Below, piece by piece: positions 1 through 64,000 of a stretch of 64,000 nt of DNA. Location of the stretch: contig CM030334.1 of the NCBI GenBank assembly GCA_017654855.1, positions 372,001 to 436,000 of the forward strand. The letters run 5' to 3'. This DNA is from Podospora anserina. Taxonomy: Eukaryota. The translations under genes and the position numbers were made by a program. Numbering within the stretch: the stretch's first letter is position 1; the number at the start of each line of letters is the position of its first letter. Under the pieces are notes generated by a model. That model had not been told where the DNA came from. It was given only the letters and a program-made list of their open reading frames with translations, and searched no databases.

Positions 1-2091
1 ACCCGACGACTAGATACGCCAGCTCGGCCGTTCGCATCAGTCAATTGCCTGTGGACAGCACAGCGGGTTATATCTTTTCAGTCCTCCGCAAACTCGGCTT
101 TGCCGTCTCGATCGACGAAATTCGCTTCACCCCAAGTCCCGATCCAACCTATCGTGTTGCCGATCTCCTCATTGAGGATCCCGCTTTCGCCAGACAGTTC
201 ATCAGCATGGCAGATGTCTTCAAAAGATCCTTTGCGGGCAAGAATAGCATCAAAGTCATCGCTATCAACGCGCCGATGCCAGGGGGGTCGGGAATGCACA
301 GGGTTGAATGCAAAAAGGTCCTGTGCTCTTGGTACCGGCCGTTCAAGACGGTGTGGCTCAATTTCACATCGTCGGGCTTGGCCGAGATAGTCCACGAGAA
401 GTACACGAGTGGCAGGTGGAGAGTTCTCAACATGCCTGTCACAAGTCACACGCCCAAGAGGAGCAAAGCGTGGACGACAGTCATGCTCACCGAAGTCCCT
501 GCCGAGGGCTACCGAAGACGATGTCAAGAAGTCGATCCCGGCGAGCATATCGCCTAGAAACGTGGAGACTGGGACCCCGAGCTTTAGCTACGACGCTGAG
601 ATGGCGAATGCTCTTGTCAAGTCTAGGCTGATGGACGTTGGACCGCTCGAGTGGTGGGAGGATGCCGTGTTTGGAGGCAAGCGTGCCAAGGCGAAGGCTC
701 GGTTTCAGGACGATGGCGATGCTGCCAAGGCGGCCTCCCTGCTCGACGGATGGGAGCTGCCATTTCACAAGAAGGGCAAGCTCACTGTTCAGGCCATCTA
801 CTCTGCACGATTCCGGGTCCAAGAGCGGATCTATCGAGCCATCAAGCCCATTATCGAGGAATAGAGCAAGACGTGGCAAGCAAAAAAGGTGTACTTGGCT
901 GCCTATGAACCTGCTCGTTTCTCCTCTTCGCTTGTCCTGAAGTTTGAAGGAGAGGATAACAAGGCGGTTGCGGAAGCAAAGCGAATCTTAGAGCAGATAT
1001 TGTAAGGCCACCTTGCGACTAACAAAGGTAAGCCGATCTGGTTACTTACCTTTACCGTTAACGGTGAGGTCTTTCAGAAAATACAGGAACTTGAGCAACT
1101 CCTGGGCATCGTGATTATCCGCAACAGGAAGCTATCACGAGTGTACCTCTTTGGGCTGGAAGACAAGTGCAAAGAAGCCGAGACGAAGCTTGCGGCAATT
1201 GCACAGCAGGACTTGTCAACCACAAACTTCATTAAGCTTAACGCCGCCCAGTTTGCGTGGGCTTGCCGAGGTGGATTTAAGTCCATCACAGAGGCACTCG
1301 GCCGAAAGGCTACCTTTAATGTCGTCTCCGATCCCAAGCAGATTGTGGTGACAGGCTCAGACGAAGACTTCAAGCTCGCCATCGACATGGTCAAGGCCCA
1401 GAAGGAGCCCAACTCTGGGAGCAGCAGCAGCAACACGGGAAAACAATCCAGCACTGGAGACTGCTCCATTTGCTGGACGGAACCCGAAAATCCCCTCGTC
1501 ACTGATTGTGGCCATACCTATTGCTCTGACTGCTTCGAGGGACTGTGCGTCTCGGCGACCTCCTCCGCCAAAAACGACTTCATCCTCCGATGCGAAGGGA
1601 ACTCGTCCCAGTGTCAGCAAGCCTTCTCTCTTAACTTCCTCCAAGAGCGCCTATCCTCTTAACTGTTTGAAGACATCCTCGAGGTATCCTTCAAGTCCTA
1701 TGTCTCGCACCGCCCCGACGCGCTACGCTACTGCCCTACCCCTGACTGTGGCCAGATCTATCGCGCTGCGACGGGAACCTTCACCTGCCCCAATTGCCTC
1801 ACGCCGGTGTGCACGACCTGTTTCGTATCACACCAGGGCATGACGTGTGCCGACCATAAGTATGTTTCGTCAGGTGGGGACCTGGCCCTGAACGAAGCCA
1901 AGCAGCGTTTGGGGATTAAGGACTGTCCAAAGTGCAAGACTGCCATGGAAAAGACGGAGGGCTGTGACCATATGACATGTGGTGGGTGTGGGACGCATAT
2001 TTGCTGGAACTGTTTGGAGACATTTGGGACCGGGCCTGAGTGCTACAAGCATATGAACAAGGTGCATGGGGGAATTGGGATGGCCTGGTAA
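1..2091 (+). pseudogene. RBR (RING-IBR-RING, Ariadne-like) E3 ubiquitin ligase with N-terminal RRM-like region; disrupted, 5' end outside window
   Basis: Reconstructed frame contains RING1 (CSIC...CGHTYCSDC...C), IBR (CPTPDC...CPNC...CTTC...H...C) and RING2 (CPKCKTAMEKTEGCDHMTCGGCGTHICWNC). One frameshift near 505 (GGG run). In-frame stops TAG 862-864, TAA 1003-1005, TAA 1660-1662. Final stop at 2089-2091. Confidence 0.85.
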
Positions 2092-2275
2092 CTATCGTAT
2101 CCGGTATACGGAGACTTTATCGCTCACTCATCGTTTTCACTTGGATAAGAAAGCAGCTGCCTTGTCATTATTACTTTGTCCTTCGCAACTCGAAAAAAAA
2201 CAAACCAGAAAGAAACGCCAAACTTCTCTACTGACAACTTTACACGATAGTCTTTCGAATACATGGCAAACGCCC

Positions 2276-3572
2276 TCAACGCTTTTCCTTGACTGGCTTC
2301 TTCTCAAATGCCAGCATGCTGGGCGCGTAATCCCTCAGGAGGTCAATTCGTGCCCTCGATGCAGTACTCCTCTTTTTCAGGTCCTCATGGAGTACGCCTT
2401 CGACGGAGGGACGCAGCAACTTGAAATCGCTCAGTGACTGCACACAGCCGTGCCTCGCCTCAAAGTTGGGCAAGAACGGAGCCCGGAGCGGCGGTCGGTC
2501 TTGATACTTCCTGCACTTGTCTCTCAGGCTCTCCAGCCTGAGATTTCCCTCCAGCTTCCGTCTCCACTGAGAAATATTCATGAACATGGCATTTCCCTCG
2601 CTGGGACAGTATCGCCCGAGCACCTCAAGAAGCATGAGGCCAAAGACGTACACGTCGGTGGCCCTCGTCATGATGCCCTCGCGTGTGGCCTCGGGGGCCA
2701 GGTACACCAGCGTGCCACCGACGTCCTTGATGTTAGCATGGTCATGTGGAGGTTTATTCGAGGCAAACTTACATGACGAATTATTGCCAGCTGTTCGACT
2801 TCTGCTTGAAGCCTGATTTCTGTGTCTTCTTCTTGCACTCCTTGACGGCATACAACTTCCCTTCAGCAAGACACACCGCCATGGAGACTCTACCGAAACC
2901 CCCCTCACCAAGAACCTTGTACGTGTGGATCTGGCGGAGCGGCTTTTTGTCGAGATCGATGGGGACCTTTGGCGCATTGGGGCTTCTTGGCTCGAATTCT
3001 ATCATGGCGGGATTGAGTGTTCGCTGTGGCTCGAAATGGACTCCGCCCGCCTTATTATTTGCCTCTGCAATCACAATGAGGGCTTTCCTCGCCGCGTCGA
3101 CATTCTTCATGATGCTCTCTCCCCACACAAACTTGAACGATATCTCCGAGGTGAGCCATATAACGATTGGCAGGCTGCGGTCCATTGGTATGACTCGACG
3201 ACGGGGATCGTCCTGCAGGCTGTATTTGTCAATGACTTTGCCGCTTGCATCCCTGCATCCGATGCTGGTGTGGTAGCCCGTCGTCGCGTCTTGGAGAATC
3301 AGCTCCCCGGACGGGTAGAGCTGAAAGTAGCATTGCTGGTCGGGCATGCCGCGGAGGTAGAGCACAATGTCGCTCGTTTGTTTCAGTCTGCCGACGGACA
3401 AGACACGTCCGGCAAACTTGGACGTGTTCCCAGCCTTGACCCGCAAGCTGAGGGCGCCGTTGTACCGGCTTTGGTAGGAGGTGTTTTCTTCGACGATTTT
3501 GCGTGATTCGGCATCCTGTGGTACGAGGTAGAAGAGGACCTCCTTGGCCAAATCAAGAGCGGGAGGAGGCAT
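2276..3572 (-). pseudogene. FHA-like domain + Ser/Thr kinase remnant lacking subdomains IV-VII
   Basis: ATG 3572. FHA-like segment (VLSVGR...DIVL...QCYF...LILQD). Gly loop GEGGFG and AVK lysine, then a frameshift near 2825 into alphaC (EVEQLAIIRH). A 47-nt intron (2772-2726, GTAAGT..GCTAAC..AAG) joins straight to GGTLVYLAPE...DVYVFG. No HRD or DFG anywhere. Confidence 0.7.
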
Positions 3573-4369
3573 AATTTCAACGGAATGCCTTTGCGTCGAG
3601 GATGGAAATGGCAGCTGAGAAAAGTTCAAGTGTTGGCAGTGCTGGATGTGTATGACTGGAATCGACCCGCGGTTCCTCTTAAGTTGATGTAAAGAGTTGA
3701 TGAACGGTTGTACAGTTCCGGAAACACTGGCCCTTTTAACCTAGTCACTGACGGGCTTCTGACTTGGATAAAGCTACCTATCTGGATATCTACCTATCCA
3801 AGTTACTTAACCAACACACGACCAACCTGCGGCGATCCTATGATTACAGCGCCACTCACGACGAGGCTGGCGGCCCCGTTCGAGACCAGTAACCTGGGCC
3901 AGAGTTGACAAATGTAACCATGGGCGCCCTGACTGTGTTTTGGGGGGGGGGGCGAGATGTCTGGGTAGTCAACCCACCTCATTCACCCCTACTGTGAGCG
4001 CCGATAGGAGTGAATCTGATGGAATAACTCCGGTCGAGGCACTGTAGGGAACCTCCAGATGCAGGTTGGAGTGATTCCAGACCTAGTCGATATGTTTCAT
4101 ATGCTATTCTGAGAGGAAAGCGGTTGGCCAAACATGAATGATGTTGGACCCTTATGAAGGCGCGTAATTGCATTTGGCACAGTGCACGCTCCTGTTGATA
4201 CACCGTCTCCATGCATGTTGGAAGCCTGGGCAACCAGCGGGGTTTCCAACATCAACACCACGAAGCCCTTTCCCTTCATCTCATTCACCATACCTTAACA
4301 GCTTTTCGATTTGGAACTTGAACAGCTCGTCACCACAAACTGATTTCATTCACTTCACTGTCACTGACA

Positions 4370-5817
4370 ATGACCAACATGGATCTCGACAACCACCACC
4401 CAACTATTCCTCTAGACGACGCGCCCATCATCCGGCTCACTGAACATGCGCTTCGTCAACATACGCTTGAGGAGATGCGGCGAAATGGTATTCCGTCGGA
4501 AGATCTTTCAGAAAGGCAATGCTCGGTCAGAGATTCCGTTTTGAGAGAGTAGAGGCTGAGCGCAAGGCCAATGGCGAAGAGTTTGCATGGCCTGAACCTA
4601 CTTCCTCTAGGAGATCAGCTCCCCAGATGCCCAACAGCGAGTCTGAACGGAAGGGGCAAGAAGAAACAGAGAAAATGATGAGCGAGCCTCTAGAACACGA
4701 TTTAGCGACATTCCGTGAGCCGTCATCCCCGCCGACGACGGTCTATACCGGCAACTGGAAACGCGAACAGGAATATGAAGACCTCCAGAGGGAACTCCGA
4801 GAGGCCACCAAGCGCGACCTCAACATACACCCATACAAGCACAAACCCCTGTCAAACTCACAGGACTTTCTCAGTGAGCCTGGCGCTGCCCGACAGCAAC
4901 TGGCATGTGACGATACCGAACCCTACAATCCACCCAAGGCCGGTAATTCGGAATTCCTGTCTGATCCTCCCCCCCACACGGTCGTGGACGGCTTCGGCGA
5001 GCTGGGGGTGTACATGTCCCAGGCGAGCTACGTGATATCACTCGGTGGCTCCGCTCTGCCGGACCTCAAATACGGCATCATCATCGTCCCTGCTGGCGAC
5101 GAATCGCTTCTGTTTACGGGCTATGGCGACCATGCAGATATGCCTGCAGACTTCCGAGCCGAAATATATGCCAAGAGCAGAGAAGTGAGGAAGCAAGTGT
5201 TTGACGAAGAGATAAAAATGTGTGGGAGCTACGTGCCTCGCACAACTCGCCGGGGTGGCCACATGTTTAGACTGCCTCCGATGGAAGAGCCGGAGAAGCT
5301 GTTTTATGCGCAGAGGGTTCGAGAGAGACGGGCTAAACATCGGGAGCTACATGGAACCAGGCGGTCGAGCGATGTCGGATCGCAGCTGTCTGACGGAGCC
5401 GAGGCCGAGGCTGGAGCTGTATCATTTTCTGATCAGTACCCTGTTCGGTCCCCTGGTTCCAACAGCTCACAAATGTACATCCATGGCGACTCTATTGCGT
5501 TGCCTCCGATCGCAGGGGTTGTTGACGGTCTGCGGCGGTTGTTTGCACAACAACTGCAGCAACAAGAGAAACCTGGGGGTGGGCCAGGGCACGAACTGTA
5601 CCATCCCGACAAGTTGAATGAGCTCGCGCAGTTTCTTTGGAAGCTTGCCGACGGAAATGTGCGGGAGAACCCCGGGCTGGACAAAGAGGTGTGGAAGAGG
5701 TTACATGAAGTGGGAGCCTCCGCTTCCGTGGCAGCAGAGGAGGATATTCCCGCAGATCATGGTATGGACAATAATGACACAACCAAGTCGGTTGAAGAGC
5801 AGAGCACTGAAATATGA
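4370..5817 (+). CDS. Hypothetical protein (432-aa ORF 4519-5817, probably preceded by the 4370-4552 segment through a frameshift at the GA run near 4549)
   Basis: Long ORF. Upstream short ORF has a good start context (acaATG) and overlaps it in another frame. No recognisable domain. Confidence 0.5.
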
Positions 5818-6158
5818 GCTGGTAAGATAGATATAGATGTCATTGGATTCCCTTTGTCATGTACATTTTGTCCCCTTGCATTGTCGCCGTCTTGGCTAGC
5901 TAAGCCTATGGCGCAGTGGGTACGATGGACAGTGAACAGAGTCAGGAGGACAGCCAGGATTCCGTTTAAAATAGTAAAAGCAAGACGGAGAGCTCGCAGT
6001 ACTCAGTATAAGACACTAACCATGTAATATAATAACCCAACAACGAAGAAGGTATCTTGTAAACCAGAAGACTAATGGTACAGAAAAGCCTTCATAACAA
6101 CAAATAGTCACCATCAAAACATACCACCCCGACACCTATACCAAAGAAGACAAATAAA

Positions 6159-6987
6159 TCACTCATCACTCAACACCACCTCGCCCCTCTCCCCCACCCC
6201 CCACCCCGTCTCATACATACACCTCCCCGCCTCACAATCAGCATGAAACACCATCCCCCCTCCCTCAGCCTGCACCACGCTCGCCCCCCCCCCCGGCGCC
6301 GGAAACCGGTAATCCCTCGTCTCCTTTCCCATCAGCTCCCCCATCCTCACCCACGGGCCCTTGATATCCTCCGCTACCGCAAACCGGACATCATACTCAG
6401 CAGTATTGTAACAATGCGAGCTATAAAAAAGCACATACTTCCCCTTTCTGGTCTTCACCAAGCTCGGCGCCTCAATCAGCGGCCCGTCCACCTCCTCTAT
6501 CCGATCCAGTATCGTGATCGCTTCCCCAACAGGGGTAAACCCATCTTTCACATTGACCTCTTGACCCGTTTCCGCACGGCCCTCCTTTGCCTTTGGCGCT
6601 CCCGTCCACTTTGTAGATTACACACCGTCTGTTTTGTTCGGTGTCGTAGAATCCAGAAGCGTCGATTGCGCCGCCGTCTGTGTCGGGGCAGGCAAAAGGT
6701 TGCATGTGGGGGGTGTACGGACCTAGAATGGAGGTGCGGGAGACTGCCACGCCGATGCAGTGGTAGGGGGAACCGGAGAGGCGGCCGGAGTAGTACATCA
6801 CGTACGTGTTGTTGCCCGCCAGTGGTGGGGGGAGGTGGTGGATGTCGGGGGCCCAGATTAAAGGGAGGGTGTCGTTTACCCAGTCGCCTGGGCGGGGGAG
6901 GAGGTCGATGTCAGACAGAAAAGTCCACCCAGCGTCGGTGGAAGCGGAGGTGAAAGAGGGGAAGTAAGGGGACGAGGTACAGTAGTC
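6159..6987 (-). pseudogene. Glycoside hydrolase family 43 remnant (5'-truncated, frameshifted)
   Basis: GH43 motifs IWAPDI, YVMYYSG, HCIGVA, GGAIDAS, LIEAPSL, YVLFYSS, APGG. Frame switch near 6560. The frame begins after a TAG at 6988-6990 with no ATG or signal peptide. Confidence 0.75.
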
Positions 6988-7646
6988 CTAGCTGTGATGG
7001 TCCTTGTTTCATCCACAAACTACAAGAATTATACTGCACGGTGAACCTGTTCCAGAGATGAAGTATTTGCGCCATTTCTGAACAGTAAGGAGGGTGGAGT
7101 GCGACTTGTTACTGCGACACCTTATAAAAGAGTCCGGAAACGGCAAAAAGTTTCCCTCGACCGTGAAGAACAACTATGTCCGGGATCTGACCTCATTGTT
7201 CCGTGCTTTTCCAGCAGCGACCTCCCAAGCCCTGCATAGGTAATGCCATGCTTGATCTATGAGGGGGGATGCTGCCGGTGCTGTCATGGTGGCTCAGGCT
7301 GACCTCCGGTTCGATGTGGAGAGAAGAAAGGACCCAAAAATGGGCTGCTCAAATGCAGGATATGTTGCAATGGAACCTCGGACTAGGCTTACCGAGTCCA
7401 TCACAGACAAACTCAGATTTTTTCAAATTTGCTGCCATTTATCCAGCTGCTGTTGGTGACGGGATGCCACCACGGCCTATCTGCTGCCAAGATTTATTCC
7501 CGCCGAAGGCTTTGAACCACCCTGTAGACGACTCACCCACATAAAACACATGGCGTATAAAGAGTAGATCACACTCTCAGTGTCAAGATGGCCAAATGTT
7601 TTCCACCCTCTTTTCCGTCCACTAACAACTCCCACCGCCGGTAAAA

Positions 7647-8316
7647 ATGAAGCTAATCCCCCTTATTCTTCCCTCCTGCTTGGCCAGCGCTCAGGCTCTA
7701 GGTCAACGCCTGAATTTCACCGTCGACGCAACCGGCCGCGGCTGTCCACCGGGCTCTGTATCGGCTACCATTTCCCCTGACGCCCAGGTCATGACTTTTG
7801 GTTTCGACAAGCTCCAAGCTTACATCGGCCCAGGTTACGACCTTGCTGCAAGAACATCAAACTGTGGAGTCCATATCACGATCAATCGTCCAAACAGCCA
7901 CGTGCAGTATGCTGTTGTTGAGAACACCTATCACGGCTATGAGCATCTGGACAAAAGTATCACTCTCACGCTCCTGTCGACGTTGTACCGCTCGGATAAC
8001 GCGGGGCAGGTGATGACTACATCGGCCGCTATTCCGGGTTCAGGCGTGGGCCAGACATTCACCAGGACGGTGGCTGTTCCGGAGACCGAGTACCTGTGGT
8101 CAACATGTGGGAGCAATTCGACTCTGTGGATGTTGAGTGAAAGAATTTCATTGACGAGCAGGGAGAGAGGTGTTGAGGGAAAGTTTCAGGATGAGGGCGA
8201 GGGTGTTGTACCGCTGACAAGGCAGCTGCGGCTTCTGTGAGTTTTCATTGTGGTGAGAGCTGAAGGCGGGATGGGAGCCATGCTAACTTGGGAGCAGATA
8301 TCGCCAGTGCAACTGA
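7647..8316 (+). CDS. Secreted fungal protein, DUF4360-like
   Basis: Signal peptide; G-x-GCP-x-GS, 'TFGFD' and 'NC' pattern. Intron 8237-8297 (GTGAGT..GCTAAC..CAG) gives C-terminus LLYRQCN, stop 8314-8316. Confidence 0.75.
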
Positions 8317-8518
8317 GATGGCCGATGCTTGGGAATGTGTATTGCCTTTTGTTTAATCTTCATGCCGAAGGCCCTATGCTGAGGCTTAGCAATGGAAACA
8401 AAATTGCTGTAGCTCTCTCTTTCTTCGTTCTAAGGTTATCTAAGCAACTAATGCCTGATGACCATCTTCACAGACTGGACATGCTCCAAAAAGCTTGATA
8501 CTGAGGGCTAATTAATGT

Positions 8519-9283
8519 TCAGTCTGAGTCCTCGATTGGCTCGGGTGAAGATTCCTGTTCTTCGGCGTCATTCTCAGCCTCGGAATCATCCTGTTGTTCA
8601 GGATCGGAATGGATAAACTCTACTCCGGGATCGTCTTTCTCTGTTTCGTAGGGCCTGGTGGGCGAGGAAACCTGAGCCCATTCTGACTACCTGACCTTCT
8701 TCTCTATCTTCGTCTTTTTCCTGCTGGGGTAGCAGTTGGGGGTTGTCTCGACAGTGTTATCAGCCTCCTCGGGCTCGGGCGAGCGCTTTCGTTTGAGAAT
8801 GCTGGCTCCCTTCTTCTTCCTCTTGAGAATCTTGACGAACTCGAGCTCAAGCTCGGTGTCAGTATCCGAATCGTAGAAATGCCGTATTTGGCGGGTGAGT
8901 CCTCCTGAGTTGGCAAGGGTTCATACCCCACACGGCCGCTTTTCTTCCAGACCTCGATACGAGCCATGGTAATGGCCTGTTGTTGACGACACTTTTTGCG
9001 GAACTTCCTCAGTTTGGCGGGGGGATCTCCCGATCCTTGTGACAGTGGTAGTACCTCTTGACGGGGGCCTCCAGTTGGTCCTCAAAGAAACCATAGTCGT
9101 CAATGAATGGGTCGCTGGAGAGCTTGTGATCGTTGTAGCGGACCCATGTGGTTTTAAAAATCCTGGCATCCTCGTCAAAGCCCCCTTCGTCAGAGTCCTC
9201 TTGGTCGGAGCCTTCATGGAAAGATGAGCTGTCAAGGAGAGTTGGGAAGTCTTCCTCAGAAATCTGTCCCTAAAGCCAGGCAT
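8519..9283 (-). pseudogene. Degenerate acidic/basic low-complexity protein gene (several frames, internal stops)
   Basis: Protein-like segments (DQEDSDEGGFDED..., KRKKKGASILKRKRSPEPEE, DSEAENDAEEQE) are spread over different frames after ATG 9283. Confidence 0.35.
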
Positions 9284-9995
9284 GAAGCGGACATGTCAGA
9301 AGACATTGCTGGGCCAAGAAAAGAAAAAGAGATATAATTACCGCGGTGGAGTTTTGGTCTCCTGGAGTCTTTACGATCTGGCCTTCAGCTGTGGAATCCA
9401 TATTGCTCCTGTGCTGGCCATCCAAACCAATCAACATGTTCTCTGCCGTTTTGTCAGAGCAAATAGGTAAGAAAAAATCTGCAAGTACCATACTGGGAGT
9501 GAAGTGAATGAGTTCTCTGATGGATGAATTTCTTTGAAAATGGGGCTGTGGTATTGTGAAGCATTCTTCTTCAGAGTGCTGTCAATAACATGAAGCAGAC
9601 AGTAACTCGCAGTGAGTGGTGCATGTAAAATGAAAGGAAAGAGGCACAGCACATGCTAAACAAATCCTTATACCATAAAACCTGATCCCACGACCGTGAG
9701 TGGCTGATCATGTAGGGCCTCTTCAATGTTATTGTTTAGATACCTTGTAATAGGATTCATACAAAGCCTTTGGTACCGACACGGGAAATATGCGACAATG
9801 GTTCTTTGTCTGTCGTCGATCGAGCCCAGCGGCGATGCCAGGTCCAAGTCCGGGTGCCTTGGGCTGCCGGTTTCTTTGTCTGCATCATAGGTAGTCACCA
9901 CCCACAGATTCCTAATCAACTCGAGCAGGTACAGCGTGCTTCTTGAAACTTTTGATTGAAAAATCTTCAGCTAGCCATTGCACACTGTCTTTACG

Positions 9996-12900
9996 ATGCC
10001 GATCACTTTGCCACGAAGCCGCAGGGAGGAGGTGACTGTTCCGGCGATGGAAAAGCTGGCTCCTGTTCACTGTCCACTCCGTGCGGAGACTGACACCCCC
10101 GATATTCATGGGAATCGAGGGCTCGCTCGGCATGGCCTTGGGGCGGCGAATAGATGGGGTACAACCCCCGACCAGCTAGTCAAAGCCGACTGGGGATGGA
10201 CGCGATGGCGATGGCTTCCTCATCCTGCCCCTGTGACACCCTATTCCGTTAGTCACCAGCTCCGGATCCTGAAGCCGCCCAAGGCAGGGATCAGCTCAAG
10301 TTTCCGCACCTGGAGGAGATCTACCAACTCTTTTATGGATGTACTATCAAAATCGAGAGATTGGGATGCAGATGTGACCCAGACGAAGAAGTCAAGATAT
10401 TTAAGCCATTACGACACGTCCTTTGTGCCAGGTTGGGCAAGGGATTTGGAAAGCGACGTTCAAATAATGAGAGACAGATTCAATGAGGTAATCACCAGGC
10501 TGCGTGAAGAGAAAGAAGTTGGAAAAGACGGGAGGCCAACATCATCAAGAGTCCTCAACAACTGGTTAAACACGGCGCGAAGGGTACAGGTACCTGGGAC
10601 TGGAAACATAGTGGTCTCAGGGACAACATCATCAATATCACCTGGAACGAGAACGACACCGGTACCAGGGAGGCAACATCACGAACCTAGGACCCCCTCG
10701 GATCAAACAGACCCAGACCCATCGAACCCTGAGCAAGATGAGTCGAGTACAACACTTGTTGAATCGCCTAATGCGGAGCCGCCGTTACAACTGGTGCTTC
10801 GAGCGATAAGAAATGAGCTTGTACTCATCAAGGATGCCTATCAGGATTTGAATGACAAATTCACAAGGTACCACAGATTGGCAACTCAGGGTGGACATCA
10901 GCGAGGCCTGGAATCCGAGAGTGAGGGATCTAACGAGGAACCTCAGGCTCCTGAACCGCCTGGTCAGGCATTGGGGCCAACAACACCAGCAGTAACAAGC
11001 CAAACAGACCAAATCCTACCGCCATTGGCGCAGTCGATGACGTGGAGGAACAAACACCTAGAACCACAGGAGGCCAAGTGTGAACAACAAGCAAAGCGAC
11101 AACAACGAGTAATTGACCACTTACTTGACCGAGTAAAAGCACTAAGTAGAGAAAAGAGCCCCAATGAAACCAGCAGCATACTACCCAACAACTCGGCCGA
11201 CACCAGCATGACCACGGCTGCGTCTCCGCTTCAGACAGCCAGTCAAGCCAACACAGGTGCTCCTGGCACACAACCTTTGACTGGTCAACCAGGAGGAAGT
11301 GCTGCAATTGGTAAAATGGTGGAGGAAAAGATGCGGCAGTTTCTCGGCATAGCTGCCACCACAGCTCAAGCTCAGGATGCAAACGTTGCCTCAACGGGTC
11401 AGGTCCAAGCTTCAAATACTGCCCCAACAAGCGTGCATGTAGAGACTGCTGCCGGGAGCACCGCCACTAGCACCAATACACCTCCCCAAGGAACTGCAGC
11501 CCAAGATCCAGATATTACACAAGCACTCGCTATCCTTGCACAGGCCCTCTCCACCACTGCTATCCAGGTACCTGTCACTGGAACCGCCCCTAATGGCACA
11601 GCCTCCGCCGGAATCATCGCCGCTGCCCAAGAACCAAACAAAACCCGGGTTCTTGCTATCATCAGAAATGCCCTTGCTGCCACTGGTACTGGCGCACCTC
11701 CCACAGCAACAGTAACCACCACGCAGACCGTTTCCACCGGCGCCGACGCACCTTCCCACGCAGTAGTAAACGCAGCAACCAACACTGAAGATCCAAAGAC
11801 ACCGCCTCCTACCACCGAAAGGGTCATCGTCAGGGGTCAAGAGCAAATCCACGCCCTCTTCCGCTCTCTGAGGCTTCAAACCAGGCAGTTCAGCTACAGC
11901 GCCGCCTTCCAACTCGACAGCCCCATGTTGTTCGAGACAGACGTCCAGAAGAAGAACAGGGAGAAGCCGTTTTGTCCACCTGAGCTTTGGGAAAGGCTGA
12001 ACCGCGATCAGAGAGCCAATCGGATATGCCAGTTGATTTTCATGTGGCTGTGGCGCCAGATACTCCGACCGGGTGTGGAGAGTTTTGGTGTGAAGCCTGT
12101 GACTGCTGAGCCGGAGAGTTCAGAGAGGGGGTCGCAGGAGGAAATAGCGACCCCTTTTCAGAGGTTGAGTCGAGCCATCGCCCCGCTTGGGGATAAGATC
12201 TTTCGGACGCTGAGTCCGGTGATTCAGTTCGAGTTTTCTCGAAACGAATACCTTGTTCGGAGGCGGATTTGGAAGTTGTGCCATGATGCTGCGCTGTTGA
12301 AGATGATGTTCCGGGAGGGGCCTGGGAAGCAGATGAGGGTTGAGGTACCGGGGGCCCATGGGGACCAGACGGCTGAAAACAAATGGATGGAGCGGGGATT
12401 TGACGACTTGACCCATGCTCTTCCCTTCCAGCACTGGGTTCGTGTTATAGACCTGGAGAAGTCCACGGGAAAGAGGGCAATCGTGTGTGTTCCGTTTGGA
12501 GCGCTGACGATGGTGGAAGATGGGAAGAAGGTAGTTTTGGAAAGGGCTTGGATAGTTGGAAATGCTAATGAAGGTTCTGGCCTGTTCGTGCTGCAACGGA
12601 AGAGTCCCGAAGAAGTAAAAAGAACAGGTCCAGGAACCGAGCACGAAGAGCCAAACGAATTAGATAGCGGCGAGACAGAAGACCGTGATGAGACAGAAGA
12701 CGCTTGCGAGACAGAACACACTGGCGATGAGGAGATGACTGGCGAAACAGCAAAACCTGTCGAGACAGAAACAATTAGTGAAGGCCCGAAGCCTGATGAG
12801 CGGCAGAAGCCCACCAACATCACCCAACAGTCCGAGGTCATTGTTATTTCAAGCGAGGACGCCGATGGTGATGAGTCCGAGTCGGAGTCAGAACACGATG

Positions 12901-13274
12901 ACCTCATGAGGGACCCGACGTGGCGACCAACTGGCTCAACTGGCCAAAGCCAGTCGAGAGAACATTACAAGCGACCCGTTATACAGCTCATCCCGCCAGA
13001 CGCCATCCTGGACGCTCTTCGTAGGCTGCCACCCTCAACTTTGACTGCAACTGATGTGCCATCACAGCCAACTTCAACAACGTCAACAGATCCTGTACCG
13101 ACAACGTCATCAGCAGCGATACCCTGGACAAGCTCAACAACCCCTGGTCGAGACGCAGACCTAGATGGCCAGAACAAGAAGAAGAAAAGAAAAAGGCCGA
13201 GGATGGAAAGCGACCCGGATTGGATCCCCGGTCAAACCGATGGGGAGACCGAGCCAAGTACTCGGAGAAGGTGA
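9996..13274 (+). CDS. Large hypothetical protein (~1090 aa): coiled coil, Thr/Ala-rich linker, folded central domain, acidic tail, basic NLS-like KKKKRKRPR
   Basis: Uninterrupted 3.3-kb ORF. True start uncertain (ATG 9996 or 10335). Confidence 0.7.
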   Translation: MPITLPRSRREEVTVPAMEKLAPVHCPLRAETDTPDIHGNRGLARHGLGAANRWGTTPDQLVKADWGWTRWRWLPHPAPVTPYSVSHQLRILKPPKAGISSSFRTWRRSTNSFMDVLSKSRDWDADVTQTKKSRYLSHYDTSFVPGWARDLESDVQIMRDRFNEVITRLREEKEVGKDGRPTSSRVLNNWLNTARRVQVPGTGNIVVSGTTSSISPGTRTTPVPGRQHHEPRTPSDQTDPDPSNPEQDESSTTLVESPNAEPPLQLVLRAIRNELVLIKDAYQDLNDKFTRYHRLATQGGHQRGLESESEGSNEEPQAPEPPGQALGPTTPAVTSQTDQILPPLAQSMTWRNKHLEPQEAKCEQQAKRQQRVIDHLLDRVKALSREKSPNETSSILPNNSADTSMTTAASPLQTASQANTGAPGTQPLTGQPGGSAAIGKMVEEKMRQFLGIAATTAQAQDANVASTGQVQASNTAPTSVHVETAAGSTATSTNTPPQGTAAQDPDITQALAILAQALSTTAIQVPVTGTAPNGTASAGIIAAAQEPNKTRVLAIIRNALAATGTGAPPTATVTTTQTVSTGADAPSHAVVNAATNTEDPKTPPPTTERVIVRGQEQIHALFRSLRLQTRQFSYSAAFQLDSPMLFETDVQKKNREKPFCPPELWERLNRDQRANRICQLIFMWLWRQILRPGVESFGVKPVTAEPESSERGSQEEIATPFQRLSRAIAPLGDKIFRTLSPVIQFEFSRNEYLVRRRIWKLCHDAALLKMMFREGPGKQMRVEVPGAHGDQTAENKWMERGFDDLTHALPFQHWVRVIDLEKSTGKRAIVCVPFGALTMVEDGKKVVLERAWIVGNANEGSGLFVLQRKSPEEVKRTGPGTEHEEPNELDSGETEDRDETEDACETEHTGDEEMTGETAKPVETETISEGPKPDERQKPTNITQQSEVIVISSEDADGDESESESEHDDLMRDPTWRPTGSTGQSQSREHYKRPVIQLIPPDAILDALRRLPPSTLTATDVPSQPTSTTSTDPVPTTSSAAIPWTSSTTPGRDADLDGQNKKKKRKRPRMESDPDWIPGQTDGETEPSTRRR

Positions 13275-13500
13275 ACCTGAAGTTCAGAGGCCATCAAAGA
13301 AGCCGCGAGAAACACAAGAGGACGATGAGCTGTGATGACGATGTAGGGTGGTTTAGAAAGGGTTCCCTGCACAGGGCCACGGCTGGAAACACTAAGGAAT
13401 TCACACCTCTAATTCAAGGCATCTTGTTGCTGTTTACTGAAGTTGTCACATACAAAGCAAAGAGAAAAGATGGTGCGGAAAGAGTGGGTTGATTCTTGAA

Positions 13501-13710
13501 CAGGTTGATTTTCGATCAGGTTGATCTGATTTCGATCAGGTTGATTTGATTTCGAACAGGTCAATTTTCAAGCTGCTTGGTTCGATTTCAAGACGCTTGA
13601 TGTGATCTCGACCTGCGTGATTTGATCTCAACCCGCCCGATTTGATCTTGACCAGCTTGATTTGATCTTGAGCTGATTTGCTCGCAGATAGCTGGTGATT
13701 TGATCAAACT
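13501..13710. repeat. Degenerate 20-bp-period minisatellite built from TTGAT/GATC units
   Basis: caggttgatctgatttcgat (13517) and caggttgatttgatttcgaa (13537); then ttgatgtgatctcgacctgc (13597), gtgatttgatctcaacccgc, ccgatttgatcttgaccagc, ttgatttgatcttgagctga. Confidence 0.8.
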
Positions 13711-14451
13711 CTGACCCATAGACCCCCTCCATCTGATCTGCCCACAAGTATTTAATTCAGTCCTTGCTCTCTCTCTTTCTCTCTCTTCCTCTCTCTTCCG
13801 GAGCTTTTGCTTCTCCCCCCCACCGCACTCACCAAAAGTCGCTCTTTTCAAGCGACTTTTCCTCCTTGACTCCCTTTCAAGACTTCTGTTTCATCCCCCA
13901 CGAGCATCAGCAAGCTTGTTTGCTGCCTATGATCCACTCTATGATGGCCGAGCTCCATGGCGATGGCATGCCTTTCTCCTGCGCGATCATCACAGTTGTG
14001 TATACCAAGGCAAGCGTCTCTGCTCTTCCCAGCGCTCTTTGTGCGGGTGAGTAGGTGAGCTCCGGCTCACTGTCCTCCCCAGGCATATCGTAGCCTCTCA
14101 GCTTGTCCTGTGGGCAGGCTCAGGGGTTGTGGGATAAAACGCCCCTCCTATGGAGAGGGCAGAAACACAGGCAAACATTCTTGGTGATTCGATACAGCGC
14201 CGGTGGTTGCAAAGGTTTTCTCTCTGGCCGATAGGTCTTCGCGCTGCCCCTGCCTGCCTTCCGTCATCTGCTCGAAAAGGCGGTTGGTGTGTAGATTGTT
14301 TAGTTCATTGCTTAATGGGCAGAGGCGCTTGGGACACCGGTCCGACGAACGCGTAAAGGATCCGCGTGATACTGAAAGAACGCCCCCTCCCATGTTTACT
14401 GTTGCCGTCTTGCCAGCATGTTTTTTGCTGACTGGGATCTAGCTCATCACA

Positions 14452-14792
14452 ATGCCAGCCCCAACCCATCCACCCCAGATTGCGCAATACATCATCCCGA
14501 CCGCCGTCCTGCTCGACCGCCAAAAGCAACGCGATCATGAGAAAGAGAGCAAGCCGCACTGGACCGCCAGTTCCGAGGGCGCCAGATGGCACGCGAAATG
14601 AAGCTCGCCGAAGTCAAAACCAAGGAGAAGACCGCCGAAACCGAGAGACACACCGAGAGGCACCGTGTCATGTCAGAAATCGACACCAAGACTCACGACC
14701 ATGCTTTGGTCGTTCGATGTGTAGCTTTCGGGGCACTCGGTCTGTTTTGTTTGTTTCTTCTGTGGCTGGGGAAATTGGCGATGATCTGGTGA
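14452..14792 (+). CDS. Possible small tail-anchored coiled-coil membrane protein (frameshift near 14545, or start at 14586)
   Basis: cacaATG at 14452. Charged helical segment, then C-terminal hydrophobic stretch VAFGALGLFCLFLLWLG in the 14586-14792 ORF. Confidence 0.35.
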
Positions 14793-16353
14793 TTGATGGA
14801 AATGGTATTGAAGGGATTGTTTGGTGCACCAAGAAAGACAAGAACAGGAAATGACGACTGTTGATTTGCTGGGCCACAGTTATGTTGTGACGGGTTTTCG
14901 ATGAATGCATGTCTGTCAGATATCACGGGGTGGCATGAGAGTGGTTCGAGTGACATGATTGCCTTTTGTTAAGAGGGGCAGTTTTTGCACACAAAAAAAT
15001 AGGCTCGACTAACAGCAGCAGATGGCACCTTCTGGGCAGCCCGTGCCTGTTGCCGGCAGTGCCTGTTGCCAGTGACAGCAAAGTTGCCGAGTGGAAGAGG
15101 GGAAAGTGCGTGACAGCAATTGAACTTGACAGCAATCGGCTGATGCCTGACAGGAGTTGAGGGAAGGCAGTTGCACTCGAGGCAGGAACAAGCAACCGAG
15201 TCGGTGGCGGGACGATACGCGAGGCTTGGAGGGATGGTAGTGAGGGAGGAGCAGTGCAGTCGGTTGCTGTCAGCTGGAGACCTGTCCCTGAGGTGGCTCG
15301 GGTCAGCAGTGACAAAGCAGGCAGGCATTCCTGGAGCTGTCGGGTGGGGCAGTGGCTGTTTGAAACATCACGACAATTCGTGTCCACGGTTCCTGCCGAT
15401 CACCTCCGTCCAACTTGTCAAAACACCTCCATGCCGCAGTGGGCTCCAGATTCAAACCCAGTCTCCGGACGCCAAGCCCCGCTTGAGTCCGGACATCCCG
15501 GCCGGCCCCATTCTGGAAGGTTTCCCTCTGCTCGGCCTTGGAAGTTGTGATTGCGACCCTAACTGCATTGCGCCTCTGCTGCCTGCAGTTGGTTCTTGCT
15601 CTCACTTTGGCCTCATTTCTTCTCAATTGTCAACTGATAGCGGAAAATAATGAACCTCTCCAAGACCTATCGCATCAATAACCTCAACTCGGCCAAATAA
15701 TACCCCATGAACATGCACCGACGACGGAATCCGGATAGACCCCCGCTGCGGGCGGCAGCCCTACCGACCATACTACCGTTGCCAAGGATCACAAGCGATG
15801 CACCGTTGAACCCCATGCCTGTACCTGACGCTATTCCCCGCAGCACATGGTACCGAATGCTTCCGGTTTGTTTCGTTTTCACCTCTGGAGGGAAATGCGA
15901 CCTTGACATGCGATCTGCTGGGCTCTGGTTCGCCTGCAATCCCAGCCGGTTAATATCAAGCCCGCATTGAATGCCACAACACTTTCGCCCTCTGTATCCA
16001 TGCACGCTTGGATGCAGATCGGACGAAATCTCTATTTATGCGACCCATGGTTCATCTCAAAAGACTCCCCTGGAACGGGCGACTGACTGGAAAGATGAGA
16101 TGGTAAATCGCCCCCCTCGCTTTTACCTTCCCCATTTCTTCTTCTTTTTGTTGATAGCTTTTTTCTCCCCCCCCTACCCCCCCCCCCTTTTTTTTTTAGG
16201 GGACTAACTCTTGTTTTTGCCAACCTCGTGGAACCTGATGGCGGCATATCGGTAGTGGCCGCCTCACAACCACATCGATTCGGCCAAATGTCAAGACGTT
16301 TGGCATTCCACACCAACCAAACCGGGACGACCACATCAGACACGGGTATATGA

Positions 16354-17663
16354 ATGGAATCGAGAGGAGGCATGGAACACACGGTCAGGCCGTTCTCGAT
16401 CACAGATCGCGGGCCTCCGCTGCTTGCCATTGATGCAGCTGCTCTGGGACTCGCCCTGATCGCCACGCTTTTACGATGTTATGTCCGCATACGACTCGTC
16501 CGCGCCTTTGGCGTTGACGACTGGCTGATGGCCGCAGCCATGATCACCTTTTCGGCCTACTGTTCTTTTTCCATCGCCGGCGTCACCTACGGTACCGGAC
16601 AGCATATCGAGGATCTCCCCCCAGAAAACAATGCGACCGCCAAGAAGGTTAGTTCGTCCCATCTTTAACTCTCTTCAAGGCGTCCAAAAACTGACAAAAC
16701 ACAGTGGTGGTGGTGTTGCTATCTAGCCTACTCGGCCACCATGATCCTCTCCAAGCTCTCCATCGCCTACTTCCTCTTGCGCGTCACCATCAGCCGAGTC
16801 CACCGCTGGATCATTTACTTTTCCGCCATCATTACCGTTGCCAGTTGCGCCACCTTCTTTTTCGTGTCACTCTTTCAGTGCTATCCAGTGTATCATTTCT
16901 GGACAAAGCACATGGACCCCGACGGCGGGACTTGCATCGACATGCAGGTTGTGATTGGCCTGGCCTACCTCTTCAGTGCCATGAGCATCATGTCGGACTT
17001 TACATTCGCTCTTTTACCAGCATGGATTGTGTCACATTTGAACATGCGGACACGGACAAAGGCTGCCTTGATCACCCTCATGGGATTGGGTTGTTTGTAT
17101 GTTTGTTGCATTCCGACTTTCTTCTCGTCTGCTAACTGTTCGACAGAGCCAGCGCCGCCGTTGTTGTTCGCCTCCCCTATATGCACCACATTGCCAGCGA
17201 GGACTTTCTCTACGACACCACCGATATTGCCATTTGGTCCACCGTCGAGCAATGCCTGGCCATCACGGCCGGTTGCCTCGCCACACTGCAACCCCTGGCC
17301 AAGTCCATTGGCTACAGGCTAGGACTCACTACGCGTCCGAGCCTTCCCCTCAGCAACAGCGCCTACAAAATGACGGGTGGCGAGATCTCAGTGAGGAGGT
17401 CATTTACCAGAAGAACAGAGACCTTCTCGTCGTGCGCCGTCAACCTGCGAGGCATCCCACTCGAGGAGGGTGGTCTGAAGTTGCAGCCGGGAATTTCGGG
17501 GTATACCGCCATGTGTTATAACACGAGCGGTGCGGGCAGCCAAGAGGAACTGAGACCAAGTGAAGTCGACAGGCCGGAAATAGGGGGTTCGGACCCGAAC
17601 CTCAAGGAAGAGGAGGTAATTGCTGTCACTGTAACAGTCAGGGCAAAGGAAGGGAGCCCATAA
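16354..17663 (+). CDS. PTH11-like integral membrane protein (fungal rhodopsin domain, no CFEM)
   Basis: LRCYVR...FGVDDW, GTGQH, KLSI, FQCYPV, SDFTFALLP and W-ST-E motifs. Introns 16648-16704 and 17097-17146 restore one frame. Confidence 0.9.
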
Positions 17664-18528
17664 TCTTGCGGTGTTTACTAGGGGCTTTGGATAGAATTTC
17701 AACGTCAGCAAATGACTGTACAACAATTGAAAAAAGATATTGCACACTGGATTCTTGCAGCCACTGCAGTCAGACGATGTCGGCTCATGACTTGGTTCGC
17801 TTCCACATGGAATAATTGTTCACTTTCGGAATAGGGAACGAGTTTCTTTGTCATCAGGTTGCAGGCGGTGCGGTGTTTGAAGAGAAGAAATATATCTTAC
17901 CGTACTAGGCTGGACCTGGGTCTGCTGTCTGGTGGTTTGATTGCACATGAAGGCTGAGTACGATGGCATCTACAATTCGACAAAACTGCAGCATTTTGTA
18001 TTCAAAACATTTCTACATGTTAGGTCTTCATATCTTCATTTGTTACTGCTTACTATGAAGCTCACAATGATTCATAATGGTTTGAATGAACATCATTCAC
18101 CCGTTGCGTTGGAAAAGGGGGTGAGCCAGAATGAATCATCACAGTTGCACGAGCGACCAACCTGCATTATCGGGGGTATAGGTGATCACGGGCTACGATT
18201 TTGCAATTGCTTATCGTTTCTATTCCCGCACTTCAAAAGTGGTCAGAGAAAACTCTTACCAGCTTTTGTCTATAGACCAAGCTTGATAGCAGGCAGGTTT
18301 GCACACTGCACTGGGCGAGATTCAAGTCCAAAATTGTGACCATGTCCCCACATGCAGGCACCAAGCCAACAGCCCAGCCGACAAGTAAGTGGCTTCCTCA
18401 CTTCACCTCACCCAATCAACACCAAAGTACCCGGCAGTAAAACACGTCGCAAACTCGCAACTTTTTCTTCCCAGGAAAGCAGCGTCACTCATCTTACCCT
18501 GCAATCCTTCTCAGCTCCAAACACCACC

Positions 18529-19611
18529 ATGACAACACAATCCACCACCACCCCTACCGCCCTCCAAATCCCCGAAATCCTCTCCCAAATATTCCTCCAC
18601 CTCCCCCCTCTCGACCTCATCACAAGCACCACCCGCGTCTCCCGCCTCTGGCACTCCCTCCTCGATACCGACCCCCTCCTCCAGCGCCACCTCTTCTTCT
18701 TCCCCGACCCCGCCTGGACCACCTACCCGTCCTTCATCCCCTCTCCACGAAAAATCAACCCCTTCTTCAAGACTGTCTTTTCCCTGTTCTTTCACCCCGC
18801 CTTTCTGGGTGAGATGGGTGTCTTTTACGCCGCTCGGGCTTCACAGCCTCATTCGAATGGCAACCCACAAGAGGGAAGGCTGGCGCATTGGAGTGACGAA
18901 AAGAGAGAGAGGATGCTGAGAAAGGGTGCGAGCTGGAGGAGGATGGGCTGCTGGAGGGGGGTGCACACCAGGATGGGGTTTATGGAGAGGGAACCGTCCG
19001 GGGGGGTGGTCACTGTGCGGGAACAGGCTTATTGCTTTGTGAAAAGGGACGAGGGGGGCGGGTATGGGCATGTCTTGACGATGGGGGACTTTTACGACTG
19101 GATTATTGAGGCGTTGGGCACCGTTTCAAAGACGTTGAAGACGAGTGGGCATAATGAGGATCTCAACATGATGGTGTGGGTTATTATCTGGGGGCAGAAG
19201 CTGGGCGGTGGTAGTTACGAGAAGGGTGTGGAGGCGTTTTCTCACTGCCGAATGGTTATCTTGAGAAATGGTGACAAGATCTCGGAGGATGAGCAGGATG
19301 AGATGACAAAAGATGGTGCCGCAAACCGAGCGGAGAGGGAGGGACGTGATGCGGAGCATCTACATCAAGAGCGCCAAGGTTTAGCTACGATGATGGACTG
19401 TTATGTCGGGCTGGAATGGCGATTCCGGATGCTTTACATGCCACGACCAGACGCAGTGGAAAGCAGAGACAGTCGGGTGGATATCCGAAAGTTCATGAGC
19501 GCTGATGGACGTGATGGCTTCCGGACGGTGAACGCACTCGTTCCAGGCCTGGGTCGTTATCACTCCGCATGGGTTGGAGAACCCTCGATTGGCCATCTAT
19601 TGGTGGGCTAA
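18529..19611 (+). CDS. F-box domain protein
   Basis: N-terminal ALQIPEILSQIFLHLPPLDLI...RVSRLWHSLL...LQRHLFF; accATG at 18529. Confidence 0.8.
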   Translation: MTTQSTTTPTALQIPEILSQIFLHLPPLDLITSTTRVSRLWHSLLDTDPLLQRHLFFFPDPAWTTYPSFIPSPRKINPFFKTVFSLFFHPAFLGEMGVFYAARASQPHSNGNPQEGRLAHWSDEKRERMLRKGASWRRMGCWRGVHTRMGFMEREPSGGVVTVREQAYCFVKRDEGGGYGHVLTMGDFYDWIIEALGTVSKTLKTSGHNEDLNMMVWVIIWGQKLGGGSYEKGVEAFSHCRMVILRNGDKISEDEQDEMTKDGAANRAEREGRDAEHLHQERQGLATMMDCYVGLEWRFRMLYMPRPDAVESRDSRVDIRKFMSADGRDGFRTVNALVPGLGRYHSAWVGEPSIGHLLVG

Positions 19612-19794
19612 CCGTTCAGATACTGGGGGGAAATAGCATACAAGTCCAGAGAGGTTGGGACATGGATGGGATGAATGATATTGGATGATAACTATATTTG
19701 AAGGTTTTTCGAATGGCTAGTAGACGCAGTCGACAAATGTGTGGAAGGTGGGCTAGATTCCAGCCATACGTCCATCCCTTTCACCGGTCCGCAC

Positions 19795-20878
19795 TCACCA
19801 GTTGTGCCAAATAGCATAATCAGTGCCGAAAGCAAACGCATCAACGCGATCAGGCCCCCAGGAAGCAACAGCCGGCTTGCTGACTAGAGTCCCACCAAGG
19901 CTTCTCCACGGTCTCCAAGCGGTGCCGTCCCAGTATCTATGCCACAACGCGCTGTCAGTTCCAATGACATAGACATCCAGCCTGTTGGCCTGGTCCGAAA
20001 CCACAACAGGCGTAAACTCCAACACACCACCCAAGCTCTCCCAGCCTGCCCATCTCCGCCCATCCCACCACTTGTGAATCAAGTCCCTCTTCGCACCAAC
20101 AGCAAAGACATCGATCCTATTCGGCCCCCAAGACACCGCCACAGGGTCGGAATGCAGAGTCCCGCCGAGATTCTCCCATCCGCTGTTCCATCTGCTCCCA
20201 TCCCACCACTTATGCTGGAGAGAAGAGTCCTGAGCCGAGACGGCAAACAGGTCAAGACGGTTGGCAGACCAAGCAGTCGTCGAGGTGGGACCCTTCATGC
20301 GACCGCCCATCGACTCCCAGCCTCCCCATGCGCGCCTGTTCTACCATCTATGCCAGATGGCCGAATCCTTGCCTTTGGCAAACACATCCAGACGGTTGGG
20401 ACCCCAGGCCACGACGGACGGGTCACCCTCGATCTGGCCTCCAAGATCCTCGAAGCCACCCCAGCTGCGGCCATCCCACCACTTGTGGCTTTTATCACAG
20501 CGTAAGCATGTGTTCACAAAGGGGGAAAATAAAAAGCCCACACATGAGTGAACTGTTGACCCCAACAGAGAAGAGATCGAGCCTGTTGGGACCCCACGCA
20601 GCGGGGATAGGTGAAGAGGTGAGCTGTCCACCAAGGAACTCCCAGTTATTCCACGAGCGGCCGTCCCACCAACGGTGCCACATGGCGCTGTCGAGCCCGA
20701 CGCCAAAGAGGTCGAGACGGTTGGGTCCCCAGGCGACGACAGAGGGAGCATAGGGGGCAAAAGTTCCACCAAGGGACTCCCAACGGCCAGGGACCGTGAG
20801 ACGGGGAGAGAGATTGCCGGGGTGGGCAGAAACGAAGGAGAGGCTTGCGCCCAGGAGGAGAGCGGTGGCGGAGACCAT
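19795..20878 (-). CDS. Secreted seven-bladed beta-propeller lectin, PLL-like (fucose-binding type); single in-frame TAG at 20341-20343 (pseudogene or edited gene)
   Basis: Signal peptide. Seven repeats of P-x4-WGPNRLDxF...WHxWWDG..W..WE-LGG. Intron 20543-20489. Blade 3 reads WHRW-TAG-NRRAW. TATAAAA on the minus strand at 20965-20971. Confidence 0.85.
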
Positions 20879-22141
20879 CTTCGGGAAGCTTGAGGCTGGA
20901 ACTATGGCTTACTCGAGCCGGTGTGGATGGAAGGAGAGCCCCTTGGATGAGCTGTCGGAGGGGATTTTATAGATGGCAAAACATCGCGAGACTCGCCATG
21001 ACGGTGGTTTTAGTGAATATGGTCGTCTCAATGCGGACCCAATGTTCAAGACCCTGCAACAAGGTGCAAGCTGAGGTGAGTCTTTGAGGAACGTTGATTA
21101 ACCCTGCATGGCGGTGAAATCCCCGAATTCTTAAAGTTGGGGTCTTTCATGACGAAGTTGTGCTGGCATGCTGACCCTATATTGTCTCTGTCGGACAAAT
21201 TGGACTGGGGGAAATTCACTCATAGAGCGGTCGAATACAATCAGTCACACAAGCCTTGGGAAAGCGAGACAGAGCTTTGTCAGCCACACATACCTTACCC
21301 ATTCATATATTGGAAGCACAAATCTTGAGTCACCTGCCTATGATTATGAGACTGCTACTTGCCATACTCATGACTCGTGTCGACACCATGATGCGGCGAT
21401 TCATCGGTTGCTACAATAGCACGAGTATTCCAGCAGGATGATCAGTATAACAAGATGGAGTCGTGATCATTCAATCATGTAAAGGTTGGTGGAGCTGGGC
21501 GGAGTTGACAATGGCTGCGGACAAAGAGGAGAAAAGACTGCAGCGTGACATCAGGCGTGATCCTGGCATCCCCAGGTCACACACACCTTTGGCTGTTTCT
21601 AGCACCATCACCGACCGAGGCAGCATTGGATCGCTGATCAAGCCACTAAACCGTTGCAATCTCACAACCCCGCAGATCTTGTCTCAGAGCAGGAAGACGC
21701 GCCAAGTGTCGCCAAGAAACCTTTTCCAGTTGAAGATGGCCCAACAAATTTCGTCTTGTTATGAGCGTCATCATCCAGCCAAACCGAACACGAAATGCGA
21801 ATTCATCAGGGACAATGCAGCTTGCTAAAACTTTGGGTGAGGGAAGCCATTGGACAAGGCGAAAAAACGGATCCGATTTACCCCAGAAAGCTTGGATCTA
21901 ATGCGACGAGATTGGCAAAACGCCGCTGATCACCCCCCTGTTCAGGCATAACTTCGCAGCATCTCAATGAGGAGAGCATCACCGACCAGGGCAGTACCAA
22001 GCCCCTGGGAAGCGCACATGTCACGATGTTGCATGTGCTTTCTTGCGGACACAAAATCCTCGGCAACCCCTCAGACGGGAGACTGCAGACAGCAGCATCC
22101 TCTCCTCGGCTGCCCCCTCTCACCACCCTCCCCGCTCTGAC

Positions 22142-24079
22142 ATGTTTCTCCAACGTGTCCTGGCCCTCGGGGCTGCATGTGCAAGCCTCAGCCTCGTTCG
22201 CGCCGTTGACCTCACGGGCTACGAGTACGTAGTAGTTGGTTCCGGCGCAGGAGGTGGCCCTCTGGCTGCGCGTCTTGCCCTTGCCGGTCACAAAACACTC
22301 TTGATCGAGGCCGGCGACGATCAGGGACAGAGCATCAACTACACCGTACCAGCATACCATGCACGAGTATCCGAAGACCCCAAGCTTGCTTGGAACTTCT
22401 TCGTCCGTCACTATGCCGACGACGAACGCCAGGCAAGAGACTGGAAGACCAGCTACGACACACCAGATGGCACCATCTACTCTGGCCTCAACCCTCCTAA
22501 AGGGTCCAAGATGAAGGGTGTTCTCTACCCCAGGACTGGATCACTTGGCGGGTGCACTTCGCACAATGCCATGGTGGCCGTGTATCCTCACGAGTCTGAT
22601 TTTAACTACATCAGCACCCTTACGGGGGATAGCTCATGGCGGCCCGACAATATGCGCAAGTACTTTGCCCGGATGGAGAGGAAGCAGTATATCAACGGTC
22701 TTTACAAGGGACATGGAAGAGATGGTTGGTTCACCACCGAGGTTGCCCCCCTGACCATTCCCCTCAAAGATCCTCAACTGCTGGCCACCCTGACCGGCGG
22801 TGCTTCTGCCCTCGGAAGCCTCAGCAACCAGATCTTGAACGTCGGCACTCTTCTCGCAGGCGACCTCAATGCGGACAGCAGTCTCCGTGATAGACAGCCT
22901 GCCTACTACCAGATCCCCATCAGCACCGACAAGGGAACCCGTCTCGGAACCCGCGAGTTTGTCGTCTCCGTCCGGGACGCCAAGAACCCTGACGGCAGCA
23001 AGAAGTACCCTCTCGATGTTCGCCTCAATTGCCATGTCACCAAGGTCATCTTCGACAAGAAGTCTTCCCCTCCCAGGGCCATTGGTGTGGAGTTCCTCGA
23101 CGGCGCCTACCTCTACCGCGCCAGCCCTCTGTCCACTGGAGCCAAGGGAACCCCCGGGTCTGCCCGCGCCTCGAGAGAGGTCATTCTCGCCGGCGGCACC
23201 TACAACTCGCCCCAGCTTCTCAAGCTCTCTGGCATTGGCCCCAAGGACGAGCTCAAATCTTTCAACATCCCCGTCCTCGTCGATCTTCCTGGTGTCGGCG
23301 CCAACCTCCAGGACCACTACGAGACGGCGGTGACAGCCCGCGCTCCCCGTTCCTACAACGCCCTCAAGGACTGCACGTTCCTCTTCAACACCACCGACGA
23401 CCCCTGCCTCGACAAATGGCAGCGTCCCATCCTCGGTGACCGCGGCACCTACGCCTCCAACGGCTTCGCGGCCGCCATGCTCTCCAAGTCCACCACCACC
23501 CCGGACGGCTCCTTCGACACGTTTGTCTTTGGCGGCCCGGTCAACTTCCACGGGTACTACCCGGGCTACAGCTACGCCGCCGTTGCCGAGTCCGACCTCT
23601 GGACCTGGGCCGTCCTCAAGGCTCACCCCCGCAACACGGCCGGTTTTGTGCGCCTTCGGTCCGCCGACCCGTTGGACGTGCCCGAGATTAACTACAACTA
23701 CTTCGACACCGGCAGTGGAGACTGGAGGGCGGATATCCAGACTATTGTTGAGGGTATTGAGCTCGCGCGGGAGGCGCTGCGCAAGCAGCCTGTCCGGACG
23801 AACGAGATTCTCCCTGGTGCGGGGACGAATACGAGAGAGGAGCTGGAAGCTTACATCAAGGATACTAGCTGGGGTCATCACGCCAGCTCGACCTGCCCTA
23901 TTGGTCCTGACGGTGACCCGATGGCCGTGCTGGACAGCAAGTTCCGGGTCAGAGGCGTGAAGGGGTTGAGGGTGGTCGATGCTAGTGTGTATCCCAGGAT
24001 TCCGGGAACATTCACTGCTGTGTCGACCATGATGGTGGCCGAAAAGGCTGCGGATGACATTCTGGCCGAGGCCAACTGA
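22142..24079 (+). CDS. Secreted GMC oxidoreductase (CAZy AA3 / choline dehydrogenase-like)
   Basis: Signal peptide. FAD motif VVGSGAGG; LGGCTSHNAM; NSPQLLKLSGIG; VGANLQDH; catalytic HHASSTC; GLRVVDASVYP. Confidence 0.95.
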   Translation: MFLQRVLALGAACASLSLVRAVDLTGYEYVVVGSGAGGGPLAARLALAGHKTLLIEAGDDQGQSINYTVPAYHARVSEDPKLAWNFFVRHYADDERQARDWKTSYDTPDGTIYSGLNPPKGSKMKGVLYPRTGSLGGCTSHNAMVAVYPHESDFNYISTLTGDSSWRPDNMRKYFARMERKQYINGLYKGHGRDGWFTTEVAPLTIPLKDPQLLATLTGGASALGSLSNQILNVGTLLAGDLNADSSLRDRQPAYYQIPISTDKGTRLGTREFVVSVRDAKNPDGSKKYPLDVRLNCHVTKVIFDKKSSPPRAIGVEFLDGAYLYRASPLSTGAKGTPGSARASREVILAGGTYNSPQLLKLSGIGPKDELKSFNIPVLVDLPGVGANLQDHYETAVTARAPRSYNALKDCTFLFNTTDDPCLDKWQRPILGDRGTYASNGFAAAMLSKSTTTPDGSFDTFVFGGPVNFHGYYPGYSYAAVAESDLWTWAVLKAHPRNTAGFVRLRSADPLDVPEINYNYFDTGSGDWRADIQTIVEGIELAREALRKQPVRTNEILPGAGTNTREELEAYIKDTSWGHHASSTCPIGPDGDPMAVLDSKFRVRGVKGLRVVDASVYPRIPGTFTAVSTMMVAEKAADDILAEAN

Positions 24080-24753
24080 GTAGGTGGTTTTGAAGTTGGG
24101 CGGTTCGATGTTAATGTATGTATCGTAATAATGTATTTAAGAGCATGACGTAAATAAACTTGAATAGGGACATTGTTGAGGAGTTACTAAGCTCCCGAAG
24201 AGCTGCTCTGGTTGGGAATTGCTCAGGTGAAAGAAGTTGTGTACCTAGTCTCTTGTGTCAATACAACTCTCAACACGAGCTTTTGAGCTCGAGCATGGCA
24301 AGGGTGCCCACGAATTCTTGGGAAAGCATATTTATCCACTCTTCCATATCCAGCAAGACTTCCTTTTCGGGACCGGGGAAAAAGATCATTGGCTGACGGT
24401 GATATTGGTGCTGACGTAGGTAGACAGATGCGATTACTCACCACCACTTCAAGATTCGCCGCTGAGCCGGAATTCGAGATATCATCAGCCCACTCAACCT
24501 ACATGTAAGCACCACTATGCAACCTCGTGTCTTCCAGAATTCTCGTACTGATGCTTAGCGTGCTCTCGTGATGGCCGTGCCTTAGCGGTCCTGCGAAACA
24601 CCGCCTCGTAGCAACGTTACTACTTCATGAACTTCCGAAATCGATCATCGTGATACTGAGACTATTGAAAATATCAGGAATGTTGAGAAACGTATGAGGA
24701 TGGTGGCGGACCGCTATAAGAAGTTGAAGGCATAGCGTGAAGGCATCGCCAGG

Positions 24754-24760
24754 TATAAAA
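24754..24760 (+). promoter_or_regulatory. TATA box of the small secreted protein gene
   Basis: TATAAAA about 135 nt upstream of ATG 24892, preceded by a near-duplicated TGAAGGCAT. Confidence 0.5.
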
Positions 24761-24891
24761 AGGATGCTTCCAGCTGTGTCAAGAGTTCCCTTCTCTCAAT
24801 CAGCACGCAACAAGTCAACATTGGATTCAATACCTACTCAACTGACATTCAATATCCCCAAGCTTCATAGCTGAACACTAAAATATCCAAG

Positions 24892-25403
24892 ATGAAGTCC
24901 TTCGCCGCCATCATTCTCACCGCCCTGCTCGGCTCTGCCGTCGCTGCTCCCCTTGAGCCCCGTGTCGATGCTCAGGAGTTTGACGTCTCCGAGTTTACCG
25001 CCGGCTGCATCCCCCACGGAACTCTCTGCACGTATGCTTTCCCCTCCCACCTCCTTCACGCTCTCTTCTAACCTCTCTCCACAGCATTCGATTCAAGGTA
25101 GCCACCAACCAGATGCCCTACGCCACCGAGTGCGGCTTCTCTGGCACGCCGCTCGGCTCCAGCTCTCTTCCCGACACCGGATTCGCCACATGTACCGACC
25201 CGAGCATCATCTGGTCGTTCCGTCGCGTCCAGACTGCTAATGCAACCGGGTCTGCTCCCTTTTACGAGCTTGCTCTGTCCAACGCGGGTCAGAATATTGC
25301 TGCGGCCAAGTTCTGGCCTGCATCGGCTTTTCCCATCTTGCAGTCGGGCGCATCGTTTTATCAGCAGTATAATGGCGAGCAGAGGTTTGTCATTCATCAA
25401 TGA
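24892..25403 (+). CDS. Small secreted protein, probably Alt a 1/Hrip1-like elicitor family
   Basis: Signal peptide MKSFAAIILTALLGSAVA. F-x-V-x-x-F-x-A-x-CIPH-x-x-x-C motif; 4 Cys. Intron 25032-25084. Confidence 0.7.
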
Positions 25404-26218
25404 GGGATTGCTGTTGGGGGTCATGGTAACCCGCTGGTATAGATGATCGTGTGGCTAGGAGGAAGATGATGGAAGCACGTTACCGCATAGACAAGTGGGG
25501 GAAGCAAGGCAGGGGATAGAGGCGAATAAAGTGACGGGATCTCATCTTGTTTGTTTGTGATAGTCCCAGCCTAAGCGCATAAATGCCGCCCATTGAAAGT
25601 CCTATTCTGAACACGGGAAAGGGCACCTTACCGACTTTACGTATGCATGGTCCTCTGCCCAGCAGCGAAGAGTCCACTCTTTGATTCACACTGTGAAGGA
25701 TGCATTGCATCGCCTCACTTTTTCTTTAGTAAGCCTCATTGAAAGGTAGGTAGGTTTCTCAGTCATCGATCATTGCATCTGCCATCTCTTGAACACTAAT
25801 ACTTCACTTAATTGCATGTAATTTTTGTTGGAAACCAGATAGATAGTAGGAGGGGCCTAGAGGTACCTACCTCCTAGATACCTATCTGCACACCGGAACA
25901 AGGGGAAGCCCATTCCCAGCCTCAATCCATCATCGTGGCTCATCGCGGCTGCAAAAACAGCCCGAAATGTGGCCCAACACAGGAAGGCCAACTGCAGTCG
26001 GGCGGGATGTGAACGAACCAATCACCTACGACAATCACATGAAGCGTTTGTCCAATATGTTCCGCTGTCTTTCCGGGTCGGCTGGGCACCTTGCTGGTAC
26101 AGTCTCTATATGGCCAAAAAAAACCTCTTGGTATGCATCGAGGCCTACAATTGCGCACTATGCAACTCATAGCAGATTGCTAATCCATCACCTTCAGTCT
26201 TACAAATACCCATTTTCA

Positions 26219-26240
26219 TCTCTCTCTCTCTCTCTCTCTC
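26219..26240. repeat. (CT)n microsatellite upstream of the dynamin-like gene
   Basis: tctctctctctctctctctctc. Confidence 0.85.
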
Positions 26241-26412
26241 TTTTTCTCCTCTTCTCTACTCTTCTCTCCTCTTCACTCTTTTCCCTCTCCAACACTCGTT
26301 GCCAACCTACCGAAGGTAGTCAGCTTTTCCTTTCCAGTGTCATCTTTCTCGGCCTATTTGCGTGGCCTGCCTCTGTCTCTTGGGCTTTACAGGCCTCTCT
26401 CATCATTGCGCA

Positions 26413-28979
26413 ATGGTGGCTTTCGAGAGTGAGGTCCTGAGCAAGCTATGCTCCCAGGATCAGCTCGAACTCCTTGACGCCATCGATCAGCTTCGCTTAA
26501 ACGGGATCAACAACTATGTTTCCCTTCCTCAAATCATCGTGTGTGGAGATCAATCTTCAGGCAAAAGCTCCGTGCTACAGGCCATCTCGGGGGTGTCGTT
26601 CCCAGTCAATGGAAACCTCTGCACTCGCTTTCCTACCGAGTTAGTTTTGCGCCGGACACCCCACGTAAGCGCCAAAGTATCTATCGTCCCAAGCGACTCT
26701 CGGACCGAATCTGAACAGGCTTCGCTGCGTGGATTCCAGGAACACCTAGACGACTTTGCGGGTCTCCCCAAGCTGATCGACGAGGCTAAGCTTGCGATGG
26801 GCATTTCAACACATGGTGAAGCCTTCGCCAAAGACATCCTCAGGGTTGAAATCACAGGTCCTGACCGTCCGCACCTCACCATCGTTGATCTGCCTGGTCT
26901 CATTCACTCTCCGACAAAGCAGCAGTCGGCCTCCGATGTTGAGCTTATCCAAGAAGTTGTGCAGGGCTATATGAACGAGCCCAGGTGCATCATCTTGGCT
27001 GTCGTCTCTGCCAAGAATGACTTTGCCAACCAGGTGGTCCTCAAGCTGGCGCGTGCCGTGGACAGCATTGGTAGTCGGACATTGGGGGTCATCACAAAGC
27101 CCGATGACTTGACCCCAGGATCTGACCGTGAAGCTCTTTATCTATCTCTCGCAAGAAACCAGCAATTCGAGTTCCGCCTTGGCTGGCATGTACTGAGGAA
27201 TATGGATTCTGAGAAAGGCACTTCAACTCTGGGTGAGCGTGATGCCAACGAAGCAGAGTTCTTCCGCAAAGGTTCCTGGACCGGGTTGCTCTTTTCTCAT
27301 CTCGGCATTTCCAACTTGAGGACTCGTCTAAGCAAGGTTCTTCTGGGACAGATTGCAGCTGAACTCCCAAGCTTGCTGAGCGAGATTGACGAAAAGTTCA
27401 AAGCCTGTCAACTTCAGCTCGAAACGCTCGGCCAACCCAGAGATTCGCCTGACGAACAAAGACGGTACCTCCTTCACCTAAGCCAGGCGTTCCAGGCTTT
27501 AGTTACGGCTTCAACGAGCGGCAGTTACAACGGCGAGTTCTTCGAGGACGCAATGACAGCGGTTGGATATAAACAGCGCATCCGAGCTGTCATCCAGAAC
27601 CTCAATGAAGCGTTCGCCAAGGAGTTGGCAAAGGCGGAGCATTTTCGGGTCATTGGGGATTTTGAGTCAACATCAAACCTCGGGGCTTCGCTTAAACCAC
27701 GGCAGGTGACGAGGGATGAATTTTTGAACCACATTGAGGAGGTGATTCGGAGGACCCGTGGACGGGAGCTGCCGGGCACGTTCAACCCACTGGTTGTTGT
27801 GACGCTTTTTCATGAGCAATCTCAGCACTGGGAACAGGTTGCTCGCCAGCATGTCGAGAAGATGTGGCGAGCTGCTGGTCGCTTTCTAGAGTTGGTCATC
27901 GATCACATTGCAGACCGCTCAACCTCTCGTGGGTTGAAGAACGAGATCTCTGGGCCTGCCATGCAAAGAATCAGGAGGGAGGTAGCCGACAAGACCGCCG
28001 AGCTGGTTGCACCGCATCAAAAGGGTCATCCCATCACATACAACCATTATTTCACCGAAACGCTCCAGAAGGTCCGGCGCGAGAGGGACTCCAAGAGGAC
28101 AGCGAGAATTCTCCGTAACTTCTTCCAGATTTCTGACACAAATGATTTAACCAGCGTGCTGATTGCGCATCCTGACTCCGGCGATGTTGCTGTGTGGGAT
28201 ATCCAGAGCTTGGTTACGTCCCTTGCCGACACCAACGAGCCAGATATGTGCCGCTTTGCAGCCAACGAAGCTTTGGATTGCCTGAACGCCTACTATAAGG
28301 TGAGAACTTGCACTCTCCCTCTCTCCACTATATTTGCCTCAAGTACAATTTTTAACGGTCGACGTCATCACTTTTTTAGGTTGCCTTGAAACGTTTCGTT
28401 GATGATGTTGCTGTTGAGGTCATTGAGACAAAGCTCATCTCTGTTTTGCACAACATTCTCTCCCCACTCGGCGTGTATGAGATGTCAGCCACGCTGATTT
28501 CTCGCATCGCGGGAGAGTCCGAAGAGAATCGCGCCGAACGTGAACAGCTTACCAAACAGCTTAATGTCTTGCGAAACGGTCTTGAGACTTGTAAGAGGTT
28601 CGCGGGGTTTCGGGCCAGTGGTGGTAAGCTTGATGTCTCATGTTTGTATTCGAGTTCACCGTGTGCTTTGTTTCTGACTCGCTTCTCAGACTCAGTATTT
28701 GTGTCTATCAAGGCAGCTGGCAATTCCCCTATGACTGGCGACTACGATAGCGACATGGAATCTCTGGTGAAGATAGAAGAAACCGATGCACAGCGAGAAC
28801 GGGAAACATCTTCTATTAGGTCACCTCCCATCTCGCTAGAAGAGCCAGAACCGGGACCGGAAGTAGAGCTTGAGCCGGAGCCTGAGCCGGAGCCGGAGCC
28901 GGAGCCAGAAGAGTACAACTGGTCTCCGCGAGTTCAGAACAAGAAAAGGGCTAGGAGGCCAGGGAGGATACAGTATTAG
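26413..28979 (+). CDS. Dynamin-superfamily GTPase, fungal Mx-like type with GED
   Basis: G1 GDQSSGKS, G2 CTRF, G3 DLPG, G4 TKPD; RGRELPG; C-terminal GED. Intron 28300-28379; probable in-frame 66-nt intron 28624-28689. (EP)n tail. Confidence 0.93.
28843..28910 (+). repeat. GAGCC(G/T) hexamer repeat encoding (EP)n
   Basis: gagccggagcctgagccggagccggagccggagcca within the dynamin C-terminus. Confidence 0.8.
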
Positions 28980-29704
28980 AGTCACAGTGCTGGGCGTCGA
29001 ATATCACGCAGGTGGAGGACAAACTGGAGCTACTAGTGATGCGGAATGGGGACTCGGGAAGTGCTCTCAAAACTATGGGAGTTTTAGCACTTTTTCTAAT
29101 GGGATCCTATGCATCTGCCATGGCTCATCCAATCCAAGCCGATAGAGTTTCTAGGTCGAGACATGGAATCCGCGCTGCTAAATGTTAAAGTGCTTACTCG
29201 TGGCGAAAACTACCTACCCACACTCTTCAAGGCTGTTCTGAAAAGCCATATTACCCAGGGTAAATGGAAGCCGTTATACAGTTCCCAGAGGTAAATGATG
29301 CTGTTCATACGTAGGAAGCGTGGACCTGTTTACTCCATACATATCATCAATGATGCTTCAAGCCCCAGTGAATCCTACCCTGAAACGCCGGGCACGATTG
29401 GCTGGATCATGTATGCTGTCTTGGCCTGGATACCTTCCTCTTCAAGACTTGGTTTCGACTGGTTCTGTCACATGTACCGGGTACCAGGTCATTTTCTTGA
29501 TATGACACTCTCACGATTTCCATGTTGACTTTCCAGAAGCAACGCGTATCAAGCTGAGAAATGCGCGCTAACAGAGTTGGCCAGCTAGGCAGCAAGCAGC
29601 CCCCACCCAACAACCAACCATTGCTAACCATGATCTGTCAAGCCTCACAAAACAACACTTCACTTGCCCGAACAAGGCTCTTCCAGCTTGTCGAGTAGCT
29701 CATC

Positions 29705-30613
29705 ATGAGTCTCATTGCTGCCCGCACTCGGGCTCAAAGAAAGCAGCTCGCCGGCAGCACAAGCGGCACAGAAATCCATCTCGCTGATGAGACAGAAACA
29801 CCAGCCCCACCACTGCCATCCCAACCCGCAGCAAAGCCCAACATCACAGCCCTCCCCACCAAACCACCAATCAGCCTGACGCGTCTACCACGCGACGACC
29901 ACAACCTCCTCCTCAAAAAGCAACACTTCCTCCAAAAATACGCGATCACCGTCTCCAGAACCCTCAAGCGGAATGCGCCCCACGCCGTCTCAGCAACACT
30001 CGTCTTTGCCCAGCAAGAGGCCGGCACAGCCGTGTGTATTCACCCCTCGGGCCTCCTACTAACATGTGCACACTGCGTAGCGGGGGACGAGACTGAGTTG
30101 GATCTGGCAAAGGTCCACTGGCTTCTCTTCGCGTCTGGCAGGGCTGTGTCTGCCAAGTGTCTGGCGTGGGATTCGCAGAGGGACCTTGCGCTGTTGCAGG
30201 TCACCGCGGCTTCAGCAGCAGCGCCTGGGGATCTCCCAGAAGGCGTTTCTTTCCCATCAGTGACACTAGCAGATGGGGCACCCCAGCTCGGGGCAGGCTT
30301 GGTCTGTATTGGCCACCCTGGCAGTGAAGACCTCGAAGGCAGTGAGGCGGGAGTATCGACGGGGTATGATGTGCTGCATCTTAGCAGCGGGTCATTCTGC
30401 GGGTATGCCGAGGGACAGGATGTGCAGGACAACTCTGAGATTGGGGCGTTGCAACATGATTGTTGGACGTATTGGGGCCACAGCGGCGCCCCGTTGTTGG
30501 ACGCCAGGACGGGGAAGCTTGTTGGGATGCACTCTTCTTGGGATGATGAGACTGGTATGAGGAGGGGGGTTGCGCTGGAGGCGATTAAGATGTTTTTGAA
30601 GGCACGTGTTTGA
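29705..30613 (+). CDS. Intracellular trypsin-like (PA clan, Trypsin_2-type) serine protease
   Basis: Triad motifs LLTCAHC (His), RDLALL (Asp), GHSGAP (Ser). No signal peptide; intronless. Confidence 0.85.
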   Translation: MSLIAARTRAQRKQLAGSTSGTEIHLADETETPAPPLPSQPAAKPNITALPTKPPISLTRLPRDDHNLLLKKQHFLQKYAITVSRTLKRNAPHAVSATLVFAQQEAGTAVCIHPSGLLLTCAHCVAGDETELDLAKVHWLLFASGRAVSAKCLAWDSQRDLALLQVTAASAAAPGDLPEGVSFPSVTLADGAPQLGAGLVCIGHPGSEDLEGSEAGVSTGYDVLHLSSGSFCGYAEGQDVQDNSEIGALQHDCWTYWGHSGAPLLDARTGKLVGMHSSWDDETGMRRGVALEAIKMFLKARV

Positions 30614-30660
30614 AGACGGTTGTCCGTGATAGATCATGTCGTTTATATCATCCACAGTTT

Positions 30661-32727
30661 CTACGAGCTTTCCCCCCCCTCGTCAAGGTTCATGTTGTGG
30701 TCCCAAAGAAAGTTGTCCGGGAATACCACATCCAAGCTATCAAGATGCGAAATTTCCAGGGATGCTGCTTGCAGGAGGTCAAATTCAGTGTTAAGCAAGT
30801 CGAGGCTGTCCTCAAATGGCGCTGTCGTTGTTCTTTCATGCCTCGATGTCCCTTCCGAGAAACGACTAGTCTGGTCTGCAGTTGAATCGTCGATGCTGAA
30901 CAGATCACCATCGCGATCGTAGTGAAGAAGAGATGTTGGCTCCTCTATGTAGACAGGTGCGTTGTTGGCCTGAATCAGCGGCGTACTGTCAGATGGGACC
31001 ATAATGTTGTCTGATGTGTTTGGAACCAGGCCTGCATAGTCCGGTACGTTTGACCATAGAACACTTGACTCAATCGTGGCGGTGGTAAAAGGATCGAGTG
31101 AGTGATAACTCTGAACGGCTTCTATGTGGTTAGGAGTGGTGAAAGAAGCCTCAGGCGCAGTCTGTTGATCCTGCTGCGTGGTTGTGTCGGCCGTCAGGTC
31201 CATCAAGGCCGGAGTGCTGTATTCCTGTGTATCCGTACTGCTTGGTGGTGCCCATGCAAGGTCAGGCTCAGAGCCAGTTTGAAGAAGCTGTGGGTTCTCC
31301 TGTAAGGGCGAAGGCGCAGCCGTGCGCTGGGCGTGTCCTCCTGGAGAAGCCCAACGGTCATAGATTCTGGCGATGAATGTTTGAAGAAGTTGTCTTTCTT
31401 GCATCAACCCCGGATGAAATCCGAGACTCTCTCCTGTCTCTCGAATAATGTCTGAACCTCGCTGGTTGAAAAATTCCAGAAACGAACTGAGGTCCTCTGA
31501 TATCGTGCTGTCCACGTAGGGCGAACTGGGCTTCGGTGTTTCTGGAAAAAAAATGTCCCAGATTGTATACCACTGGCTCTCAAGGGAGAGCTTTGGGTTT
31601 GCTCTACTTTCCTTGAGCGCCTTCTGCTGTAGCTCAGATAGCCACTTGGCCTGAAAGACAACCTTGTCGCATGGTTGATCCCGTTTATAGTGTAGGTCCA
31701 ATTCCCCGGCATTTTCAAACTCCGCGCCACACCGAACACAGTAGCTTCTGCAATGGCTTCTCCTCAAATGTTGTTTGACGTCCCGAATTCTCTTTAGTTT
31801 GTACCGAAAACATTCTCCAGTGACTGGAATCCTCTTTCCAGAAAGGACACGCCAGCAAACGGCTCGGCGAATCTGCATCTGATGGTGTCGGCTTGGGGCG
31901 AGGACCACATCTACGCCGCTCTTCGGGGTTTTCATCGCCGGAATCATCGTCGAGCTCTGAGTGTAGCCGTTTTCTTGATGACCCTGTTGCGCCACTTCGT
32001 TGCTTCTGGCTTTCATCTCGTTTGTCCGGCTCCGCACCTGCATTAGACCCTGACTCACTTGCAGAGTTTTGGTATTCTCTTTTCCACCCTTCATAACCCC
32101 GCTCAAGAGCGGCCAAAAATACACTATTGGTGTTTGTCTCCAACAGCTGAGTCCACATCTGAGGGGGTGGAAGGATATCCCCGGGATCGTAGGTCTCAAG
32201 GGGATCCGAATCATCTTCCCACTCCGAGTTTCCTATGTCCTCGTGGTCGGTCAACGGAGTCGTTGTCGAGCTGCCTCTAGATTTTGGCGAAGGGAACCCA
32301 CTCCACGAAGGATAAGATGGAGTGCGTGGGCTAAACGTCTTATACGTGGCTGATGGGGAGACATTTTCAGAAGCTGAGGTTGATTCAGGTGACTCGCTCA
32401 TATACTGGGCTAGAGCTGGTGTACCGTGTGATTTTGATGGGATTTGCGAGTTGAATTTCGAGTCATAGGGTTCGGGCTCCCTACAACCTTTTATCCAGCA
32501 TTTTTCAACTGGACAGTGCACACAGAGCACGTGCTGACACGATACTTCCATGCAAACCAATGCTACAGTCGGTACCATCATACCAAAGCCACAGCGGCAC
32601 TACTGCGTGTCAGCGGTGTTCCTGTTAACCGCAAACAATTGAGACGTCTCGATTGTCACCAAGCCTAGCTCGGATATTGCCAACTACTCACACAAGCCCA
32701 AAACTCCTCCATGTCCTCGGTAGGCAT
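30661..32727 (-). pseudogene. C2H2-type zinc-finger protein with N-terminal Cys-rich motif; one frameshift near 31820
   Basis: ATG 32727. Intron 32691-32600 gives WACCRCGFGM...C..C-H..C..C. LACPFWK lies in one frame; CFRYKLKRIRDVKQHLRRSH, CVRC..F..L..H and QWYTIWDIFFP lie in the next. Confidence 0.7.
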
Positions 32728-33644
32728 CTTGTCGGTGAGGTACCTATGTCGCCTTACAACTTTCTCAAGTCAGCATGAGATGTTGTCTAAATCGTCGTTC
32801 CCTTGTTTTGGCTGATTATAGATATCGGAAATTCTGATTTCAAATCTCAAGCCTGGTGGTATACCGTATGGCCATGAAAGTTGCTGTTGTCGTCACTAAC
32901 GATTTATCACAGTTCAGAGTCCTAATTTTTGTTGGCTTTTGCCATCGCTCAACTTCAGCTGGCGCGACCTGCATGAGTAGTAACAGGTCAAGAGCACAGT
33001 TGTGCTCTCCGTTAGCAGATCGGATGAACCAATCATTTTTGGTATTTGATACAGCTCTTATGGGAGGTGCATTTCCACGTTCCTAACTGGATACACGAAA
33101 AGTCTACCCCCGAAATGGAGGAAAACAAAGTCTTGGGTCTATGAACAGTGGAACGATAGTATCACTTGCAGGTCTGGCTCATTGAGGGAGGGAGGTCGAT
33201 TCAGGGGTATACTCAGGGGCTAGACCCACTGTGTATTATCTCCTCGTCCTGGCCTCAATGGGTGAAAGGACCCAAGACCGAGTGGTTGGTCATGCGCTGA
33301 CATGTAGCAAGGGTGAAATCCAATATTTCTTTAGATAAACCAAACTATCCTCAATTTGTCCGTGTTGGGAAACCGTCCATGATGATGGCGGAATTCCGCA
33401 ACCCTAACCCGAATGCAAAGACTTTGTTTGGAAAGGTGGGGTACACGCGTCATTCAGTGGTGGATTTGTCAGTGACCCAATAGGACCGCCTCGCATCCCT
33501 TGACATCGACCTATATAACATGATCCATCCTGATCAAGAACACATAGCCCACACTGTCACACCACCTGTACTCACGTATATCAGCATCTGATTTCCAGAT
33601 TTCTTCTTCTCGAGCCTGTTCCCCCTAACAGCTTAATCGCAACC

Positions 33645-34726
33645 ATGGCATCCACTATCCCCACGACAATGAAAGCGCACATCTACACCAACACCTCACC
33701 AACATTAGAGGCCAACCTCTCCATCTCAACATCAGTCCCAACTCCGACTGTATCTGGACCCAATGAACTGCTGATTCAGGTCTTGTCAGCATCCATCAAC
33801 CCAGCCGACCACAAAGTCCCAGAGCTGCCCGGCCCTGTCCGACGGCTAGTCATCAAGACGCCTGCCACCCCTGGCATGGACTTTTGTGGCCGTGTGGTTC
33901 AAGCTGGGACAAAGGTTGACTCAATTGCACTGGGAGATATTGTATACGGTCGCTTGGGACCTAAACAGCATGGATCTCTCGGAGAGTACATCATCGCGCC
34001 AGCCAACGCTGTTGCCGTCCTTCCCAAGGAGGGTGTGACAGTCGACGAGGCGGCTGCCATTGGAGTGGCAGGACTGACTGCCTACCGTATGTCCCGCTTT
34101 TTCCATTTAATATCACCCATCTCACTAACAACTATCTTGTAGAGGCAATCCAGCCCAATGTCAAAAAAGGCGACAAGATTTTCATCAACGGTAGCTCGGG
34201 TGGTGTCGGCTGCTTTGCCGTGCAAATCGCCAAGGTTTTGGGCTGTCACGTCACCGCCTCATGTTCACCGGCCAAGGCCGAGCTCGTCAAATCGCTGGGT
34301 GCCGACGAGATCATCGACTACACCACCACAGACGTCTGCGAGTACTTGCGTGCCAAAGGAAAGGTATTCGCGCAGGTTCTGGACAACGTGGGCACGCCCG
34401 ACAACCTGTACAAAGCGTCTGATGACTTCCTCATTGCAGGCGGGAAGTTTGTACAGGTTGGGAGCCCGTTGTCGCTCGGCGCGCTTCGATCCGCGGCCTC
34501 CAGGGCGCTGCTGCCGTCTTTCTTGGGAGGGGGCAAGAGCAAGTACGAAGTTTACACCATTCGGGATTCTGCGGAGGACCTGAAGGTGCTTGGGCAGTGG
34601 ATCAAGGAGAAGAAGATCAAGGTTGTGATTGAACAGACGTATGAATTTGAGGATGTACCGAAAGCCTTTGCCAAGTTGAGGACGGGAAAGAGCGCGGGGA
34701 AGCTGGTGATCCATGTTGGAAAGTGA
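33645..34726 (+). CDS. Medium-chain reductase / NADPH:quinone oxidoreductase-like (zinc-binding ADH fold, RTN4IP1-like)
   Basis: SINPADHK, PGMDFCGRV, NGSSGGVG nucleotide-binding motif, GKLVI. Intron 34087-34142. TATATAA at 33512. Confidence 0.92.
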
Positions 34727-35623
34727 GCTTATTTATGTCTCTGGCACGATCATCGGGGTGACTCTGGCCGTCGTTTTGCGTTGTTTGTTTCAATTACGGG
34801 GTACATATACGAAGCGATGGTCTTCTTCATCAACGCAAGACGGATTTCCCTCGTTTATTCTATTTTATCATAGTGGACTCTACCTTACTCCAGACACAAG
34901 ATACCTACAGTTCCTCGCTAGTACAGTACAACAGTGTTACAAGAGGCAACCACGACAGATCGACAGAGTGTGACAACGCTTAGTAAACTACCTGCGTCAG
35001 CTGAAGCCTTCAATTTACACTCGGCAAATGGACTTGTCCCAAACACGCAAGCCTAGCCGAAGTAGAGCTTATTCATCCCATAGCCTCACCTGCACCACTG
35101 AAGTTATTTTGCTCTGAAAGCTGTACCTGGAATGACAGTCACCGCTCTTCTTCATGGGAGCGAAGTCAGCAAAGCACACCGAAGGGCGTGGCAAGTGGTA
35201 TTCGCCTACTTGCCTATTTATGCCAAAGTCGCCTCTGGTCAGATATCGTCGTAGCACAACTACACAGGCCTTGTCCTCGGTCTCCGAGGGTGAAGCATAG
35301 GAACGTGCTTCGGTTGGTTAGTTACCCCTATCATGACCCAACTCTACCGAGTCTATTGGTCACCACATGGAAGTATGATTTCACTAGGGTCTCCTTTTCA
35401 TGGAAGCTTTTCCGCGGCCCGGGGATGTGACAAAACTTCTCTGTGGAGAGGGAAGTCGCTTTGAGGGGCCACACAATGAAGAAAGACTAAAGAATGTGAG
35501 GAAGGCAGCCTGGGAAACTGCATAAATACCACCTTCTTTACCCTCCCCCTCCCTATACTGTCTACTCCTCTTCATCCAATACAGTACTTACCAGACATAA
35601 CACGACAATCACCAATCTTCAGA

Positions 35624-36116
35624 ATGCTCGCGCAAAATCTCCTCCTGCTCATCGCAGCCAACCTCGTGGCATCCATTCCCGCCCTCGATAACTCCCCCAA
35701 GCCCATCAACCTCGAGGCAACCGAGCTGCAGCGTCGGTCCGCCTGCGCAGTTGCCGGCGTGGTCAACGGCCAGTGTGGCCGCTACTACCGCGGCACCGGC
35801 TGCAATGACATGATCAATGCCATTGACCCCGGCGTACGCCCCAGTCTTTTCTCGCCCTCCTGTCCATCAAACATTCGGAAGCTGATATCGTTGAAAACAG
35901 AGATGCAGCGGCACCTGCTACTCCTCGGGCGATGCCATCGCCAGCATCAAAGCGTCCGGTGACGGCACCTACGGCACAAACTGCCAGGTCTTTTACGACT
36001 CCAACTGCCAGAACCCCATCGGCCAGACCGGAAACACCATCACTGGGGGAGGAAAGTGCTATACGCCGTCTGACGGTCGCACCGGTCATAGCATGCTTTG
36101 CTGGTACCGCTGCTGA
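35624..36116 (+). CDS. Small secreted cysteine-rich protein (pre-pro, RR processing site, 10 Cys in mature part)
   Basis: Signal peptide; LQRR dibasic site. Intron 35834-35900; second exon RCSGTCY...CQVFYDSNC...MLCWYRC, stop 36114-36116. Confidence 0.85.
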
Positions 36117-36310
36117 ATGGAGTTGGGAGACTGTATACCAGTGGCATTCGCTTTTTTTTCTTTCGGAGGGAGCCACATAGGTATGTGACAGGAGGGAGTG
36201 GAAGTGGTAAGAGGGGTGGTTGGAGATGATACACGAGCAAAACAGGTGACAGAAAAGACCGGAATGCCAAGAGATGGGTCCCACAGTGATTTGGCTTTGA
36301 AGTAGCCCGA

Positions 36311-36344
36311 TACCTACCTACCTACCTACCTACCTACCTAGGTA
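36311..36344. repeat. (TACC)n microsatellite ending in the palindrome TACCTAGGTA
   Basis: tacctacctacctacctacctacctacctaggta. Confidence 0.9.
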
Positions 36345-37184
36345 ACTATGGGGTTGGGGTTATCAAATAAAGAAAATACATTCGTTTTGCGGCAGTTCCT
36401 ACACTTTGGAATCTGTCACGTCCAAGCGGTGATGCATGTGCCTCTTCTCTGCGAGCCACATGGCTCTTTGAAGCCTGCAATTTCTCTCGAAAAAGAATTA
36501 AATCTGACCAATTAGACGAGTGTGTAGGTAGCCATGTTCATAACTCAAATAGAGGTCCAGGGTTCTTGTCTCTATACAATCGGTCCTTATCATTTCCCTC
36601 GAAATTATCGTCCGTCGTTCACGAAAGATGGTGGATATTCGAATTATGTGCAGGGCCCTAATGTGAGTCCGACTCCCCCAGACCAGGACGGTTAAATCCT
36701 GGACTTGCCGAAAGTCAAAAACATGCCCATACTATGAGAATGTGGCAGCACTTGTATTGATGTTCTGAGTGCCAAAGAGACGTCGTCGTCAAATGTGGAT
36801 ACATTTTGTCCCCTCCTAGTGGATGGAGGCAGTTGCGTCACTGTGGGCCTAGCGCAGCACACCCCTGTGCACACTCACCCACTCCAAGGAAACAGCTCGA
36901 TGAGAAAGCATTCAATTGACCCCGTGAAAGCCTGACCAGAGACAAGAAAAGAACAGCTGAGAGGAGATACAGAATCCACATGCCATGTCCTGTCGTAACC
37001 CATGCCCGTGACATTAAAAAAAAAAAAGCCAAATGAAAACCGCCTGGAAAGTTATTCAGTGTGGTATGGACGGGAGCTGAATGTTCGACCCCGCCTTTGA
37101 ACCGTTCTTCCCACTTTTTGATGCCCAATTACCGACATCCGCCTCAATATCGCCTCATCGAACCACCGCCCACCACGTAGTCGC

Positions 37185-37942
37185 TTATTGCTCCTTGCCC
37201 TTCCCCTTGGCCTTGTAGAGATAGCTATTTGTTACTGATTAGCAATTGCCCCTGCCGCTTGCCTCATTCTCTCGGAGAAAGCATCTACTCACTTGGTGAA
37301 GGCACCCTCGACAGCCCCAACAGCACCGATCAGACCCAGCCCGAGACCGACATCCTTCCAGCTCAGTCTGCCGCGCTCATACGAGTTCCAAGCCTTGAAG
37401 CCCAACCACCCGCTCAACCCAATAACGGCAATCAGATTCGCCACAGCCAACGCGCCCGCGGGACCATCGCCCATATTCTCGAACCGCTTCGTCAACCAGG
37501 TATCCGCCTTCTTTGCCTTGCTCTTGGCCTTCTTCTTAGCGAGGTCAGCTTCGGCGCGAAGGGTTTCGGCCTTGGCTCGGGCCTTCTTCTCAGCCTCCTC
37601 TCGCTCGATCCGGGCAGCCTGCGTGTCGGTCTTGACTTCTTGCTCGGCGAAATCGGAGGGGACGGTGCGGACAGAGGGGGTGTCAACGTCGATAAGGGAG
37701 GAGGTGGAGGTGGAGTCATCGACTACGACTTGGGGTGGTTGAGGGGCAGCAGCCTGAAATGGTTGTTAGCATCAGAGGCAAGGTAACTACGTAGACAAAG
37801 AAAAGCTGTGACGCGAACATACCTCCTCAGGAGTCTGCTTGGGGCCTTTGGATGCGACTTCAGCGTACGACACTGCGAAGACGTTAGCAAATGTTTTTGT
37901 TTGCGAATAGGCTGTCGACGACGTAGACGAAGCAAGCATACT
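37185..37942 (-). CDS. Mitochondrial outer membrane protein, OM14-like
   Basis: Spliced product MSYAEVASKGPKQTPEEAAAP...LIDVD..SV.TVPSDF..QEVKT.TQA.R, with two C-terminal hydrophobic segments. Introns 37941-37873, 37822-37754, 37292-37225. Confidence 0.8.
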
Positions 37943-38809
37943 TGTGTTGGCTGTTTGTGAAGTTGTGATGGATGGGAGAAATGGGTGTTGCAGCAGTAAT
38001 GCGGTACAAAGAGAAGTGGTGAGTTGCAGTGTCAAGTGACAAACGAGTAGAAAAAGAAAACGGTCGTGGCTCGTGATGATGGTATTTATCGTGGGTCAGA
38101 GAGACTGGTGATGTTTTTGGCAAAAAGCAGGTGATGGAGTGGGAGGGAGGGGAAGGTGACCTCAGAACCTGGCAAGGCCCAGCTTGATTGCTTCTGCCCA
38201 GTTGCCGGCCATGAACGGAAGCGGGCGCTCGGGTGGGAGCCGGGGGTCGAGAGACCGCCAAGCCCCTTCCTGGCCACGATGACGTCTGCGGCTCCGCTTG
38301 TTTCCTCGAGGGCCAAGGCAGCCCACCAATCGAACAGCCGCGAAGCTACTGGAGCTTGGGCCTGTTCAGCGCCGTTTTTGATGCCGTTTGTGTTGTCGTG
38401 CATCGCCATACCCCTGGACAGCTCAAGCATCCAAGATGTCACGTTTTAGGGCCTGCGAGATCCCGAGGATCAGTCGAGATCTCGGCGGGTCCAGAGCCAG
38501 GCATGGGAACGTTTGTCAGCGACAGCCCTCACCCTCCTATCTCCCACGTCCACTCCAGCCCTAGTGTAGGTTTTCAAGACCGCTTTTGAAGTATTGATGT
38601 CTTTAAATGGTGCATAATGTACCTTATACACAAAGCAGCAGGACGATAACATACAATCCAACCCAGTTGGCCGGGTTTAGTTCCGTTAGCACCACGCTAA
38701 ATACCTTTCTCTAACCCAACCCAACGAACCGGCCCCTTAAAATTAGAACTCTAATCGAGAATGTCTATTGTTGTCGTGATGTTGTACACGCCGGCCTACC
38801 AACACCCGG

Positions 38810-39901
38810 CTATTGCTTGTTGTTGGCATCGGTAGCATCCACCGCCTCCTTGGGCACAGGTGATGGCACCGCGTTCTTGTCCTCAACCTTCTTCTCCTCG
38901 ACCTTTTGTTCAACCTTCTTCTCGGCCTGCTCCTTCTTCTCCTCCCCGGCTTCCTTCTTCTTCTTGGCCTGGATATCCCCGACCAGCTTCTGGACCTCCC
39001 GATCTTTCTCAGCTTGCTCAGCCGACTTCGCGTCAGACTCGGGAGCCTTGGTCGCAACCTCGATGCCCTCGGGGGCCACAACAGTCTCGTCATCGTCGTC
39101 GTCGTTCAGCTCGGATCCATAGATCTCGGGGTACTGTCTAAAGCAAGTTTGCATGCCCCTGTTTTCATTTGTCAGCATCACGGAGAAGTGGTGGCACGGT
39201 AAAACCTACTGGAACTTGTCAATGCACTCAATGCCCTTGGGCTCCTCTTTGCTGTAGACGAAGCAGCTGAAGGCCGCCTTGAACTCCTCACCGCAGGGAC
39301 CGTGGGCCATGCCGCCCAGGCAGGGGCAGTCCCAGTTGATCTCTCCGGTCTCGGGGTTGAAAGCACCCTGCTGGGAGGCTTCTTGCTCGAGGGCCTCGGG
39401 CGAGCCAGGCTCAAGTTCTGTGGCAGCCGTCACTGGGGACTCGGTTGTTGGCTTAGACTCCTCCTCGTTGGCGACCTGCTCAATCTCGGCTGCTACCACG
39501 GCCTTGGTAGCTTGTGGTGGGGGTGGGGGAGGGGCATGGCGACGCTTCTCCTCGATGAGGGCGTCGATGGTGGGGAGATCGGCCTCGGAGAACTCGGCGG
39601 GGGCGGTTTGCGGTTGAGCTGTGCCGGGCCAGAATGATTAGCACCGCATGATGGAGCAGCAAGGCATGAGAGACCAAGGCAGCAACTTACGGACTTGATC
39701 AGCAAAGATTGGGCTGGTGTTGTAGTAGTATAGCGCAGCACCGGCAAGACCCCATCGTACCACTGTTCCCTTCCATGTGCCAGTCTTCTTGGTGGAGGCC
39801 GATGTCGAGGCGAACCGGCGGGTGGGAGCGGTTACTAAGCTGGATGTCGTCGTCGGCGCTGGCCGAATTGCGCGCAAGGCGCAGCGCGCGGAGCGATACA
39901 T
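38810..39901 (-). CDS. MIA40: Mitochondrial intermembrane space import and assembly protein Mia40
   Basis: Presequence plus [37 protein letters not shown]...C...CFRQYPEIY (CPC + twin CX9C). Introns 39690-39619 and 39209-39159. Confidence 0.97.
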
Positions 39902-40340
39902 TTTGGCTGCAGACTGGATTGGAAAGTGGTGGGTGGTGGTGAAGAAAGCAGTTCAAGACAAGAATTCAACAACACTGTGCTCCGGCCGAGTCCGGTGATC
40001 AACAAACGGCTGCCGCAGAAGATGGGATGGATCCCAAAATTTTGGTGATGGCCTCCAAGGCCCGTCCGGCACAGCGCAGGGAATTTACCGGATGCAATAT
40101 GATTGGCCAATGGAGGGGAAGAACCCCACAAATTCAGTCAGCTTCGGCACGGACATTTCTTGACTGCATCGCATCAACTGACATGATTGATGACACCTGC
40201 CAGGAACAGAGCTACTCATTTATTTTGACATGTGCTATCTCGGAGTTTTTGCTGCTAGTACACTAAATACAGAAGAAAACACTCTTCATAGTACCTATAG
40301 CTGCCTTTGTCAACAGCTCACCACTCTTTAATCTCCTCGC

Positions 40341-41352
40341 TTACTCGGCGGCACATGGCGACCCATCCAGCTGGGTCTCCTCGGCGAGCCAGTCCTCATT
40401 CTGATACTTGCGGTTCTTCTTCTTTTGTTTTCCCTTTTGCTTGACCGGCGCCGCAACTGGCTCGGCTGGTTTCTCACACTTAGCGATGATCTCTTCAGTG
40501 TTTTCTTCAGTAGCCCACTCAGCAGCCCTGTCAGCAGCCCTGTCAGCAGCCCTGTCAGCAGCCTTCTGGGCAAGCTTCTCGATAGCCTTCTCGGTACTCT
40601 TATCGAAAGACTTCTTGTCACACTTCTTCGCGGCAGGCTTCTCGGCGGGCTGAACAAGGTTGCTGTCGGCATTCTTGGAAGCAGCCTGATGGGTTTCTGT
40701 CTGTCTTGGGACATTCGCTGTCCGCAGGCGAGGCTTCATCATTTCCCCCCCGGCACCGCGCTGTCCAGCATGATATGCCCGCGCCTCTTGCCCATCCACT
40801 GCAGCATCGCCTCTGAACCTCCGCGGCTTCTCGTTACCCGACAGAGCGGACGACACAAAGGAATGGTACACGGGAGTCATGCCCTTGCCCTTGCCCTGCT
40901 CCTTCCCTTGCATGCGATCTTCCTGTTCCTCGTCCCAATTGATAGTTTCCCAGCTGTCATCGATCGGGGCAGAGTCGTACAAGAGGGCGTTCTTGACTCG
41001 GCGGAACTTCCTGGAAGCGTAAAGGCTGAAGGCAGCGATGCCATTCTCTATGCAGGCCGCTTTGATGTTGTCACGCGTCCTGGGCATCGACACTTCTACC
41101 AAGTCATCGTCGTCCCAGTGGTCATCCCCTGGTGGGGTGACGGGGCTGCCGAGATCTACCGGGTGCATTATTTCTCTTTCGGCCTCAGCGATGATCGATT
41201 CGTTGCGTGGCTGCTTCCTCGTCAGTTATATTTGAGTCGACGGCCGTTCCTGGAGGGGTTGGAATGCATACCTGCAACCTTGGTCTGGATGGTTTGGTTC
41301 GTCCGTTTGCGTAAGCGTCCCCGATTTCCTGGATGTTGATCTTGCCGCTCAT
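40341..41352 (-). CDS. Hypothetical charged protein (275-aa ORF to 41168; upstream part from ATG 41352 joined by a probable frameshift near 41208)
   Basis: Long ORF; 12-nt tandem repeat encoding (ADRA)3 at about 40520-40560; basic KQKKKNRK. Confidence 0.5.
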
Positions 41353-41696
41353 GTGTGCCCCAGCCCCTGTGCCGGTATTAGGTTGTCTGGTGCTTGTCAA
41401 GGTGAGCGTGGACAGATGCCTAAACGACAGAAAGAAAAAAGCCAAAGAGAAAATTCCAAAGTGCCTTGGGCTTCTTTGAGGCTCAAAGTTACCTTAGTGT
41501 GTAGTGGAGCTTACCTTATCGTCCATCTCACCCAACGAGAGGCTTGATGGCGCATTTGGAACCCTACAACTTTGCTCTCTCCTGAACCTTGACAATCGGC
41601 ACGTACACCGAACCCTAACCACATGAGTGGAACAATGCAAATCATGCTAACATTTACTAGGCCGCAAAGAATCTCGTCATCAGCAAAACCATAATA

Positions 41697-44115
41697 TCAC
41701 CTATTTCTCCCAAGCCCCAACGTGGCCAGCAGGTTGGCAAGATCTCCCCCACCACCGCCTCCCCTTCCCCCGTTACCGCCATTCCCACCTCCCCCATACC
41801 CCCTGTTCCTCGCGACCCCCATGGTACGCGTGGTCATCCTACACGTCTCAAGCCACATGCTCGCCTGCTGGGCCTCTGTACTCCCCTGCTTCTTCGTCCC
41901 TTGATACGCCATCACCAGCTTCTCAAAGCACATTTCGGCTTCTAGCCACAGGCTATCCTTCACGTACGACATGCCCAGCATGGCGAGCGCATTCTGGACC
42001 TCTGCAACCTTGAGTCCTTTCCTCGGCTCCAGCCACTTGAGGTAAAGCTCCATCCAGGGCCTTGACGCAGCCGGGAAGACACCAGGCCGTGGGGTGCCTG
42101 TCTTGGCGTAGAGTATCGCCATGGCCACCACCGCGGCCATGGTATCGGGGTGGTCTGGCCCGAGCGTCTCCTCCGTCTGGGACTTGGCTCGACGTAGCAA
42201 GTCGCCGGCCTCGGTGATATCACCCAGCAGGATCTTGAGCTTGCCGTGGTTCCTCAGCGCGCGGAGGGTGACCCGGTTGGTGGGACCGACCGACTGCCTG
42301 AGCTTATTGTAGAGGTTTCGGATGCCGACTTCGGCAGAGATCACTTTGGGATTTGTCTTTTCGAGACCATAAGGGTCTGCGTCTGGCGAGGGGGTGCTGA
42401 TCTCGACCAGGTCAATCACTGCCGACACTACCAGGACGTGGTTCTCGCCCAGCACTTCGGAGAGGGCTGCGAGACGGTGCTGCAGCCTGTTTTGGGCCTC
42501 TTCTGGGCGCTTGAGAGCATGGCATACCACCCCGAGAGCACGCTCGGTTGTGAGAGTATCGAGGTGGTTGGGACCGAGGGCATCCTGTTGGTTGACTAGA
42601 GTGTTGGCCAAGATGTTTTCGGCGTCCTCCCAGTCGCCCTTGTCCGTGAGGATCTCGCCCTCGAGCCTGTTGAGCTTCAGGATCAGGGGATGTTTGGGGT
42701 TCAAGAATTTGCTGCCGACTTGAAGCGCCCAGCCGGTCCATCTTTCGCAGTCTAGAGAATGACCCGTGTCATTCGCCGTGTAGGCGATCTCATACGCTGC
42801 ACTGATGGTCTCGGCGTTCTCCTGGCCTAGCGTCCGCTGGTGCTCTTCAAATACCTGTCGTTCCAACTGGCGCACTTCTTCCCACTTGTTGGCGTTTCTG
42901 AGTTCAGCCTCTCGAACTGACCTCGTATCAGCTGGGTCAGTGGGGAGATATATGTCGCCATAGATTTCCTGCGCGGCGGGTTCTGGCGAGACATAGCCCG
43001 GGTCAGATGGTGGTGAGAAAAAGGCGGGAGGCTGCGGCGAGACGGATCTCCTTCCAGGGGTGTTTTGTGCCGACATCGGTCGTGGTGGAAGCACCGGAGG
43101 GGAGGGCCAGTCCTGGCCATCCCAGCCATTAATGATCGGAATCCTAGGCTGACTGATGGCTGGCTGTGGTTGTTTCTCCAACGCCTTGCTGTAGATATCC
43201 TCAATATTTCGTCGAATCTTCTTGAGGTTGTCTTGGTCTTTCTGTGTGGTGCCGATCTTGCACAGCGAGCTGTGGTCGCCGTTGAGCTTTACCACGTTTT
43301 CGACATTGCCGGGAAGACCAAGCTTGGCGCTCTTTGGGGGAACAGTCTTGGAAGGGCCTGAGGTTAGACCGCCATGCAAACGGGTTGAGACAGGGGGGAG
43401 CTCTCACATAATCTTCGGAACCCCAGAACGAGATGATATCATACTTCATCAGTTGGTGCTGCCACATCTCAGTCAAGATGTCGGAAAACAGACTGCCCTC
43501 TCTCAACACTTCCATGACGTCGTCTCCGGGCTGGAAGCCAGTGGCAGTTGCAACTCTGGCCACGAGAGATCCAAGGCTCACAAGCTTCCAGTCTCCGCCG
43601 TTGTGGGGTGTCGCAAAGAAGGCCAGGCCTGTGGTGACATCCTTGATCTCGGTGAACTTGGGGTTGTTGTGAGCGTTGATCAGGGCTTGCTTGATCAACA
43701 ACCCCCCGAGACTGTGTCCAATAAATAGTATCGGTCTAGTATCATCCTTGTCGCGTTCGCATCGCACAGTCTCCAGGAGCTCTGTTGCTTTATCGACGAA
43801 GGTGGATCTGTCCTTGCCAAAGACAGCTTTGGAGTCGTACTCATACAGGAATATTCTCGCATCGGGCACAACGCGGGGAAGGTCTTCCTTCAGCCAAAGA
43901 CGGCCCTCTGGACCCTCTGGTGCGCGCCATGTATCCCACGCGTGGGCCGAGATATCTTTGCTCCGCGGGTTGAGACCATGGACAGCGAAGATGTCAATCT
44001 TGTGCGTCTCGGTATCCGAGCTGGATGGAGGAGGGTAGAGTTGTCGGCAAGCCTGTTATGGGCAAGGATGAGCGAGGGAAGTAATGCGGACGACATTTCT
44101 CAACAAGCTCACCAT
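41697..44115 (-). CDS. SesB-like alpha/beta-hydrolase fused to TPR repeats (NLR-like, no NOD domain)
   Basis: Exon 1 is ATG only (44115-44113); introns 44112-44053 and 43407-43347. DIFAVHGL, WLKEDLP, GHSLGG, FFATPH, DHSSLCK. Pro-rich linker, then LGxxHxxT-type TPRs and a Gly-rich tail. Confidence 0.88.
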
Positions 44116-45042
44116 AATAATTTGCTGTCCTCGTCTTGCGCGACGGCTGGCTTATCTAAAACCAATTGTCCGGTGCTTCAGCTGCCAACCGCTCAGCGAA
44201 AGAGTGTGTAGTTGTCAAGCCCAAAGCTTTCGTTGGGAGGGGTCTTACCCCCCCCCCTCCTTATGATACTCCCAGAGGTCCGGCGTTTCCAGCTCCAAAG
44301 TGAGGCTGAGGCACAGGGGCTGAGACCACGTGCCCATATATGAATCGTTCAAGATCAAAGTCCCATTCGCTCACATCTCCCCCCATTTTCTTGCGCAGTA
44401 GCAGCTGAAAGCCTGCAGAATGGTATGTCAGCCATTACGGCAAGCACACAGCTAGCATCTCGGGGTATTCGGAACTGGAAGGATGGCCGAACCAATGAGC
44501 TGAGCCCAACGGCATCCATCCAATACAAAGTATCAGCCGAATAAATTGCCGCCAGAGGGCCGCAACGCCTCGGCGTCAAATTCGTCCGTGACATTGGTTG
44601 ATGGTCGCGTGCTCCAAGGCCTGCAGTCCAAATGGAATCAAACCCCAGGCCATCGAAGACCCCCTTCTAATGCGAGGCAGCACGTCGTAGACAAAATGGT
44701 GGACACTACAATATAAAACAAAGACTTTAAAAGATCATGAAAACGCCCTCGATTATTTTGTCTAGCCTATCGGGTACCTAATCCTGAAGCACTAAAATGT
44801 ATACTTTAGGCCCATCACCTATCTTAAAAGCGGCTGTCACGACCTTTCACTTCCTATTCACTACCTGATCTTTCAAGGTATAATCACTATCTTTAATGGT
44901 GTATTTGTCATCTTTGAGGGCGGTACTACCTATGTCTCAAACATCGTCCCCGGTGAAGCTCATTGGAAAAGAAGAAGTCGGTCCCCCGCTCCGTTACCAA
45001 TCCCTCTTCCTCGATCTAATCTCCTCCAATTCTACGCTTCCG

Positions 45043-46479
45043 CTAATTCTGCCAGTTACCTCCCAGCAGCGCCACCCGATCACGATGCAGCGCAAGGCAG
45101 GAAACGCGACAACCGCCTTTCTGAGCGGCTTTTGTCAATAAAGGAAGGTCTTTGTACATGTTGGCAGACACAATCCACAACCGAGCAAGCCGGTGCATGT
45201 TCTGCAGGGGGGCGAGGAGAAAATCGAGGCTTCGGCGTGGGTCAGGTCTGTTCATGTTTACAACCAGACCCTGTAGTGAGTGCCTCGTGGTTGCTGCCAA
45301 CAGTTTCTGATTGCCCCAAGTTCCTCCAAGGACCAGGGACATTTCTGCCAACTGCATCGGGGTCCGGGGCCGACGCATCTCCAACTCCCGGGCACCCACC
45401 AGGTAGGCAGGGCCATATTTAGACCCTCTATCTGTCTCAACGAGGACAGCATAGCCCGAAAGGGCCTCGGAGTCGAATAGGTCAACCAAATTGTCGGTGA
45501 TGCAATCTTCGATAGTCTCTGTGTTGAGTCTGACCTCTTGAAGGAAGGCGAGATCGGCTGGCTTCTTCCTCAACGACTCTGGTTTCCATACCCACATAGC
45601 GTCGAAGAGACCCAAATGTGTGAGGCGTAAAGGCTGCCCTCCTGATTCGGCATACTCATCACAGAGCCGATCAAAGAAGTGGACAAACACGCCAAAGCTG
45701 CCCTCGCGTTCAAGCTGTCGCACAACGGCTTTGGCAGACAAGCCGAGTTCCAGCCGGTGAAGATTCGGGGAGTGGCGCAATAGCTGGACAGTCTGCTGGC
45801 GTGAGCGGTTTGGATCATCAAAGAAGTTGCGCAGTGAAATGTGTTGAAGGTTTCGAAAGAAGGCAAAGTCTTGACGGTAACAGGAAGCCCCCTCAAAGCT
45901 TGAGTAAAAGTCTACAGCAAGCCGATCATGAGCGATTTCCCAGCACGGTTTCAGCCGAAGGAGGCTAGGGAAACTGATGCGCAGCTTCCTCAGCACAGGA
46001 CGCGCCTGTCGAACGGCGTTCAGTGTTGCAGGCTCAACTTGAAACGGCTCTTCTCATCTGCATTGACGGTGTAATTAACAAATACCTAAGCCGGACACAG
46101 CCAGAGGCTGACGAGCATTGTTACATCAGACTTTCAAGTGATGGCATCTGAGAAACAAGGCGCCGGATGCTTCTGTTGATGTGCTGAGATTTTGAATCGC
46201 TCCACAGCGACTCGTGACAGCCCTTGACCCGCTCATTCAAATGCCATCCATCAATGGTAATATGTTTTGCCAAGGCCAGGTTGATATTTGCTGGGTCAAT
46301 TCGATCAAGATTACGGTCCACGTAAAGGTACAGCCACTCGCAGAACTCGGCGTTGGACAGCTTGTTGGTGAGGCAAGGTTATAAAGGGCTGGCTTCCGAG
46401 TCTGAAGGGTTTTTCCGACATGGTGTAAAAGAAACGCGGTGCGAGGGAATCGCTTTTGGCTGGACTGGTGGGACGACAT
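45043..46479 (-). pseudogene. Degenerate F-box/LRR-like protein gene
   Basis: LRR-like segments (MPSLESL, FRNLQHISL, SPNLHRLELGL, LRLTHLGL, MHRLARLWI) in several short frames; 5' part fragmented. Confidence 0.5.
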
Positions 46480-47849
46480 GTTTCCACTGGGCCGGGGGTG
46501 GAAAAATTGAAGGTTTGTTGTTTTGGTTGTCCGCTTGATTCTGAAAGCACTTGTTCCCTTTGCCCTACCCACCACGACGAAAGCGGTCACAATTTTGGAA
46601 GTTATGGGCAATAAAATGGAGTACCAGATTATTTCCCAGTGACCAGTTACTCCGTCGACGGCGGGTTGCCTAAGGTACCTGGTAGGTACTGTACATAGTC
46701 GGCTGCGAGGTCTCTTGCAAGAACAATCCCCATTGTTTCGCCGTGAGCTTTTGACCCATCGGTCCCAAGTAGCAGCGTTGTTATCGCCACAGCGAGCTGG
46801 CCAACTTCAAATACAAGCATTGTTTTCCAGACAGCCGGGGGTGGCCGTTAACTTGAGCATGCCTTAGGTATAAACCAATGGACCTAGATGCTGATAGAAT
46901 TGCATATTCAAAGGTAGTAATATACCTGCCTCCCTTACGCATACTGATTCAGTCCACTGTACTGTATCTCTCTCTATATCTCTAAATCTTTGGTCAGGAA
47001 ATGACCATGCTCGTGACAACCACTAGCCGCGCTTCAATCAGGGGTGTTAATCAGGGTCATCACCCCAACTGCCACCTGCCCAGTTTGCATGCCTTGCGAA
47101 GGGTTACCGCTCTGGCTCCAATATGTATTTGGTTTAATCACTGTGGTAGCGTTTGCTGGCTGAGCCATCCAAGCTATCTGGGGCTATAGAAACGACAAAA
47201 GGTCAAAGGACCACCACGTCCGGGCTCTCAAGTCTCAAATTTGTGAACTGGAGCTTGTCATGCTCTATCGGGATGCCACCTTTGGCAATGCCGTTGCTGC
47301 TTTTGATGAAGCACTTGCGGCTATCCCGTGGGATCACGCGCCACAGTAGAGCTAATCACTTTCCAGCATTTGTGTTTTTGGTATTTTTTTTATGTTGACT
47401 ATACATCCCAGCGAGGGTCATGATTGATTGTCCTTGTCATTAATGCTTCCCCGAGATTTAAATTGATTTCAGTTGATTCTTGTGCCTTCATTTCTATTTG
47501 AGGTTCTGAGCACTTCCTGTCACTTGTGATATGGTATGCTGTTGTATGTCAGAAGTGCTATGCCTCTCTTCGCTAGGAAGTGGTCTGAACAGAGCCACTC
47601 ATACCCGGCTTTGTTCTGTTGTTTTGGCCCACATGGACCTTGCTTATCATTGCATTCATTGTCAACCCACCGGAATCTCCACATACACGTTTGCGGAACA
47701 AACAAAGCTCCATAACTTTGAAAGCCTTTTCAAACAAAGAACCTCATTAGTTCCAACAATTCAACGTTTAGACTCAGCGAGAGATACCTATAGTTGCATG
47801 GGCACGGTGGGCTATTTGAGTGATCAACCGCTTTTACAACAACTCCAGA

Positions 47850-49205
47850 ATGGCGTTTCATCCATATCGTAGGGAGTCCCGTACCGGTTGGGGCCGAGGG
47901 AACCAGGCAGGCCAGGCCGGGCGTGGTCAAGGGAATACGGGGAGAGGCGGTGGTCATAATAGCATGTATCTCATCGGGGGAGATCCGCCGACCAAAGCAC
48001 GACAATACTACAAGTTCGTCCGACAGAACCGGGGGCAATTGGTGGAGGATGAGTCGCCAACACAACCGAATCCAAGCGATTCGTCGGCCGACGAGATCAA
48101 CGCTCATGACCCAGACCCATTCCATTGGTTCATTGCGCCTCCAGGTTACGTTGCCGCTGTCCAAAACGAGGACCTGATCCCTGATGAGGACGACCTCATG
48201 ATGGACGCACCGGCAGAGGGGCCTGGTCGAGATAATTACTATTATGACCCAGAAGACCGTAACACGACGCCACCGCCGCCATACGACAGGACGGTGACGG
48301 GCGGTGAGACAAACATGTGGACTGACATCAAAAACTGGATCATGAATGTTGCCGGAACTCCTGCCGCTCATACCGAGATTCCGGCCCCTTATGCCGTCTG
48401 CGGCGCGTGTCAACTAGTAGAAATCGACATCAAGGGGATTCCAAAGTCTCACAACCCAAACTATAGCGTGGGTCTTGGGACCGTTTTGATCTGTGGCCAT
48501 ATTCTCTGCGCCCGCTGCTACAACGCGTGGTGCAGGGACAAGTACAACGCCACTCACGGTTTCAACTGCCCCATGTGCCGAGCAAAGCTGCAGTGCGACT
48601 CCAGGGTCTGCAAGGACATCTTCTACCCCTACATCATACCGCCGGCCCGCCATGAGAAGCCCCCAGGCAACGGCTGGAAGGAGTTTCTGGATTATGTGCC
48701 GTTGACTCTGGGCGAGGGCGGCGTGAGGCCCACGCAGTGTCACATCTGTCGAGCGACTCGCCTTGTTGTGCTGGGACGCACCGCCAAACGATTATTCAAC
48801 GAAAACTGCCGGAAGACCCTGACCGACCCCAGAGCCCAATACATGGGCGTGCCATATTCCGACGGGGAGATGGCCTTGTTTCTAGAGACCACCTACGAAC
48901 CCACCGAAAACATGCTCAAGAAGCTCAAAACGCAGTTGATTCAGGAGCATCCCGGCTGGGGAGGACCGGTGCACCCCACGATGCACATCGTCTGGAATGT
49001 GAACCCAATGCAGGACAACTATCTGGTTCACAAGCGGAAGGTCAAGCTTGCGTATCGTGCCATGGCTCAGGAGGACGGTGCTCTTGAGGATGGCAGGCGT
49101 ATTGAGGATTTGGGAGAGTTGGAGGAAGGGGAGCGTGTCAAACCACCGGCACGGGTGACACGAGTTCCTGTGGCATTAAGGACTAGTGACTTGGCAAACT
49201 TGTAG
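47850..49205 (+). CDS. RING-finger (C3HC4-like) protein with RG-rich N-terminus
   Basis: CGAC...CGHILCARC...CPMCR, plus further Cys pairs (CDSRVC, CHIC). ATG 47850. Confidence 0.75.
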   Translation: MAFHPYRRESRTGWGRGNQAGQAGRGQGNTGRGGGHNSMYLIGGDPPTKARQYYKFVRQNRGQLVEDESPTQPNPSDSSADEINAHDPDPFHWFIAPPGYVAAVQNEDLIPDEDDLMMDAPAEGPGRDNYYYDPEDRNTTPPPPYDRTVTGGETNMWTDIKNWIMNVAGTPAAHTEIPAPYAVCGACQLVEIDIKGIPKSHNPNYSVGLGTVLICGHILCARCYNAWCRDKYNATHGFNCPMCRAKLQCDSRVCKDIFYPYIIPPARHEKPPGNGWKEFLDYVPLTLGEGGVRPTQCHICRATRLVVLGRTAKRLFNENCRKTLTDPRAQYMGVPYSDGEMALFLETTYEPTENMLKKLKTQLIQEHPGWGGPVHPTMHIVWNVNPMQDNYLVHKRKVKLAYRAMAQEDGALEDGRRIEDLGELEEGERVKPPARVTRVPVALRTSDLANL

Positions 49206-49775
49206 TTATGTATTCAGGTAGATGTTTGGAGAAAGTAATGCAATGGCTTCTACGTACCTACCTAGGTAAATAGCTGTTCTGTTGTATTCTTTATGCTGGT
49301 GTTACAAAGATGCGAATAGTTGGACCAATCAAAAATGTTCGACACGCGTACCTCTCCAACGTATACCTACCTGTAGGTAGGCAGCAACTTACGAATCCCC
49401 TAAGAAATCAACAAGGTACTTGGAATTTTTCACTTCACTTCTTCTTCCCTGTGTTTTCAGTCAACTGACATAGCTCGATGCCGACATCAAGAGCGCCTCA
49501 AGGTAATGACAGCTGCTGGCCAGGAGAATAAAGGGATGCCTGACCATCATCGTCCTTCAGGGGCTGATGTGATCAACACACTGCGGTCGTCTGGGCTGCT
49601 ACCCTATCTCCTAAAGGAGAACCAAGAAGGTTGCTAGACTTCTGTTCTGTCTCTTTCCCCAAGTTCATACATTTTGTTCTGATACTGATCGACTCATTTT
49701 AGCCCAGTTCTGCCATGTATACGAGGGGCGACGACATTACGACCTCGTTGATGATAGCATTGGTGCCTGTGAACA

Positions 49776-51620
49776 GTGCTACGGCGCTGGATCGCTTCTT
49801 GCAGAGAGGACCACCCCGAGTGCAAGTTTTCTGTTGTCGACAAAATGGAGGAAACTCCACGAAGGCTGCTTGATCTGAGTGACCCCCTGCAGTCTCCTGA
49901 AAACAGATGGTCGAAGCTGCCCAGAAGAGTGCGAGTGATAGAATCAAAGGACGAAATGTTGGCCTACGTTGCTATCAGCTATCGATGGCCTCATGCTTCC
50001 AAATACTGGCCACGCTTGACGTTCAAAAACTACACGGCACTTACTACAGCAGGTCTCCAAACAGACGTTCTACCGAGACTCATTCGAGACGCCTTCACCA
50101 TCGCGTTGCTTGCCGGGATCAGATATGTCTGGATTGACTGCTTGGTAGCTCTACCTCCATGCCCTTTCACACATGGTATGCATAGCTAACATTGAGCAGT
50201 GCATACACCAAGGGAACGATGATGAATGGGTCATTGAATCCGCAAAAATGGCCTCGATTTACGGCCAAGCAGCTTTTACAGTTGAGTTCGTCGACCAAAC
50301 CAGTCTCGTTGACGCCGCTGAAGCGTCCCGCGGTATGTTTCTCAAGACCGAGCACGGGGATCATGATATCAACGAGGACTTCAGCCCACCATACAACCCT
50401 CTCAGCCCCGAGTCTGTTTACCAGTGGCTGGAAACCAGCGGTAACTTTCCAAGCCGTCCCAATGGAGAACTTGATACCAGAGGCTGGGCGTTCCAGGAGA
50501 GGCTTCTTTCTCGGCGCATTGTCAGCATAACAAAGAAGGAATATTTTGGGACTGTCTTCGGCTGAGCGCTTGTGACTGGCGTCCGCTAGGGTTTCTGGGC
50601 GACTTTTCACCCAGGTTTCGAGATAGCGACGAGCGAAAGATCAAGGGGGCCTTGTTGAATGACAGGGCCCACGCTCAAGAAGAACATGGTCTCTCGGCCA
50701 CAGTTCGTAAGAAATACTACCTTTTATGGAGGCGACTTTTACAGAGCTACACCGGCCGAGCTTTCACCAACCCTCCAGATCGCCCGATGGCAATTCAAGG
50801 AGTCCTTCATCGGTTACGATTTCTTCTTCAAGAGGAGGACCATCACTTTGGGGTATGGGAAGGGGACGTCTTGAGATCTCTGATCTGGTTTGTCGAGACA
50901 GAGGGCGAAAACGCGCGCGTCCTGCTTTCCGAACCATTTGTGAAGGTTCCGTCATGGTTGTGGGCGTCGGTGGACGCTCCGATCCAGTACAGACTGTGGC
51001 ACCCCTTTTGGCGGTATCGAGATCGCGATATCGAGGTCGTGGCACCACCGCACACGGTCGTCGAGAATATTTCGGCCAAGGCATCTTCACCGGGGCAATT
51101 GTCAGGCTGCTCTGGTGAGGTTATTCTTAGGGGTCCTTTGGCCACATTGGAAACGACAAAAGTCAGGAGGTTACCTGGGTGTAAGCTCATGTTTGACCCC
51201 AGGCCCGAGGCTTGGTATTCAAGTCAGGTCTCGCCTGACTTCATTCGAGATACCAGCAGGTTGAAAAGGTATTATGAGGTCGACTGTTTGCAGGATCTGG
51301 TGATTATGAAGATCCTGGAGGGCGGCTACTCGGAGGATCAAATGGCACAGTACTGCCTCATTCTACAGCCATGTCTTCCTCCGAAGCCCATTCCCCGACA
51401 AAAGCGCGTCAAGCCACACCTTGGATCGCTTCCCTCGTCACCCAGCTATTATCGAAGACTTGGACTCTTGGTGGTGGACAAAACACTGGACAACTTTTGT
51501 GCCGACGATCGTGATATCTGCAAAGACGATGGATGTCTGTTGGAGAAGAAGCAAAAGAGAGATGGCCGGCTCGTCTCTCGGAGATGTTTGGGACGGATAA
51601 CAACCATCGCTATTATGTAG
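49776..51620 (+). pseudogene. HET-domain (heterokaryon incompatibility) protein; frameshift near 50535, 5' end unclear
   Basis: PRRLLD, YVAISYRW, LPRLIRDA, YVWIDCL|CIHQ (intron 50145-50199), MASIY, RGWAFQERLLS. Then frame change to IFWDC...WRRLLQSYT..FT...DR...VPSWLWAS. Confidence 0.88.
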
Positions 51621-51667
51621 CCACCTCCTTACCTAGAGAGCTGTTCCGTCTGGATAAGCACCCCTGG

Positions 51668-52318
51668 CTAAACCGTCGCAGTCGAGTTCTCGGTTGTAAT
51701 CCCGCCAACCTTGTCCTCCTCTTCCAGCATCCTCCGCGCCCTGTAAAACGCCGTGACTGTATAAACCACACAGCCCCTAGGATTCTCATGCTCCATCGAC
51801 CACGCCCCATTGATAACCCCATCAGAGTAATCCCCAATCGTGTTAGAGAACTTGGTATACATGCCCGCTCAGAAACTGGGTTCGACATTCGAATCATTGA
51901 CCTTCTTATCACCCGCGGTATAATCATCACCACAATCCGGCCGGTTTTGTTCAGGGACTGGATTCAACCAGGGAGGACTGGCTGGATCGTAGGTGTTGTT
52001 GGTGAAGGTCTCATAGGCGAGGTAACATCCGGACATGCTCCCTCCTTGAGTGAGCTCTTCACCAAAGGCGGTACAGTTGAGATTGGCATAGCTGAAGGCT
52101 TCTTTGCACTCGGCTAGCGAGAGAGTGTAGTTGGCAAACAACGAGTCCGAGGAGCAGTTGTGTGATGCTGGGGGGGTGGCCCAGGTGCTCACGCTCAACC
52201 AAGTTGGGATTCGTCGTTCCGGGTAATCGTCTTGAGGTGACGGGAGAAGAAGTAGTTGACTCTGACGACCACCCTTCACGATGTCCGTGTTGAAGCGGGT
52301 TCTGAAGCCATGCTCCAT
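51668..52318 (-). pseudogene. Fragment of a secreted Cys-containing protein (possibly fungal alpha-galactosyl lectin-like module), internal TGA
   Basis: C..AF...NC...TQGG...C..Y pattern; in-frame TGA at 51869-51871; no signal peptide found. Confidence 0.3.
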
Positions 52319-52507
52319 CCGGTAGAAAACAAAGCACTGCTCCTACACTGCTCTTGTTGAGGAGCGGTCAGCTCCACTGTAGACAGAGCTGCTTGAGCCC
52401 ACAGCCGTCAAACAGACGGCCAATGGGAATATATCTGGGTATTTTAACAAGGAAATCTGGACTCTCATCATGTCGATAATCCAGATTCTTGGTCAGGTCT
52501 CAAGGAG

Positions 52508-53676
52508 ATGGCTCACCTCATCCTGTTGGTGCTGCTTGTCAGCACCTACGCCTACGCTGCCCCCCAGCCGGCGGCTACAGATACTGGGTCAACGAAACCC
52601 TACCTCCAGCGTGACCCAAACTTTCATGGCCTACCCGCGCGAGGTCCTCTACCAAGCCCGCAGCGCCGCCGCTCGCCTCAACGATCAGCTCGACTTCGAC
52701 TTCCACAACGTCTTCCACGCCATCTTCAAGGCCAGCGTCTGCACCCAAAACACCTACCGCTACTCCCCCGAGTACGACCACGCCTGGGGTCCCACCGCAG
52801 GCGTCCCTTGGCAAATAGTATCAGACACCATGTTCGGCCTGGGCAACAACTGGCGCTCCACAGACAACCGCATCGACGCCCACCTCCGCATCTACTGCGA
52901 CGACGGCGCCAGATACGAACACTCGGCCAACGGCCAGCTCTGGGACACCGTCGAGCACTTCTACCGCCCCGCCGGCGACGGCGGAGTCCACGCCTGCCAG
53001 GAGCAAACCTTCCACCGTTGCTACGTGACCCACCTTCATCAACTGGGTGATACCGGAGGGCGAGTCCGACGTGCCATTCTACTCCGTCATGGACATCCGT
53101 CAAAACCTGCGGAACGTCCTCGGCCAGCTGGACCGGTCCCAACTCCGAGGACTATCGATCGGGCTCAGATGGCGTATGGGGGGGAAAGAGAGAGAGAGAG
53201 AGAGAGGGAGAGGGAGAGGGAGAAAAATGACATGCACAACCTGCCGGTTTTCTCCCTCGGGCTGGAGCAGATGCCCGTCCAGACGCTGTTCCACGAGTGG
53301 ATGCACGCCATGCCGTTTCTCGGGCAGGATTATCCAGACGCCCGAGGTATGAGCGGGAGTTGGGACCATGTGATCACTCTGTTCACAGAGCAAGCGTTGC
53401 ATGCTCCAGAGGCCTACAGTGAGTTCTTTTACCCTTCCTACACAAGGCTGTTTTTGATGGCAGCGCTAACAAAAGAAAGCATACCTCGGCCTCTGGGCTG
53501 CCCTTGCTGACCTGAGCCCAAGCGGTTACCTGGACGCCAATGGCAGAGGAGGTGGATACACAATCGACCGCTTCTGGGGCATACGGCCTGAGGAAACCAA
53601 ATGGGACCAGAATTTCCTTGAGGACAACACGGGTGAAACCGACAATCCGGCTTTTGGAGGCTGGATTACGGCGTAA
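52508..53676 (+). pseudogene. Secreted zincin metallopeptidase (HEXXH, M35-like) remnant with several frameshifts
   Basis: Signal peptide at 52508; IYCDD; TLFHEWMH; HAPEAY|TYLGL across intron 53419-53479. Frames change near 52580, 53045 and at the GA repeat. Confidence 0.65.
53187..53223. repeat. (GA)n / purine microsatellite inside the metallopeptidase remnant
   Basis: agagagagagagagagagagggagagggagagggaga. Confidence 0.85.
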
Positions 53677-54093
53677 AGAGACTTGACAGAGCAATAGAAA
53701 TACTAGATGATAACCGGAGGGGGGAAATAAAAAGACACAGCTCACAGCAATTGTATTATAGACGATTTGATCTGACCCGGTGAGTGAGTAGGGCTACCTC
53801 ATGAGGTGCATTCCAAATACTCAAACAAATTCCATGTATCGCCGAAAAGAAATGTCCGCCCTCCTAACCTTGAGTTCCCTTTTTTATGCCGCCTCCCCCG
53901 TGTTAAGCATATTTCCAAACGCCCCCTCTGTTCACCGCTCTGCACCCAGGAAGGAAAAAAACCAAGGTCTCAACAACCCAATCCCGTAAGTCGTAACACA
54001 AAGGCGGTGGTGGCAAGTACAGTGTGTTGCAAAAGAAAATGAAGGGCCCCCAACCATTCATGGAGCCTTACTCCATGGTTACGACCAATGAAG

Positions 54094-54654
54094 CTACTGC
54101 ATCAGCCCCGGATCAAACAACGCCACCTCTTGGTGAGGAAAGACGGGTTGAAATGGATTTGGCGGGCCGTTATCCATGTGATGGTGATGATGCAAGGCAT
54201 GCTGTAGCTGGATGGGAAGCACATGATTGGGAGGCAAAACTGCCGCCTCGTGTGCAGGCAGCAGCTGAGGATAATAAACTGGTTGGTTAATAGGCGGCCA
54301 GATGAGGGCCGGTGGAGGCGCATGGCATGCACTCCCAGCAGGACGGTTCCTCAACTTCCTCGGGGTCGGTGATTGCCTCGCCAGCGCCGTGGTAACGTCC
54401 ATTGACTTTCTTGTCCGGATTCTCTTGGACCTCCGCCGGCCGGGGGTAACATCGGACTGGACAAGGTTGATCTCGCTCGGCTCGGTATCAGAAGCATGGG
54501 CGGCATCGACGAACGGGGTTAAGGACGACGATGGGCCCTGTTCAGCACCAGCATGATTAGGAACACGCAAGCCCGGCTGCTCATCATGGGCCCGGCCAGT
54601 GCCTCCACCGTTGTATCCAAAAGTTTTTCTCTGTCTGGTGGTTCTTTTGCTCAT
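54094..54654 (-). CDS. 186-codon ORF in frame with, and 9 nt after, the SFH1 stop (candidate C-terminal extension or separate gene)
   Basis: ...CTC TAG GTA AGT GGC ATG AGC AAA...; basic RRRSKRIRTRK and a Pro/His-rich tail. Confidence 0.5.
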   Translation of the reverse strand: MSKRTTRQRKTFGYNGGGTGRAHDEQPGLRVPNHAGAEQGPSSSLTPFVDAAHASDTEPSEINLVQSDVTPGRRRSKRIRTRKSMDVTTALARQSPTPRKLRNRPAGSACHAPPPALIWPPINQPVYYPQLLPAHEAAVLPPNHVLPIQLQHALHHHHHMDNGPPNPFQPVFPHQEVALFDPGLMQ

Positions 54655-54663
54655 GCCACTTAC

Positions 54664-56567
54664 CTAGAGTGGCTTGGCATCACCAAGATGTAGATTCAGT
54701 GTAAAACGAGGCAGCTTGCGATCGCGCTCAAACATGAACCCGCAATTGTTGCAAAGAGACTGCGCCATCAGAGTGTCAGCATCAAAGCATCCAAAAACAT
54801 GAAAGACGAGACAGGGTGTGAAAGACATACCCTTGGCCCATAAGGACCATCCCGGACAGCCCAAACACTTGTCCCCCAAACCTTGCAGTGGGAGCACCGC
54901 CAAGTGTTCCTCTCATGCTCAGCAAGTGTTCCGCCACCCCCGTAACCTCCAGCACCGCTCGTGGCATCTGGAGTACCCCTATATCCACCGGGAGTGCCCG
55001 CTCGGCCGACCGGCGACAGACTCCTGAAGCGCTTCTTCTTTTTGCTCCTTTCACCTCTCCCCATCCTCTCCTCCGCATCTTGCTCAATAAGTCCGGTGAA
55101 GCCGAAGCCAACGGGCACGCCACCGGCGCCCAGCCCAGTATTACTGCTGAAGCGCGCGGTCTCTCTCCTCAGCCGACGAATCTGGCGCTCCCGGTCACCT
55201 TCCCGTTTCTCAATCTCCTCCTTGCTGAGATACTCCAAACGAGGGCCCCAGGATTCGGCAAGACCGTCAGGATCATAGCGCCAGCCAGCACCTGCGCCGC
55301 TGGGGTTGACAGCGTCATTCGGGAACTCAATCACTCCTCCTGGAGGCAGGACACCACCGCTGGCAGTGAGAGCAGACGAGGCGCCAACCCAGCCAGCAAC
55401 CAAACCACCCGACTCGCAAGCTTCCTTCTTGAGACGTAGGACAGCTTCATAGATGGCATGCGTCATGGCCGGCACCCATTCGCCAGACAAACCCAAGTCA
55501 CTACAGGTCTGCTTGGCGAAGAGCTCGGCCGTTCCCGGCGGGTGCAGCAGCGACCACTCAAACTTGTCCGTGTACACCTGTGACGACAAGTTGATGTTAA
55601 GGCTGACGATGCATCTATAGGTATCGTCGGGGCTCTCGTAGTTATCAGCTGACGTTTCAAGCGGGGTAGCGCTGGCGGTCACGCCTTCTCTTTCAGATAT
55701 CGCGCCCGGCGTCGCTGGGGCATTCCCCAACTTGGACGGTGTCGCGGGAACGTGGGGGGTATCGGATCGGCTGAGGGAAGAGGTTGCAAGGTTTTGAGGG
55801 GCCGGAGTGGCCGACTCGACACGGATCGAAGCTTTTGGGGGCTCGGCGGCGTTGGGTCGTGAACTGTGCGAGTGGAAAAGAGGATGAAGCGCAACACCGG
55901 CATACTCTTCAAGCTGTGTCCGAATCTGCTTGCTGATTTCTGAAATGGTCTGGGCACGGTTGGGAAGATCGAGGTCCTGAACCAAGGTGGTGGCAAACTG
56001 GTCGGTTGTGATGACTGTCTCGTGCAGATTCCACATGAAGGTGTCGCGTAGACGGTAAGGCACTGTTGGTTCTTGGGGTTTGAAGAAGGGGTGATTTGGG
56101 TCGGCATGGCCACCGACGGGCAGGGCAGGCGGGGGTGTATAGCTTGGAATGTCGAGATCGATGCGAATCGGGATCAGCGTCAGCGGGAGACAAGCCTGGG
56201 CATAGTTTTGGGCATCTGCCCGGCGAGTCCTGTTCATCCAGTCGCGCCAGATGCCCTGCATCTCAACTGGGGCGACAGCTTCCTTGCCGACCTTTTCGCT
56301 GGGGTCTACTTTGGAGGCGCTGTCGTCGCGACGGAGGCTGCGCAAACCGGTAGGTCGGCGACGGTTGTCGTCGTCATCATCGTCGTAATCATCGTACCCA
56401 TCCTCGGCATAGTTGATTATAGTCGTTCCTCGCTTGGTGGTTCGCGACAGAGGGTTCGCCGGCACGGCGCTGGGAATCACAGGCTGGATCAGAGCATTCT
56501 GGTAGGTGCGCAAGCGAGGGGCCAAAGACGAGAGTATCGCCTGTTGCGACTCGGACCGCAAAGCCAT
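54664..56567 (-). CDS. SFH1: RSC chromatin-remodelling subunit Sfh1 (SNF5 family) with C-terminal GATA-like zinc finger
   Basis: SRTTKRGTTIINYAEDG; LIPIRIDLD, LRDTFMWNL, YTDKFEWSL (SNF5 repeats); ERQIRRLRRE. Intron 54830-54760 completes CSHC-x18-CNNC. Confidence 0.93.
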
Positions 56568-57788
56568 TGTGATGGTGAGAGGGCGAGATTGATTGTGCTC
56601 TTGTGATTGGCTCTATCTCATGGCAATGAAAAAACAAACACGCAGAGTGTCGTGTCGAGTCGAGTCGAGGCGAGGCTGCCCGTTGGGGGGAGGGGAGAAG
56701 TCGGTCGACTCAAGATGGCCGGAATTCAAGGGCACAAAAGATGGGAAAGACGGACGCAATGCTCAGTGCAATCAATCAACTGGCGGCTGTTGACTGGCCG
56801 TGCATGTGTGTATCAGAGAGACAATAGAAATCTCTCTGGAGCAAACGGCAACAATGGCTCCCAACGAGCGAGGGTTGTCGTTGAATGGTGGAGGGTTGTT
56901 GTTGAGAGCTTGCTCTTGCTTTGGTGTGTGCCTTGCTCTGAGCGCCCGTCAAAAACGCGACGTTGATTTGCGTGCATCGCGCTTCTGCAAAAGCTTAGCT
57001 GGTGGCCTGTGCACTCAAGAAGATTAGATAATCAACACATTGGTAGGTGAGTGGGTGGGTCCAGGCCTCAAAACACCAAGCAAATCACGTGCCTCACATC
57101 AAACATCATCACGATATCCTTCACCACCAAGGGTAACCTTAACTTCACCACCAGCCCAAAGCCATCTAAACGACACTTTTATATAACCAACCTTGTTTTT
57201 CATCAACCCCTCCACGGTCCCAAAGCCTGGGAAATAGGGCTAGCTTAACCTTTGTCGTGGTGAAATCTCTAATTCGTGCCTGCCATCCATGGGCTTCCTT
57301 CCCAGCCACACGCTCCTTGGGCTTCACGTGGTAGTTGCTCTCTGTCAAGTAAGCTAAGGATAAAAATTAGAGGCAGGGATTTCTCTCCCTTTGTTCTCGT
57401 TGCTCCGATATTTTGATTGTAATGATTAGCCTCAAGTTTGAAGACTGATAGCCCCAATCACATGATACCTACTATCAAGTTCACTTTTATCTTCTCACCA
57501 GTGAATTTAAACAAATTTCTCTCCAAATCTCCCAACCTTCTTCTTTTCCCTCCAAAGCAGGTCCTCCTCTCGTCGGAACACCATAGTTCTTCCACAAACA
57601 TCTATCACCTGCTCCTGTGGCTACACTCTAAGCTCCTACGAGTTCCCCTTCTCCACTTTTCTTGGGCCCCCCCGTTGGTCAAACCACGATAGCAGCAAGC
57701 CACATCCAGTTTTCACCTCAGCTCACTTATACTTGCTCCTGACCGTCGTCGCTGTGGGCCCCGTGCTCGCCCCTTGCCCACCTCCAGG

Positions 57789-57794
57789 TATAAA
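57789..57794 (+). promoter_or_regulatory. Candidate TATA box for the RNA ligase gene, divergent from SFH1
   Basis: TATAAA followed by a pyrimidine-rich leader of about 265 nt before aaaATG 58060. Confidence 0.4.
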
Positions 57795-58059
57795 GGAATC
57801 TCTCCCTCCATCCTCTCAACGATCTTCTCTCCCCCACAACCACCAGTCAAGACAGAACACTTCACTTGCCTTCAGCCTTACCCAAGCAACAACACGCAAG
57901 CTACCTCGCCTCACTCTTATCCACCTTCTATTCATTCATTCATCCATCCATCTACCTTTTACCCATCTTTGGAATCTCTTCCATCACACATATCGACGTC
58001 TCATTAGTCGATATCATCACGTTGACGTCCTATCTTAAGGTAGATCGACAACAAGCAAA

Positions 58060-60441
58060 ATGTCTTCGGCCAAGGATTTCCTCGAGGCCGCCATCAGGGA
58101 CTCTCAGGCGATCTTGCCCGTCGAGAACGCCGACGCTGTCACCGTCGCGACACCTGCGCCTTGTCCTCATGAGCGCAAGCTCGCCACCATTCGCCGCATC
58201 TCCTCCCTCGAGAGGCTTACCAAGAGATTCGGCTTGGCCACAGTTGACGGCTGGAAAGTCTTGATCCTCAACGAGGAGAACTTTTTGGTCGGCGAACTCG
58301 TGGTGTTCTGCGAGGTGGACTCATTCACACCCCATCGCAACCCCTACTCGAAGCTCTTCGCTCCTTGGGGCACACTTCAGACCATGTATGGTGAGAAGGG
58401 CTGGCGTATTGCCACCCAGCAGCTCGTGTTTCGCAGCGGATCGGAAAAGGTCAAGGTCACTTCTCAGGGCCGAATTTTCAAGCTGAGTGATATCGGGACC
58501 ATCGTCAGAGAATTCCGCGCTCTGAAACTCAAGGCTGCCTCGACCGATCACACCAGCTTCGAGGACTACCTTCGCGGCGTTGACTTCTCTGAGAAGCTCG
58601 GCATCAAGAAGTGGGAGCCCGAGTCTTCTTCCTCGGCCAAGGTCACGGCTTCCGCCAATGTCACCACTTCGACTTCTGTCCACCGTCCTTCGGCTCCCGT
58701 CGCCACTTCGGCTTCCCTCAAGGCTTCGGCTGCCACCATCGCTGCGGCTCCCGTCGCCGCTTCGATGGCGCCTGTCCAGGCGGCAGCCACTATGCTGAAC
58801 CCCAAGCCGCCTGCGTTCATGCTCAGCACCAAAATGGAGAGGCATCAGAACTGCCCCAACCTTTTCAATAAGCCCAAGTATCGCCGCCTCGTGTACCAGC
58901 AGACGGTGAAGCTCGACGGTTCCGCCATGAGCATTTACTTCGTCAACAAGGACTCTCACCTTTACCACAGCTTGCCCTTGCTGAACTCCCGCGTCGCTCC
59001 CTTCTACCGCAAGACCTGCGTCTTCGAGAACGGTCGCGCCGGTATTTGCAGCACCAACAAAGACATCATCTACAGCACCGAGTCCTTCGAGGCTTTCGTC
59101 AACACCGCCGTTGGTCTCGGCCTTCCGAAGCTTCTCGCGAAGCTGGATCTCAACATCGCCTTCCAGGGTGAACTTGTCGGCCACAACATCTGCGGCAATC
59201 CCTACGGCTACGCCACTCCTAACGACAAGGCCAATGGCAAGATCGGCGACTGTGGCAACGGCTTTGACTTCTTCCTCCACTCCATCGTCGACCTTCACAC
59301 TGGCAAGAAGTGGAACCCCAAGGCCGTCTGCGATTTTGCTGTCCAACACCAGATTCGCCACGTTCCTCTCGAGGGCTACGTGCGAATTCGCGAGATCGCC
59401 AACAGCCACGACGAGCTCCAGGCCATGGCTGAAGCCGCGCCCGGCGAGGGCTTCGTTTTCAAGTGCTTCGAGGGCCAACGCTCATTCAAGGTCCTGAGCA
59501 CCAAGTGGATTCTCGAGAAAGGCGATGAGGCCCTCGCTCGTGGCGAGCGTCTGCGAGACCGCACTGCCCCCGTGGAGCAACCCCATTCCATTTTGCGCAT
59601 CGGCGGCACCCAGTCTGGGGAGGTTAGACTCCCCGCCCCAGTGACCTCTGCTGCTGTCAAGGCCAAGCAGATCGCTGTTGCCAACGCCGTCGCTCCGCTT
59701 CCCGCGACCTCTGCTCACGTTCTGAAGCCTGAGGAGAAGAAGCCTGTTTCTGAGCCTATCCCCCACGCGGCCCCAAAGGCCTCTGACGCCACGAAGCCGG
59801 TCATCGTCGCTCCAACCGTCCAGGCTCGGGCCGTCAGGGCTCAAGCCATTCAGGCTCCAGCTGTCAAGGCTCCAGCCGTCACGGCTCCGGCCATCAACGT
59901 TACCGTTCCCGCCGAAGACGCCGCCAAGCGGGCAAGGAACGACGAGCTCTGGGCCGAGCTCACTCCCGGCATGCAGCTATTCGAGGCCTGGGCCTCTGGC
60001 AACGACTACCAGAACATCATCGACTACGTCAACGCCTGGAAGGCAAAGCACGTGGCCGACCAGGCTTTCAACGAGATCTGCCAGAAGAAGAAGGCCGCCC
60101 TGGCTAAGATCGCCGACGAGCAAAAGCAGCGCGCCATGCTGCGCAAGTTCGCGAAGAAGCAGCAAGAGAAGGCTCCAGCCAACGAGGCCTGGCACCAGAC
60201 TTTGGCCGTCAGCAACGACATCCCGACGCCCGAGCCTTCTTTCAATCTCGACTGTGCCGCTGAGGAGTCTGACAGCGAGGTTTCCGGCGTTGATGAGGAC
60301 CCCGGGACGGATGTCGCTGCCCCCGAGTCGACCACCACCGTCATGGCTCCCAGCGTGAGCATCACCATGTCGCCCAAGCGCGCCCCAGTCAAGAAGACGG
60401 TCACTGTCTCCAAGGAGACCCTCAGCTGGCTCGGCTTCTAA
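58060..60441 (+). CDS. ATP-dependent RNA ligase, Rnl2-like DRB0094 family, with long C-terminal extension
   Basis: N-terminal RKLATIRRI...ATVDGW...VGELVVFCEVDSF. Motif I KLDGS, III QGEL, IV EGFVFK, V SFKVLS. Intronless, 793 aa. Confidence 0.88.
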   Translation: MSSAKDFLEAAIRDSQAILPVENADAVTVATPAPCPHERKLATIRRISSLERLTKRFGLATVDGWKVLILNEENFLVGELVVFCEVDSFTPHRNPYSKLFAPWGTLQTMYGEKGWRIATQQLVFRSGSEKVKVTSQGRIFKLSDIGTIVREFRALKLKAASTDHTSFEDYLRGVDFSEKLGIKKWEPESSSSAKVTASANVTTSTSVHRPSAPVATSASLKASAATIAAAPVAASMAPVQAAATMLNPKPPAFMLSTKMERHQNCPNLFNKPKYRRLVYQQTVKLDGSAMSIYFVNKDSHLYHSLPLLNSRVAPFYRKTCVFENGRAGICSTNKDIIYSTESFEAFVNTAVGLGLPKLLAKLDLNIAFQGELVGHNICGNPYGYATPNDKANGKIGDCGNGFDFFLHSIVDLHTGKKWNPKAVCDFAVQHQIRHVPLEGYVRIREIANSHDELQAMAEAAPGEGFVFKCFEGQRSFKVLSTKWILEKGDEALARGERLRDRTAPVEQPHSILRIGGTQSGEVRLPAPVTSAAVKAKQIAVANAVAPLPATSAHVLKPEEKKPVSEPIPHAAPKASDATKPVIVAPTVQARAVRAQAIQAPAVKAPAVTAPAINVTVPAEDAAKRARNDELWAELTPGMQLFEAWASGNDYQNIIDYVNAWKAKHVADQAFNEICQKKKAALAKIADEQKQRAMLRKFAKKQQEKAPANEAWHQTLAVSNDIPTPEPSFNLDCAAEESDSEVSGVDEDPGTDVAAPESTTTVMAPSVSITMSPKRAPVKKTVTVSKETLSWLGF

Positions 60442-61759
60442 GCCACAGGTGCATTTCGCGACGATTCCTTGGCATGGCCGCGACATCATTGCACATAGCG
60501 ACATCATTCGACATAGCATCCTGGCTTTACCGATTCTCGACACGTTCATATGCGCAGACCATCTTGGCCTTGGCCTCAACATTGCTCGTCGAGGTTTCTC
60601 TTTGTTTTCGCGGCGTTGGAGATTGATTTGGGCGACATTTGGGGTTGGTTTGGGCAGCGTGGCATTGTTTTATGGTTTTTAGCGGTGGAATTTGGGACAT
60701 GGCGGAAAATAGGGTTCAGGGAAGCAAAAAATGGAGTTCAGGACAGGAAGCAAAAATGGAGTTTTTGCCTTTCAGGAAGAGGGAAGAAATTGGGCGTGCG
60801 GGGGGAAAAGGCGGTATTTAAGGAATCGGAAGGCACCGGTGTCTTTCTCATGGTTATTCAACATGGGCTCGTCCCGGATAACACAAGTTCGGCGGGTTTT
60901 TTATCACTCTGATAGTGATTAGGGCAAATAGAGTCTTGATTTCGGGCAAAACTGCATGCATTCTGAATGTAAAATGTGATAAGACTGTACGAGAGATCTG
61001 AAGCGTAATGAGAAACATGATGTTTGTGACGTGCCCAAAGGTTTCGATGATGTTGTTAGGAACGTACACGTCTATCTGTGATTAGGTACAGATGAGCAAG
61101 ATGTTGAGCTATAATGCACAGGTAGTTTACGGGTTGGGTTTCAGTGTCCAGTCGTTCTAGTATATAGGTAGACACGAGGTCAGGGGTTGAGATTCTGGCA
61201 GTTGGGGCTGCAATAGAAGCATACTTGTAGACAGTCGTCATCAGCTTCTCACAGCCAGCAACTGTCGTCTCTTCCACTTGCTGAAAGTGCCTCATCAAAG
61301 AGATATTCCCGACCTGTCTTCACCAGGCCCACCCGTGTTATCTCCCCCCTAGCTATATCCAGCCAGCCTCGTGACGGTTTTCAGCAAGCGAGTGTGAGTC
61401 CACTTACGACTCTAGGCTTAGTGATCGCCGTTGCCGAGACGCTAGTCAAAATTTTAACAGATCGAGTAATATGCGGTGAGTCTAGAGCCAGAGCCTTATT
61501 GTCTCCCAACCCACCGTCTTCCCTGCCGGGCAGCTTCTGAGGACGTGAGACAAAGGAAACGTGCAATGCTACAGCCCACCGGTACTCCACACGGCACATA
61601 TTGGCGACACACGTTTTCAAAGCCTTGTCCAGCTTTCTTGTTCTCGAGCTCGCTTATAGCTCGAAATTGCCTATCCAAGCCCATCAGCATCAGCATCAGC
61701 ATCAGCAAGCAGCTTGAGGCCTGCCTTCTTTAACATCTTCAAGAACTTAAACCGACAAG

Positions 61760-62746
61760 ATGACTGTCAACGACTCCCAGTTTGAATCTGCCCCTAGCAG
61801 CAATCCTCGGGATGGCCATTCCTTCACCACCACCGCCCCTGCTCATCAAAAGCTTCACCTCAGTCCCCCGAGCGAGGACATGGTTCGCCGTGTGCCCTCC
61901 CGCAATGAGATGAACATCCACCACATCACCGAAGATCTCTCCTCCGCCCCCTCCACCACCTTCACATACTTCACCCCTGACACGGATGAATGCTACATCG
62001 GCAGTCTCCCCCTCCCGTCCTCGTCACTCACACCGTCCCTAATTCTCGAGTCATCCTCCCATCTTGAGCGGATCCCCGACGGTCTCATCTATCCCCTCAT
62101 GCCAGGGAAGCCTCTCATGGCGCTGATTATCGCGCCTGACTCACCCCCGGAGGACTCAGAGACAGGAGCGTACTTCATCCGGCGGCCCAATCTTTTGAAT
62201 TTTGACACCAAAGACAAGGACAGGGCAGAGCAGCAGCAGGCCATGCTCCTCAGGGAGGCTGTTATTCTCCAGCAGTTGGCGCAGCATGGCCATCCAAACA
62301 TGATTCGCTATCACGGCACAAGAACCAGGAGAGGGAGAATCACGGGATTGGTGTTTGACAAGCATCCTTACACCCTGTTGGAGTACCTGGCCGAGGTGAA
62401 GGAGAAGGGCAAAGGAAACGAGATCGAGGTTGAGTCGTTCGTGATGGGGTTGGAGAGTGTGGTGAGCAGGCTGCACCAGCTGGGTCTGGCGCACAACAGT
62501 ATTCGGGCTGAGAACATTGTTGTGGGGAGAGGCGAGGGTGGCGAGGGGGTGAGGGCGGTGCTGGTGGAATTTAGCAAGTGCTTGCCTTTTGGCAAGAAGT
62601 TCAGGACATCGTATGACGGGGAGCTCAAGGTTTCGTCAAAGGAGAACGATCGCCAGGCAGTCAAGGACTTCAGGTCATGGCTGGAAGGGGTGGTTGACCC
62701 CACGCTGATCACCCCTACACAGGACGACCAGCCTGCCAGTAGTTGA
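61760..62746 (+). CDS. Protein kinase-like protein with degenerate catalytic motifs (pseudokinase)
   Basis: FIRRP, LLREA, HPNMIRYHG..RGRITG; LAHNSIRAENI (catalytic-loop Asp replaced by Ser); LVEFSKC (DFG replaced by EFS). Confidence 0.8.
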   Translation: MTVNDSQFESAPSSNPRDGHSFTTTAPAHQKLHLSPPSEDMVRRVPSRNEMNIHHITEDLSSAPSTTFTYFTPDTDECYIGSLPLPSSSLTPSLILESSSHLERIPDGLIYPLMPGKPLMALIIAPDSPPEDSETGAYFIRRPNLLNFDTKDKDRAEQQQAMLLREAVILQQLAQHGHPNMIRYHGTRTRRGRITGLVFDKHPYTLLEYLAEVKEKGKGNEIEVESFVMGLESVVSRLHQLGLAHNSIRAENIVVGRGEGGEGVRAVLVEFSKCLPFGKKFRTSYDGELKVSSKENDRQAVKDFRSWLEGVVDPTLITPTQDDQPASS

Positions 62747-62795
62747 CCCAGACACTTTTGTATCGTGTTAATGACAATCATGTACATGACGTTGC

Positions 62796-63800
62796 TCAAT
62801 CCCGCCCATGTTCCTTCCCATGTCCCTCTCCACGCCGCTCCTCCTTCTTCAACAGCGCCAACGCCTCCACAAGCACACTCCCATCCACCATCTTGGCCAC
62901 ATGCTCCCTACTGCTCGCGGTCCTGTTATCCACCCTGGCAATGTACTTCTCCTCCTCCCCCAGCACATCCACCAGATCCTCCGGGATCCCCCCACTCCAA
63001 TCATGAACCCGCCAAACCTTCTCCAACAACGGCACGCTCACATTCACCGCGGCCGAGACCCTCGCATAGACCTTCTCCGGCTCCTCCTCAAACACCCTCT
63101 GCGCCTTGATCAGATTCTTCAAGAACACCACAATCTCTTTCCTTTTCTTCTTGTCCGCCAGCTTCTCTTTGGTAGAGTGTAAGTTGTAAATCTCGCGGTA
63201 CACCTTTCTGTCCTGGAAGACCACCGTCTGCCCCGCGGGGAGCGCGTCGATGCCCAATTGGAGGGTGGGTTCCCAGATGCCAAACGCGTCAACCTCTCCT
63301 CTTGCCAGCATGTCAGGGAAGGTCCTGTTTCCGCAGGGCGCCTCGTGGCAGATATTGCCGGCGATGGTTTGGTAATCCCCGTATTCGAGACCGACGGTTT
63401 TGAGGAGCTGCTCGACAAAGTAACCCGCCGAGGTGCCGTTGATAGTGCCAACTCGCTTCCCCTTGAGATCGGAAAGAGAGGAAATACCGGCTGCGCGGTT
63501 GGCTACCAGGCGGTAGGGGACCTCGGCAATGTTCCAGATGATCCGGAGGGAGGTGTTATTTGCGTAATTGCGGAGGGCTTGGGTTTCGGCGTTGGCGCCG
63601 AGGTCGATAGAGCTGTTGCGGACGAGGGGCGCGACTCCGCCGTTGACGAAAATTGCGGAGGAGTTGTAGTAATCTTCGGAGGTGGTAAGGAGAGGGACGT
63701 ATTCGATGACGTTGAGAGCGGCCGAGATGGTGAGAACAGCTGCTGCAGGAACTGTGAGCAGGCCCAAAAGGGGCAGAAGAAAGGAAAGGCGTGCCATCAT
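62796..63800 (-). CDS. Secreted NMT1/SsuA/TauA-like type II periplasmic solute-binding protein
   Basis: Signal peptide from ATG 63800. GISSLSDLKGKRVGT..GTS and LARGEVDAFGIWEP motifs typical of bacterial sulfonate/nitrate ABC binding proteins. Intronless. Confidence 0.85.
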   Translation of the reverse strand: MMARLSFLLPLLGLLTVPAAAVLTISAALNVIEYVPLLTTSEDYYNSSAIFVNGGVAPLVRNSSIDLGANAETQALRNYANNTSLRIIWNIAEVPYRLVANRAAGISSLSDLKGKRVGTINGTSAGYFVEQLLKTVGLEYGDYQTIAGNICHEAPCGNRTFPDMLARGEVDAFGIWEPTLQLGIDALPAGQTVVFQDRKVYREIYNLHSTKEKLADKKKRKEIVVFLKNLIKAQRVFEEEPEKVYARVSAAVNVSVPLLEKVWRVHDWSGGIPEDLVDVLGEEEKYIARVDNRTASSREHVAKMVDGSVLVEALALLKKEERRGEGHGKEHGRD

Positions 63801-64000
63801 GACGGGGAGGCCGGGAATGGCAGACAGATGTGAGGAAACGGTCTCCGAGATGAGGTCAGGCGGGTGGTTATGTACTGCTCGGGCCGCTCGCTGTCTTCCA
63901 CGGACGAGCAACGGACGACAGATATTACCAGCATCAAGGACCGCCTCGGCTTCCGGTATAGCTTCCTCTTACAGCCAGTAGCATCTCACCACCCACAACG

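Follow-up and report, generated by a model that had tools for sequence, protein, structure and literature searches.

The stop codon of SFH1 in Podospora anserina as a candidate site of stop-loss RNA editing ahead of a long open frame

Does the TAG codon that closes the SFH1 gene of Podospora anserina always terminate translation, or might it be edited, during sexual development, such that ribosomes continue into the open frame behind it? SFH1 (Pa_3_1180) encodes an RSC/SNF5-type chromatin-remodeller subunit and lies on the minus strand of a 64-kb window, the whole stretch of DNA analysed here. From the sequence of this window it had been proposed that the sense codons following the stop in frame are translated as a stage-specific extension of the protein, through A-to-I editing of UAG and possibly under the control of a splice donor adjoining the stop.

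The SFH1 transcript and the frame behind its stop

The gene shows 0 differences (100% identity) from PODANS_3_1180 of P. anserina S mat+, and its spliced product is 610 aa long; SFH1 proteins with 90% identity or more also occur in Cercophora samala, Triangularia spp. and Apiosordaria backusii. Exon 1 (54831-56567, minus strand, as are all features described here) consists of 579 codons, encoding the SNF5 domain (Pfam PF04855, E = 1.2e-86) and the first half of a GATA-type zinc finger. It is followed by a 71 nt GT..AG intron (54760-54830), which is skipped in the contigs of three RNA runs and retained in a DNA run, and by exon 2 (54667-54759), the 31 codons of which complete the finger and end in GDAKPL, a C-terminus like that of annotated orthologues. 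The finger (PF00320), as precomputed for the 610 aa cluster representative, is C-terminal, as it is in the orthologues of filamentous ascomycetes. The TAG stop (54664-54666) is preceded by CCA CTC, making the A at 54665 the candidate edited base.

Behind the stop, the sequence bears out the description given in the original prediction. The codons GTA AGT GGC ATG open a run of 189 in-frame sense codons (54097-54663), hereafter the tail, that reads through to a second TAG (54094-54096); 9 nt separate the SFH1 stop from the next ATG (54654-54652); GTAAGT directly adjoins the stop, with AG/GTAAGT fitting the donor consensus; and the translation contains both the basic cluster RRRSKRIRTRK and a Pro/Gln/His-rich end. 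The two other frames past the stop are open for 0 and 25 codons only, and the G+C content is 0.57-0.60 across the open frame as against 0.475 in the 3' UTR beyond it. The probability that a frame remains open for at least 189 codons after a stop, calculated with a first-order Markov model, is 0.0006-0.004, varying with the local composition chosen; such a frame is rare for a single gene, while roughly 10-40 would be expected per genome of about 10,000 genes.

The open frame is part of the SFH1 mRNA. Spliced contigs from three RNA runs, each from a different study, begin in SFH1 coding sequence, cover 54666-54094 without a gap and end at 53728, 53736 and 53763 (runs X13, X5 and X1, respectively); ending or splicing of the transcript ahead of the open frame, named beforehand as evidence against the extension, was not seen. 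These three of 16 presumed RNA runs were recognised as RNA from the removed 71 nt intron; parts of 53000-53700 have no contig cover. Were the first stop used, the untranslated 3' part of the mRNA would measure about 900-935 nt, around four times the species median of 212-239 nt (Table 2 of PMC9801653), of which about 330-365 nt (53730-54093) remain behind the stop of the tail. Position 54665 is A in the consensus contigs of all three RNA runs, as in the DNA run, such contigs being ones from which minority variants, edited reads included, are dropped.

Comparison of the tail with 1.84 billion protein representatives returned two matches, one a copy from the same lineage and the other an artefact. 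The copy, P0001, is a 186 aa open reading frame (ORF) call, 98% identical to the tail and its only relative. The other, P0002, a seemingly 58% identical relative, was rejected: it equals the translation of the window with every C turned to T (120 of 120 residues), and is therefore an artefact of converted reads. Further protein searches with the tail added no relatives, and neither tblastn nor blastn matched it at any of 80 loci from metagenomes that carry SFH1 relatives, where nothing similar to the 3' region or to the downstream neighbour was found either. The contig bearing the copy carries a P. comata-type SFH1, in which 4 of 610 residues differ from the window, as against 4 of 186 in the tail; on these counts the tail would be changing about three times faster than SFH1, which is compatible with neutrality. 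As far as such comparisons can date it, the tail is young, lineage-specific and unconserved, and conservation among relatives, which the original prediction had named as a check, found no support: the SFH1 loci returned no tblastn match, the one copy is almost identical, and the in-frame stretch of relatives is no longer than their other frames, as detailed below.

The tail is predicted to be disordered, its AF2 model being all coil (mean pLDDT 52.9, pTM 0.11) and its composition including 14% Pro and 23% hydrophobic residues. Pfam assigned no family to it or to the two neighbouring ORFs, and Rfam yielded a single chance match, below threshold. Similarly, the protein atlas offered no usable match, and the language-model recognition score was 1066, where 2300 is the level reached by 91 in 100 proteins of known families. 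The codon-usage score of 0.057 falls between those of true coding chunks (0.145 +/- 0.082) and of wrong-frame ORFs (-0.042 +/- 0.122), and the region is unrepeated within the window. Considered as an independent protein-coding gene, the tail showed neither homologues beyond the same-lineage copy nor a family or fold.

Proteins in which SFH1 and the tail are joined were likewise sought. None was found with the tail as query against proteins of 332-2000 aa, the search with the SFH1 protein gave no form near 800 aa, and no homologue with the exon 2 motif ran past the usual end among the 74 fetched. Longer SFH1 'homologues' of 640-707 aa, considered as extended forms, were rejected as genomic ORF calls reading into the intron.

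The stop codon in the window and among orthologues

The bases flanking the SFH1 stop are C at -2, U at -1, G at +1, G at +2, U at +3 and A at +4. Five of the six are preferred at editing sites of F. graminearum, and U at +3 is depleted, according to the preferences given in section 6 of PMC9600606. In predicted folds of 31, 51, 61 and 81 nt, the A of the stop lies in the loop of a hairpin (GCCACU / CUAGGUA / AGUGGC, 54655-54673) with six Watson-Crick pairs and a 7 nt loop, in which the U and A of the stop occupy positions 2-3. The minimum free energy of this hairpin is low relative to dinucleotide shuffles (z = -2.0 to -2.35) and to shuffled 3' flanks (z = -2.84, p = 0.013), and the SFH1 stop is the only one of the 944 TAG triplets in the 64-kb window to have at least five Watson-Crick pairs in an anticodon-like register.

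Exon 2 was visible in 77 of the 80 metagenome loci, leaving 62 once duplicates had been collapsed and the window had been added. The SFH1 stop is TAG at all 15 Sordariomycete-type loci as against 5 of the 47 others (Fisher p = 1.7e-10), one locus (L069) having been put in its group by best match and C-terminal type only. In a phylogenetic tree, all 24 named Sordariomycetes form one clade with the window and the 15 loci (support 100), and stop-codon changes number 0 among the 17 rows of the Sordariomycete group versus at least 10 among 44 others, TAG being kept over seven or more lineages of order rank. The protein ahead of the stop is similarly constant, the C-termini of orthologues inside and outside the class ending within three residues of one position.

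The predicted position of the stop's A follows the same division, as it falls inside a hairpin loop at 14 of 15 Sordariomycete-type loci and 16 of 47 others (p = 5.8e-5). When 3' flanks were shuffled, 7.8 of 15 loop positions were expected (baseline 0.52), giving a probability of 5e-4 for 14 or more; in the non-Sordariomycete group the excess was absent (16/47 observed, 0.34 expected). The hairpins of Sordariomycete relatives were not stabler than shuffles (median z = -0.18), with p < 0.05 in one of 15, which is this window. Their geometry also varies, the predicted loops of other orthologues being 3 to 16 nt long with the A at varying positions; one locus (L009), with a protein 99.6% identical to that of Thermochaetoides thermophila, has the loop geometry of the window with a different 3' arm. 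Judged from these alignments and folds, the TAG-in-loop site seems to be ancient and to have been retained throughout the Sordariomycetes.

The same cannot be said of the frame that follows. Tails are longer at Sordariomycete-type loci than elsewhere (median 40 versus 22 codons, p = 0.029), as is G+C content higher (0.54 versus 0.47); the in-frame stretch of relatives is, however, no longer than those in frames 1 and 2 (medians for the three frames 46, 40 and 17; Wilcoxon p = 0.25), and their longer tails therefore follow from G+C. No selection for tail length or hairpin stability was detected in relatives. The proposal that the SFH1 stop is an A-to-I stop-loss site is supported in part: the UAG codon, five of six preferred flanks, a predicted stable hairpin loop and the class-wide TAG and loop position speak for it, whereas donor control and tail conservation are not supported.

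Proposed editing and its alternatives

The reading that we favour, with only slightly more belief than doubt, is that the SFH1 UAG is most likely a substrate of sexual-stage A-to-I editing, whereby UIG would be decoded as Trp and 189 residues would follow, the site being old and the tail young; that this occurs in P. anserina, and any effect on the protein, we infer. A Tad2/Tad3 tRNA deaminase with a stage-specific cofactor would edit the A in the anticodon-like loop, the resulting UIG would be read as UGG, and ribosomes would add Trp and the tail, generating a product of 800 aa instead of 610 from one mRNA. The tail, if active, would more likely have a generic effect than act as a domain; it might, for example, be destabilising, as passages of PMC13123824 report for the tail of FgDbf2.

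Such editing is documented in passages of PMC11156358 and PMC5381528 for Neurospora and Sordaria, which like P. anserina belong to the Sordariales, and ADAT-like genes rise during P. anserina perithecium development, as described in part of a preprint (bioRxiv 10.1101/2024.12.09.627484). From this taxonomic position and this induction, we infer that P. anserina has the Tad2/Tad3 and cofactor machinery. Of the TAG-ending genes in a surveyed fungus, 323-403 of 4,292, roughly a tenth, were reported edited. Literature searches brought up no list of edited positions in P. anserina; among the matches listed for A-to-I stop-loss editing none names SFH1, and the one paper found to join RNA editing with SNF5 and perithecia concerned Agaricomycetes; the main texts of PMC13123824 and PMC5381528 contain none of the terms 'sfh1', 'snf5' and 'chromatin', while their supplementary site tables may list the gene.

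A further-reaching form of the editing hypothesis is that the stop represents an old, selected Sordariomycete switch acting on RSC during meiosis and ascospore formation. P. anserina would then produce an 800 aa isoform with a newly arisen tail of 189 residues, and a 3' UTR of ~0.9 kb, long enough to be expected to attract nonsense-mediated decay (NMD), would become coding sequence with a 3' UTR of ordinary length behind it, altering the protein as well as mRNA stability. This we put forward tentatively, as something rather to be doubted than believed.

Chance is the most durable competitor of editing, though we would not expect it to prevail: the open frame may have arisen by chance and be drifting neutrally within a 3' UTR of exceptional length, with the stop never or negligibly edited in P. 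anserina and the TAG and loop held constant by something else, for instance the context of termination or a contact between RNA and protein. Some 10-40 comparable stretches per genome would indeed be expected, and the want of conservation, the change between the two copies, the intermediate codon usage and a recognition score short of 2300 are what such a stretch would show, as is the lack of an edited consensus contig or a fused protein in the searches made. What chance leaves unexplained is the constancy of the stop in the one class that edits (15/15 TAG and no changes, versus at least 10 elsewhere), a loop position more frequent than shuffled flanks would give, and a coding-like G+C content that is confined to the open frame.

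That G+C content could also reflect a young orphan gene or translated downstream ORF of 186 codons, beginning at the ATG at 54654 and expressed from its own transcript arising inside SFH1 or through re-initiation. The ATG is suitably close to the stop, generic ORF callers list the 186 aa protein in two assemblies (P0001 and P0003), and contigs in which overlapping separate transcripts are inseparable could conceal a second mRNA. Even so, this origin seems improbable. The cluster of the tail draws on machine-assembled sources only, with no named public annotation, whereas that of SFH1 includes proteins annotated in five sister species as well as in P. anserina and P. comata; the tail has no look-alike and belongs to no family or fold; the only room for a promoter is within the SFH1 coding region; and the contigs have no break near 54654. 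Re-initiation after a frame of 610 codons is, moreover, inefficient in eukaryotes.

Programmed translational readthrough of an unedited UAG, aided by local structure, would also make use of the 189 open codons and the predicted structure at the stop, but is very unlikely: the stop sits within the loop rather than ahead of a structure on its 3' side, conservation of the tail is lacking, readthrough would not demand TAG solely in the editing class, and UAG-GUA is not, to our knowledge, among the known readthrough contexts. Least credible is the suggestion that GTAAGT is a real donor, for a 3' UTR intron or an alternative last exon controlling the isoform, in spite of its fit to the consensus and of the 3' UTR introns in 344 P. 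anserina genes counted in PMC9801653, given that the 71 nt intron is the only junction in the contigs of the three RNA runs, all of which cross 54663 with no junction there, that part of GTAAGT is used in the loop and 3' arm of the predicted hairpin, and that splicing at this donor could not remove the TAG, which precedes it.

Relation to known editing systems

Within the portions of the literature consulted, DBF2 is the one stop-loss event tested for function, and it is disputed whether such events are adaptive at all (PMC13123824 versus PMC13684035). A second stop that keeps TAG and loop throughout the class, that of SFH1, would make a fitting next test case, in a subunit of an essential chromatin remodeller, and its very long, unconserved tail would show whether what a tail contains is of consequence or simply that the stop is lost. 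P. anserina is, besides, a harmless genetic model, in which uneditable (TAA) and always-extended (TGG) alleles are readily made. Without editing, some other account of the class-wide TAG would still be needed.

Likenesses to other systems are partial. The anticodon stem-loop of tRNA, the native substrate of Tad2/Tad3 (at A34), shares with the SFH1 hairpin a short stem and a loop of 7 nt in which positions 2-3 are U and A; the latter lies, however, in an mRNA, and the loops of other orthologues differ in length and in the place of the A. The likeness of register is our own reading, the published wording being only 'hairpin loop, similar to the anticodon loop'. In the restorative editing of premature stops, as in PUK1-type 'functional pseudogenes', UAG likewise becomes UGG and translation continues, but into the conserved remainder of a protein, whereas SFH1 is complete at its stop and the frame downstream is without relatives. 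Known stop-loss editing similarly turns UAG into UGG in tissue of the sexual stage; it acts on hundreds of genes including transcription regulators, where the edited A follows a U and preferentially occupies hairpin loops. Its sites are rarely common to species (F. graminearum and S. macrospora share 9 of 240, in passages of PMC5381528), by contrast with the TAG that SFH1 keeps across the class.

For DBF2, section 13 of PMC13123824 argues from four marks, namely TAG bias, a hairpin loop, and a tail that is disordered and unconserved, and that paper reports editing demonstrated in 8 species and tested genetically (Du et al. 2026). Some differences are evident: the DBF2 tail is called short there, whereas that of SFH1 has 189 residues in an exceptionally long 3' UTR; the length of the tail in SFH1 relatives carries no sign of selection; and editing is shown for DBF2, while for SFH1 no edited RNA was seen in the consensus contigs of three runs. 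Both genes nevertheless have a stop biased towards TAG in Sordariomycetes (94% versus under 37% for DBF2, as reported in that source; 15/15 versus 5/47 for SFH1) and an A placed in a hairpin loop (82% versus under 34%; 14/15 versus 16/47 by prediction), and in both a conserved C-terminus precedes the stop and a disordered tail with little sequence conservation follows it. In its class-wide TAG, predicted loop position and predicted disordered, unconserved tail, the SFH1 stop matches the published stop-loss site of DBF2.

The SFH1 stop codon and its structural context

The minus-strand gene starting with the ATG at 56567 encodes an SNF5 domain (Pfam PF04855, E 1.2e-86), and consists of a first exon of 579 codons (56567-54831), a 71 nt GT..AG intron (54830-54760) and a second exon of 31 codons (54759-54667), with TAG as its stop codon (54666-54664). 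The spliced product of 610 aa has no differences from PODANS_3_1180 of P. anserina S mat+; on this identity, the window belongs to P. anserina and the gene is the annotated homologue of the RSC subunit SFH1. The P. comata protein differs at four positions, and among the SFH1 matches listed the next-best clusters reach only ~75% identity. When read on the minus strand, the stop is followed, as originally described, by 189 in-frame sense codons (54663-54097) and a second TAG (54096-54094), with a GTAAGT motif adjoining the first stop and the next ATG 9 nt on. An in-frame TAA lies four codons beyond the second TAG.

The stop is predicted to fold as GCCACU / CUAGGUA / AGUGGC, a 7-nt loop on six Watson-Crick pairs, in which the U and A of the stop are the second and third loop bases, corresponding to U33 and A34 of the tRNA anticodon loop. 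The window has 944 TAG triplets, counting both strands, and only the SFH1 stop has at least five Watson-Crick pairs in that register; shuffling its 3' flanks gives less stable folds (z = -2.84 for the native hairpin, p = 0.013). Editing is reported to favour stable hairpin loops, which are compared to the anticodon loop (PMC9600606, PMC4817773), and the bases flanking the stop A match five of the six preferences that PMC9600606 (section 6) describes for editing sites in F. graminearum. The evidence at the stop codon itself favours the proposal that UAG>UGG stop-loss editing in the sexual stage would extend Sfh1.

Annotated Sordariomycete orthologues stop at the same residue (...D-x-R/K-P-F/L), with no extended forms among those examined. 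For a survey of stop codons, 80 metagenome loci with SFH1 relatives were fetched and exon 2 was located in 77 (it was absent in L029, L053 and L056); once identical contexts were merged, the near-duplicates L003 and L030 left out and the window included, there were 62 rows. In the tree, a single clade with support of 100 united the window with 15 loci and all 24 named Sordariomycetes, these loci adjoining named Sordariales, Coniochaetales, Diaporthales, Xylariales, Hypocreales and others; locus L069 was placed solely by its best hit and its type of C-terminus. TAG is the stop in 15/15 Sordariomycete-type rows versus 5/47 others (Fisher p = 1.7e-10) and the A lies in a predicted hairpin loop in 14/15 versus 16/47 (p = 5.8e-5), but because rows are related Fisher values overstate independence, and counts on the tree are the fairer measure: no stop-codon changes over 17 Sordariomycete-type rows, and at least ten over 44 others. 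With shuffled 3' flanks, the loop position would be expected in 7.8 of the 15 Sordariomycete-type rows (P of 14 or more = 5e-4), while in the others 0.34 was expected and 16/47 observed. Hairpin stability in relatives shows no gain over shuffles (median z = -0.18), p being < 0.05 in the window only; locus L009, with 99.6% protein identity to Thermochaetoides thermophila, matches the window in loop length (7 nt) and register, although the 3' arm of its stem differs.

Leotiomycete-type SFH1 (L013-L028, L040, L070, L074 and Botrytis P0118) ends three residues later (...DYR or ...AYR), with TGA, TAA and TAG in turn as stops. At the root of the Sordariomycetes, the C-terminus of SFH1 and its stop codon changed jointly. 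The Diaporthales-like locus L008 ends in tandem stops, TAG TAG (2095-2100), resembling the doubly edited PUK1, with 30 open codons in frame past the second.

The reading towards which this analysis leans takes the SFH1 stop for a substrate of sexual-stage A-to-I editing throughout the class; in P. anserina, such editing would add Trp and the tail.

Origin and character of the open frame

A frame would stay open for at least 189 codons past a stop with a probability of 0.0006-0.004, given local base composition; this is unusual for a single gene, although some tens of such frames should be expected in a genome of ~10,000 genes. G+C is 0.57-0.60 within the open frame and 0.475 past it, and the two remaining frames stay open for 0 and 25 codons. 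By codon usage, scored after training on 16 long ORFs from the window, the tail (0.057) falls between true coding chunks (0.145 +/- 0.082) and ORFs in the wrong frame (-0.042 +/- 0.122). In relatives, in-frame tails run to 0-73 codons, frame 0 being no longer than frames 1 and 2 (medians 46, 40 and 17; p = 0.25), and their length is explained by G+C. Conservation of the extension was not borne out, as no sequence in the 80 loci is shared with the window's tail.

No Pfam family matches the tail, and just two matches were found among 1.84 billion representatives. One, P0001, is a 186-aa ORF call from the ATG, with only machine-assembled sources, that is 98% identical to the tail (4/186 residues differ); SFH1 itself differs at 4/610 residues between copies, P0135 being a copy with the four P. 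comata-type substitutions. Such a rate of change in the tail fits with weak constraint or none. The other, P0002, was rejected as a relative: its 120 aa cover exon 2, the stop (TAG as Gln) and the tail, and equal the window's translation with every C turned T (120/120 residues). False 'distant homologues' of this kind enter the protein collection from assemblies of converted reads. At the 90%-cluster level there are no further relatives, whether near query length or longer. None of 74 fetched homologues with the exon-2 motif continues past the usual end of SFH1. Many unnamed SFH1 'proteins' of 640-707 aa (e.g. P0039, P0049, P0079 and P0097) were rejected as extended forms, being genomic ORF calls that cross the conserved intron and enter exon 2 in a wrong frame; the added length has no biological meaning.

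AlphaFold without alignment gave the Pro-rich tail, poor in hydrophobic residues, coil throughout (mean pLDDT 52.9, pTM 0.11), and its atlas recognition score, 1066, is below the 2300 reached by 91/100 known-family proteins. The tail is young and, in this model, looks disordered, with no sign of a selected protein sequence in the family, homologue, fold, recognition or divergence analyses. That the frame is open by chance and editing not meaningful is an appreciable, if lesser, possibility; the general adaptive value of stop-loss editing is itself disputed (PMC13684035). A young separate ORF, as called in P0001, is improbable.

Transcription across the stop

Words of the stretch were present at 0.90 in 16 same-organism runs and at 1.00 in six DNA-sized runs; contigs were examined from three of the former, from three studies (X1, X5 and X13), and one of the latter (X17). 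Exactly 54760-54830 is absent from contigs of all three and present in the DNA run, so the three are spliced RNA. In each, the splice-bearing contig continues unbroken across the stop and entire open frame, ending at 53763 (X1), 53736 (X5) and 53728 (X13). The open frame therefore belongs, as anticipated, to the SFH1 mRNA as assembled, contigs being unable to separate overlapping transcripts. Readthrough of this mRNA's stop without editing is very unlikely. The 3' UTR is ~900-935 nt by contigs, which cannot show transcript ends, against a P. anserina median given as 212-239 nt (PMC9801653 Table 2); behind the tail's stop ~330-365 nt remain, a normal UTR length. Position 54665 has no base difference in RNA contigs, which cannot show minority edited reads. 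The suggestion that the donor-like GTAAGT controls the isoform can be set aside almost entirely, as no junction starts at 54663 in contigs of the three RNA runs.

Six nt before the SFH1 ATG, the minus-strand A at 56573 is G in the RNA contigs of two runs, X1 at depth 4.8 and X13 at depth 40.4, and A in the window and DNA run X17 (T>C on the plus strand). With C as the preceding base, which editing does not prefer, and the contigs showing a complete change, this is more probably a difference between strains than an edited site. The convergent plus-strand neighbour (52383-53510), an open frame of 375 codons that has an HEWMH motif and no Pfam family, is covered by none of the three RNA runs, and contigs break at a GA-rich simple repeat inside it (53174-53232).

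Proposed stop-loss editing and its possible effect

The mechanism of stop-loss editing is already known, with 323-403 stop-loss genes reported in F. graminearum. The main texts searched hold no mention of SFH1/SNF5 as an edited gene, though supplementary tables may list it, and no P. anserina editing-site catalogue. As a candidate for a conserved stop-loss site SFH1 would be the second, and it belongs to an essential chromatin remodeller and to a tractable, harmless model fungus. Editing in P. anserina is inferred from its membership of the Sordariales, as with Neurospora and Sordaria, and from ADAT-like genes reported as induced in its perithecia (bioRxiv 10.1101/2024.12.09.627484). A-to-I editing of the stop in the sexual stage would append Trp and 189 lineage-specific, disordered residues, from an mRNA containing them. 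The likeliest effect would be a change in dosage rather than a new domain, by analogy with F. graminearum, where FgDbf2 is reported to be destabilised by its edited tail and six other tails to lower GFP 5- to 38-fold (PMC13123824 section 15).
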